IMG/VR virus record: IMGVR_UViG_3300030732_000036
Coordinates: 1-42,470 of that record
Direction: 5' to 3' (one strand)
Length of the DNA: 42,470 nt
DNA from: a virus
Below the pieces are notes generated by a model. It made no database searches, was not told the DNA's origin, and saw nothing but the letters and a program-made list of their open reading frames with translations. A program made the translations under genes and the position numbers. This document shows, piece after piece, positions 1-42,470 of the stretch (its first letter is position 1; the number at the start of each line of letters is the position of its first letter).

Positions 1-99
1 CCCAGAGGCCACACATTCTTCCGGGCGCGAATCGTTCGCAGTTGCATTGCGGGCTGCGCTCGCCGTTCGACCAACTGCTTGCAGCGCAGATGGTCAGGG
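1..99. repeat. terminal direct repeat, copy 1 (identical to 42372..42470)
   Basis: The first 99 nt (cccagaggccacacattcttcc...gcagatggtcaggg) recur base-for-base as the last 99 nt. An ORF reads through the junction, so this is a circular-assembly overlap or terminal redundancy. Confidence 0.95.
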
Positions 100-283
100 C
101 GCGGCAGTGGCCGCTATCGAATTCGCCCTGGAATCTGACGACGGCGATGGGTTCCTGCGCAACTGGTTCAATGGCGAGTTCGACATTTGCCGCGAGCACT
201 GGCCGGAAGCGCCAGAAGGCGTCTATATCGGCGCTGACCCGCTCTACAGACCTGCCGCCAAAGGTGCAGGCGGTCAGGGATGA
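1..283 (+). CDS. hypothetical protein, C-terminal part of a wrap-around ORF (N-terminal part is 41911..42470; 247 aa after circularisation)
   Basis: The frame of 41911..42470 is still open at the window end. After removing the 99-nt overlap it is in phase with the ORF ending at TGA 281..283 (461+283=744 nt). Confidence 0.6.
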   Translation, partial: PEATHSSGRESFAVALRAALAVRPTACSADGQGAAVAAIEFALESDDGDGFLRNWFNGEFDICREHWPEAPEGVYIGADPLYRPAAKGAGGQG

Positions 284-660
284 AAACGCTACGCGAAATC
301 CGCATGTGGCACTGGCGCCAGGTCGTGAACAGCCGCCAGCTCGAGCGCGACCACGAGGCCGGCCTGCAGGCGTGGGGCAACGTCCACTACAGCACCAGCA
401 GCATCGCCAGGCACAGGGCCGACGCCGACCGCCACCTGCGCGCGGTGCAGACGCTGAACGAGTTCGTGACTGGGGTGGCCGAGTACGATTGCATGGAGGC
501 CGATGGCCGAGACCCTGACGGCCTTGCGCGGCGGGCGCGCGGCGAACCGGTGGATGTCATTACGGTTAAAGGGTCTGGGCCCTTCATTGCGGCGCTGCGG
601 GCGAATGCGCCGAGCAAGCCCTTTGCGTCCGCTATCGTCGATGGCGGGGTTGATCCATGA
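280..660 (+). CDS. hypothetical early protein (126 aa)
   Basis: ATGA start/stop overlap with the upstream ORF, inside a same-strand coupled gene chain. No motif recognised. Confidence 0.6.
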   Translation: MKTLREIRMWHWRQVVNSRQLERDHEAGLQAWGNVHYSTSSIARHRADADRHLRAVQTLNEFVTGVAEYDCMEADGRDPDGLARRARGEPVDVITVKGSGPFIAALRANAPSKPFASAIVDGGVDP

Positions 661-857
661 GCGCCACCGGCGAAACGGGCATCGTGCAAACCACCACGTT
701 CACCTGCCAGGTGTGCGGCCACGTCGAGCAGACCGTGGAGGATGTGTCCCTGTACAGCGAGACTATCGTGATGTCGCCGAATGGCGGGTGGAATTTTGAC
801 TACGTGGAGATAGACGGGGTCGAAAAGTTCGTTTGCCTGAAGTGCATGCCGAAATAA
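657..857 (+). CDS. small zinc-ribbon-like protein (66 aa)
   Basis: ATGA overlap with the upstream gene. Two CxxC pairs (CQVCG ... CLKC). Last gene before the promoter/hairpin cassette. Confidence 0.6.
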   Translation: MSATGETGIVQTTTFTCQVCGHVEQTVEDVSLYSETIVMSPNGGWNFDYVEIDGVEKFVCLKCMPK

Positions 858-858
858 T

Positions 859-888
859 TTGTACAAATAAACCGGGCTCGGCTATACT
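859..888 (+). promoter_or_regulatory. sigma70-like promoter, rightward: TTGTAC-N18-TATACT, with the -35 inside palindrome TTTGTACAAA (858..867)
   Basis: Hexamers read directly in the 152-nt non-coding gap. Same palindrome-plus -10 module as at 5692-5720, 29435-29463 and 33069-33096. Confidence 0.45.
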
Positions 889-916
889 CATTTCCGCCAA
901 GCCTTATTTACCTAGT

Positions 917-1000
917 ATGCCCCCGTGGGGGCGCTCCCACCCGGTACTGGCCGGGAGGCTTGGCAGCCGGGAGCGCGCCCACGGGGGCATTTTCATTTCG
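917..1000 (+). terminator. structured hairpin S1: 22-bp stem (917-938 / 969-990, 21 of 22 paired), 30-nt loop with two mini-hairpins, then TTTCATTTC
   Basis: Pairing checked base by base; the only mismatch is G930/G977. A T-rich tract follows, and the GGAG RBS of the next gene comes directly after it. Confidence 0.5.
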
Positions 1001-1009
1001 GAGTGCCAA

Positions 1010-2194
1010 TTGCAATATAAAATTCTCCAAGGCGATTGCGTCGAAGCCATGCGCGCGATGCCTGATAACTCCTTCGACTCGATCGTGACCGACCCACCCT
1101 ATGAACTCGGGTTCATGGGTAAGGGCTGGGACAGTACCGGCATCGCCAATAGTGTGGAGATGTGGCGCGAGGCGCTGCGCGTGCTCAAGCCTGGCGGCCA
1201 CCTGCTGGCGTTCAGCGGCAGCCGCACCTATCACCGCATGACGTGTGCGATTGAGGATGCCGGGTTCGAGATCCGCGACCAGATCATGTGGGTCTACGGC
1301 TCGGGCTTCCCGAAGTCGCTGGACGTGAGCAAGGCAATCGACAAGGCGGCCGGCGCAGAGCGCGAGGTTGTTGGCACCAAGCTGGGGCTACCGGGCTACT
1401 CGCTTGCCGAGGACAAAGGGCGAAGCACTTACAGCGCTGAAGGGCGCAGCAGTGAGGTTGAGTGCGCAATCACCGCGCCAGCAACCGACGACGCCCGCCA
1501 GTGGTCCGGCTGGGGCACCGCCCTGAAGCCGGCGCACGAGCCTATCTGCGTGGCGCGCAAGCCGCTGGCCGGCACCGTGGCGGCGAACGTGCTGCAGTTC
1601 GGCACTGGGGCGATCAACATCGATCGGTGTCGAGTGCCTACCGATGGCGCTGATGCGCGAAACTGGTCTGGCGATCGTGGCCAGGTTGGCACTTCACGCA
1701 ATTCAGATTTTGCGTTGACGGCCGGCAGTGCTGCTGAACTCGGACGCTGGCCAGCCAACATCATCCACGATGGCAGCGACGAGGTGGTGGCGCACTTTCC
1801 GATCACGACTAGCGGCGCTGTAAAGCCCGGCACCTGTGCGGCTGCGGACGAGAACCGTCTAACCTTCGGGCAGTTTGACGGCTACGAAATGAAACCGCGT
1901 GAAAAAGACACCGGCAGCGCCGCTCGCTTCTTCTACTGCGCCAAGGCGAGCAAGAGCGACCGCGGCCCCGGCAATACTCACCCCACCGTCAAGCCGCTGG
2001 CGCTGATGCGCTACCTGCTGCGCCTGGTGACGCCGCCGGGTGGCCGTTCGCTCGATCCGTTCATGGGCAGCGGTACCACGATCGTGGCCGGCCTGCAAGA
2101 GGGCCTGTCCATGACGGGCATCGAGCTGCACGCCGAACATATCGAGATTGCGGACCGCCGCGCGGAAATCGAACTTATCGGAGACCTGCTGTGA
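1010..2194 (+). CDS. DNA methyltransferase, N6-adenine/N4-cytosine type (beta-class order: DPPY ... FxGxG)
   Basis: Motif IV is SIVTDPPY near the N-terminus and motif I is DPFMGSGTT near the C-terminus. TTG start at 1010 has GGAG 6 nt upstream and gives the typical N-terminus (M)QYKILQGDC. An in-frame ATG at 917 is an alternative start but lies inside the S1 stem. Confidence 0.85.
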   Translation: MQYKILQGDCVEAMRAMPDNSFDSIVTDPPYELGFMGKGWDSTGIANSVEMWREALRVLKPGGHLLAFSGSRTYHRMTCAIEDAGFEIRDQIMWVYGSGFPKSLDVSKAIDKAAGAEREVVGTKLGLPGYSLAEDKGRSTYSAEGRSSEVECAITAPATDDARQWSGWGTALKPAHEPICVARKPLAGTVAANVLQFGTGAINIDRCRVPTDGADARNWSGDRGQVGTSRNSDFALTAGSAAELGRWPANIIHDGSDEVVAHFPITTSGAVKPGTCAAADENRLTFGQFDGYEMKPREKDTGSAARFFYCAKASKSDRGPGNTHPTVKPLALMRYLLRLVTPPGGRSLDPFMGSGTTIVAGLQEGLSMTGIELHAEHIEIADRRAEIELIGDLL

Positions 2195-4302
2195 TGGCCA
2201 CGCCCGACACCCTCCCCGCCCTGCTCCCCGTCACCGTCGACGGCATCCCCGCCAGTATGCTCGACACCCCCCGCTGGGCGCCGTGGCGTGCGGTGTGGAA
2301 CGCCAAGAAGGAGAAATACGAGAAGATCCCCCACCGCGCCGACCGGGTGCAGTCCGGCCTGTCGAACAAGTCGAGCAAGGGCTGGTGCGCCTTCCATGTG
2401 GCCATGGCCGCCTACCTGAAGAATCCGGACCTGTTCGCCGGCGTGGGCTACCTGATGACCGGCGCGCACGATCTGGTGGCGGTGGACCTCGACCATTGCG
2501 TGCAGGACGGCGAGATCGCGCCGTGGGCGGCGGAGGTGGTGGCCAAGCTGGACAGCTACACCGAGGTCAGCCCGTCCGGCCGAGGCCTGCGGGTGATGAT
2601 CGAGGGGACCATCGAGCGGGACTGGACCAATCACGATGTGGGTATCGAGGTGTACGGCGGCGGCGACGCCCGCTTCGTCACCATCACCGGGGCCAGGCTG
2701 CCGGGCAGTCCGGGAACGGTGCGCCGGCCGCGCGGCGGGGCCATGGACGCGATCACCGCGCGCTACCGCAAGACCAAGACGGCGGCCGAGATCGAGGACC
2801 TCCACCTGCCGGCGCTGCTGGGGGCTGACGAACTGCCCGATATCAGCGAGCTGGAGATCCCGCCGCACGCGCGCAACTTCCTGATGGACGGCGCCGAGCC
2901 TGGCCGGGACCGTTCGCAAGCCCTGTTCGCCACCTCGATCGCGCTGCGCCAGTCCGGGCTCGAGCGGCAGGTGATCCTGTCCATACTGGAGGCGAACGAG
3001 CACGCCATGGAGGTGGCCATGGACCACCGGCGCCAGGATTACGACAAGGCCGTGCGCTACCTGTGGAAGGACCATTGCCAGGCCGGCGTGGCGCGGGCCG
3101 ATGGGCTCCGCCAGCTGTCCATGGACGAGTTCGACGAATTGGAGGCCCAGGAAGGGCCCGCCAAGGCCTCGCCGGTGGCGGCCGGGCAGAACGGGGTGGC
3201 TGACGACTTCGACGTGCTGGACGACGATTTTGCCGACCTGCTGGGCGTGGGCCCAAAAGTGGACCGGGCGCCGGTCAAGCTGCCGCGGTTCACCCCCTTG
3301 CCGCTGACCTCCTTCATGCACCGCAAGCCTGCGCGCTGGATCGTGCGCGGCGTGCTGCCGCAGGCGGGCCTGGTGTTGCTTTATGGCGACAGCGGGGCGG
3401 GCAAGACGTTCTTCGCGCTGGACCTGGTCGGCGCCGTGGCGCGCGGCATCGCCTGGCGCGGCCACACCGTGAGCAAAGGCCGGGTGGTCTATATCGTGGC
3501 CGAGGGCGCAACGGGCTTCCGCAATCGGGTGCTCGCCTATTGCGAGTTCAACGGCATCGAGCCGGCCGACCTCGACATTCTGGTCATCCCGGACGCACCC
3601 CAGCTGCTCGACAAGGCCCACATCAAGGAGCTGGTGCTGGCGATCAAGAAGGTCGGGCCCGTGGCGATCGTGGTGGTCGACACCTACGCCCGCGCCATGG
3701 CCGGCGCCAATGAGAACGACGCCAAGGATACGGGGCAGGCCGTTGCCCATTGCGACCTGATCCACCGCACCACCGGGGCGCTGGTGCTGCTGGTGCACCA
3801 CAGCGGCAAGGACGGCAGCCGAGGGGCGCGGGGCAGCGGGGCGCTTCGGGCGGCGGCAGACGCCGAGATTGAAGTGTTGCAATTACGCGACTACCGGGCC
3901 GCCACCGTCACCAAGATGAAGGATGGCGAGGACGGCAAGGAGTATGCGTTCAAGCTCAACGAAGTCACCATAGGGCTGGACGACGAGGGCGAGGCTATCA
4001 CCTCCTGCGTGGTCGAGGTCCGCGCCAGCGGGGCACCCGCCAAGGCCATGGAGAAGGTGCGCTTGACACCCGTGCAGCAGCTGGTGCTGAGGGCCTTTGA
4101 CACCGCCGCCGATCTGGGCGGCCAGGGCATGCACTATGCCGACATCAAGCAAGCCGTGGTCGACCAGATACCCCGCGATCTGGAGAAGAAAAAGGACAAT
4201 CGCCACCGCGATGTGGGCAATGCGATCGAGGCTTTGGTCGGTTATGGTTATCTAAATAGCATCGAAGGTGGCATGTTGGTACGTGCAGAAAATAACGTGT
4301 AG
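2194..4302 (+). CDS. bifunctional primase-polymerase (AEP/prim-pol N-terminus) fused to a RepA/DnaB-like (AAA_25-type) helicase
   Basis: N-terminal half has VAVDLDHC (DxD) and YTEVSPSGRGL motifs. C-terminal half has Walker A (GDSGAGKT), Walker B (IVVVDTYARAM) and LVHHSGKDGSRGARGS. ATG 2194 overlaps the upstream stop; GTG 2191 is an alternative start. Confidence 0.85.
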   Translation: MATPDTLPALLPVTVDGIPASMLDTPRWAPWRAVWNAKKEKYEKIPHRADRVQSGLSNKSSKGWCAFHVAMAAYLKNPDLFAGVGYLMTGAHDLVAVDLDHCVQDGEIAPWAAEVVAKLDSYTEVSPSGRGLRVMIEGTIERDWTNHDVGIEVYGGGDARFVTITGARLPGSPGTVRRPRGGAMDAITARYRKTKTAAEIEDLHLPALLGADELPDISELEIPPHARNFLMDGAEPGRDRSQALFATSIALRQSGLERQVILSILEANEHAMEVAMDHRRQDYDKAVRYLWKDHCQAGVARADGLRQLSMDEFDELEAQEGPAKASPVAAGQNGVADDFDVLDDDFADLLGVGPKVDRAPVKLPRFTPLPLTSFMHRKPARWIVRGVLPQAGLVLLYGDSGAGKTFFALDLVGAVARGIAWRGHTVSKGRVVYIVAEGATGFRNRVLAYCEFNGIEPADLDILVIPDAPQLLDKAHIKELVLAIKKVGPVAIVVVDTYARAMAGANENDAKDTGQAVAHCDLIHRTTGALVLLVHHSGKDGSRGARGSGALRAAADAEIEVLQLRDYRAATVTKMKDGEDGKEYAFKLNEVTIGLDDEGEAITSCVVEVRASGAPAKAMEKVRLTPVQQLVLRAFDTAADLGGQGMHYADIKQAVVDQIPRDLEKKKDNRHRDVGNAIEALVGYGYLNSIEGGMLVRAENNV

Positions 4303-4316
4303 GTAAAATTATGCAT

Positions 4317-4437
4317 GCTTCATTTGCTTCATTTGCTTCAAACTGCTTCATTTGAAGCAAATCACCCTTGCTTCATTTGCTTCACTCGCTTCACCCCTAA
4401 AGGGGTGATGAAGCGAAGTGAAGCAAAAAGGTGAAGC
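4317..4437. repeat. iteron array: 7 direct GCTTCA and 4 inverted TGAAGC copies; probable replication origin
   Basis: GCTTCA starts at 4317, 4326, 4335, 4345, 4370, 4379 and 4388. TGAAGC starts at 4353, 4409, 4419 and 4432. Spacing is 9-10 bp. Central palindrome is GCTTCACCCCTAAAGGGGTGATGAAGC. The array has AT-rich flanks and lies directly after the primase-helicase gene. Confidence 0.7.
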
Positions 4438-4475
4438 AGTACAGGGCGTGTAAATTTTTACAGATTGGAGTGGTC

Positions 4476-4814
4476 ATGACCTGGTCGGACGAATCAAGGC
4501 AATCGCGCGGTTACGACGCGGCGTGGGAGAAGGTCAGGGCCCGGGTGGTGGAGAGGGACAAAGGCCTGTGCCAGGCTTGCCTCGTGCATGACCGGGTGAG
4601 CATCGGGCAAGAGGTGGACCACAGGGTGCCCAAGGCCGAATGCGCTAAGCGCGGGTGGACCCGGGCCCAGACCGATGCCGAGTCGAACCTGTGGCTGCTG
4701 TGCAAGCCCTGCCACAAGGCCAAGACGGCGAGGGAGAACGGCCGGGTGCTGGTGCCCAAGGTCGCCTACGGGGTGGACGGATGGCCGCTTGACAACCCCG
4801 AAAGGCTGGTTTAG
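4476..4814 (+). CDS. HNH endonuclease (packaging-associated type)
   Basis: Motif pattern CQAC...EVDHRVP...NLWLLCKPCHKAKT. GGAG lies 5 nt upstream of ATG 4476. The longer ORF from 4431 would start inside the iterons. Confidence 0.85.
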   Translation: MTWSDESRQSRGYDAAWEKVRARVVERDKGLCQACLVHDRVSIGQEVDHRVPKAECAKRGWTRAQTDAESNLWLLCKPCHKAKTARENGRVLVPKVAYGVDGWPLDNPERLV

Positions 4815-4849
4815 GATTCGTCCTACTGGTGTGGTCGCATCGGTGGTGC

Positions 4850-4934
4850 AAGGGCTTTGCCTTGCGTTCTCAGACGGGAGACCGTTGGTTGCGACCACAA
4901 CCCGAGAACGTGAGGCAAAGCCCTTTTTCTATTT
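4850..4934 (+). terminator. structured hairpin S2: 22-bp stem (4850-4871 / 4904-4925), 32-nt loop with two mini-hairpins, then TTTTTCTATTT
   Basis: All 22 positions pair as plus-strand RNA; the two non-Watson-Crick positions are G-U wobbles. A U-tract follows immediately, then GGAG and ATG 4947. Confidence 0.6.
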
Positions 4935-4946
4935 CCGGAGCGAAAC

Positions 4947-5399
4947 ATGGACCGCATCATCGTCGTGACCACAACGCACGCCAGCACCGCCGACCAGCTC
5001 AACACGCTGCGCAAGCGCGTGATCGAGCAACTGCCGGCGACGGGCTATGTCGTCCTGGTCGTGCCAAACCACGTCGAGGTGCACGAGCTGGGCACGCGGC
5101 AGCAGCCCGAGCGGCATGGGCAGGCCGAAGTCGAACAGATGCTCGGCGAGCCGGGCACTGCGCCAGCGGCGCCGGACACCACGACCAGCCCATCGGGCAG
5201 CAAGGTCGAGCACGTCAGCGCGGAGGTGTTCGACGAACCAATCCGCTACGTGTGGCTGTCCCGGGAGGAAACGACCGATGACCAGCGCGCCATGGCGGTA
5301 GGCGTTGACACGATGCGCGTGCCGCCACGGTGGGCGATCTCGCTCGACCAGCTCACGCCCGACCAGGTGCTGTTCGCCCGTCCGATCTGCGAGCTGTGA
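4947..5399 (+). CDS. hypothetical protein (150 aa)
   Basis: GGAG lies 7 nt upstream of the ATG. GC-rich codon pattern typical of the genome. No motif recognised. Confidence 0.6.
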   Translation: MDRIIVVTTTHASTADQLNTLRKRVIEQLPATGYVVLVVPNHVEVHELGTRQQPERHGQAEVEQMLGEPGTAPAAPDTTTSPSGSKVEHVSAEVFDEPIRYVWLSREETTDDQRAMAVGVDTMRVPPRWAISLDQLTPDQVLFARPICEL

Positions 5400-5401
5400 C
5401 C

Positions 5402-5539
5402 ATGGCAAAGATGGACCTCACCAAATTCCTGGAAGCCGTTGGCGGCAAACCGCTGCCGCAATGGCAGCGCGACATGATCAACGCGCTGTGGGCTGCACGC
5501 GTCACGAAGGATCTGTGCGAAAAATTACGCAAGGGGTAG
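5402..5539 (+). CDS. hypothetical small protein (45 aa)
   Basis: The ATG lies 2 nt after the upstream stop. Weak RBS and short length. Confidence 0.35.
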   Translation: MAKMDLTKFLEAVGGKPLPQWQRDMINALWAARVTKDLCEKLRKG

Positions 5540-5691
5540 GGCGGGTCGAAACTTTAAAAGCTTGACTTTTGGAAGGACCGGCGCTAGCCTTCGATTTAAC
5601 GCAAAGGCATAATTTCTTGGGGAAACATTACTGAGATACAACACAATTCAGGGCAATCGGAGGGGTAGCGGGACCTACGAGCTACATGCAA

Positions 5692-5719
5692 ATTATAGCA
5701 CGAAACCGCATTTGTACAA
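5692..5719 (-). promoter_or_regulatory. leftward extended -10 promoter: TTGTAC-N16-(TGc)TATAAT, with the -35 inside palindrome TTTGTACAAA (5711..5720)
   Basis: Minus strand reads TTATTTGTACAAATGCGGTTTCGTGCTATAATTTGCATG. It points away from terS and against all flanking genes. Confidence 0.45.
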
Positions 5720-5726
5720 ATAATTT

Positions 5727-6215
5727 ATGACCACGAAAACCGCCCCCCGCAGAGCCCGATCCGACAGCGCCACCGCCGCGATAAACGCCGCAAAAAATGC
5801 CGCGCTTGGCGACCTTATGCCCCCCGAGCACGTAAAAATTTCCCCTGAAGTTCTGCCCGACTACATCGCCATCGTCCGCGCCCGCGCGCGCGACGAGTGG
5901 AGCGAACTGGACCTGATCGTCGCCGCCCAGCTGGCCGAGGTGATCGGGCAGCAGCGCGAGCAGACTGCGAAAATCACGCTCGAAGGCGACGTGGTGGAAA
6001 ACATGAAAGGCACCTTGGTTGCCAACCCCCGGGTGACGATTCTCGAACGCCTGGCCGGCCGACAAATGGCCTACATGCGCACGCTGCAGATGGGCGGCCG
6101 GGTGCCCGGCACCGCCGGCGACAAGCGCAAGAAGCAAGGCGCGCGGCAGCTTGAACGTGGCGCCCGCGCCGCGCACCAACAAGCCGCCGACGAAACCAAC
6201 AACCTGCTGGCGTAA
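5727..6215 (+). CDS. terS: terminase small subunit (P27-family-like)
   Basis: Lies immediately upstream of terL and is coupled to it by TAATG. Basic N- and C-termini. The call rests on position and loose similarity only. Confidence 0.6.
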   Translation: MTTKTAPRRARSDSATAAINAAKNAALGDLMPPEHVKISPEVLPDYIAIVRARARDEWSELDLIVAAQLAEVIGQQREQTAKITLEGDVVENMKGTLVANPRVTILERLAGRQMAYMRTLQMGGRVPGTAGDKRKKQGARQLERGARAAHQQAADETNNLLA

Positions 6216-7786
6216 TGGCCGCGCGAGCAAAAAAGCCGATGACCCGCGGCGAGCGGGTGATTGCGTTCATCGAAACCTACTGCATCGTGCCCGAGGGCGA
6301 CTTGATCGGCCAGCCGATGCGGCTCGAACCGTTCCAGCGCAAGTGGGTGCTGGAGGTGTACGACAACCCGCACGGCACCCACACCGCCGTGCTGTGCATC
6401 GGCCGCAAGAACGGCAAGACCGCGCTGATCGCGGCCCTTCTGCTGTGCCACATCGCCGGCCCCGAGGCGGTGCAGAATTCCCAGATCGTCAGCGGCGCCA
6501 TGTCCAAGGACCAGGCGGCCATCGTGTTCAAGCTGGCGCGCAAGATGGTCGAAATGTCCGGCGACCTGGCCGCCCGGGTGCGGGTGTTCCCCTCGGTGAA
6601 ATCCTTGCTCGGCCTGTCGAAGAACGTTGAGTACAACGCGCTGTCCGCCGAGGCGAAGACGAAGCACGGGCTCTCGCCGATCCTGGTGATCTTCGACGAG
6701 ATGGGCCAGGTGCGAGGGCCGATGAACGACTTCGTGACCGCGCTCGAGACCGCGCAAGGTGCGTATGACCACGCCCTGAAGTTCATCATCTCGACCCAAG
6801 CGCCGAGCGACGCCGACATGCTGTCCATCATCATCGACGCGCAGCTCGACCCGCTCAACACCCCGGACCCCCAGGTGGTGGTGCACCTCTACACCGCGCC
6901 GATGACGCGCAAGGGCCCGGACGGCAAGGACATCGAGATCCCTTTCGACGACGAGGACGGCATGCGCGCGGCGAACCCGGCGCTCGGGGTGTTCCGGTCC
7001 ATGAACGACCTGCGCAAGCTGTGCACGAAGGCCCACACCACGCCGTCGTTCGAGCCCGAGTTCCGGAACCTGAACCTGAACCAGCGGGTGGAGGCGGCGG
7101 CGCCGTTCGTGCCGCGGTCGGTGTGGATGGCGAACGGCGCCGACCCGGTGGCCAAGCCGCGCCCGCGCGTCTATGGCGGCCTGGACCTCTCGGCCGTCAA
7201 CGACTTGACCGCCCAAGTCCTGGTAGACGCCGACGACGGCAGCGTGTGGCCAACGTTCTGGTTGCCGGCGCACGGGCTCAAGGAGAAGGCGAAAGCGGAC
7301 AAAGTTCCCTATGACATTTGGGAGAAGCAAGGATTCTTGCAGACAACCCCCGGAAAAGCGATAGAATACGAGTTTATAGCCTTGCATTTGCGCAAAGTGT
7401 TCGACGAGAACGACGTGCAGCTGTTCGGTTTCGACCGTTACAACATGAAATTCCTGAAGCCTTGGCTCGCAAAAGCCGGGTTTAGCCAAGAGGAAATTGA
7501 CAAATTTGTTGAATTCGGGCAGGGTACGGCCAGCATGACCCCCGCCCTGCGCGACCTGGAGGTAAAATTGTTGAACGCACAACTTAAGCACGGCAACCAC
7601 CCTGTGCTCAACATGTGCGCAGCCAACGCCAAGGTGGTAGGCGACAGCGGCGCCCGCAAGTTCGACAAGCGCACCATCCGCGGTCGCATCGACGGTATGG
7701 TGGCCCTGGCCATCGCGGCGGGCGTGATGCCGCAGCCGGTCGAGGAAGAGTCCGGCACCCTTGAGGATTACCTGGCCACGGCATGA
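6215..7786 (+). CDS. terL: terminase large subunit
   Basis: Walker A-like motif CIGRKNGKT and Walker B-like motif ILVIFDEMG, followed by a C-terminal nuclease-type region. Sits directly upstream of the portal gene. Confidence 0.9.
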   Translation: MAARAKKPMTRGERVIAFIETYCIVPEGDLIGQPMRLEPFQRKWVLEVYDNPHGTHTAVLCIGRKNGKTALIAALLLCHIAGPEAVQNSQIVSGAMSKDQAAIVFKLARKMVEMSGDLAARVRVFPSVKSLLGLSKNVEYNALSAEAKTKHGLSPILVIFDEMGQVRGPMNDFVTALETAQGAYDHALKFIISTQAPSDADMLSIIIDAQLDPLNTPDPQVVVHLYTAPMTRKGPDGKDIEIPFDDEDGMRAANPALGVFRSMNDLRKLCTKAHTTPSFEPEFRNLNLNQRVEAAAPFVPRSVWMANGADPVAKPRPRVYGGLDLSAVNDLTAQVLVDADDGSVWPTFWLPAHGLKEKAKADKVPYDIWEKQGFLQTTPGKAIEYEFIALHLRKVFDENDVQLFGFDRYNMKFLKPWLAKAGFSQEEIDKFVEFGQGTASMTPALRDLEVKLLNAQLKHGNHPVLNMCAANAKVVGDSGARKFDKRTIRGRIDGMVALAIAAGVMPQPVEEESGTLEDYLATA

Positions 7787-9108
7787 AAAACAAGACCCTT
7801 ACCAGCCTCGCCAAGGGCATCTTCTTCTCCATTCGCGACGCGCTCGCGTACCGTCAGGCCGTTCACGACGCCAACAAGAATGTCACCATCAACACCGGTG
7901 ATAGTACCGCCAGCCGCGCGCCCGGCATTGATGTGGCTCTACAGCTGTCCACGGTGTGGGCGTGTGTGCGCCTGATCGCCGAGACCATATCCACGCTGCC
8001 CCTGTTCACCTACGAGACCGTGATGGTCGACGGCAAGCGCACCCGCCGCATCGCCGACGATATCCCCCTTTACTCCCTGCTGCACGACTCCCCGAACGCG
8101 GACATGACGGCCGTCGAGTTCTGGGAGGCGGTGCTGTCGGGCCTGCTGCTGTGGGGGAACGCCTACGTGCTCAAGACCTACGGCACCGGCGGTCGGCTGG
8201 TGGCGCTGACGCCGCTGAACCCCGGAGTGGTGACGCCGCGGCGCACACCAGGCGGGGCGATCGAGTACCTGTACGGCGACCGAACGGGACAAAAGATCTA
8301 CAGCGAGCGGGACATTTGGCATGTTAAGGGGTTCGGCACAAACGGGCTGTGCGGCCTGTCGCCGATCGGTGTGGGCTGGCGCTCGATGGCCGGTGCCGCC
8401 GCCGCCGAGGTGGCCAGCGCGAACACCTTCACCAGCGGCATGCGGGTGCAGGCGACCGTATCGGTCAAGGAGTACCTGAAGCCAGAGCAGCGCGAGCAGA
8501 TGAAAGAAAAGGTCATGGGCGCCGTGTTCGGTAACGCCCAGACCGGCCAGCTGCAGCTGCTCGAGGGCGGCGCCGAGATGAAGCAGCTATCCATCAACCC
8601 GGTGGACGCGCAAATGCTGGAAACGCGCCAGTACGGCGTCGAGGATCTGTGCCGCTGGTTCGGGGTGCCGCCGTCGATGATCGGCCACGGCACGGCCACC
8701 TCGAACTGGGGCACCGGGCGCGAACAGCAGAACATGGGTTTCGTACAGTACGTGCTGCGCGCCTACATGGTCCGCATCGAGCAGGGGATCAAGAAGTCCT
8801 TGATGACGCCGGCCGAGCGCCTGCGCTACTTCGCCGAATACAGCCTGGACGCGCTGCTGCGCGCCGACACCGAGACCCGGTTCAAGGTCTACGCCACCGC
8901 CACACAGAACGGGCTGAAGACCCGCAACGAGTGCCGCGCGTTGGAGAACGACCCACCGGTGCCGGGCGGCGATGAATTGACTGTACAAAGCAACCTCATC
9001 CCCCTTACACTGTTGGGCAAAATCACTAATACTGCCCAAACAGCAAAATCAGCCCTGCTCGATTGGCTGGGCCTCACCAAGAAGGATCACGATGGACTAC
9101 CTGACTAA
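7783..9108 (+). CDS. portal protein (HK97 family)
   Basis: ATGA coupling to terL. Portal signature LSTVWACVRLIAETISTLPL. Size of 441 aa fits. Confidence 0.9.
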   Translation: MKNKTLTSLAKGIFFSIRDALAYRQAVHDANKNVTINTGDSTASRAPGIDVALQLSTVWACVRLIAETISTLPLFTYETVMVDGKRTRRIADDIPLYSLLHDSPNADMTAVEFWEAVLSGLLLWGNAYVLKTYGTGGRLVALTPLNPGVVTPRRTPGGAIEYLYGDRTGQKIYSERDIWHVKGFGTNGLCGLSPIGVGWRSMAGAAAAEVASANTFTSGMRVQATVSVKEYLKPEQREQMKEKVMGAVFGNAQTGQLQLLEGGAEMKQLSINPVDAQMLETRQYGVEDLCRWFGVPPSMIGHGTATSNWGTGREQQNMGFVQYVLRAYMVRIEQGIKKSLMTPAERLRYFAEYSLDALLRADTETRFKVYATATQNGLKTRNECRALENDPPVPGGDELTVQSNLIPLTLLGKITNTAQTAKSALLDWLGLTKKDHDGLPD

Positions 9109-9757
9109 AGCGATCCCGCTGGAGATCAAGGCCCAAGGCGCTAACGGCACCTTCTCAGGGTATGGCTCGGTGTTCAACGTGCTGGACAAGGGCGGCGACA
9201 TCATCGTGCCGGGCGCCTTCACGGCCAGCCTGGCGCGCTGGAAGGCGTCGGGCCGCAACGTGCCCATGCTGTGGCAGCACGACACCGACGAGCCAATCGG
9301 GCACTGGCCTGAGCTGAAGGAAGACGACCACGGCCTGTTCGGCACCGACGCCCAGCTGTGGCTGGAGGACGCGCCGTATGCGCGCCTGGCGCAGAAGGGC
9401 ATGAGCACGAAGACGATCACCGGCCTGTCGATCGGCTACCGCGTCAAGCGCTTCTCGAAGGACACGGCGACCAGCGTCTATACGCTGCAGGAGCTGGATC
9501 TGGTCGAGATTTCGGTGGTCACGAACCCGATGAACGACCAGGCCCGCATCTCCGATGTGAAATCCATGATCGAGGCCGGCCGCTTGCCGAGCCTCCAAGA
9601 ATTTGAGCAGTTCCTGCGCGAGGCAGGCGGCTTCTCGAAATCGCAGGCCACCGCCATCGCCGGTAATGGTCTGTCGAAACTGCTGCACCGGGGTGAGCCT
9701 GGCGGCGACAATGGCGATATCCTGGCCGCGCTCAGCGGCTTCAAAATCACCCCATAA
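9092..9757 (+). CDS. prohead maturation protease (HK97 / S78-U35 type)
   Basis: Motif pattern FSGYGSVFNVLDKGGDIIVPGAF ... LWQHD...PIG ... SIGY. Lies between portal and capsid genes. Confidence 0.85.
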   Translation: MDYLTKAIPLEIKAQGANGTFSGYGSVFNVLDKGGDIIVPGAFTASLARWKASGRNVPMLWQHDTDEPIGHWPELKEDDHGLFGTDAQLWLEDAPYARLAQKGMSTKTITGLSIGYRVKRFSKDTATSVYTLQELDLVEISVVTNPMNDQARISDVKSMIEAGRLPSLQEFEQFLREAGGFSKSQATAIAGNGLSKLLHRGEPGGDNGDILAALSGFKITP

Positions 9758-9770
9758 AAGGAGTAACACC

Positions 9771-10952
9771 ATGCCACGCGACGACAACGACGCAACCGAA
9801 ATTAAAACCGAACTGGCCAAGATCGGCGATCAGGTCAAAGAATACGGCGAGAAAGCGCTGGCCGAAGCCAAGCGCGGTATCGCCATGACCGAGGCCGAGA
9901 AAGCCCGTGTTGACGAAATCCTGGTCAAGCAAGGCGAACTGCAGGCCGGCCTGACCGAGGTCGAGCAAAAGCTGGCACGCCAGGGCGAGCAGAACGACGC
10001 CCGTGTCAAATCGCTGGGCACCCAGGTGATCGAAAACGAGGCCTTCAAAAAGGCGCAATCCGCAGGCCAGCTGCGCCAGAAGGGCGGGCGCGTCACGGTG
10101 GAGATCAAGGCCATCGCCACGTCGACCTCGAACGTGGTCACCCCCGACTACCGCCCAGGCATCAACACGATTCCGAATCGCCGCCTGACGATCCGCGACC
10201 TGATTGCGCCAGGCCGCACCTCGTCGAACCTGGTGAACTACATCAAGGAAACCGGCTTCACCAACAACGCGGCACCGGTGGCCGAGGGTGCGCGCAAACC
10301 TGAATCGACCATCACCCACGCGCTGTCGAGCGCCGCGGTGAAAAAGCTGGCGCACTTCATGAAGGCCTCGACCGAGATCCTCGACGACCTGCCGGCGCTG
10401 ATGTCGCAGATCGACGCCCGCCTGGTCTACGGCCTGAAGCTGATCGAGGAAGGCCAGCTGCTCAAGGGTGCCGGCACCGGCAACAACCTGAACGGCATTT
10501 ACACCCAGGCCACCGCGTTCTCGGCGCCGATCGCCGTTACCTCGCCGACCAAGATCGATACGCTTCGCCTGATGCTGTTGCAAGCCGAGCTGGCCGAGTA
10601 CCCTTCGGACGGCATCGTACTGCACCCATCGGAATGGGCCACGATCGAGCTGCTGAAGGACACCACCGGCCGTTACCTGATCGGCAACCCACAGGGCAGC
10701 CTGTCGCCGACCCTGTGGGGCCGCCCGGTGGTCGAGACCCAGGCCATGACGGTCGACACCGCCCTGGTGGGTTCGTTCAAGCTGGCCGCGCAGATCTTCG
10801 ACCGCGAAGAAGCGTCGATCGTCATCGCGACCGAGAACGAAGACGATTTCGTCAACAACCTGATCACCATCCTGATCGAGGAGCGCCTGGCGCTGGCCGT
10901 GTACCGTCCTGAAGCCTTCATTAAGAACACCAACTTCGACGGCAGCGTGTAA
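9771..10952 (+). CDS. major capsid protein (HK97 fold family)
   Basis: AGGAG RBS. N-terminal coiled delta-like region, then RDLI..GRTSS..V.Y..E...N.A..VAEG..KPES typical of HK97-family capsids. The upstream extension from 9603 was rejected. Confidence 0.9.
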   Translation: MPRDDNDATEIKTELAKIGDQVKEYGEKALAEAKRGIAMTEAEKARVDEILVKQGELQAGLTEVEQKLARQGEQNDARVKSLGTQVIENEAFKKAQSAGQLRQKGGRVTVEIKAIATSTSNVVTPDYRPGINTIPNRRLTIRDLIAPGRTSSNLVNYIKETGFTNNAAPVAEGARKPESTITHALSSAAVKKLAHFMKASTEILDDLPALMSQIDARLVYGLKLIEEGQLLKGAGTGNNLNGIYTQATAFSAPIAVTSPTKIDTLRLMLLQAELAEYPSDGIVLHPSEWATIELLKDTTGRYLIGNPQGSLSPTLWGRPVVETQAMTVDTALVGSFKLAAQIFDREEASIVIATENEDDFVNNLITILIEERLALAVYRPEAFIKNTNFDGSV

Positions 10953-10959
10953 AACGGCG

Positions 10960-10979
10960 GGCGGCGCTTCGGCGCCGCC
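10960..10979 (+). terminator. GC hairpin with UUCG tetraloop after the capsid gene (partial terminator or mRNA stabiliser)
   Basis: GGCGGCGC-TTCG-GCGCCGCC lies 8 nt after the stop. Only TT follows, so termination is probably partial. Confidence 0.4.
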
Positions 10980-11002
10980 TTGCACACCCAAAGGACAGAA
11001 TC

Positions 11003-11242
11003 ATGAAAGTCAAAGCGAGAGCACTGGACACCTTCTTCGATGGTCGCCTGCACGCGGTCAAGGACGGCGTCTACACCATGAACAAGGGCAGCGCCGACGA
11101 GCTGGTGGCGGTGGGCCTGGTCGAGATTGTCGGCGATGCCGACGACGATGCTATCGACGACCTGGTCGACACCAAAATGGAACCGATCAGCCACAACAAA
11201 ATGGAGCCCGCGCCAAGGAACAAGGCCGGCGGCAAAAAGTAA
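11003..11242 (+). CDS. hypothetical small acidic/basic protein (79 aa)
   Basis: AGGA RBS. Acidic stretch followed by a duplicated KMEP motif and a Lys-rich tail. Confidence 0.55.
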   Translation: MKVKARALDTFFDGRLHAVKDGVYTMNKGSADELVAVGLVEIVGDADDDAIDDLVDTKMEPISHNKMEPAPRNKAGGKK

Positions 11243-11254
11243 AAGGAGCACGAC

Positions 11255-11722
11255 ATGGCAACAGGCAATATGAAGTGGTTCGCACAGGCGCTGCTCGATG
11301 GGTTCAAGAAACTGCACGACCTGAGCGCCGATGATATCCGTATGGGCATCGTGACTAACGCTGTGGTGCCGACGCTAGCCACGGCGGACCCGCGTTGGGG
11401 TGCCGGCGGCACCACCGATTTCTCGGCCAATCAAGTCCCTTTGGCGACCGGCTACGCAGGCCCTGTGGCGCTCGATAACGAGACATGGACCCTGGTGTCC
11501 AACGTGCCGACGCTGCGTGCCGATATTGAAGATATTCCGATGGACGCCAGTGGCTTCACCACCGGCGCCTATGGCATCATCTTCAACAACACGGACGCAG
11601 GCAAACGCTGCCTGGGCTTCGTCGAGATTTCGGCGGCGGGATCGGGCTCGAATGTCGGCGCGATCTTGCGTCTCGACTGGTCGGGTGCGAGCAACGACAT
11701 GTTCACCATCACCCAGGCGTAA
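11255..11722 (+). CDS. hypothetical structural-module protein (155 aa)
   Basis: AAGGAG RBS. Beta-rich composition, located in the head module. Function not recognised. Confidence 0.6.
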   Translation: MATGNMKWFAQALLDGFKKLHDLSADDIRMGIVTNAVVPTLATADPRWGAGGTTDFSANQVPLATGYAGPVALDNETWTLVSNVPTLRADIEDIPMDASGFTTGAYGIIFNNTDAGKRCLGFVEISAAGSGSNVGAILRLDWSGASNDMFTITQA

Positions 11723-11728
11723 GCACAC

Positions 11729-12817
11729 ATGGTCACGCCAACAAACGTCAGCTATTCGGCGGGCAGCGGCGAGACCATTTATGCGGGTCTCTTCGACCCC
11801 GGGGTGCAGCCGGCATGGCTGGCGGCGCACCCGGCGCTATTCGAGTGGTTCGAGATCCCCGGCACGTCCGGGGCGGATGGTGCGGCTGTTGACGCCTATT
11901 GCGGGATGGCTCTCAAACAGGCCACCGCCGAAATCATCGTCGCGCTGAGTGGCGGGCATCTGGATTCGTACGACAACCGGGTCAGCAGTATTTCCTTGCT
12001 GGATGACGCCCCAGCTTGGGTTCGCCGTCACGAGCCAACGCCAGCCGGGCAGGTTCTCGCCAACCAGTCATACAACGCGGACGGCCTGCCGGCATCGCGC
12101 CATACCCGGTATCAATGCATCTACGTGCCGCAACTGAACCGCTTAATCATGCTGGGGTCGCCGTCGCTATATGGCGGCAGCGTAGTGTCGTCTACGGAAT
12201 CGAACGGTTTCGACCTGGCGACGAATACATGGGATGCGGCAGGAACCTGGACACCAACGGCAAACGGCGGGTCATACGGGTCTGCCGTTGACGATCTTGG
12301 CAATATCTGGTTGCGTGGCGGTGGAAAATGGCTTCGTGAAACCGACACGATAGTGTCAACTGCTGTTGTTCGTGCGCCGAACATGTGGGACCCAGTGCGT
12401 CGGCATCTTTTCACTATGTACACCGGAGACGGGCAGGGCTTTGGAACTGACTTCGTGGCCAAGACCGTCCACGAGACGACGGGCGTCGGCACCAACATCA
12501 CGTTCAACGACAGCGCGGCGTACACCGAATTCCGAGCGCTGAGCCTTTCCTATTGTGCGATGACATACAACCCGCTGAACGGACGCTATCTCTATTATTT
12601 CGGCCAAGGTGCAAATCAGGGCGTGATTTACGAGGTAGCCCCGAACGACACGACCGTGTGGGACATGGCGAAGATCGTACAGGGCGCAGGAACCATCCTG
12701 CCTGTGGCGGCGCCTAGCGCGGGCATCCAGACCAAATTCCAATACGTCGCCGCGCTCAAAGGTATCGTGATGCTGGCGCGTAAGACATCGAACTTATACT
12801 TTATGCGACTGGAGTAA
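11729..12817 (+). CDS. beta-propeller-like (Kelch / galactose-oxidase-like) protein, function unknown
   Basis: 362-aa ORF with repeated G/W/Y-rich blade-like segments. Third codon positions look visibly less GC-rich than in flanking capsid genes. The fold call is tentative. Confidence 0.55.
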   Translation: MVTPTNVSYSAGSGETIYAGLFDPGVQPAWLAAHPALFEWFEIPGTSGADGAAVDAYCGMALKQATAEIIVALSGGHLDSYDNRVSSISLLDDAPAWVRRHEPTPAGQVLANQSYNADGLPASRHTRYQCIYVPQLNRLIMLGSPSLYGGSVVSSTESNGFDLATNTWDAAGTWTPTANGGSYGSAVDDLGNIWLRGGGKWLRETDTIVSTAVVRAPNMWDPVRRHLFTMYTGDGQGFGTDFVAKTVHETTGVGTNITFNDSAAYTEFRALSLSYCAMTYNPLNGRYLYYFGQGANQGVIYEVAPNDTTVWDMAKIVQGAGTILPVAAPSAGIQTKFQYVAALKGIVMLARKTSNLYFMRLE

Positions 12818-12820
12818 CAC

Positions 12821-13876
12821 ATGCCCGTTCAATCTGACGGAACCACAGGGTATCTCGAGCACCCCGATAAGATTGTCAGCGCCTACCCGATGTCACTAGC
12901 GGTATGGGGAACTCGCACCTCGTCGTCAGGCGATCAGTATTGGATCACTCAAGCTCAGTCCAACGGTGACCGATACGTCGGGGGCTACCAGAAAAGCGCA
13001 AGCGAAGCAAAGCTCGCGGTAATGCAAGAGCCCGGTTCGTCTCGCTCGGCGCAGAAATCGGGAGCCCCTAACGTCAGCTCAACCGTGCTGCAACTGATGG
13101 TGGTTGTTATCCACAGCAAGGACAGTCGGACTATTTATTTCGGTGACACGAACGGCGTCACCGACAATGCAACCGGTGTAAACGGCATTGCGAACCACAA
13201 CCTGTGCACGTTGGGCGCTCGGCACTACAACAGCGGAGCGGCGTCCCTATTCATCAAGGGGGCGCTGGCCGAAGCGCACTGGTATAACGTCGCGCTGACC
13301 CCCGCAGACGTCGGCAACATGATCGCCGATACGGTCAAGCCGGAAGCAATTTCAGGTTGGGTCGATGGTTGGATGCTGAAGGACTTCGAGGCCGACGGCA
13401 CGTACACCTCGATCGGCGGGACGCGCACCATGACCGCTGTTGGCGGTATCAGCGCATCGGCGCTGGCACATCCTATCAATCGGTCAAGCGGCGTCACCAC
13501 CATCAACTGCACCCCTGCCAACGCGGACGCGCAGGGTCTGACAGCGGCCGTCACGTCGGGCGGGGTGGTGGCGATCAGCTGCACGCCGGGGGCGGCCACC
13601 GCCGCCGGGGCGACCGCAGCGGTTAGGCGCTTGATCCATTCCGATTACGCCATCAATAACGCCGGCATCGCGCAGGCCAGCGCGGCGGTCCATTATTCGT
13701 GGTTCCCGGGCGGCCGTGTGGGGGCCCTGACCGGCATCACCCCAACAGAGGGCACCGCGACCTTGCAGGCGGACGGCAGCTTTAAAACGAATATCGACCT
13801 GGTCCCGGGCGCGCTGATGTACAGCGTTCTGGCGGGCTCCTACTTGGATGACGCGGTCTACTGGGAATTCTTCTAA
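12821..13876 (+). CDS. LamG / concanavalin-A-like lectin-fold protein with two C-terminal 24-aa Cys repeats
   Basis: GGAG RBS. Laminin_G_3-like end motif IKGALAEAHWYNVALTPADV. Repeats TTINCTPANADAQGLTAAVTSGGV and AISCTPGAATAAGATAAV lie at 13496-13624. Confidence 0.65.
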   Translation: MPVQSDGTTGYLEHPDKIVSAYPMSLAVWGTRTSSSGDQYWITQAQSNGDRYVGGYQKSASEAKLAVMQEPGSSRSAQKSGAPNVSSTVLQLMVVVIHSKDSRTIYFGDTNGVTDNATGVNGIANHNLCTLGARHYNSGAASLFIKGALAEAHWYNVALTPADVGNMIADTVKPEAISGWVDGWMLKDFEADGTYTSIGGTRTMTAVGGISASALAHPINRSSGVTTINCTPANADAQGLTAAVTSGGVVAISCTPGAATAAGATAAVRRLIHSDYAINNAGIAQASAAVHYSWFPGGRVGALTGITPTEGTATLQADGSFKTNIDLVPGALMYSVLAGSYLDDAVYWEFF

Positions 13877-15111
13877 TGCCTCTGCGGAACCTCAATCAGC
13901 GACTATCCCGTGGGCGGGTGCTCGACACCCCGCAATCGGGCCGCCTGGCGGAATTGTTCCCCTCGACGGGCGAACACGGCCCCGCATACCCTTACCCCAG
14001 CCTGGTGTTCCCTGCCGATACCGGCAAAGAGATCAGCGCCTATATCACCGTGCTGCCGGTCGGCCTGACGACCTTCGAAGCCGACAATCTGGGGCGCATG
14101 GTGGCGAGTGGCCCGGACGGCGTCTACACCTTCCAATTCCAGCTGGCGGCCAATGGTGTGGATGTCGGTGCTCCGGCGACGGGGACGCTGACCATTGGCG
14201 CTGCGGCACCGACCGTTATAAACTGCACCCCCGCCAACGCCGGTGCGGCGGGGCTCACGGCCGCCATCACAAACGGAGGCTTGACGACCATCTCGTGCAC
14301 CCCCGCCAATGCCGCCGCAGCAGGCGCGACGGCCACGGTCACGAACGGCGCGGTGAATACCGTGGCATGCACGCCCGCCGGTGCCGCAGCGGGCGGCCTG
14401 ACCGCAACGGTGACGTTCGGAGGGCTGACGACCGTTTCCTGCGCCCCCGCGGCCGCGCTCGCCGGGGGATTAACCGCCACGGTGACGAACGGGGCGGCCG
14501 TGATCGTCACCTGCACGCCGGCGAACGCGATTGCGGCCGGGCGTACCGCTATAATTTCTGGAGAAGACATGAGCGAACCGATCACCCTTGCCCGGGCTAA
14601 GGCTCACCTGCGGGTGGTCGTGAGCGATGACGACGACTACATATCCGACCTCATCGTGGCGGCCCGCCAGATGATCGAACAGCGCACCCAGCGCGCCATT
14701 GTGACCAGGACCGAGTCCCTCGCCTTCGACACCTTCCCTTCGGTCGTTCGGCTACCGTGGCCGCCGTTCTCCCAGATCCTCGAGATCAGCTATATCGACG
14801 AGAATGGCGCTTCTGCCACCCTGCCGCCGGAAAACTACGTCGTCAACGACTACGCCGAGCCCGCGAGGATGACGCGTGCCAGCGGCGCCACGTGGCCCAC
14901 CCACGCCGCGCAAGAGGCCGCCGTGGTGATCACCTATGAGACCGGGTACGCGGGCGCCAACGCCGTCCCCGTGCCGCTCAAACAGTGGATGCTGCTGGCA
15001 ATCGGCGCGATGTACGAGAATCGCGAGCAGTGCGCCGCCGGCGTGCAAATCTATTCGATCCCGGAGGACTTCATGGGCCTGCTGTGGCAACCCTACATGG
15101 TGTACATGTAA
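13876..15111 (+). CDS. Ig-like domain + 5 x 24-aa Cys repeats fused in frame to a gp6-like head-tail connector
   Basis: TAATG coupling to the upstream gene. Cys at residues 117, 141, 165, 189 and 213. The C-terminal 180 aa have the connector signature ITLARAKAHLRV..DDDDYISDLIVAARQMIEQ. Confidence 0.7.
   Translation: MPLRNLNQRLSRGRVLDTPQSGRLAELFPSTGEHGPAYPYPSLVFPADTGKEISAYITVLPVGLTTFEADNLGRMVASGPDGVYTFQFQLAANGVDVGAPATGTLTIGAAAPTVINCTPANAGAAGLTAAITNGGLTTISCTPANAAAAGATATVTNGAVNTVACTPAGAAAGGLTATVTFGGLTTVSCAPAAALAGGLTATVTNGAAVIVTCTPANAIAAGRTAIISGEDMSEPITLARAKAHLRVVVSDDDDYISDLIVAARQMIEQRTQRAIVTRTESLAFDTFPSVVRLPWPPFSQILEISYIDENGASATLPPENYVVNDYAEPARMTRASGATWPTHAAQEAAVVITYETGYAGANAVPVPLKQWMLLAIGAMYENREQCAAGVQIYSIPEDFMGLLWQPYMVYM
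14569..15111 (+). CDS. head-tail connector (gp6-like), possible independently initiated short isoform
   Basis: In-frame ATG 14569 is preceded by GGAGAAG. The resulting 180-aa product is a typical stand-alone connector in size and N-terminus. Confidence 0.55.
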   Translation: MSEPITLARAKAHLRVVVSDDDDYISDLIVAARQMIEQRTQRAIVTRTESLAFDTFPSVVRLPWPPFSQILEISYIDENGASATLPPENYVVNDYAEPARMTRASGATWPTHAAQEAAVVITYETGYAGANAVPVPLKQWMLLAIGAMYENREQCAAGVQIYSIPEDFMGLLWQPYMVYM

Positions 15112-15467
15112 TGCACGGCGGCCAACTTGACCGGCGCATCACGATTTGGCGCCCGACCGTCGTCGAAGACCCCGAGTATGGGCCGCAGCCAGGCGAGCGC
15201 GTGCCGGTCGCCACCCGCGTGCCGGCCCAGGTGCTGGATTCCCTGCCGAGCAAGAGCGAGAGCACGGAAGCGGGGGTCAAGGTGGCCGACAGGCCCGCGC
15301 GCGTGCGCATCCGCTACCTGCGCGGCATCACCTCGGACATGGAGATTACGCTGCACGACGGCCCGGACGCGAGCGGCGATGTGGAATTCAAGATCGTCGG
15401 CGGCCCTGCCGAAATAGGCCGGCGCGAGTGGACCGAATTTACAGTGACGCACTACTCGACACCATGA
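15111..15467 (+). CDS. head-tail joining / head-closure protein (SPP1 gp16-like)
   Basis: TAATG coupling. Motif pattern LDRRITIWRP......G......WA..RIRY. Expected position after the connector. Confidence 0.8.
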   Translation: MHGGQLDRRITIWRPTVVEDPEYGPQPGERVPVATRVPAQVLDSLPSKSESTEAGVKVADRPARVRIRYLRGITSDMEITLHDGPDASGDVEFKIVGGPAEIGRREWTEFTVTHYSTP

Positions 15468-16012
15468 ACAATCTGAACATCAAAGGCGGCCAGGAACTGG
15501 ACAAGCTGCTGCAGACGCTGCCGGCAAAGCTCGAGCGCAATATCCTGCGCTCGGCCCTCGCCGCCGGCGCGCGCGTCATCGCCAAGGAGGCCAAGGCCAA
15601 CGCGCCTGTCGGCCGGCCGTCGAACGTGGCGGCGTCGGAATACGGCGGCTACCCTGGCGCGCTGCGCGACAGCGTGCGGGTCACCACCGGCCGCACGAAG
15701 ACCGGCGGGGTGTACGCCAGCGTGAAGGCCGGCGGCAAGACGAAGAAGGGCGCGGACGTGTTCTATGCCCATATCGTCGAATACGGCGCCCGGCGCCACG
15801 TGATCAAGCCGCGGGCCAAGAAAGCACTGACGATCGGCGGGCGCTTCGTCGGCGGCGAGGTGGACCACCCCGGCGTGGCGCCGCGCCCGTTCATGCGCCC
15901 CGCGGTGGATGCCAGGCTGCCGCAGGCGCTGCTGGCCGTCACGGCGCAGATCCGAAAGCGCCTGGCCAAGGAAGGCATCGACGTGCCCGCACCGATCGAG
16001 GGTGACGCATGA
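15464..16012 (+). CDS. HK97 gp10-family tail-completion protein
   Basis: ATGA coupling. N-terminus G.ELDKLLQTLP......LRSAL.AGARVIAKEAKANAP is typical of the family. Confidence 0.8.
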   Translation: MNNLNIKGGQELDKLLQTLPAKLERNILRSALAAGARVIAKEAKANAPVGRPSNVAASEYGGYPGALRDSVRVTTGRTKTGGVYASVKAGGKTKKGADVFYAHIVEYGARRHVIKPRAKKALTIGGRFVGGEVDHPGVAPRPFMRPAVDARLPQALLAVTAQIRKRLAKEGIDVPAPIEGDA

Positions 16013-16419
16013 GCGCCGTTGCCATCATTCGCGCGCTGCTGGCGGCCAGCCCGGCGGTCACGGCCCTGGTGCCGGCGGCCCGGATCTTCGCAGGCATCGC
16101 GCCGCAGGGCACCGCCCTGCCCCTGATCAGCGTCACCGAGGTGAGCCACCGCGAGCTGGATACCGTCGCGCGGGCGAGCGAGCGCGTCACCGTCCGCGCC
16201 CGGGTGCAGGTCACGGTGTCTGCGGCGTCCTATATCAGCCAGAAAACCATCCTCAAGGAGGCCCGTCTCGGGCCTGGCGTCCACCGCGGGGTGGTGGTCG
16301 GTTTCGACGTAAAGGCGGTGCAGCCGGCGGAAGTCAGCCCGGACCTGAACCAGGGCGATGACAACGGAATTTTCGAGCAATCGCGCGATTTTATGGTCAC
16401 TTACGCGGAAGCAAGTTAG
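16009..16419 (+). CDS. tail terminator (DUF3168-like)
   Basis: ATGA coupling. Motif LLAASPAVTALVPAARIFAGIAPQGTALPLISV. Sits directly before the tail tube gene. Confidence 0.75.
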   Translation: MSAVAIIRALLAASPAVTALVPAARIFAGIAPQGTALPLISVTEVSHRELDTVARASERVTVRARVQVTVSAASYISQKTILKEARLGPGVHRGVVVGFDVKAVQPAEVSPDLNQGDDNGIFEQSRDFMVTYAEAS

Positions 16420-16485
16420 AATAAGCAACAGTTTTATCAGCCCGCCCGTGGGCGCCCTGCGCGCGGGCTCAATTAGGAGAAAATC

Positions 16486-16938
16486 ATGGCATGGGAAAGT
16501 GAAGATTTTGAAGTAGTCGCGGGCACCCGCCTGTTCGTCTCGGCAAGCGATGCGGCGACGGAAAACGTCGCGGGCTTCGAAGCCTTGACCTATTCCGAAG
16601 TGACCTTGACCCAGGTCGGCGCCGTCGAGGGTAAGGAGTGGTCCACCGCCACGCTGGCCGAGGTATCCAACCCTCACGACCGCGTCAAGAAGGCCGCCTA
16701 CACCTACCCGCAGGCCGAATTCGGCGTCACCTGGAAGCCCGCCGAAGCCGGCCAGGTGATCCTCGACGCCGCATCGAACAGCACCGACATCATCTCGTGC
16801 AAGGTCGAACGTCCGAACGGTCAACTGCTGTATTTCCGCGCCCAAGTGATGGCGTTCGCCGACAGCGGCGGCGGCAACACCGACGCCCTGACCGGCACGC
16901 TGACGCTGTTGCGCCAGTCCGAAGTCTTCAAGGACTAA
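16486..16938 (+). CDS. major tail (tube) protein
   Basis: AGGAG RBS. 150 aa, lying between the terminator protein and chaperone genes, with a hairpin after the stop. The call is mainly positional. Confidence 0.7.
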   Translation: MAWESEDFEVVAGTRLFVSASDAATENVAGFEALTYSEVTLTQVGAVEGKEWSTATLAEVSNPHDRVKKAAYTYPQAEFGVTWKPAEAGQVILDAASNSTDIISCKVERPNGQLLYFRAQVMAFADSGGGNTDALTGTLTLLRQSEVFKD

Positions 16939-17051
16939 GAATCCGGCCCGCGAGGGCCGCAACCTGGCACTGACCTGCCGCGTGTCGCCCTTCGAGAGGG
17001 CGCGCGCGGCGGGGAGGTGCTTTTACCTCCTCTCGATAAAGGGAAATCAAA

Positions 17052-17498
17052 ATGGCAAGCATCAAGAAATTGGCGATCATGTCGACCGGCGTTTTCCCCG
17101 TGCGCGACGCGCGCGGCGAAACGGCAGTCGGTGAAGACGGCACCCCGTGGACCATCACCCACCACAGCCCAGGGTCGAAGCAATTCCAAAAGGCCAAGCA
17201 CGCCTACGACGAGAAGCGCAGCAATTCTCTTTCCTCGTTGGTGACGGGCAAGGACAGCAAGCGCACCGCGGAAGACGAAGCGCGCGAGGTGGCCGAGTTC
17301 CTGGCCGCCGTCACCATCTCGTTCGACGGCTTCGACTACGAGGGCAAACGCGGGTACGAGGCGTACAAGGCCGCGTATATGGACCTGGAAATCGGCCACG
17401 TCGCGACCGATTTGAACAAATTCATGGGTGATCGGGGAAACTACTTGCCGCCCAAGCCGACCGACTCGTCGAGTACGTCCGACATGCCGCTTGGCTAA
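17052..17498 (+). CDS. tail assembly chaperone (G-like)
   Basis: Lies upstream of the tape measure gene. Contains slippery heptamer G GGA AAC 19 codons before its stop. Confidence 0.7.
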   Translation: MASIKKLAIMSTGVFPVRDARGETAVGEDGTPWTITHHSPGSKQFQKAKHAYDEKRSNSLSSLVTGKDSKRTAEDEAREVAEFLAAVTISFDGFDYEGKRGYEAYKAAYMDLEIGHVATDLNKFMGDRGNYLPPKPTDSSSTSDMPLG

Positions 17499-17905
17499 AC
17501 GCGGCGCCGATCCATCCGCCCCCGGTCAATCCGAAGGGCGGTAAATCAAGGCCCTCGCCGCCGGGTCGGTCGCGCCGCGAGGACTGCGAGTTTTACAAGA
17601 TAGACCCGGTAATGCCATCGCTCCCGGGAGGGCATTACCTGTTGGACTACCTGTTCGAGCTGGGGCCGACGAAAGGGGAGCACCCGCTGGATGGGTCCGA
17701 GCTGGTGGCGTGGGAGAGGTTGCTAGGGATCGAGTGGCAGCCGTACGAATCAAGGCTGCTGCTGCGGATGTCGCGGGCGTACCTGGCCGAGATGCACAAC
17801 GCCAGCAAGCCCGACGCACCGCCTCCCTGGGCGGCCTTTGCGCGGCCCTGGAAGTGGATCGAGCAGCAGAAAGGGGAGCGCCGCCTGGCGGCGTTCTTGA
17901 GGTAA
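17052..17905 (+). CDS. tail assembly chaperone G-T fusion (via -1 frameshift at 17435-17441)
   Basis: The T-part ORF (listed from ATG 17612) is in the -1 frame relative to G. It is continuously open back across the G stop. Confidence 0.6.
17435..17441 (+). promoter_or_regulatory. -1 programmed ribosomal frameshift site, G GGA AAC
   Basis: X XXY YYZ heptamer lies in the zero frame of the G ORF. I walked the -1 frame codon by codon and it is open from 17432 to 17905. Confidence 0.65.
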
Positions 17906-17953
17906 GACCGCAGGCCGTAAAGGCCTGCACCTACATAGAGGGCGGCGCCACGT

Positions 17954-20900
17954 ATGGTCAGCGACATTGAAATCCGGCTACGCGCAGACATCGCCCGCCT
18001 TCAGCAAGATATGGACCGGGCCCGCCAGGCGGTGGGCGGGGGGCTGGACAAGATCAATACCGCGGTCGGCAAAACCGCCGGCATGTTCGCAGGCCTGGCC
18101 GTCAGTGTCGGCGCGGTGTCGTTCGTCGCCTTCGTCAAGCAAAGCATCGACGCGGCCGACGCCCTCAACGACCTGAGCGCACGCACGAAGATCGCCGCTA
18201 CCGACCTGGCCGGGCTGGAGTTCGCCGCCAAGATGTCAGGGTCGACGCTGGAGGGTGCGGCCAACGCGGTCAGCAAACTCGCGGTGAACATGGGCAAGGA
18301 CGCCGAGAAATTCCGCGCCCTGGGCGTCACCGCCAAAGACCCGCTCGAGGCGTTTAAGCAGCTGGCCGAAGTCTTCAAAGACATTCAAGACCCGCAGCAG
18401 CGCGCCGCCTTCGGCGCGGCCGCGCTGGGCAAGAGCTGGGCCGAGGTGGCGCCGCTGCTCGACGAGGGCGCGGTGGGCATCGGGGCGATGGTCGACCGCG
18501 GCAAACAGCTTTCGGGCGTCACTGACCAGATGGTGAAGGATGCCGCAGCGTTCAATGACAAGCTCGACGAGATGGGGTTCGTTGTGCGCGGCGTCGGCAC
18601 GCGCCTGGCGGCCGATCTGCTGCCGATGCTAAATTTGCTGGTGGACGATCTGACCGCCACCGGGGACGCCACGGCGAAGGCCACCGCCGAATTCAGCCCC
18701 CTGGCCGAAATTTTCAGGGGCGTCGTGGTCCTCGGCGGCTATATCACCTACCGTTTCAAGGAGCTGGGCACAGAAATAGGCGTGGCCACCGCCCAGGTGG
18801 TGGGCCTTACCAGCGCAATGTATAGCTTCCTGACCCTTGATTTCGACGCGGGGGTGTCGAAGCTGCGAGGCACCAGCGCTGCGGCCGCGCTGTCCGCAAC
18901 CGAAGCCCGCAAGGCAAGCGACGACTTCGACGCGTGGCGCAAAAAGTGGGCGGAACTGGGCGCCACCGCCCGGACGGCCAGCACCGAGGTGGGGGACAGC
19001 GCCGAAGCGGCCGCCGCGCGCGCCGCTGCCGCCGCCAAGAAAGCGGCCGAATTCCTCAAGGCCGAAGAACTCGCCGCCGCGCGCAAGAAGGCGGCCGACG
19101 AGTCCGCGCGGGCGACCAAGAAAGAAGAGGACGCCTACCGGGGGCTGATCAGCTCGATCAAGGAAAAAATCAACGCCAACGAGATGGAGCTGGCGACGGG
19201 CGAACCGCTCACCGAAATGCAGAAAATGCGCCTCAAGCTGGACCAGGACATTGAGGACGGCACGCTGGCGCTGACCGCGGCCCACCTCGACGAAGTGCAG
19301 GCGCTGCTCGACATCCTGGACGCGTCCCAGCGCTACGCCGCGGGGGTGAAGAAGGTTGCAAAGGCCGTTGAGGACTTGGGCACCGAGCGCGAATCTGCGC
19401 TCAAGATCGCCACCAACGAAGCCGAGACGCAGGAACGTCTCGTTGCCGAGTTCGGTAAAACGAAATTGGCGATCGAGAAAGTTACGCTTGCGCGCATGGA
19501 GGAACGCCTGGCGCAGCGTGCTGCGCTCGAGCTGGACGAAAAGGAAGTGGAACAGCTGAACCGGCTGATCGAGGCCAAAACGCGCGCGGTCGCCGCCGGC
19601 AGCCAGCTGGAGGTGCTGGAGCAGCAGAAGAAAGCGACCGAAGAAGCGACCGAAGCGCACAGGGAAATGTGGGAGTCGATCGACCGTACAGCGCACGATA
19701 CCTTCGTCAGCATCATGAACGGGGGCAAGAACGCTGCGCAGCGCCTGAAAGACACCCTCAAGAACACCTTCTTCGATTGGCTGTATCAGCAGACGCTGAA
19801 GAAGTGGATCATCAATATCGGCACGGCCACGGATTCCGGCGGCCTGGTGTCGGGCATCGCTTCGATGTTCGGCGCCGGCGGCGCGACGGGCGGCAGCGGC
19901 GGCTTCATGGCCAACGCATCGACCTGGATCTCGGCAGGCAAGAGCATCTACCAGGGCTTCTCCACCGGCATCGCGGGCAGCCTCGGCGGCCTGGTGTCGA
20001 GCTTCGGCACCGCCATTGGTTCGTCCGCAGTCTCGGCGTTCGGCATGGGCATGTCCTCGCCAGCGGCCGCCGCAGTCGCTGCCGAACTGGCCGGCGGTGC
20101 AGCGGGCGCCACAGTCGGCGCCGCCGGCGCGGCCAGCGCGGGGGCGGGTGCCAGCGCTGCAGCCGCCGTGCCTATCGTCGGCTGGATTGCGGCGGCCATG
20201 ATCGCGGCGAACGCCGTCTATAAACAAGGGTGGGACGCACAGAACGGCACCATGAGCGCGACCGGCGAAGTGCTGGGCGCGCCCGGCCTGGTGGGAAATA
20301 AAATCCTGCAGGGCATCGGCATGAACAACACCATGGCCAATATGTTTTCGGGCGCCAGCGCGATCTCCACCCTGTTCGGCCGCCGCAACCCGCGCGTGAC
20401 CAGCCAGGGCCTGGAGGGTGCGCTCACCATGGACGGCTTCAGCGGGCAGACCTTCGCCAACATCGAGGAAAAAGGCGGCCTGTTCCGCAGCACCAAGCGC
20501 TACACCCAAACGGGTGCTCTCGGCACGGAGCAGGAAAAAGCGTTCGAAGACACGATGCAGGCCATCGCAACCTCCGTGAAGGTGTTCAGCGAGGTACTGG
20601 GGGTCGAGGCTGACGTGCTGGCCGGGTACAGCAAACAGATCAAGCTGGAGCTCACGAACGACGCCACCCAGAACCAGGCGATTATCTCGAAGATGCTCGG
20701 CGAGGTCGGGGACGAGCTCTCGATGCGCCTGATTCCGGGCCTGAACGCGCTGACCAAAGAAGGCGAGACATCGAGCACCGCGCTGCAGCGCCTGGTGGGG
20801 GACTACCAAGCCCTGGACGCGATCTTCGGCACGATCGGAACCACGTTCGGCGCGGTCGGCGTGGGCAGCCTGGAGGCGCGCGAGCGCTTGATCGAACTGG

Positions 20901-22504
20901 GCGGAGGGGTGCAGGCGCTGGCTGCCGGCGTCGACTCGTTCGCGCAGACCTTCCTCACCGAGGCCCAGCGCATGGCTCCGGTGCAGGCAGCGGTGGTCAA
21001 AGGCATGGCCGACATGAATCTGGCATGGGTGGACACCCGCGAAGAATTCGCGGCCGTAGTCCTCGGCCTGGACAAGACCACCGAGGCCGGCGCGAGGGAC
21101 TTCGTCTCCCTGATGGCGCTGCAAGAAGCCTTTGCCGCCGTCTATCCGGAGATCGAGAACACCACGGGCGCGCTCATGAGTTCGGCCGATGTGCTGCGCC
21201 AGCGCGCCGCCATCCTGAAAGAATTCGAGCAGGTTTACATGACGCAGGGCGAGATCGAGCGCGAGCAGATCGACGCCACCAATCTCGCCATCTATGACCT
21301 GCTGCAGACCCGCAAGGCCGAGAAGCAGGCGGCGGAAGACGCTGCGGTGGCAGCCAAGAACCTGGCCGAGGGTATGCGCGGCGCCGTGGCCGAATCGCTG
21401 TCCCACGTCGAAGACATGGTGCAGCAGCGGATGGCCACCGAGAAGGCCGCGTTCGATGACGTCATCGCAGGCATCAGCTCGAGCATGGAGCGCGTCAACG
21501 GGAGAATCAGCAAGCTGCGCGAGCTGGCCAGCGCGCTGGCAACGGCGGTCCCGGTGCAGCAGACCCAGCAGCAGGCCGCCGCCGTGCGCCAGCTGGCCGC
21601 CGCGCAGGTCGCCGCGGCGCTGGCCATCGCGCGCGCGTCGGGGGTGCTGCCGAGCGCGCAGAGCCTGGCCCCGAGCCTGAAGGCCCTCGGCGCCGGCGAC
21701 ACCGGGGAATTCGCCACCTTCCAAGAGTTCCAGCGCAGCCAGCTGCGCGCCGCGAACGACATCAACGCGCTGTCCCAGATGGCCGTCGGTCAGCTGTCGG
21801 TGGAAGAGAAAACGCTGAGGGTGTTGCAGGACCAGAAATACCAGGCCGAGGTAGCCTACAAAGACCAGATCGGGGTGCTGAACCTCATCTTGGACAACGC
21901 GCGTAAGCAGACCGAGGACGCACTCAAGGGCGCGAGGGTGCTGGCGGCCATCCCTACCGCCCTGCAGAACATCCCGGGGGCCCTGAACGAGCTTACGCGG
22001 ACCATCGTGGCCCTGCAGGTGATGACCCCGCCGCCCGCCGCTGGCGGCCCGGCAGCACCCCCAACAGGCACCTCGCCGCCGCCTACCGGGACAGTGGTGT
22101 TGGACCAGGCCCGCATGCTGAACGAAATCTACCGCGAGCTGCTGCGGCGCGACGCGGACGCCGGCGGCCTGGCGTATTACCTGGAAGAACTGAATTTGCG
22201 CGGCCAGTCTTTCGACCAGGTCCGCCAAAGCATCTTGAGCAGCCCGGAGTATAAGGCGCTGCAGCTGACCCAAACGACGGGCTTTGCCTCAGGGACACAA
22301 ACCAGTACAATGATGCAGGACAATAATGCGGCGTTGCTGGAAGAACTGCAGGCCCTGAACGAGCGGATGGCGAAAGTGCAAACCGAAATGGAAAAGACCG
22401 CGAAAAACACCGAACAATCGGCGCTGGCGGGTTCCCAGATGGCCGATCAATTCAATAACGTCTCGGCCGGCGGTAACGTGCTGCTGATGGAATCGGCGAA
22501 ATGA
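17954..22504 (+). CDS. tape measure protein (1516 aa) with C-terminal Pro-rich linker and DUF4214-like module
   Basis: Long coiled-coil-rich ORF after the chaperones. It has a Gly/Ala-rich hydrophobic core and a C-terminal LNEIYRELLRRDADAGGLAYYLEEL...SPEY segment. Confidence 0.9.
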   Translation: MVSDIEIRLRADIARLQQDMDRARQAVGGGLDKINTAVGKTAGMFAGLAVSVGAVSFVAFVKQSIDAADALNDLSARTKIAATDLAGLEFAAKMSGSTLEGAANAVSKLAVNMGKDAEKFRALGVTAKDPLEAFKQLAEVFKDIQDPQQRAAFGAAALGKSWAEVAPLLDEGAVGIGAMVDRGKQLSGVTDQMVKDAAAFNDKLDEMGFVVRGVGTRLAADLLPMLNLLVDDLTATGDATAKATAEFSPLAEIFRGVVVLGGYITYRFKELGTEIGVATAQVVGLTSAMYSFLTLDFDAGVSKLRGTSAAAALSATEARKASDDFDAWRKKWAELGATARTASTEVGDSAEAAAARAAAAAKKAAEFLKAEELAAARKKAADESARATKKEEDAYRGLISSIKEKINANEMELATGEPLTEMQKMRLKLDQDIEDGTLALTAAHLDEVQALLDILDASQRYAAGVKKVAKAVEDLGTERESALKIATNEAETQERLVAEFGKTKLAIEKVTLARMEERLAQRAALELDEKEVEQLNRLIEAKTRAVAAGSQLEVLEQQKKATEEATEAHREMWESIDRTAHDTFVSIMNGGKNAAQRLKDTLKNTFFDWLYQQTLKKWIINIGTATDSGGLVSGIASMFGAGGATGGSGGFMANASTWISAGKSIYQGFSTGIAGSLGGLVSSFGTAIGSSAVSAFGMGMSSPAAAAVAAELAGGAAGATVGAAGAASAGAGASAAAAVPIVGWIAAAMIAANAVYKQGWDAQNGTMSATGEVLGAPGLVGNKILQGIGMNNTMANMFSGASAISTLFGRRNPRVTSQGLEGALTMDGFSGQTFANIEEKGGLFRSTKRYTQTGALGTEQEKAFEDTMQAIATSVKVFSEVLGVEADVLAGYSKQIKLELTNDATQNQAIISKMLGEVGDELSMRLIPGLNALTKEGETSSTALQRLVGDYQALDAIFGTIGTTFGAVGVGSLEARERLIELGGGVQALAAGVDSFAQTFLTEAQRMAPVQAAVVKGMADMNLAWVDTREEFAAVVLGLDKTTEAGARDFVSLMALQEAFAAVYPEIENTTGALMSSADVLRQRAAILKEFEQVYMTQGEIEREQIDATNLAIYDLLQTRKAEKQAAEDAAVAAKNLAEGMRGAVAESLSHVEDMVQQRMATEKAAFDDVIAGISSSMERVNGRISKLRELASALATAVPVQQTQQQAAAVRQLAAAQVAAALAIARASGVLPSAQSLAPSLKALGAGDTGEFATFQEFQRSQLRAANDINALSQMAVGQLSVEEKTLRVLQDQKYQAEVAYKDQIGVLNLILDNARKQTEDALKGARVLAAIPTALQNIPGALNELTRTIVALQVMTPPPAAGGPAAPPTGTSPPPTGTVVLDQARMLNEIYRELLRRDADAGGLAYYLEELNLRGQSFDQVRQSILSSPEYKALQLTQTTGFASGTQTSTMMQDNNAALLEELQALNERMAKVQTEMEKTAKNTEQSALAGSQMADQFNNVSAGGNVLLMESAK

Positions 22505-23457
22505 CGATCGAAGCCACCGACAGCATCAACATCATGGCGCCGGTCACGATAACCGACGCCATGCTGACTGCCACCAATATCTCGCCGGAGGACTCCACGG
22601 GGCTGTGGTCCGGAGCCGCCACCTACGCCAAAGGCGAACGTCGGTATCTGGCCAGCACGCACCGGGTGTACGAGAACCTGCAGGACGGCAACACCAACAA
22701 AGACCCCAGTGTGCTGGCGAACCAGGTCAACGCGCAGGGTGAAGGCACCTGGTGGCAAGATGTCGGACCCACCAACCGGTGGGCGATGTTCGACACGATG
22801 GTGTCGACCCAATCGCAGCGCACCGGGTCGATCAGTTTCACCCTCACCCCGGGCGCTTTCAACGGCTTCGCGTTCTACGGCTTGGACGGGGACCACATAC
22901 ACGTCGTCGCCAAGACCGCGCCCGGCGGTTCGGTCTACTTCGAATACGATGAAGATCTTGAAGACTCGGCGCCGGCCGACTACTACGAGTATTTTTTCGA
23001 CCCATTCAAGCCGCAGACCCAGCTGATCCAAGTCGGGCTGCTGCCCTACGCCAGCGCGGAACTGACGGTCACGGTCACGAAGACGACGGGGGAAGCCAAG
23101 ATCGGTATGTTCGCTATCGGCCTCTTCAGCTCCGCCGGTGCGCCGCTGCGCGGGGCGGTCGCCGAGCCGCAAGATTTCAGCTACATATCGACGGATTCGT
23201 TCGGCGTGACCACCCTCAAGAAGCGGCACAACGCGACCGGCCTGGTCATCAGCGGCCAGCTCGATGTGGCCGACGCCAGTAGCACCCTCGACATCATTAA
23301 ACGCCTGCTGGGGGTGCCCTGCGTGGTGATCGGCAGCACGAAAGACCATTACCTTGGCTTAACGGCTTTCGGCCTGATCAGCGCCCGCGCGGTGTATGCA
23401 CCGGACAACAAGGTCGACGAAGTCACAATTAATTACACCGTGAAAGGGCTGGTCTGA
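22501..23457 (+). CDS. minor tail / distal tail protein candidate (318 aa)
   Basis: ATGA coupling to the tape measure gene. Functional call is positional only. Confidence 0.55.
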   Translation: MTIEATDSINIMAPVTITDAMLTATNISPEDSTGLWSGAATYAKGERRYLASTHRVYENLQDGNTNKDPSVLANQVNAQGEGTWWQDVGPTNRWAMFDTMVSTQSQRTGSISFTLTPGAFNGFAFYGLDGDHIHVVAKTAPGGSVYFEYDEDLEDSAPADYYEYFFDPFKPQTQLIQVGLLPYASAELTVTVTKTTGEAKIGMFAIGLFSSAGAPLRGAVAEPQDFSYISTDSFGVTTLKKRHNATGLVISGQLDVADASSTLDIIKRLLGVPCVVIGSTKDHYLGLTAFGLISARAVYAPDNKVDEVTINYTVKGLV

Positions 23458-25343
23458 TGCCTATCGAATCCCCACCGCCGATTACTCCGGTCCCGACCCC
23501 TGTTCCGCAACGGGGCGACCGCGCCACGTTCTCCGACCGGGTGGACGCCTATGTCACGTGGACGGAAGACGCGCCGCCCGAATTCGAGGCCCTGGCCGAT
23601 AACGTCGAGCACAATGCCAACGAGGCGTTGACCTATGCCACGAATTCGGCGGCCAGCGCCACGGCATCGGCGGGCAGCGCCACGGCCGCAGCAGGCAGCG
23701 CCACGGCAGCAGCCACCAGCGCCACGAACTCGGCGGCCAGCGCCACAGCGGCAGCAGCCAGCGCGGCCAGCGCGGCGGCGTTGGCGGGGGCCTTCGTCGG
23801 CACCAGCGCCTCGTCGCTGACGATCGGCACGGGCAACAAGACATTCGCCACCCAGGCCGGCGAGCAGTACACCGCCGGCATCACCATGACCGCGGTCAGC
23901 CAGGCCAACAACGCCAATTGGATGGCCGGCCAGGTGGTGAGCTACGATAGCGGCACCGGGGCGCTGGTGATCAACGTCAACGCCACCGGCGGCAGCGGCA
24001 CCTTCGCCGACTGGAACCTGTCACTGGCCGGCGTGCAGGGCCCGCAGGGCACGCCCGGCACCCTGAGCGGCACCGCTGTTGGCGCGATCAACCTGATCGA
24101 GGGCGCGGCGATCGCCACGGCCGCCACCCTGCCGCTGAACAACATCGACGGCAATTTCATGCACGCCACCGGCAACACCGGGTTTAATGCCACCAGCATC
24201 GCTCAGGGCGCCGAGCGTACCGTGGTGTTCGACGGCACCCCCTTGGCGACCCACGGCGCGAACCTGATCCTGCCGGGCGGCGCGAATATCCAGCTGGCCG
24301 CCGGCGACGTGATGAAGTTCATCGGCGAGGGCGCCGGCGTCACCCGGGTGGTGATGGTCACGCGCGCGGCCGCAGTGCCGAACGAAACCATCCCGCGCTC
24401 GGCGCGCACGGCCAATGTCGCGTTCACCGTCAACGACAGCGGGTATCTGATCGATGTCACCTCGGGCACCTTCACGCAAACGTTCGGCGCGGCGTCGACG
24501 CTGGGCGACGGGTGGCACGTGTGGATGAAGAACGCACCCACCGGGGGTGATGTCACCCTGGACCCGAACGCCTCCGAGACCATCGACGGCCTGACCAGCT
24601 TCGTGATGTACCCCGGCGAATTCCGCCTGGTCCAATGCGACGGCGCCGCGTTCCGCTCCTACGTGCTGAACCCGTTCAATCGCACTTTCGATTCCAGCGC
24701 CACGTTCGTCAAACCGCCCGGCTATCGATTCTTCGGCGGCAAGATCACGAACGGGGGCAACAGCGGCCGCAAGGGCGGGGGTGGCGGCTCGGTGATACCC
24801 GGCGGGGCGGGCGGCGGAACGTACCCGTTCCTGCTGGCTGCCGGGCTTTTCGGGGCCACCGAGGCTATCACCGTCGGCGCGGGCGCCGCAGGGCAGACGG
24901 CTGCAGCCACCGACGGCAACGTGGGTGGCGTGAGTTCAATTGGTTCTATCCTGGTCATGGCAGCATCGAACAATTACAAAACCGGGTCTGGCATATCGTC
25001 GGTCCAGGGGTCCAGCGGCGTTGCGGTGGGGTTCGAAGGGGCCGCAGGTAACACCACGAGTTCGGGCACCAGCGTATGGGGAGGTGCCGCGCCGTCAGGA
25101 AATGACGTGATCCCCAGCGGCAGCAGCGTCGAGGGGGGCGCGGCCGGCGGCAGCATCGCCACGGACGGAGTTACGCTGATCGCACCGGGCACATCGAAGT
25201 TCGCAGGGAACGGAGGTACCGCCCAGCTGACTTCAAGCGGCACTGCGGGCGTAGCGCCGGGCGGCGGCGGCGGGGCGACGGACACAGGGCCGTCATCAGG
25301 GCCCGGGGCATCGGGTCGGGTCCAAATTCACGGGGTGGCATAA
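23457..25343 (+). CDS. tail fibre / receptor-binding protein with Ala/Ser heptad region and Gly-rich C-terminal domain
   Basis: N-terminus PQRGDRATFSDRVDAY is followed by SAASATASAGSATAAAGSATAAATSA repeats. C-terminal region has GGKITNGGNSGRKGGGGGSVIPGGAGGG. Confidence 0.75.
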   Translation: MPIESPPPITPVPTPVPQRGDRATFSDRVDAYVTWTEDAPPEFEALADNVEHNANEALTYATNSAASATASAGSATAAAGSATAAATSATNSAASATAAAASAASAAALAGAFVGTSASSLTIGTGNKTFATQAGEQYTAGITMTAVSQANNANWMAGQVVSYDSGTGALVINVNATGGSGTFADWNLSLAGVQGPQGTPGTLSGTAVGAINLIEGAAIATAATLPLNNIDGNFMHATGNTGFNATSIAQGAERTVVFDGTPLATHGANLILPGGANIQLAAGDVMKFIGEGAGVTRVVMVTRAAAVPNETIPRSARTANVAFTVNDSGYLIDVTSGTFTQTFGAASTLGDGWHVWMKNAPTGGDVTLDPNASETIDGLTSFVMYPGEFRLVQCDGAAFRSYVLNPFNRTFDSSATFVKPPGYRFFGGKITNGGNSGRKGGGGGSVIPGGAGGGTYPFLLAAGLFGATEAITVGAGAAGQTAAATDGNVGGVSSIGSILVMAASNNYKTGSGISSVQGSSGVAVGFEGAAGNTTSSGTSVWGGAAPSGNDVIPSGSSVEGGAAGGSIATDGVTLIAPGTSKFAGNGGTAQLTSSGTAGVAPGGGGGATDTGPSSGPGASGRVQIHGVA

Positions 25344-25861
25344 TGCGCGCAGCACATATTCATAACGGAAAAGTCGCCAACATCGTCGAGGTGGAAAGCC
25401 TCGACTTCGCGGGCTTGCACCTGGTGGCCGATACCGACCTGTACGGGGGCGTTGCCAAGATCGGGGACAAGTGGGCGGGCGGCCGCTTCACCACCGAGGC
25501 GCCAGACGCGCAGGCCGCTTTTGCCGCCCAGGTCCAAGCCTACGATGCGGTGGTGCAAGCGCGCATCGACAGCGTGGCCCGCAGCTTCGGCTACGGGGAT
25601 CCGAACCAGCCCGAGGTGTCGCCGATCCTGCACGCCATCAGCTACGCCGAAGAGCCCGCCGTGCGCAAGTTCCAAGCCGAGGGCCGGGTGCTGCGCGCGT
25701 GGCGCTCGCACTACTGGGCGGCCTGCTGGCCGATCCTCGAAGACGTGCGCGCGGGTCGGCGCGCGGTCCCTACCCCGAATGCATTGCTGGTCGAGCTGGA
25801 CGCCATCGCGCCGGCGCCGACCGCTCAAGATGTTGCCGACGAGATCGCAACAATGCTGTAG
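25343..25861 (+). CDS. hypothetical protein after the fibre gene (possible fibre chaperone)
   Basis: TAATG coupling to the fibre gene. No motif recognised. Confidence 0.55.
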   Translation: MRAAHIHNGKVANIVEVESLDFAGLHLVADTDLYGGVAKIGDKWAGGRFTTEAPDAQAAFAAQVQAYDAVVQARIDSVARSFGYGDPNQPEVSPILHAISYAEEPAVRKFQAEGRVLRAWRSHYWAACWPILEDVRAGRRAVPTPNALLVELDAIAPAPTAQDVADEIATML

Positions 25862-25899
25862 AATCGCAACATTCCTTAACCTGCTTGAAGGAAACAATC

Positions 25900-26256
25900 A
25901 TGGCTGCTATCACCATCACCAAGCGCGCGGCGGCGCCGTTCCAAGTCACTGTAACCACCCTGACAGCGGCCGACACGCTGGCCTATGTCCCGAAAAAGAA
26001 TCAAGTCCTTGAGCTGCGCAATACCACCGCGTCGCCCGTCGTTGTCACCCTGGACGGCGACGCCGCCAGCGCGACGTTCCCGATACCAGGCACCGGCGGT
26101 ACCACGACGAACCTTTCCGGCGGCAAGGACATCACCGTTCCCGGCGTCATCGGCGCCACGATGGTTGTTCCGCTCGACTCGCTCACAAACTACCTGCAGG
26201 GCGCGGTCGCCGTCACCGGCGGCGTGGGCGTCACGGCGACGGTGCTGTCCGATTAA
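25900..26256 (+). CDS. hypothetical beta-rich protein (118 aa)
   Basis: GAAGGAA RBS. Thr/Val-rich, Ig-like composition. The upstream extension from 25471 was rejected. Confidence 0.55.
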   Translation: MAAITITKRAAAPFQVTVTTLTAADTLAYVPKKNQVLELRNTTASPVVVTLDGDAASATFPIPGTGGTTTNLSGGKDITVPGVIGATMVVPLDSLTNYLQGAVAVTGGVGVTATVLSD

Positions 26257-26285
26257 ATAAACCACCACCACCCACGGAGATCCAC

Positions 26286-26420
26286 ATGAAACGATTCAAA
26301 GTAGGCAACGGCAATCCGCCGCCACCCCCACCGGGCCCTGACAGCACCACGACGCCACCGCCGGATGCGGATAAAGTCGCACCGGAGGGTGAAGAGGATG
26401 CCGAGGGCGAAGGTTCGTAA
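26286..26420 (+). CDS. small Pro-rich acidic protein (44 aa)
   Basis: GGAG lies 6 nt upstream. Sequence is MKRFKVGNGNPPPPPPGPDSTTTPPPDADK.... TAATG coupling to the next gene. Below the ORF-track size cut-off. Confidence 0.4.
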   Translation: MKRFKVGNGNPPPPPPGPDSTTTPPPDADKVAPEGEEDAEGEGS

Positions 26421-26791
26421 TGGCATCCTATGCTGTCTTGCTGCTGATCGCTGTAGGCTTGAACCTGCGCGATCAGAGAATGCTAGCGCTGACCGCCCTG
26501 GTCGGTGTCGGTGTTTTTGCGCCTGTACCAGATGCTAATTTCTATCTGGTCTGCGCGCTCGGCGAGACGGCTATCACCCTCCTGGCGTTTCGGATCGCGG
26601 CGCCTGCATCGAAGTTGATCGGGCGAATCTCGGTGGTCCTGGTGGGTTGCCACGCGCTGGGCTACCTGCTCAACGGATACCCGCCTAGTAGCCCGTATCA
26701 CATCCTGGTGAAGCTGTGCGAGCACGCAGAGCTGTTGGCGTGCGTCCTGTTCTCGAACCCGTTCACGGAAAGGTTACGCAATGGGAGCTGA
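26420..26791 (+). CDS. holin candidate (multi-TMD membrane protein, 123 aa)
   Basis: Three to four hydrophobic segments. Lies upstream of the endolysin gene. Confidence 0.55.
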   Translation: MASYAVLLLIAVGLNLRDQRMLALTALVGVGVFAPVPDANFYLVCALGETAITLLAFRIAAPASKLIGRISVVLVGCHALGYLLNGYPPSSPYHILVKLCEHAELLACVLFSNPFTERLRNGS

Positions 26792-27122
26792 AGTCGAAAG
26801 CGCGGCCCGCTGGGCTGCTGTGCTGTTGGTGGGCATCCTGGGCTATTTCCTGCGCGACGCGCACCGTGATTTCAAAGCAGGCCTTGAGCGCAAGGCCGAT
26901 TTAAAAGCGCTGGACGACGCGTTCAGCGTCTACCGCAATGACATGCACGCCATGGAAGAACGGCACAAGGAAGAGACAGCGCGCCTAGAGCGCCAGTACG
27001 AGGTCCGGTTCTCCGGCGTGGTGGTGCAGTTCTCCGAACGCCTGAATGGCCTCGAGCGCAGCATGGGCGACAAAATGGATCTGATCCTAAATGTCGTCGA
27101 GCGGCGACACCCCAGGGGGTAG
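26781..27122 (+). CDS. N-terminal TMD + coiled-coil protein (i-spanin-like or holin/antiholin)
   Basis: TMD WAAVLLVGILGYFL is followed by a charged helical region. Overlaps the upstream gene by 11 nt. Confidence 0.5.
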   Translation: MGAEVESAARWAAVLLVGILGYFLRDAHRDFKAGLERKADLKALDDAFSVYRNDMHAMEERHKEETARLERQYEVRFSGVVVQFSERLNGLERSMGDKMDLILNVVERRHPRG

Positions 27123-27123
27123 C

Positions 27124-27615
27124 ATGAACGGATTCGAGCACGCATTCCGGGTACTGATCGGCCACGAGGGCGGGTACTCGAACCGCGACCCTGCCGCAGA
27201 TCCGGGCGGCGAGACCATGCACGGCATCACCGCGCGCGTAGCGCGGGCGTGGGGCTACAAGGGCGAAATGCGCCACCTGCCGCTGGCGACCGCGAAAGCC
27301 ATCGCCAAAAAAGAATACTGGGACCGGTATTCGTGCGACCAGCTGCCCCCGGCGATCGGGTTCCAGGTCTTCGACACGGCCTATCACGGCGGCCAACCGG
27401 TCAAATGGTTGCAGGAAGCGGTCGGCGTGGCCGCTGACGGCGTTATCGGCGCCAAGACGATTGCCGCAGTGCGCGCGGCCGACCCGCACCGCCTGGTGGC
27501 CCTATTCAACGCGCGCCGCCTGGTCTACCTCACCGGCCTGGCGAACTGGCCGCAGAATTCGAAGGGCTGGGCGCGGCGCATCGCCGCCAACTTGATGGAA
27601 GGGGTAGGGGCGTGA
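27124..27615 (+). CDS. endolysin, GH108 N-terminal domain + PG_binding_3-like C-terminus
   Basis: Motif HEGGYSNRDPAADPGGETMHGIT, then LQEAVGVAADGVIGAKTIAAV. The ATG lies 1 nt after the upstream stop. Confidence 0.85.
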   Translation: MNGFEHAFRVLIGHEGGYSNRDPAADPGGETMHGITARVARAWGYKGEMRHLPLATAKAIAKKEYWDRYSCDQLPPAIGFQVFDTAYHGGQPVKWLQEAVGVAADGVIGAKTIAAVRAADPHRLVALFNARRLVYLTGLANWPQNSKGWARRIAANLMEGVGA

Positions 27616-27896
27616 AAACAATTATCTTCATCGGCGCGTGCGGGGTGCTGGTCGGCTGCGCAGGCCTGCAGCAGGCTTTCCAGACCTACGGCGGGGTGGC
27701 CGTCACCAATGCGCGCGCCGCGAACGACACCCTGATCGAGGGCTACAAGGTCGGCATCTGCGCGCTGCCCTTCTCGGCCGTCATGCGTCACCCGGAGATG
27801 ATCCCGGCGATCGAGGCCCTGTGCCTGCCGCGGAGCGACGTGATCGGAGCCGAGCTGCTGCGCGCCGTGGAGCGCACGGCTGATCGGCCGCAATGA
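27612..27896 (+). CDS. lipoprotein (o-spanin candidate)
   Basis: GTGA coupling to the endolysin gene. Signal peptide with lipobox LVGC (MKTIIFIGACGVLVGC). Confidence 0.65.
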   Translation: MKTIIFIGACGVLVGCAGLQQAFQTYGGVAVTNARAANDTLIEGYKVGICALPFSAVMRHPEMIPAIEALCLPRSDVIGAELLRAVERTADRPQ

Positions 27897-28318
27897 GCGC
27901 CCGCCCGTATTTCGCGACCCAGCTGGCCGCGCGCTGGGTGAGCGAGAAGGGCCGCCGGCTGGTGGCGCCGCTGGTTTTCTACTCGGCCAAGTTTAACCGC
28001 ACGTTCACGGTGCCCGAGGGCTTCGAGACCGATTTCGCCAGCGTGCCGCGCCTGCCCTTCATCTACTGGCTGTTCGGCGGCGTGGCCGACGAGGCGGCCA
28101 CCCTGCATGATTATCTGTACACCGGGGTTGTTTCGCGCAAGGACGCCGACGCGATCTTCAGGGAGGCCATAGCGGTTTGCGGCACCCAGGGGTGGCGCGG
28201 CACCGCGATGTGGCTTGGGGTGCGCATCGGCGGGGGCTCGCACTACACGCCACCCGTGCCGGGCGCGGCGCCCGATGCGGTCGACCAGACCGAGCTGTCC
28301 GACGCCGCCAGCGGCTGA
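27893..28318 (+). CDS. DUF1353-like protein
   Basis: ATGA coupling. Motifs FETDFASVPR and TLHDYLY. Last plus-strand gene. Confidence 0.7.
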   Translation: MSARPYFATQLAARWVSEKGRRLVAPLVFYSAKFNRTFTVPEGFETDFASVPRLPFIYWLFGGVADEAATLHDYLYTGVVSRKDADAIFREAIAVCGTQGWRGTAMWLGVRIGGGSHYTPPVPGAAPDAVDQTELSDAASG

Positions 28319-28323
28319 TACGC

Positions 28324-28416
28324 CTACACCAGAACGGCCAGCACTGCGGCCACCAGCACCGCCCAGGTGACGGCAGGTTCGTTGCGCAAGAGCCATTTGA
28401 CGACACGAGCTTTCAT
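28324..28416 (-). CDS. possible 30-aa membrane peptide
   Basis: Sequence is MKARVVKWLLRNEPAVTWAVLVAAVLAVLV, with GAGAGG 6 nt upstream. It lies downstream of a terminator-like hairpin, so expression is doubtful. Confidence 0.3.
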   Translation of the reverse strand: MKARVVKWLLRNEPAVTWAVLVAAVLAVLV

Positions 28417-28440
28417 ATTCGACCTCTCGAGAGGAAAGAA

Positions 28441-28458
28441 GCCCCGCCGAAGCGGGGC
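28441..28458 (-). terminator. intrinsic terminator-like hairpin with UUCG loop
   Basis: Minus strand reads GCCCCGC-TTCG-GCGGGGC followed by TTCTTTCC. It lies 7 nt after the stop of the secreted-protein gene. Confidence 0.5.
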
Positions 28459-28464
28459 CGCCGG

Positions 28465-28884
28465 TTACTGCTTGGACATTTGCTTCAGCACGGAATGCAG
28501 CTGGCAGCCGTCATTCAGTGCCAGGCCGTAACTGTAGCTCAACACCGTTTGGCCCGAGTAGCATTGCGCGCTATCGTAGATCACCTGGAACCACCGTTGC
28601 GTGCCGGGCTGCTGCACCCAGTTGGTCGCGAAGTTCGGCACCGTCTTGAAGTTCGCGCACACGGCGCCGGCCGGGTCCACGTAGTATTTCAGGTCGGAAT
28701 CCACGCGGGTAGTGACCACCTGACCGGCCAGGCACTCGAAGCTGGCGGTGCGGTGCAGGGTGATGGCCAGTTGCGTGCCGCTCGGGGTGGTGACTTTCAG
28801 CGACTGCGGCAGATCCACGGCTTGGGCGGACAGGGCGAACATTGCGCAGGCGATGACGCAAGCGCGGGCAAAAAATTTCTTCAT
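28465..28884 (-). CDS. secreted / periplasmic protein with 4 mature Cys (moron-like)
   Basis: AAGGAGAA RBS. Signal peptide MKKFFARACVIACAMFALSAQA with an AQA-V cleavage site. No family recognised. Confidence 0.75.
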   Translation of the reverse strand: MKKFFARACVIACAMFALSAQAVDLPQSLKVTTPSGTQLAITLHRTASFECLAGQVVTTRVDSDLKYYVDPAGAVCANFKTVPNFATNWVQQPGTQRWFQVIYDSAQCYSGQTVLSYSYGLALNDGCQLHSVLKQMSKQ

Positions 28885-28974
28885 GGGTGATTCTCCTTTA
28901 GGTTATGAAAGGAAGCCTTTCACGGCCAAAGCCCGCTCGGGGCGGGCAAGGGTGGTGCTGTGAGCGGGCTTGTT

Positions 28975-29160
28975 TTAGGCTCGTGTGTAGCGGGCAATTG
29001 CCGATTTACCGAGTGTCGTTCTCGCGCAGTGACCGCAACGATTTTTCGATTTGGCGAACTCCACAGCGGAAACGGAAATCCCAGAAGTCACCGTTGTGCC
29101 GCGCCCGCATTGGGGCTGACCGCCAGGCTTTCCTGTCTTACTCAGGTGAAATGCAAACAT
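28975..29160 (-). CDS. small Cys-containing protein (61 aa)
   Basis: GGAGAAG lies 3 nt (ATC) upstream of the ATG. Contains C..R and CGHC motifs. Confidence 0.5.
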   Translation of the reverse strand: MFAFHLSKTGKPGGQPQCGRGTTVTSGISVSAVEFAKSKNRCGHCARTTLGKSAIARYTRA

Positions 29161-29197
29161 GATCTTCTCCAAATAGCCCCTTGCGGGGCGGTGGTTG

Positions 29198-29398
29198 TTA
29201 TGCGGCGCGCCGATTAAACAGAACCGTGGCAGCTTCCAGCGTCATGCCCTTTTCGACATAGCGCCAGGTTTTCGACATGCCGCCCTTGCAATGTGGCGCG
29301 TAGTTCTCGCACAGCTTGCACACGCCGAAGGTTTCGCCGTCCGCGATCAAGGCATATTTGATGCCGCGTTTGTTGGTGGCTGCCTTGATCGCTTTCAT
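29198..29398 (-). CDS. small Cys-containing protein (66 aa)
   Basis: AGGGGAAG RBS. Contains CKLC ... HC motif. First gene after the internal promoter at 29435-29462. Confidence 0.55.
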   Translation of the reverse strand: MKAIKAATNKRGIKYALIADGETFGVCKLCENYAPHCKGGMSKTWRYVEKGMTLEAATVLFNRRAA

Positions 29399-29434
29399 TT
29401 TCTTCCCCTTCGTAGTCGCGTTGTCGATGTAGGG

Positions 29435-29462
29435 ATAATAGCACAACCAAAAATTTGTACAA
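29435..29462 (-). promoter_or_regulatory. leftward extended -10 promoter: TTGTAC-N16-(TGc)TATTAT, overlapping near-palindrome TTTGTACAAG (29454..29463)
   Basis: Minus strand reads AGCTTGTACAAATTTTTGGTTGTGCTATTATCCC. It lies immediately after the SNF2 stop codon. Confidence 0.5.
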
Positions 29463-29465
29463 GCT

Positions 29466-30848
29466 TTATTTGTAACCGCGTACCTTCATCGCGTCCAACA
29501 GGATGTCCTGCACCGCGCGCTTGCTCTCCACCCGCTCCAGCACCATCTCGTCGACGGTGTCGCGCGCGATGATGTTGTAAATAAACATCGCCCGATCGTG
29601 GCCCGCCTGCATCTGCCGGGTGGGGCCGATCCGCTCGATGATCTGCAGCCTGTTTTCCAGGTTCCAGTCGTGTCCGAAGAACACCAGGATGTTCCCGCCA
29701 TCCTGCAGGTTCAGGCCGTGGCCTGCGCTGGCCGGGTGGGCGAACAGGACCGGGATTTTCCCGGCGTTCCAGTCGACGATGGTCTGCGGGTTCGCGTCGA
29801 GCTGGCGCCCCTTCGGGAACGCCTTCTTCAGCCTGGCCAAGTCCGACTTGAAATTGTACGCCACCAGCACCGGCATGCCCCCGGCTTCCTCGATGATGTC
29901 GTCGAGAGCGTCCAGCTTCGTGTCGTGGATGTCGCGCCACTCGGTGCCGCTCTCGCCCACGTAGGCCGCGCCGTTCGCGATCTGGAGGCATTTGACGGTG
30001 CGCGCGGCGGCGCCGAAGGCCTCCACCTGGTGCTCCTCCAGCTCCATGAACATGCGCTTCTCCATGTCCTCATACAGCGCGCGCGCCTTGGCCGGCAGGT
30101 CGACGTAGATGTTCGTGATGATCGGGTCGCGCAGGTCGAACCAGTCCTTCGCGTCGATAGTCAGGCAGAGGTCGCGTAGGGCGGCCTGTATCTGGCGCTG
30201 TGCGTGGTCCTTCGGCGTCACGCCGTAGCCGTCGTACGACTTCTCAAACCAGCGCTGGCGGAACCCGTCGTACGTCTTGCCCAGGCGCTGGCCTTTGTCG
30301 AGAAACCACATCTGGCCCCACAGGTCGGCCAGGCCATTGGGCGAGGGCGTGCCGGTCAGCTCGATGAACCGCTTTACCTCCGTGTGCGCCACCCGGTTAA
30401 GCGCCTTCGCGCGCGCGGTGCCCTGGCGCAGCCTGAAGCCCTTCAGCTTCGTGCTCTCGTCGCACACCACCGAGGCGAAGGGCCAGGCGCGTTTCTCGAA
30501 GTGCTCGACCAGCCAGGGCAACTGCTCGTAGTTGATCGTGCAGATGTTGGCGTCATAGCGCAGCGCGGCCAGGCGCTCCTTCTCGCTACCGACGATAGGC
30601 GAGATGGTCAGGTGGCGGAAGTTCGACCACTTGCGCACCTCGTCAGGCCAGGTGGACCGGGCCACCCGCAGCGGCGCCACGATCAGTGCCGGGCGGTCGT
30701 CGATCAGCTGCAGGGTGTCGAGGGTCGACAGCGTGCCGGCCGACTTGCCCATGCCCATCCCCGCCCAGGTCGCGCCGCGCGGCATGCCGAGCTGGTGATC
30801 GAGGATCAATTTTTGATAAGGCCGCGGGGTGAAGATGCGGCCGCTCAT
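29466..30848 (-). CDS. SNF2/DEAD-like helicase
   Basis: Motifs PRPYQ, GMGMGKS and VVCDEST, plus C-terminal helicase motifs (HPASAGHGLNLQ). ATGA coupling to the upstream gene. Confidence 0.85.
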   Translation of the reverse strand: MSGRIFTPRPYQKLILDHQLGMPRGATWAGMGMGKSAGTLSTLDTLQLIDDRPALIVAPLRVARSTWPDEVRKWSNFRHLTISPIVGSEKERLAALRYDANICTINYEQLPWLVEHFEKRAWPFASVVCDESTKLKGFRLRQGTARAKALNRVAHTEVKRFIELTGTPSPNGLADLWGQMWFLDKGQRLGKTYDGFRQRWFEKSYDGYGVTPKDHAQRQIQAALRDLCLTIDAKDWFDLRDPIITNIYVDLPAKARALYEDMEKRMFMELEEHQVEAFGAAARTVKCLQIANGAAYVGESGTEWRDIHDTKLDALDDIIEEAGGMPVLVAYNFKSDLARLKKAFPKGRQLDANPQTIVDWNAGKIPVLFAHPASAGHGLNLQDGGNILVFFGHDWNLENRLQIIERIGPTRQMQAGHDRAMFIYNIIARDTVDEMVLERVESKRAVQDILLDAMKVRGYK

Positions 30849-31093
30849 ACGCCGAAGCCCTTTAACAGGACTTCGCGGCGGATCTCTACCGGCACGAAAT
30901 TGAACGGGTGCGGATAGTTGTGCTGCAGCCGGCCGAGAACACATCGCGCATTGGGGTGGGCAAATACGGTCGCGCGCTCTATGTCGTCGGTCTCGTCCAC
31001 CCACGGCACGTCGTTACCCCATTTGTTTTGCACCCCCATGCGAAGAAAGGTGCCGTCCGCCTTCACGGCCACGAACGCCTGAGTTATTTTCAT
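30845..31093 (-). CDS. hypothetical protein (82 aa)
   Basis: Start ATG has GGCGGAAG upstream. Overlaps neighbours by 4 nt at both ends. Confidence 0.55.
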   Translation of the reverse strand: MKITQAFVAVKADGTFLRMGVQNKWGNDVPWVDETDDIERATVFAHPNARCVLGRLQHNYPHPFNFVPVEIRREVLLKGFGV

Positions 31094-31341
31094 ACTTCCG
31101 CCGATACATAACCGACGTTCGCGCCTTCCTGGGGCGCCGAGTCCGACAGCCAGCCGGCGCGCAGCGAGACCCCGTAAATCCACCAGCCTTTCGCGGTCCA
31201 CTTCTCCAGGATGGCCATGCCGCGCTGGAAGGGTATGCCTTGTTCGGCGCACACCACGTCAGCGAACGGGGCGCCGCCGTATTTGAATTTGCTTTTGTAG
31301 GCGCGCAGGGCGGCCATCAACTTGATTTCGTCAGCTTTCAT
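31090..31341 (-). CDS. hypothetical protein (83 aa)
   Basis: GGAGAGAAAA RBS before MKADEIKL. Coupled to neighbours on both sides. Confidence 0.55.
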   Translation of the reverse strand: MKADEIKLMAALRAYKSKFKYGGAPFADVVCAEQGIPFQRGMAILEKWTAKGWWIYGVSLRAGWLSDSAPQEGANVGYVSAEV

Positions 31342-31490
31342 TTTTCTCTCCATATTCCTCGGACTACTGCACCGCACAGGACACCACCGACCCAGCCGGC
31401 GACCCAGGCACGTTCAGGGGACGCGTGGGCGGCCAGGATGCTAACGGCGGCGATACCTACGGCAGCCAGCCCGTGCACGATCAAGCGCAT
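31338..31490 (-). CDS. small two-TMD membrane protein (50 aa)
   Basis: Sequence is MRLIVHGLAAVGIAAVSILAAHASPERAWVAGWVGGVLCGAVVRGIWREK. ATGA stop/start overlap with the next gene and 10-nt overlap with the previous one. Below the ORF-track cut-off. Confidence 0.45.
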   Translation of the reverse strand: MRLIVHGLAAVGIAAVSILAAHASPERAWVAGWVGGVLCGAVVRGIWREK

Positions 31491-31867
31491 GGCGGCACCT
31501 CGTCGACTTCATCACCGAAGGCAGCGCGCACGATGGCGCGGCACACCGCTACCAGCACGGTTTCCCCATAGACCTGGTCGCCGTCGCAGGGCTTGTCTTG
31601 ACTGCGGACATACCAGCCGCCACGGGGCCAGGTCGGGACCAATTCAGGGCGGTACTGTTCGATCAGCGGCCCGCACATCCGCCAGCTGGTGCTGTAGTCG
31701 ATGACGCCGACAGCCGTGGGGGCGCCGCCGAGGCGCTGGGCGACCAGTACGCAATGGTAATCGTCGGAGCGCTGCACCCGGCGGATCTCTAGCGATTCGG
31801 GTGGTACGCCCTCGGCGCGCGCGACCCAGTAGTCGAGGGCGGGGCCGATCAGGTTAGCGGTTTTCAT
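31481..31867 (-). CDS. DUF2591 / NinX-like protein
   Basis: The N-terminus MKTANLIGPALDYWVARAEG is typical of the family. ATGA coupling. Confidence 0.7.
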   Translation of the reverse strand: MKTANLIGPALDYWVARAEGVPPESLEIRRVQRSDDYHCVLVAQRLGGAPTAVGVIDYSTSWRMCGPLIEQYRPELVPTWPRGGWYVRSQDKPCDGDQVYGETVLVAVCRAIVRAAFGDEVDEVPPCA

Positions 31868-32109
31868 TTGACCACCTCGGAGACCCGCGCGGCCAGCATG
31901 GCATCAGCGATCTTGTACGCCTCTTCGGCGGCGTTCTCCGGGTATCGGAATTTCTCCACGCAACCCGGCAGTGCAGCCTTTGCGAAATCGTCGCGCAGAC
32001 CTGAGGGGTGGTTTGGAGAATTCAGCACGGCCAGCACCTCGGCGAGAGTCAGCCCGAAGTGTTCGGCCAGATGGTCGATTACTTCGGATTTGCTAAGTAT
32101 TCTTTTCAT
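31864..32109 (-). CDS. hypothetical protein (81 aa)
   Basis: ATGA coupling at both ends. Confidence 0.55.
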   Translation of the reverse strand: MKRILSKSEVIDHLAEHFGLTLAEVLAVLNSPNHPSGLRDDFAKAALPGCVEKFRYPENAAEEAYKIADAMLAARVSEVVK

Positions 32110-32423
32110 TTTAAAAGTTCCTCAATCTGTTCATAGGAATCGATCACCTCGACGCGCTGGCCCATCTTGCGCATGCGCGCGTGCTCGCGCAGCTGGTAGT
32201 CCTCGGGCTTCACACCGGGCGCCTTCAGTTCGACCCATACGGTGTTTCGCTCGTCGGCCACTTTGCCGTTAACCAAACGCGGGGACCGCGCGGGCAGCAT
32301 CACCACCCGATCAGGTGCGCCGCGCCGGCCGATCCATTTCACTTTGCGCACCTCGCCGCCTCGCTCCTTGACGCGCTGGACAAGGCGCTTTTCGATATCG
32401 CTCTCGCGCAGTGGGCGCTTCAT
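32106..32423 (-). CDS. VRR-NUC domain nuclease
   Basis: Motif pattern GAPDRVVMLP ... VWVELKAPGVKPEDYQLRE...G fits the PD...ExK...Q signature. Confidence 0.8.
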   Translation of the reverse strand: MKRPLRESDIEKRLVQRVKERGGEVRKVKWIGRRGAPDRVVMLPARSPRLVNGKVADERNTVWVELKAPGVKPEDYQLREHARMRKMGQRVEVIDSYEQIEELLK

Positions 32424-33034
32424 ACCAGATCGGCCAGATCGTCGACAGGCGCAGGGCTCTCGGCACCCCAGCGCACAAGGCCGGGGTCTGGGTGTTTATA
32501 GTCGAAAGCGCGCAGCGGCATGATCACGCCGACAAACTCGCCCTCACGCCCGATAATCTGCACCTGCGCCGCACCTTCGCCGTTGTGGCGAATGACCGGG
32601 TTGCTACGCACGCCCAGCGCCTTGGCAATCTTGCCGAACCGCGCCAGCAAGTTGAGCGAGAACTGGGCGGCTTCGCCGCTGTGCTGAGAGGGTATGATGC
32701 GGCGGTACGGTGGAAAAGTGCCGTCCACCGGGGCGAAGCTGATGCCGGCGAGTGACCATTTTCCGTTGTCGAACTCCAGCACCGCGGTGTTCCCGGGGCG
32801 CGATAGCACCAGCTTGATAGCCTCGCTCGGGATGATCACGTCGGGCAGTTCCTCCTGCACCCCAGACACCACGAGGTCGCGCAGCACAGCGGCACATTCG
32901 CCGTTGGTCGCTACGCAACGGGTCTCGGTGGCGCGCACCTCGACAAGCACCCCGTTCAGGTAGTAGCGCACGTCCCTGTCGCATGAACAGCAGGCCGCGG
33001 CGCGCAGGTGGGAGGTGTTGAGAGTGGCTTGCAT
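32420..33034 (-). CDS. short DnaN (beta sliding clamp)-like protein, 204 aa
   Basis: AGGAG RBS. Motifs RYYLNGVLVEV...CVATNG, VIIPSEAIKLV, DGTFPPYRRIIP and C-terminal VGVIMPLRA resemble DnaN domain II/III. The upstream extension to 33226 was rejected. Confidence 0.65.
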   Translation of the reverse strand: MQATLNTSHLRAAACCSCDRDVRYYLNGVLVEVRATETRCVATNGECAAVLRDLVVSGVQEELPDVIIPSEAIKLVLSRPGNTAVLEFDNGKWSLAGISFAPVDGTFPPYRRIIPSQHSGEAAQFSLNLLARFGKIAKALGVRSNPVIRHNGEGAAQVQIIGREGEFVGVIMPLRAFDYKHPDPGLVRWGAESPAPVDDLADLV

Positions 33035-33068
33035 CAGTTCTGCTCCTGTTTCGGGTATCGATGGGAGA

Positions 33069-33096
33069 ATAATAGCACAAATAAACAGTTGTACTA
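33069..33096 (-). promoter_or_regulatory. leftward extended -10 promoter: TAGTAC-N16-(TGc)TATTAT
   Basis: Minus strand reads GATTAGTACAACTGTTTATTTGTGCTATTATTCTCCC. The -35 overlaps the polA stop codon. Confidence 0.5.
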
Positions 33097-35553
33097 ATCT
33101 TTTTTGTAGCGATACGCCTCGAACCCGGCGGCGGCCAGCGGCATGTCCGGTGCCCACGGCGGCGGCGCACACAGCAGCGCGGCCAGGTGCTCGGCGTTGA
33201 ACTCGGGCCGGTCGGGCGCTTCGCACAAAACCTCGTCGTGAACTGTCAGGATAATTTCGTATCCGAGCGAGGGTGCGTCGTCCCCTTCACGTTCGAAATA
33301 CGTGGCGCCGTCCTCGAATTCCCCGTCGACGAAGTGGCCGCCGTGGATCGCAGGCATGTTGCACGCCATCACATCGCGCGCCACGGCCTGGCAGACGTTC
33401 TCGAAGAACTTGCCGCCGTACGAATCCAGCCGGGCCCACTTGCGGGTGTACTGGTTCTGGCCCATGTAGGTGATCTTGGTCCGGCCCAGATTCACCTGCT
33501 CGTCAACCTCCACCGCGTCGATATCGACGGTCTCGGCCATGTCCTTTTTCTTGCGCTTCTCGGGCTCCAGCCGAGGCGAGGGGTAGCACAGCGCGCGACC
33601 CGAGGGCAGGACGATGCGCAGCCAGGCACCGTCCCTGCGCACCTTCACCTTGCCGCACGGGATCGTCACGCCCGGGGTGCATATCGCCGCGCGCACCGCG
33701 CCGTCGAGTTCCTTCCAGTAGGCTTTGATGCTGGCGTGGCCGCTGCGCCAGCCTAGCTTGAACGACTCGCACACCAGCCAGGTTTTTTCCAGCAGACCCG
33801 ACTTCGCCACCGGATCGCGGCCGGCCTTGCGGTGCCACGCCAGCATGATGTTCGCCTGGCCCCACACCTCGCCCGGGATGAACTTGGCGGCGCGCTGGGC
33901 CATCTCGTCGAGGTCGATTCCGTAGTTCAAGGCGAAGGTGACGAACGCACCCACGCCGCCCTCGTAGCCCAGCGCCAGCTCCTGGACCTTGCCGATTTGC
34001 CGCTGGTCCTTCGTCACGTCCCCCGGCGCCACGTTGAACGACTTGCCATAGGACATCTTGTACAGGTCGTGCCCCTTGCGGACGGCCTCGCCCTTGGCGT
34101 CGACGGCCAGCTCGGGTGCCTTGTTGCGCCGGCACAGCGCGAAGTACTCCGGGCCGGTCAGCCACTTGCCGGCGGCGGTCTTCACCGTGTCGAACTCGGC
34201 GAAGGCCTTCAGCTTCCACGACTCGCCGGCCAGCCACGCCTGGTCGCGGCCCTCGATGTTCGACAGGTCGGCCACCACCAGCTTGCGCCCCGGCGGCGCG
34301 GCGATGCACCCCCTGATCGTCGAGCTGGTGGCGTGCATGACGTTGTCGAAGACCAGGTGCGCGAAGCCGCCCTTGATGGCCTTGATCGCCAGCTCGACCA
34401 GGGCGGAGGCCAGCAGTCCCCGGCTCGGCAAGTTCTGGGGCTGGAACATGCGCCCAGCCCACCGCCCAGTGCGCGCGGCGCCGTCGAACTGCAGCAGGCC
34501 GCGTAGCCGGCTGTCCGAGATGCTGGTGCAGCGCACCAGGGTGCGGTACTTGCTGGTGCTGGTGGTCGAGGCCTGCAACCGCACGCGCAGCAGTTCGCGC
34601 AAGCCCTCGGGCAGGTCCGGGTCGGCGATACGCCGCTCCAGGGTGGCCGATTGCATGTCGGGCAGGTCCACCCCGTACTCGGCCAGGATGTGATACAGCA
34701 GGGCGTCGCGCTTCGTCGCGCTCTCCACCTCGCCGACTGTCAGGGCGAAGGCCTGGTCCTGCAGGTCGGCCTGTGCCACGTCCACCGCGTTGATCGCGCA
34801 CTCGGCCAGCTCCAGGTCGATGAAGACGCCCCGATCGTTAATGCGCTGGTCGAGGTGCCACAGCGCCAGCTCGGGGCCGCGGTAGTTCCACATAGGCATG
34901 AGCTTGGACGCGGCGCGCATCGCCACGATGTCCTGGCCGGCGTAGATAAGGAATTGCCGCCACTCGGTCGGGTGGGTCTCGCGCGTGGCGCGGCCTGTCC
35001 ACTCGAGCGCGGCCAGCTCCTTGGCGGCCCTGTAGGCGGCGGGCTTCTCGCCGGCGGCCTTCTTCCGGAACTTGAACGCCTGCGGCTTGCAGAACAGTTG
35101 GATCAGCGCCTTGCCCGCCTTGTCCTTCGCCTTGTCGCTGTCCAGCTTCAGGGCCTCGCAAAGGGTCTCCAGCTTGCCCGGCAGGCCGTGGGCCAGCGCT
35201 TGGACCATCGTGTCGCGCCAGCGGTGCAGCGGGATGTCCAGACCGTGCTTGCGCTCGAGCGTGCGGTCGAAGCGGGAATTGTGGGCCCACACCTCGATAT
35301 CGTCGTCGGCCAGCGCGGCGTCGATGTCCAGGCCGACCATGATGTCGTGCGACTCGGGCAGCAGATCGTCGCCGACCAACAGCCATTCCTCGCCGCCCGG
35401 GGTGAGATCGCGCACCAGCACCGCGCCGTCGCCCAGCGCCAGTGCGCGGATCATGATCTCGGCCGCCGGGTCGTCGCTGTAGCGGTCAACGCCGCAGGTG
35501 ATGGGCGTGGCGGAGAAGGTCTCGGTGTCGAGCCAGAGGCGGGGCGCGGTCAC
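33094..35553 (-). CDS. family A DNA polymerase with 3'-5' exonuclease domain
   Basis: Exo I is LDTETF, Exo II is HNSRFD and Exo III is YAGQDIV. Pol motif A is VVADLSNIEGR, motif B is RQIGKVQELALGY and motif C is LTVHDEV. Confidence 0.92.
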   Translation of the reverse strand: MTAPRLWLDTETFSATPITCGVDRYSDDPAAEIMIRALALGDGAVLVRDLTPGGEEWLLVGDDLLPESHDIMVGLDIDAALADDDIEVWAHNSRFDRTLERKHGLDIPLHRWRDTMVQALAHGLPGKLETLCEALKLDSDKAKDKAGKALIQLFCKPQAFKFRKKAAGEKPAAYRAAKELAALEWTGRATRETHPTEWRQFLIYAGQDIVAMRAASKLMPMWNYRGPELALWHLDQRINDRGVFIDLELAECAINAVDVAQADLQDQAFALTVGEVESATKRDALLYHILAEYGVDLPDMQSATLERRIADPDLPEGLRELLRVRLQASTTSTSKYRTLVRCTSISDSRLRGLLQFDGAARTGRWAGRMFQPQNLPSRGLLASALVELAIKAIKGGFAHLVFDNVMHATSSTIRGCIAAPPGRKLVVADLSNIEGRDQAWLAGESWKLKAFAEFDTVKTAAGKWLTGPEYFALCRRNKAPELAVDAKGEAVRKGHDLYKMSYGKSFNVAPGDVTKDQRQIGKVQELALGYEGGVGAFVTFALNYGIDLDEMAQRAAKFIPGEVWGQANIMLAWHRKAGRDPVAKSGLLEKTWLVCESFKLGWRSGHASIKAYWKELDGAVRAAICTPGVTIPCGKVKVRRDGAWLRIVLPSGRALCYPSPRLEPEKRKKKDMAETVDIDAVEVDEQVNLGRTKITYMGQNQYTRKWARLDSYGGKFFENVCQAVARDVMACNMPAIHGGHFVDGEFEDGATYFEREGDDAPSLGYEIILTVHDEVLCEAPDRPEFNAEHLAALLCAPPPWAPDMPLAAAGFEAYRYKKD

Positions 35554-35816
35554 AGTTCGGCCTTTTCTTCTCGCGTCAGCGGGCGGATAGAGAGCATCAC
35601 GTAGCCTAGCAAAAGACCGTGCGCAGGCGTCGAGTAGATGTGCGTTATCACGCGCCGCAGGGACTTGCCGGTGCCTACTTCTCCCCGCATTTCGTTGAGC
35701 AGCAAGTGGTCGCCGACTTGGAAAGGCCGATCCGCCTTGCGCAGCTCGGCGCGCTTCAAGTTGTTCAGCACATCAGCGAAGAAGACGTGCGACAGTTTCA
35801 ATTCGTGCGTAGTCAT
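35550..35816 (-). CDS. ASCH / DUF3850-like protein
   Basis: Motif MTTHELKLSHVFFADVLNNLKRAELRKADRPFQVGDHLLL. An alternative GTG start lies at 35831. Confidence 0.7.
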   Translation of the reverse strand: MTTHELKLSHVFFADVLNNLKRAELRKADRPFQVGDHLLLNEMRGEVGTGKSLRRVITHIYSTPAHGLLLGYVMLSIRPLTREEKAEL

Positions 35817-35823
35817 ATGCTGA

Positions 35824-36099
35824 TCACTCACCCTTCCGTGGCGGCCAGTACGCCACCGGGATTTTCTGATAGTCCACCGCGTTGCCGTGGCCTTTCGCTA
35901 CCATCATCTTGCCGAAAATTTCTTGCGTGTTAGCTTGGGGGTACTTCCTCATAACCTTGGCGGATATGAGGCTGTACTCCACGAAGGCCAGCGCCCCACC
36001 GCGCGGGCCGATCAGCCAGAAGTAATCGAGCATGCAGACGTAGCCCTGGCGGGGTGTCGTTAATTCGGACAGCGGGATTTCTTCGAATCCGGTTCTCAT
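35824..36099 (-). CDS. hypothetical protein (91 aa)
   Basis: ATGA coupling to the upstream HNH gene. Confidence 0.5.
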
Positions 36100-36461
36100 A
36101 AAAGCTCCATTTGTTCAAAAGGCATGCCGGGCCAGTAGTGCGGCCCTTTCACGGCGTTCGCACGCCAGTGCAGGATTTGCAAATTCCACGGCACGTGCAG
36201 GCCGCAAACCGTCTTGCCGATCTTCGGCACGATGTGGTCGACCACGTAAAGCTCGCCGAACCACACCGACAGGCGCCGGGCCTTGGCGTAGACGATCGCG
36301 ATGGTGCGCAGGTCGGCCCAGGGCGGCGTAGCGCGCCTGGTCTGCGCCCGGTGCACGATCCCTTCCTTGCCTGGCGGGCGCGATAGCGGGCGTTTCAAGT
36401 TCGGCACGAACAGCGGGCCGACGTGGAAACCCTCGGGCAGGGGTAGCGGGTGCTGGGTCAC
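36096..36461 (-). CDS. HNH endonuclease (second copy, different family)
   Basis: Motif VVDHIVP...[23 protein letters not shown] start in a GTGA overlap. Confidence 0.7.
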
Positions 36462-36796
36462 AGCAAGTCCTTAAAGTCGTCCTCGATCACGTCGAAGTCG
36501 TCGATCAAAAAGAGCGCCACCACGCGCTGGCAGGTGGCGATGTCGAACATCTGCATGTGTGCCCGGTGCTTCGGGATGCCCAGCCGGCGCGCCAGCTCGC
36601 TATAGGCCGCGCTGCGTGTCATCTTCCCGGACTGCCACAGCGGGTCAAACGCGTTGTGCGCGGCGACGCGGGCGGCGGCCAGCGGGCTGCCCTTCAGGGC
36701 CGGCGTGCCGTGGTTCCTCCGCTCGGGGAACTCTTCGGAATACTGGCGGCCGCCGCCGTAGACTATCCAATCCTCGTTGTCTTCGAAGTAGCTCAC
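36458..36796 (-). CDS. hypothetical protein (112 aa), possibly DUF3268-like
   Basis: GTG start in a GTGA overlap with the small membrane ORF. Ends in the acidic tail DDFKDLL. Confidence 0.5.
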
Positions 36797-36936
36797 CTGG
36801 CACCCACGCAAACGAAGCTGATAACGCCCTTGACCAGCACGCCGCCGCGCTGGGTGCAGTCCTCTTCGACGGCGAAGATCGCCGCGACGATCAAAAAGGT
36901 CGCGACCACCAGCACCGCCAATACGATCATTCGCAT
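36793..36936 (-). CDS. small single-TMD membrane protein (47 aa)
   Basis: Sequence is [47 protein letters not shown]. It overlaps both neighbours. Below the ORF-track cut-off. Confidence 0.4.
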   Translation of the reverse strand: MRMIVLAVLVVATFLIVAAIFAVEEDCTQRGGVLVKGVISFVCVGAR

Positions 36937-37244
36937 GGCCAATACTCCTTCGGTATGTCTTCGTGCGCAACGCCACGGGCGCGCGCCTGGTTATAAAATC
37001 CGTGCGGGTGCTGATCGCAGTACGGGTGCGTGACCCGGTGCGGAAAGTGCTCACCCTTCGTCATGTCCGGGCCGCTGCAGTTGCACAGCCCGCGCTTGTT
37101 GTACGCCCGCTGCTCGATGCGCCAGCCCTTGCGGTGGCCGCACATCGGGCAGCGCGGCACCAGCTTGTAGTCGTCCGGGTGGGTCTTGCTCACCCGGCGG
37201 TGACGGCATGCCTTGTGGCGGCACCTAACCGACCATGTAGTCAC
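36927..37244 (-). CDS. Cys/His-rich zinc-finger-like protein (105 aa)
   Basis: GTGA coupling. Contains CRHKACRH, CPMCGH and CNC clusters. Confidence 0.55.
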   Translation of the reverse strand: MTTWSVRCRHKACRHRRVSKTHPDDYKLVPRCPMCGHRKGWRIEQRAYNKRGLCNCSGPDMTKGEHFPHRVTHPYCDQHPHGFYNQARARGVAHEDIPKEYWPCE

Positions 37245-37888
37245 CGAGGGGCCTCGAAACCGAATACCTCAACCTCTGCCCTACGCCGTGCCTGTGCGGC
37301 CTCCTCAACGGTAGCGAAGCTGCCTAGGTATCGCCGCACGCCTTCACGGTGCAGGTTGGCAATCGCCTTGCCTTTGCGGATAGTAACGCCGCGCTCCCCG
37401 GAAGCACCAGGTTGCCGTGCCGTATTGAAGCTCTGCACTGTCGGCGGTGCCCACCGACAATTGACTTTGCTATATCCGAGATGCCCCTTGATGCGGTCGA
37501 GGGTGAAGCCCTTAGGGCACGGCCCCATGTCGGTTAAGAAAACCCGATAGTCGCCCCACTCGGCGCACACTGAAATACTTTTATCGGTATAGTACGGTGC
37601 ACTATCGCGGGCAGGATTATTGCAGCGCGTGCGCATGTCGGACCATGCCCGGAATTCACGGGTTTTTGTCCCCGAGGCTGCGCCACCATGCACCAGCGCA
37701 ACGCGCGCCGATATCTCCTTCCAGCCCACACATCCGCAACTCAACGACCTGCCGCTGCGCATGTTCGAAATCGATACAACTTTCTCCACACCGCAAATAC
37801 AGCGGCACAAAAACCGGCTCTTTGGTAAGCGGCTTAGCAGCAACCAATCGCCGATTTTAGTCCCTACCAGTTTGAGAGCTGCAGTCAC
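37241..37888 (-). CDS. AP2-domain DNA-binding protein with degenerate HNH_3-like core (homing-endonuclease-like)
   Basis: GAAGGAAAG RBS and GTG start. Motif LDRIKGHLGYSKVNCRWAP, then AP2-like GVTIRKGKAIANLHREGVRRYLGSFATVEEAA. Visibly lower GC than neighbouring genes. Confidence 0.65.
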   Translation of the reverse strand: MTAALKLVGTKIGDWLLLSRLPKSRFLCRCICGVEKVVSISNMRSGRSLSCGCVGWKEISARVALVHGGAASGTKTREFRAWSDMRTRCNNPARDSAPYYTDKSISVCAEWGDYRVFLTDMGPCPKGFTLDRIKGHLGYSKVNCRWAPPTVQSFNTARQPGASGERGVTIRKGKAIANLHREGVRRYLGSFATVEEAAQARRRAEVEVFGFEAPR

Positions 37889-37908
37889 GTTCTTTCCTTC
37901 GAGGGGGT

Positions 37909-37926
37909 GGCCCGCCGAAGCGGGCC
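37909..37926 (-). terminator. GC hairpin with UUCG loop after the SSB gene (no U-tract)
   Basis: Minus strand reads GGCCCGC-TTCG-GCGGGCC. It is nearly the same hairpin as at 28441. Confidence 0.35.
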
Positions 37927-37935
37927 GGGTTGAAA

Positions 37936-38487
37936 TTACACCAGGTCGTCGTCTTCCGTGTCGGCACCCTCGCCGAGGTCGTCGAACTCGTCCTCGCTCG
38001 CGGCGCGGCCGCCGGCGAAGGCGTCACCGTCGCGGACGAACTGCACGCCGCCCAAGCTGGCCGACACGCCCACTCCGGTGTTGTCATAACAGAACAGCTC
38101 GATCGACGCATTGACGTAGCAGCCGGCGTACGGGCGGCCGTCCTCTTCGGCCAGGATCGATTTATCGCGGTCGATCACCAGGGGGCGGGTGCCGTTCTTG
38201 GCTGAGAGCGCCATCATGCCCTCGTAGCCGTCGTACGACTTGTTGTCGCCGTCCTGGTAGCAGAACTTATTCGGGTTGCCCCGGATCTGCTTGATGATCC
38301 CGGCGGCCTTGGCGCCGTGCTTGGCGGTCACGACTTCCAGAATCGCCGCTTCGATCATCTTGTGCTGCGCGCTGCCCTTCGGGATCAGGAACGTGGCTTT
38401 GAACTTCGGGTCATCGCCCGGCTTGAACGCTTCAGCCTTGAACAGGCCAGGGAACGACAGGCGTACGTCTTTCAGTTTGATGCTCAT
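37936..38487 (-). CDS. single-stranded DNA-binding protein (DUF2815-like) with acidic tail
   Basis: N-terminus IKLKDVRLSFPGLFKAEAF. C-terminus EDEFDDLGEGADTEDDDLV. Confidence 0.75.
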   Translation of the reverse strand: MSIKLKDVRLSFPGLFKAEAFKPGDDPKFKATFLIPKGSAQHKMIEAAILEVVTAKHGAKAAGIIKQIRGNPNKFCYQDGDNKSYDGYEGMMALSAKNGTRPLVIDRDKSILAEEDGRPYAGCYVNASIELFCYDNTGVGVSASLGGVQFVRDGDAFAGGRAASEDEFDDLGEGADTEDDDLV

Positions 38488-38503
38488 GATTTTCTCTTTC
38501 AGG

Positions 38504-39961
38504 TTAGACCAGGTCGCCGAAGTCTTCGGCGTCTGGCGTTTCGGGGATTACTTCGAACTCGTCGGACACCGGCTTGATGACCAGCGCGGGGCGCTTGTCA
38601 CTGGCCGGCGCCACCGAGGGCTTGCCGTCGCTGCGGGTGATCAGGCCCACGGCCTTGGTCCATTGCTTGTCGCCGATCAGCGGCTTGCCATCGACCAGGC
38701 GGACGTGCAGGGCTTCGGCCGTCGTCGGGCTGATCAGGGAGAAGTCGTACATATCCTCCTTTTTCAGCCTGAACGACTTGAGTAGCTTTTCGGCCTCGTC
38801 AGGGTCACGCCAGGCACGATTGCCTTGTTTGCCCTGCACCAGCTTGTAGCCCGGCACCGCAGCGCCATCGAGCAGCCTGCGCTCGACGCGCGCCCGCACC
38901 GCCTTGCACCAACCCTCGACCAGTTCGATCGAGTCCATCAGCACGGCCAGGTGCTCGTCGTCGGCTTGCACGATAGCTGCTTCGGCGCCGGCCAGCGCGG
39001 GCTGGAGGGTGGGCTTCTTGACGATGAAGCAGGACAGCCCGGGTTCGCCGGTGTCGCGCTGCATGAAGTCCACCGACTTGAGCGTCACGCCGTACGCAGC
39101 GGCAATGATCTTCTCGGCCTCGCCGATCGACACCGCCACTTCGCCCTTCTTCAGCTCGATCACTTTCTCCAGCACGTCGGGTGCTTCGATGTTCTCGAAG
39201 TCGCCGATGACGGTGGAGAGCACCTTGTCGCGCAGCGCAGGGCAGGTCGCCTTTGCTTTGCAGAAACGGCACTGGTCCTCGCCCGGGGTCAGGAACGTGG
39301 TGCCGCCGCAGTTGTCGACGATGGATAGCGCCGAGCGCGCGGCCTTGAGCGCCCGCTGCTCGAACTCGCGCAGGTGGGCCACGGAGCAGCGCCACTCGTC
39401 GACGTGGTTGAGTCGGGGTTGGTCAATCACCAGCTCGACCTCGTCGATGTCGTAGACGTGGGCGAACTCTTCCAGCGCGCCGAGGGCATAGAGCATGAGC
39501 TGTTCCGATTCTTCGGCGAACACCTGCACGCCCTTGCCGTACTTCAGATCCCGGATTCGCAAGATGCGTTTTGCCACCTTGATAAGGACCGTGTCGGAGG
39601 TGCCGAACTGGTCCGGGATCTCGCCGACGAAGAACGGCAAGCGCTGCTCGACCATGAGCACGTCGCCGTCCTCGACGTCGCGGCGCACGTTGTTCAGGTA
39701 CTTCTGAACCTCGCGCGCCATCTCGTCGGTGATGACCTCCGTTTTCTCGATGCCGTGGTCGGTGTAGGTGAGCGGCGCGCCCGCCCAGAAGGCGGTGTCG
39801 TGCTCGCCGTCCAAGCACTCGGCGGCCAGCGCGTGCGCCAGCGTGCCCTCTTCGGCGAAGCTGCTGGAGGTGTCCGGCAGCTTCGACTCGGCGGCCACCG
39901 ACCCGATGCAGCGCATCCAGCGGTGCGCCGACGAGGGCGATAGTTTGGCGTGCTCGGCCAT
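38504..39961 (-). CDS. DUF2800-like PD-(D/E)XK (Cas4/RecB-like) nuclease
   Basis: N-terminus [16 protein letters not shown]. Cys cluster [12 protein letters not shown]. Partnered with DUF2815-like SSB and PolA, as in known phage replication modules. Confidence 0.8.
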
Positions 39962-39963
39962 GA

Positions 39964-40326
39964 TTACGCGGTCAGTTCGATTTCTTCGATGCGCGCCAGC
40001 ACCGCCGCGTAGTCGTCGGCCTTGATCTCGCCGCCCTTGGTGGCGCCGAATTCCTTCATCAGGTCGATACCGGCCTGCTTACCGCTGGCCTTCATCAGCT
40101 TCGTGAGGGCGGGGGCGATGTCGCCATCGTAGGTCAGCGTGGGGGTCTTGACCTCTTCGACCTTGACCTTGGTGTCGGTCTTGGTCTTCGTGTCCGTCTT
40201 GGTCTTGACTTCGGGTTCCTGGGTTGCGGCACCTTGCGAAGCGGTGCGGCCGGCGGTCAGGGTGATGGCGGCGGCCAGCTCGCGGATAGCCGAGGCGTGT
40301 TCGTTGATTGCGATTTCGAGAGACAT
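39964..40326 (-). CDS. hypothetical protein with KTKTDT tandem repeat (120 aa); first gene of the leftward operon
   Basis: GAAGGAAA RBS. An 18-nt tandem duplication encodes [12 protein letters not shown]. Confidence 0.6.
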
Positions 40327-40368
40327 ATTGATTTCCTTCAGGTAGGTTATTGAGGTAGAACAATACGA

Positions 40369-40397
40369 ATCTTTGCACAACCGGAAGTTTGTTGCAA
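40369..40397 (-). promoter_or_regulatory. candidate leftward early promoter: TTGCAA-N17-(TGc)AAAGAT
   Basis: Shares the GGTTGTGC pre -10 block with the 29435 promoter. The -10 hexamer is weak. Confidence 0.25.
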
Positions 40398-40433
40398 GCA
40401 CTTTTTACTAATTATTTTTGTACGAAATTTTAC

Positions 40434-40462
40434 TTGTATATGTGGCGGCTTCTGTGCATAAT
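40434..40462 (+). promoter_or_regulatory. candidate rightward early promoter: TTGTAT-N17-CATAAT, flanked by TTTGTACGAA (40417-26) and TTTGTACAAA (40467-76)
   Basis: Hexamers read directly. The perfect palindrome sits at about +5 to +14, between the promoter and the GGAG RBS of the Cro-like gene. Confidence 0.4.
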
Positions 40463-40491
40463 CGCGTTTGTACAAATAACCGGAGAACATC

Positions 40492-40734
40492 ATGGCGAGG
40501 AAGAAAAAGGCGGCGAACGGCGTGTCGCTAGTCATTGAAAAGGCGAACCCCAAGACCCAGGCCCAGGTGGCGCTGGATATGGGCGTCACCCAGCAGGTGG
40601 TAAGCCATTGGCTGAAGGTGGGCTATATGCCCTTGATCCGGGCCCGCGACGCCGAGGCCCTGTATGGTGTGCCGCGGCGCAAGCTGGTCGACCCCAAGCT
40701 GCTGGGGATGCTCGACGACAAGGGGGCGCGGTGA
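40492..40734 (+). CDS. Cro / YdaS-like helix-turn-helix regulator
   Basis: GGAG RBS. HTH segment TQAQVALDMGVTQQVVSHWLKVGYMP. First gene of the rightward operon. Confidence 0.7.
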   Translation: MARKKKAANGVSLVIEKANPKTQAQVALDMGVTQQVVSHWLKVGYMPLIRARDAEALYGVPRRKLVDPKLLGMLDDKGAR

Positions 40735-41054
40735 GCCGCACCTGCTGCCTGTGCGGCGACCGGGTGGACCGGCCGGGGCTGACCACCTGCGACCGCTGCC
40801 TCGCCGCTGCCCGAGCTATCTTGCGTCCGGCACCGACCGCCGCGCAGCAGGCCCAGGAAGACGCCAAGATCTTTGGCGTCGGGTTCCTGTGCAACGGCAC
40901 GCGCTTGCACCCGCAGTCGGTGGTGATCGTGCGCGAACCCAAGCCGGCGCCGGAATCGTTCGCGCAGTTCTGGGCGCGCGAGGGTGCCCGCATCCGGAGC
41001 TTCGCCGACCTGAAAGACGCCGCCTATCTGGCGTGGACCGCTGCCCGCAAATAA
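40731..41054 (+). CDS. zinc-ribbon-like hypothetical protein (107 aa)
   Basis: GTG start in a GTGA overlap, with AAGGGGG RBS. Motif CCLCG...CDRC. Confidence 0.55.
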   Translation: MSRTCCLCGDRVDRPGLTTCDRCLAAARAILRPAPTAAQQAQEDAKIFGVGFLCNGTRLHPQSVVIVREPKPAPESFAQFWAREGARIRSFADLKDAAYLAWTAARK

Positions 41055-41069
41055 CTTAGGAGAAAAAGC

Positions 41070-41357
41070 ATGATCCGAATCCGCCTGTTCCTGTTCTACA
41101 CCGTCATGGCCTTCATCTCGGTGGTGCGCCCTGCCGAGGGTACACGCCTGGTCGACGACGCCACCGACTACCGCGACGCGCTGCGCCGCGACTACGCCAA
41201 AGGCCTGCTCGATCGGCGCACCGGCGAGCCGCGCCCTGTCAAGCCGTCCTCGGGGCCCAGCGACGCCACCGTGTGGGCGGGCCTGGGGCTGGCCCTCCTG
41301 GTGTGTGGCAGCTGGGCGGCGCTGCTGGTCTATCTGGCCGTACGGTGGTTCAAATGA
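41070..41357 (+). CDS. membrane protein (N- and C-terminal hydrophobic segments)
   Basis: AGGAG RBS. Hydrophobic segments are LFLFYTVMAFISVV and VWAGLGLALLVCGSWAALLVYLAV. Confidence 0.55.
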   Translation: MIRIRLFLFYTVMAFISVVRPAEGTRLVDDATDYRDALRRDYAKGLLDRRTGEPRPVKPSSGPSDATVWAGLGLALLVCGSWAALLVYLAVRWFK

Positions 41358-41677
41358 GCGCCGGCGTGTTCACCTGCACCCAGTGCTGCGCGGCCAGCCC
41401 GGAAGCCTGCAATAGGCCGGGCTGCCCGAGCGCGCACCCGGGCCTGATGCTACCGGTGCCGCCGACCATCCGCGCCGTTTTTGAATGCGAGTCGGAGGGC
41501 GTCGTCGGTATGCAATCCGCGTCGGTGAAGCGCGTGGACCGCCACGACGACGGCAGCTTCACGGTGGTGATCGACTATTGGCCGACGAAAGAGCAGCTCG
41601 ACGAACGGTGGAATGAGGGGCTGAACTACGCCATGGCCACCTCGGACGAATGGTGCAAGCCCAAAGGAGAATCGTGA
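41354..41677 (+). CDS. Cys-rich hypothetical protein (107 aa)
   Basis: ATGA coupling. Motif CTQCC....C....C near the N-terminus. Confidence 0.55.
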   Translation: MSAGVFTCTQCCAASPEACNRPGCPSAHPGLMLPVPPTIRAVFECESEGVVGMQSASVKRVDRHDDGSFTVVIDYWPTKEQLDERWNEGLNYAMATSDEWCKPKGES

Positions 41678-41907
41678 TGGTCCACCTGCTCCTAGTCATC
41701 TTCGCCCAGTACGGCCTGGCGGTCGTGCCGGTCGAGGCGAGCATACACGGCCCGTTCACGAAAGCCCGGTGCGCCGAGCTTGTGGTGTCGGAGTCGAAGA
41801 TTGTCCCCATGAAGGACGGCGACGACGCGCGATGGCAGTTCGCTGTCTGCATTGAGATGCAGTCCATCCCCGAGCCGCAGCCTATTACCGAACCCTGGAG
41901 GTATTGA
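41677..41907 (+). CDS. hypothetical protein with N-terminal hydrophobic segment (76 aa)
   Basis: AAAGGAGAA RBS. TGATG junction with the upstream gene. Confidence 0.5.
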   Translation: MVHLLLVIFAQYGLAVVPVEASIHGPFTKARCAELVVSESKIVPMKDGDDARWQFAVCIEMQSIPEPQPITEPWRY

Positions 41908-41910
41908 AAA

Positions 41911-42470
41911 ATGACAGACGGTGAGATTAACGAAATAACGATGGGCAAGCTCGGGAAGTGGCCGTCATTCGAGGCGCAGGCTTGGGCTTGCAGAGTGGCG
42001 CATGCGGTCCTCGCAGCGCAGCAAGACAGCGACTGCCGCAAGTATTGCCAGCGTGAAGCGGACCAGGCCGCCCGGCCTGCCGCTGCGGACGACCATCTGC
42101 CTAGCCCGACCGGCGAACAGCTTTACACGATGGTAACAAGCCGCTTCAAGTCGGGCAGCTTCCCCTGGGCGACGGTGGCGGAGAGCGGGAAGGAAGCCTG
42201 GAGCGCGGCGGCTGCTGAACTGGCGTTTGCGCCGGACACGATCATGGCGAAATATTCCCCGCGACCTGCCGCTGCGGACGCAGGCGGGCTGTTGGATGCT
42301 GACCTGTTCGAAGAAATGGTGGAGGAAGGCTACACAGCCTTTGCCGAGGACAGCACCGCCTGGCGCAGCGACCCAGAGGCCACACATTCTTCCGGGCGCG
42401 AATCGTTCGCAGTTGCATTGCGGGCTGCGCTCGCCGTTCGACCAACTGCTTGCAGCGCAGATGGTCAGGG
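41911..42470 (+). CDS. hypothetical protein, N-terminal part of a wrap-around ORF (continues at 1..283)
   Basis: GGAGG RBS. I translated the frame by hand to the window end and found no stop. Contains a duplicated RPAAAD motif. Confidence 0.6.
   Translation, partial: MTDGEINEITMGKLGKWPSFEAQAWACRVAHAVLAAQQDSDCRKYCQREADQAARPAAADDHLPSPTGEQLYTMVTSRFKSGSFPWATVAESGKEAWSAAAAELAFAPDTIMAKYSPRPAAADAGGLLDADLFEEMVEEGYTAFAEDSTAWRSDPEATHSSGRESFAVALRAALAVRPTACSADGQ
42372..42470. repeat. terminal direct repeat, copy 2 (identical to 1..99)
   Basis: See copy 1. Confidence 0.95.

Follow-up and report, generated by a model that had tools for sequence, protein, structure and literature searches.

Gene content and relatives of the phage

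The stretch of DNA analysed here (IMGVR_UViG_3300030732_000036; hereafter the window) comprises 42,470 bases and carries an exact terminal direct repeat of 99 nt. It therefore represents a circularly closed assembly of approximately 42,371 bp. The G+C content of the window is 60-68% and, judged by its gene content, it is a complete 42.4-kb HK97-like siphovirus. The plus strand encodes the small and large terminase (5727-7786) and the portal, capsid, tail, and lysis genes. A leftward early operon on the minus strand extends from 40326 down to approximately 28465 and codes for a DUF2800 nuclease, an Enc34-type SSB, a family A DNA polymerase (polA), NinX, and an SNF2 helicase; the replication module is thus of the polA/DUF2800 type. 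The rightward early operon begins at 40492 with a gene for an 80-residue helix-turn-helix (HTH) protein, crosses the ends of the window, and continues with a DNA methylase (TTG start codon at 1010), an AAA_25 primase/helicase (2191-4302), and an HNH endonuclease (4431-4814). Neither a CI-type repressor nor an integrase is recognisable among the genes of the window.

Near-identity searches of 50,697 deposited phage genomes revealed no close relative of the window, and the nearest polymerase and terminase matches in deposited phage genomes are 45-56% identical. For comparison, 13 related uncultivated phages were used: L001-L004, R, L186-L188, and L191-L195. R corresponds to IMGVR_UViG_3300010399_000056 (L168-L170, L185) and is a closer phage. 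The closest early regions are those of L186-L188, with 77% identity in polA and 60-63% in the HTH protein. L001-L004 were extended as L162 and L163 (L003/L162, L004/L163), and L160/161 were also recovered. Contigs with DUF2800 number roughly 4,500. Gene order is common to all relatives: the HTH gene is the first rightward gene, and it faces a small gene that is followed by the genes for DUF2800, SSB, and polA.

The HTH gene occupies positions 40492-40734 of the plus strand and is the first gene of the operon read from the rightward early promoter PR. Taken alone, the protein scores below the Pfam cut-offs. A profile of nine homologues matches the Cro proteins Xfaso 1, N15, P22, and lambda (PDB entries 5w8y, 3bd1, 2hin, 1rzs, and 2a63; best E-value 5e-8); furthermore, Pfam YdaS_toxin matches all nine homologues and P22_Cro eight of them. 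On the basis of these profile matches, the 40492-40734 product can be assigned to the Cro family. When homologues of the HTH protein were sought by word matching, the query itself was the only match, and a scan of IMG/VR with the HTH alignment yielded no further homologues. Another putative regulator (31864-32109) has no homologue in the box-carrying relatives that were checked (R, L186-L188).

A palindromic box recurs in intergenic DNA

Exact copies of the palindrome TTTGTACAAA are located at 858-867, 5711-5720, and 40467-40476. Allowing for one mismatch, intergenic copies begin at 29454 and 40417, and two further matches lie in coding DNA at 17411 (TTTGAACAAA) and 36110 (TTTGTTCAAA). In the latter two the mismatch affects the central GTAC, and both look like chance matches. 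Altogether, seven matches with at most one mismatch were found, compared to 0.18 expected, and not one of 100 shuffled sequences reached this number. For the core TTGTACAA, four copies were found in the whole window versus 0.14 expected. The first-pass annotation of this DNA had proposed that the palindrome is repeated beyond chance, and the motif scan with shuffled controls bears this out. For the copy at 33088-33097, it had given the right coordinates, but its letters (AGTTGTACTA) were shifted by one base: the aligned 10-mer is GTTGTACTAA and matches the palindrome at 8 of 10 positions. The minus-strand sequence of this copy is TAGTAC, owing to the TAG stop codon of polA, which forms part of the box. 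The copy at 858 extends to a 12-bp palindrome (ATTTGTACAAAT, 857-868).

All six copies (858, 5711, 29454, 33088, 40417, and 40467) are confined to the approximately 5.5% of the genome that is intergenic, in agreement with what had been reported. It is, however, an overstatement that the palindrome marks every module boundary, since only five of about 19 intergenic gaps of at least 40 nt carry a box. A literature search for the 10-mer gave results that were dominated by Gateway attB primers.

The box is part of predicted promoters

Six promoter-like modules could be read on the appropriate strand: those at 5711, 29454, and 33088, one upstream of a leader RNA, and the divergent early promoters PR and PL. 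The composite motif T[TA]GTAC-N12-GTGCTAT[AT]AT, in which the hexamers are separated by 16 nt, is present three times, exclusively on the minus strand (5692-5719, 29435-29462, and 33069-33096), and did not occur in 200 simulated sequences. The claim that the palindrome lies 16 nt from GTGCTAT(A/T)AT at three sites thus holds for 5711, 29454, and 33088. The best consensus is that of the 5711 promoter, TTGTAC-16-(GTGC)TATAAT, with the box at 5711-5720. The post-SNF2 promoter (box 29454-29463) reads TTGTACAAA-16-GTGCTATTAT with the elements TTGTAC and GTGC TATTAT, and the post-polA promoter (box 33088-33097) reads TAGTACAAC-16-GTGCTATTAT with TAGTAC and GTGC TATTAT. These two promoters directly follow the stop codons of SNF2 and polA, respectively, and are both oriented toward the next gene in the leftward direction. 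The leader promoter on the plus strand (859-888) has the sequence TTGTAC-18-TATACT, as had been noted, with the box at 858-867 over the -35 position, the -10 element at 883-888, and no TG extension. PR and PL face the two early operons, and in five of the six modules the orientation agrees with the downstream genes.

The -10 hexamers (TATAAT, TATTAT in two cases, TATACT, CATAAT, and AAAGAT) are close to TATAAT and all contain A2 and T6. Four of the six modules (5711, 29454, 33088, and PL) possess a TRTG/TGn extension, namely GTGC preceding the -10 element. In PR (TGTGCATAAT), the TG is located one base too far upstream for an extended -10 in the strict sense. The spacers have a length of 16-18 nt, and a CA(T) motif, a candidate start site, is conserved 7 nt downstream of the -10 element. 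Judged as a -35 element, TTGTAC is as poor as had been stated: it matches TTGACA in three of six positions, which are the TTG. Comparative evidence supports the prediction that the modules represent extended -10 promoters of the sigma-70 type in which the palindrome covers the -35 position.

The location of the box had also been taken to suit a class II activator. The centre of the dyad is found at approximately -30.5 for a 16-nt spacer and at -32.5 for an 18-nt spacer, and at PR the values are approximately +4 and -47.5. As there is no dyad near -41.5, a class II (CRP-type) activator site was rejected.

The whole cassette of about 50 bp is conserved, including the T-rich spacer, and not the box alone. 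This raises the question of whether the box is only promoter sequence, that is, the -35 element of a duplicated cassette that was kept uniform by descent or gene conversion and has no dedicated regulator. The likeness between copies and between phages indeed spans the upstream A-tract, the T-rich spacer, TGTGCTAT(A/T)AT, and the CATCG start region, and in a register shifted by one base TGTACA matches TTGACA in four of six positions. Moreover, the 5711 copy is a recent insertion, which indicates that cassettes move. The arrangement of boxes in the control region, the spacing at the leader promoter, and the variation of the box among phages bear on this explanation and are described in the following.

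Three boxes in the divergent control region

PL (40369-40397, minus strand) reads TTGCAA-17-(GTGC)AAAGAT and does not contain a phage-specific box. Its -35 region, TTGCAACAA(A/G), is common to most of the relatives examined, irrespective of the type of their boxes; it differs in L186-L188, L192, L001, L002, and L004. PR (40434-40462, plus strand) reads TTGTAT-17-TGTGCATAAT (TGTG CATAAT) with the -10 element at 40457-40462. The first-pass annotation had described two boxes that bracket PR at a distance of 50 bp. Distance and flanking positions are correct, but the number is not: PR has three boxes, which are 16 and 34 bp apart. Box 1 (TTTGTACGAA, 40417-40426) is situated in the interval from PL to PR, precedes box 2 by 16 bp, and covers approximately -52 to -43 with respect to the inferred PR start. 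It is kept in R, L186-L188, and L192-L194. Box 2 is the -35 element of PR; TTGTAT (40434-40439) is a degenerate version of the box, and the full TTGTACAA is present in R and L191-L194. Box 3 (40467-40476) is an exact palindrome that follows the PR -10 element after 4 nt, its TTGTACAA core after 5 nt, and it spans the inferred transcription start from approximately -2 to +8. An exact TTGTACAA at this offset is found in the window, R, L191, L192, and L194, and the box is degenerate in L186-188 and L193. The succession of box 1, 16 bp, box 2 as -35 element, 17 nt, CATAAT or CATACT, 5 nt, and box 3 is conserved in eight other phages.

Thus, in five phages a box core resides 5 nt downstream of the PR -10 element, where a role as -35 element is impossible. 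A duplicated cassette accounts neither for this perfect box at +1 of PR, which lacks a -10 element, nor for the near copy between PL and PR. It is equally difficult to reconcile with the fact that both positions in the control region have been kept at an identity between phages of only about 66% in this part of the sequence.

The leader promoter and the route into the late genes

On the plus strand, a leader RNA with a terminator-like hairpin and a U-tract (890-1005) immediately precedes the methylase gene, whose TTG start codon is at 1010. Its 5' end, GCCAAG, begins 6-8 nt from the -10 element (7 nt in the window) and is conserved together with the latter in ten phages. The predicted fold consists of a 21-bp stem, two small capping hairpins, and the subsequent U-tract; its predicted free energy is -69.5 kcal/mol (z = -5 versus shuffles). 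With a covariance model, the RNA was identified in ten phages, always just upstream of the methylase/primase genes, and compensatory changes were seen in 12 of 31 pairs. In addition, the 5' GCCAAGCC is predicted to pair with the apical GGCUUGGC, with one compensatory change from G:C to A:U. Rfam contains no family that matches the leader RNA.

The leader box is found at the same place in L186-L188, R, L191, L193, and L194, and the leader promoters of L195 and L002 carry their own box types. The distance between box and -10 element is 18 nt in the window and L186-188, 14 nt in R, L191, L193, and L194, and 12-13 nt in L195 and L002. A spacing of 12-14 nt, as it occurs in six of the ten phages, is incompatible with a -35 element and compatible with an operator. 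This also argues against a mere duplicated cassette, because in these phages the box is too close to the -10 element to serve as its -35.

Since they have neither a TG extension (L002 excepted) nor a usable -35 element, the leader promoters look activator-dependent rather than repressible. The Cro-like protein might therefore be an activator or a dual regulator, which would repress PR via the box at +1 and activate box promoters that lack a -35 contact, such as that of the leader. The use of the first early product as a middle activator is common phage logic (phi29 p4, Mu Mor, T4 MotA), a dyad centred at about -30 is placed similarly to the MotA box of T4, and the leader promoters precede the only route into the late genes. 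An activating role would imply an early-to-middle/late cascade, because the leader promoter precedes the methylase, the primase, and the late genes. Face-specific activation is, however, hard to reconcile with the varying spacing of homologous leader promoters (12, 13, 14, and 18 nt). Furthermore, an activator should be dispensable at the internal promoters with their near-consensus extended -10 elements, the known function of Cro-family proteins is repression, and no MotA- or AsiA-like proteins were detected among about 35 proteins of the early and replication region. On balance, we regard an activating or dual role as unlikely.

The late operon of 22 kb is located downstream of the box-carrying leader promoter and of two strong terminators, namely the leader terminator and a second one at approximately 4855-4935. 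Blanket repression of the box promoters would leave the transcription of this operon unexplained, which counts against a pure repression model. It is conceivable, albeit doubtful, that leader box, RNA, and terminator constitute a new promoter-proximal switch that controls the methylase, the primase, and the late genes by antitermination or attenuation. In such a switch the box-bound protein or the RNA itself would decide on read-through of the polymerase, and the conserved leader RNA may gate late gene expression. The logic would be similar to that of lambda PR'/Q/6S RNA and of the HK022 put RNAs, with a Cro-like protein and an unrelated RNA in the present case. A gene for a Q-like protein upstream of the leader promoter was considered and rejected, because the upstream gene is not conserved.

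The 5711 promoter is directed leftward, toward cos rather than terS (5727), which had been overlooked in the first-pass annotation. The cos site was placed at approximately 5572-5600 by means of the contig ends of R, L080/L081, L184, and L190. The cassette resides in an insertion of about 85 nt that is specific to this phage and absent from L184, L185, L189, and L190, whose TerS sequences are 72-80% identical. A transcript of about 97 nt from this promoter to cos folds like shuffled sequences (z = 0.07), and a small RNA was rejected on these grounds. For the transcript, neither an Rfam match nor a plausible ORF was found, and the insert has no homologue. The 5711 cassette may have been transposed recently, or it may represent an antisense promoter.

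Given a copy adjoining cos and terS, the box might be the target of a DNA-level enzyme, i.e., of a phage methyltransferase, of restriction at TGTACA, or of recombination or packaging. The TGTACA core is a typical type II restriction site, and the phage encodes an N6/N4 methylase. Against this stands the lack of the cos-proximal copy in close relatives with the same terminase. Moreover, TGTACA as such shows neither avoidance nor confinement, with 11 sites of which several lie within genes, and the identical box is combined with an N6_N4 methylase in the window and L193, with a C5 methylase in L187, and with both in L188. A methylase or restriction target was rejected due to this association of the same box with different methylase families, and we consider any enzyme target to be highly improbable.

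The box co-varies with the recognition helix of the Cro-like protein

In the 13 relatives, predicted promoters lie at the same junctions as in the window, namely after polA, after SNF2 (where covered), before the leader RNA, and in the divergent early region. They carry a dyad TTG-NN-CAA whose type is phage-specific. Homologues of the post-polA promoter are present in L187 (also with TAGTAC), L186, R, L191-L194, L002, L162, and L163, and those of the post-SNF2 cassette in R (L170, position 16788), L162 (19491), L192 (10923), and L193 (19753).

The type of the box was compared with the recognition helix of the respective Cro-like protein. The window and L186-188 combine the helix V(T/E)QQ(V/T)VSHW with the box A-T-TTGTACAA-A-T, and R and L193 combine CTQQN(V/I)SLW with A-C-TTGTACAA-G-T. 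In L191, L192, and L194, the helix (T/K)QQA(V/I)(S/G)(V/I)W is accompanied by TTGTACAA with looser flanks. The corresponding pairs are SGQAVGTW and TTGCGCAA in L001, SHQAVEGW and TTGCACAA in L002, SHQAVGVY and GCTTGCGCAAGC or TTGCACAAG in L195, TTQAVRQW and CTTGCGCAAG in L003/L162, and TRQAVGQW and CTTGCGTA or ACTTGCACAAGT in L004/L163. A Gln at helix position H1 (T/E/K-Q-Q at H0-H2) occurs together with a central GTAC in nine of nine phages (window, R, L186-188, and L191-194). A Gly, His, Thr, or Arg at H1 occurs together with GCGC, GCAC, or GCGT in five of five, such that all 14 phages fit. The boxes of the group without Gln are TTGC(G/A)CAA (TTGCGCAA, TTGCACAA) or contain TTGCGT. Within the Gln-Gln group the flanks differ as well: helices ending in VSHW are found with T-TTGTACAA-A, and those ending in (V/I)SLW (R, L193) with C-TTGTACAA-G.

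The changes in the box are mostly symmetric: in the flanks, T..A is replaced by C..G, and in the centre, TA by CG. Both half-sites change together and the dyad is therefore kept; exceptions among the variants are TTGCACAA and CTTGCGTA. Such symmetric changes are not expected from drift or gene conversion, and a duplicated cassette without a dedicated regulator gives no reason why the helix type of the Cro protein predicts the type of the box. We therefore judge that explanation to be rather unlikely. The link between helix and box does not simply reflect overall relatedness: with 56% identity to the DUF2800 protein of the window, R is as distant as the phages without TTGTAC (57-59%). Moreover, boxes that are located 3-11 kb from the cro gene are of the same type as the helix of the phage, and the association is therefore not just due to linkage. 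The co-variation is based on 14 phages that are not phylogenetically independent, and the cro gene adjoins three of the boxes. A profile search of genome contigs with DUF2800 did not add to this set, and a scan of IMG/VR with the composite motif gave 75 unrelated single matches, which are due to chance. Among Cro proteins, a code-like co-variation between positions of the helix and bases of the operator has been documented (PMC6649833).

The co-variation in 14 phages points to the Cro-like HTH protein as the best candidate for the binder of the palindrome, as had been suggested. Weaker candidates are the putative regulator at 31864-32109 and the methylases, whose type varies among the box-carrying relatives. 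Alternatively, the box could be read by a host transcription factor or by another phage protein, such as the product of the first leftward gene (39964-40326). This gene is found in the position of cI and is conserved among the relatives, and the TTG..CAA arms of the box are invariant across the family. However, searches of Pfam, PHROGs, and PDB identified neither an HTH nor a CI match in the 39964-40326 product, and no DNA-binding domain was detected in it. A host factor would leave unexplained why phage-specific variants track the phage's own HTH helix. It is therefore very unlikely that the box has another reader.

A proposed combined -35 element and operator

The repeated box is real, it lies inside predicted promoters, and the Cro-like regulator of the phage most likely binds to it. 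Enrichment, position, conservation, and co-variation of the box support a function of the palindrome beyond that of a -35 element; the binding of the protein, the sign of regulation, and the transcription start sites are what we infer. We assign a probability of roughly 0.55 to the reading in which the box serves both as -35 element and as operator of a Cro-like dimer, which probably acts as a genome-wide early repressor. In this model, the TTG of (A)TTTGTACAAA(T) would serve as a weak -35 element for the host sigma-70 polymerase at near-identical cassettes that depend mainly on the extended -10 element (TGTGCTATAAT). The full dyad would be the operator for a dimer of the 40492-40734 product, the first gene of PR. 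Early in infection, the host polymerase would fire PL, PR, and the secondary promoters. The accumulating Cro-like protein would then occupy the three PR boxes (upstream, -35, and +1) and shut off its own operon. By binding to the boxes of the post-polA, post-SNF2, leader, and 5711 promoters, it would turn these down as well, and the outcome would be a genome-wide early shut-off in a phage without a CI repressor. Operators that cover the -35 element, the spacer, or the start cause repression, and Cro proteins act as repressors; negative autoregulation of PR combined with secondary shut-off is therefore the simplest assumption. If the operator reading is true, the 40492-40734 product would favour DNA containing TTTGTACAAA over TTTGCGCAAA.

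Several observations count against an operator. PL is devoid of a phage-specific box, box 3 has degenerated in four phages (L186-188 and L193), and a dyad of 10-12 bp is short compared to the 14-18 bp of typical Cro operators. A wider, 434-like operator, ACAA-N8-TTGT, was considered and rejected: it does not occur around box 3, the leader box, or 5711, and thus cannot replace the compact dyad. Three copies of this motif, compared to 0.23 expected, occur in the spacers of PL and of the 29454 and 33088 promoters, and this enrichment may just result from the box plus the TRTG motif.

Comparison with known regulatory systems

Like the lambdoid Cro/OR systems (lambda, 434, P22, N15), the phage has a Cro-family HTH gene at the first position of the rightward early operon and a divergent promoter region with three imperfect dyads over the -35 element and the start of PR. 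The Gln-Gln at the beginning of the helix and the ACAA half-site presumably recall 434. As in the lambdoid phages, recognition-helix residues co-vary with operator bases ('Cro evolutionary code', PMC6649833). In contrast to these systems, the phage gives no sign of a CI partner, an integrase, or lysogeny, and searches of Pfam, PHROGs, and PDB did not reveal a divergent CI-type repressor that would share the operators. Its dyads are compact (10-12 bp) with abutting half-sites (TTGT|ACAA), whereas lambdoid operators comprise 14-18 bp with half-sites at the outer ends. Furthermore, additional operators would be located 3-11 kb away in secondary promoters, and PL would lack a specific one.

With respect to deployment, the phage resembles the IncP plasmid RP4 with its global repressor KorA, a small HTH dimer with a symmetric 12-bp operator (GTTTAGCTAAAC) in seven promoters including its own, where the operators overlap core promoter elements (PMC2665229). 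According to this precedent, an HTH dimer needs no more than a 12-bp palindrome (PMC2665229). The KorA system is of plasmid origin, and no sequence relationship is claimed. In the case of KorA, the operators coincide with the -10 and not with the -35 element, and KorA works together with KorB.

Stoperators of mycobacteriophage L5 similarly represent one short site that is dispersed in short intergenic gaps and allows for genome-wide control by one protein. They are asymmetric 13-mers that act in an orientation-dependent manner, block elongation, and are bound by the immunity repressor of a temperate phage; the sites of the window, in contrast, are symmetric and lie in promoter cores. In T4 middle promoters, a phage-specific box near -30 likewise replaces the -35 element upstream of a good, often extended -10 element. 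The MotA box is, however, asymmetric and requires MotA and remodelling of sigma by AsiA, whereas the box of the window is a dyad that is also found at +1 and in variable spacing. Scans of about 35 proteins of the early and replication region against Pfam and PHROGs, which did not extend to the structural and lysis genes, detected no member of the MotA or AsiA families. A MotA-type box was rejected, because the box is symmetric and homologues of MotA and AsiA are missing among the proteins scanned.

If the proposed reading is correct, these results provide a regulatory map with six promoters, one regulator, and its operators for a large group of uncultivated HK97-like phages of about 42 kb with a polA/DUF2800 module. 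The matched series of helices and operators (TA versus CG in the centre, T/A versus C/G in the flanks) could extend the Cro code to a 12-bp operator, and a Cro-type protein may regulate the whole genome of a phage that lacks CI. Taken together, the comparisons support, albeit do not prove, a phage switch of the ordinary Cro/operator kind, with a slightly unusual layout and a dispersed deployment that resembles that of KorA.

A conserved leader RNA precedes the methylase and primase genes

Directly downstream of the leader promoter (859-888, +) lies a structured RNA, conserved and about 100 nt long (890-1005, +). It recurs in contigs of related uncultivated phages, namely at 45-161 in L168 from the closer relative IMGVR_UViG_3300010399_000056, and on the minus strand of L002 (3080-3196), L186 (61-175), L187 (2957-3070), L188 (4999-5113), L191 (5091-5209), L193 (4937-5051), L194 (4217-4334) and L195 (6084-6192). 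The long stem carries compensatory changes in 12 of its 31 pairs. Two apical hairpins are likewise conserved, the 5' segment GCCAAGCC pairs with the apical GGCUUGGC, and a U-tract gives the element a terminator-like appearance. The genes downstream are invariably those of the methylase and primase. A comparison with Rfam yielded no match. The RNA could act as an attenuator or in antitermination, or it could be a small RNA.

Repeats and a hairpin in the early-right region

About twelve iteron-like GCTTCA/TGAAGC repeats in both orientations (4303-4430) immediately follow the primase/helicase gene and mark a candidate origin of replication. Two of the related contigs have analogous arrays in comparable locations beside primase and HNH genes: L002 (372-441) and L189 (3690-3890, TTTACAT repeats). 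Downstream of the HNH gene, GGGCTTTGCCT...AGGCAAAGCCC forms a long hairpin rich in G+C, with TTTTTCTATTT after it (4855-4935, +). This is a strong terminator-like element on the way from the early-right operon to the late genes.

The cos-terS interval and the genome ends

The segment 5545-5605 is probably the cos region. Its conserved GGGCGGGTCGAAA...CTTGACTTTT..AAGGAC matches the contig end of the closer relative, and its CCTTCGATTTAACGC matches the contig starts of L080, L081, L184, L185 and L190. Between cos and terS, this phage alone has an insertion of about 85 nt (within 5600-5726), which holds a near-perfect extended -10 promoter (5692-5719, -) directed at cos, antisense to the rightward operon. 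Its predicted transcript has no ORF, significant fold or homologue. At the window ends, an exact direct repeat of 99 nt (1-99 = 42372-42470) is an assembly overlap, the genome being circular or concatemeric. Its actual size is about 42,371 bp. An ORF that begins at 41911 crosses the junction.

Cro-like proteins and a second dyad

Several relatives (L001-L004, L191 and L195) encode a tandem double-HTH Cro-like protein of 120-146 residues, possibly a covalent pseudo-dimer; otherwise, the protein is a single domain of 72-80 residues. ACAA-N8-TTGT dyads, with three copies observed versus 0.23 expected, occupy the -35/-10 spacers of the internal post-SNF2 and post-polA promoters (29443-29458 and 33077-33092) and of the leftward early promoter PL (40377-40392). 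They may represent a second operator format resembling that of phage 434, or merely the repeated 10-bp palindrome combined with a TRTG motif.
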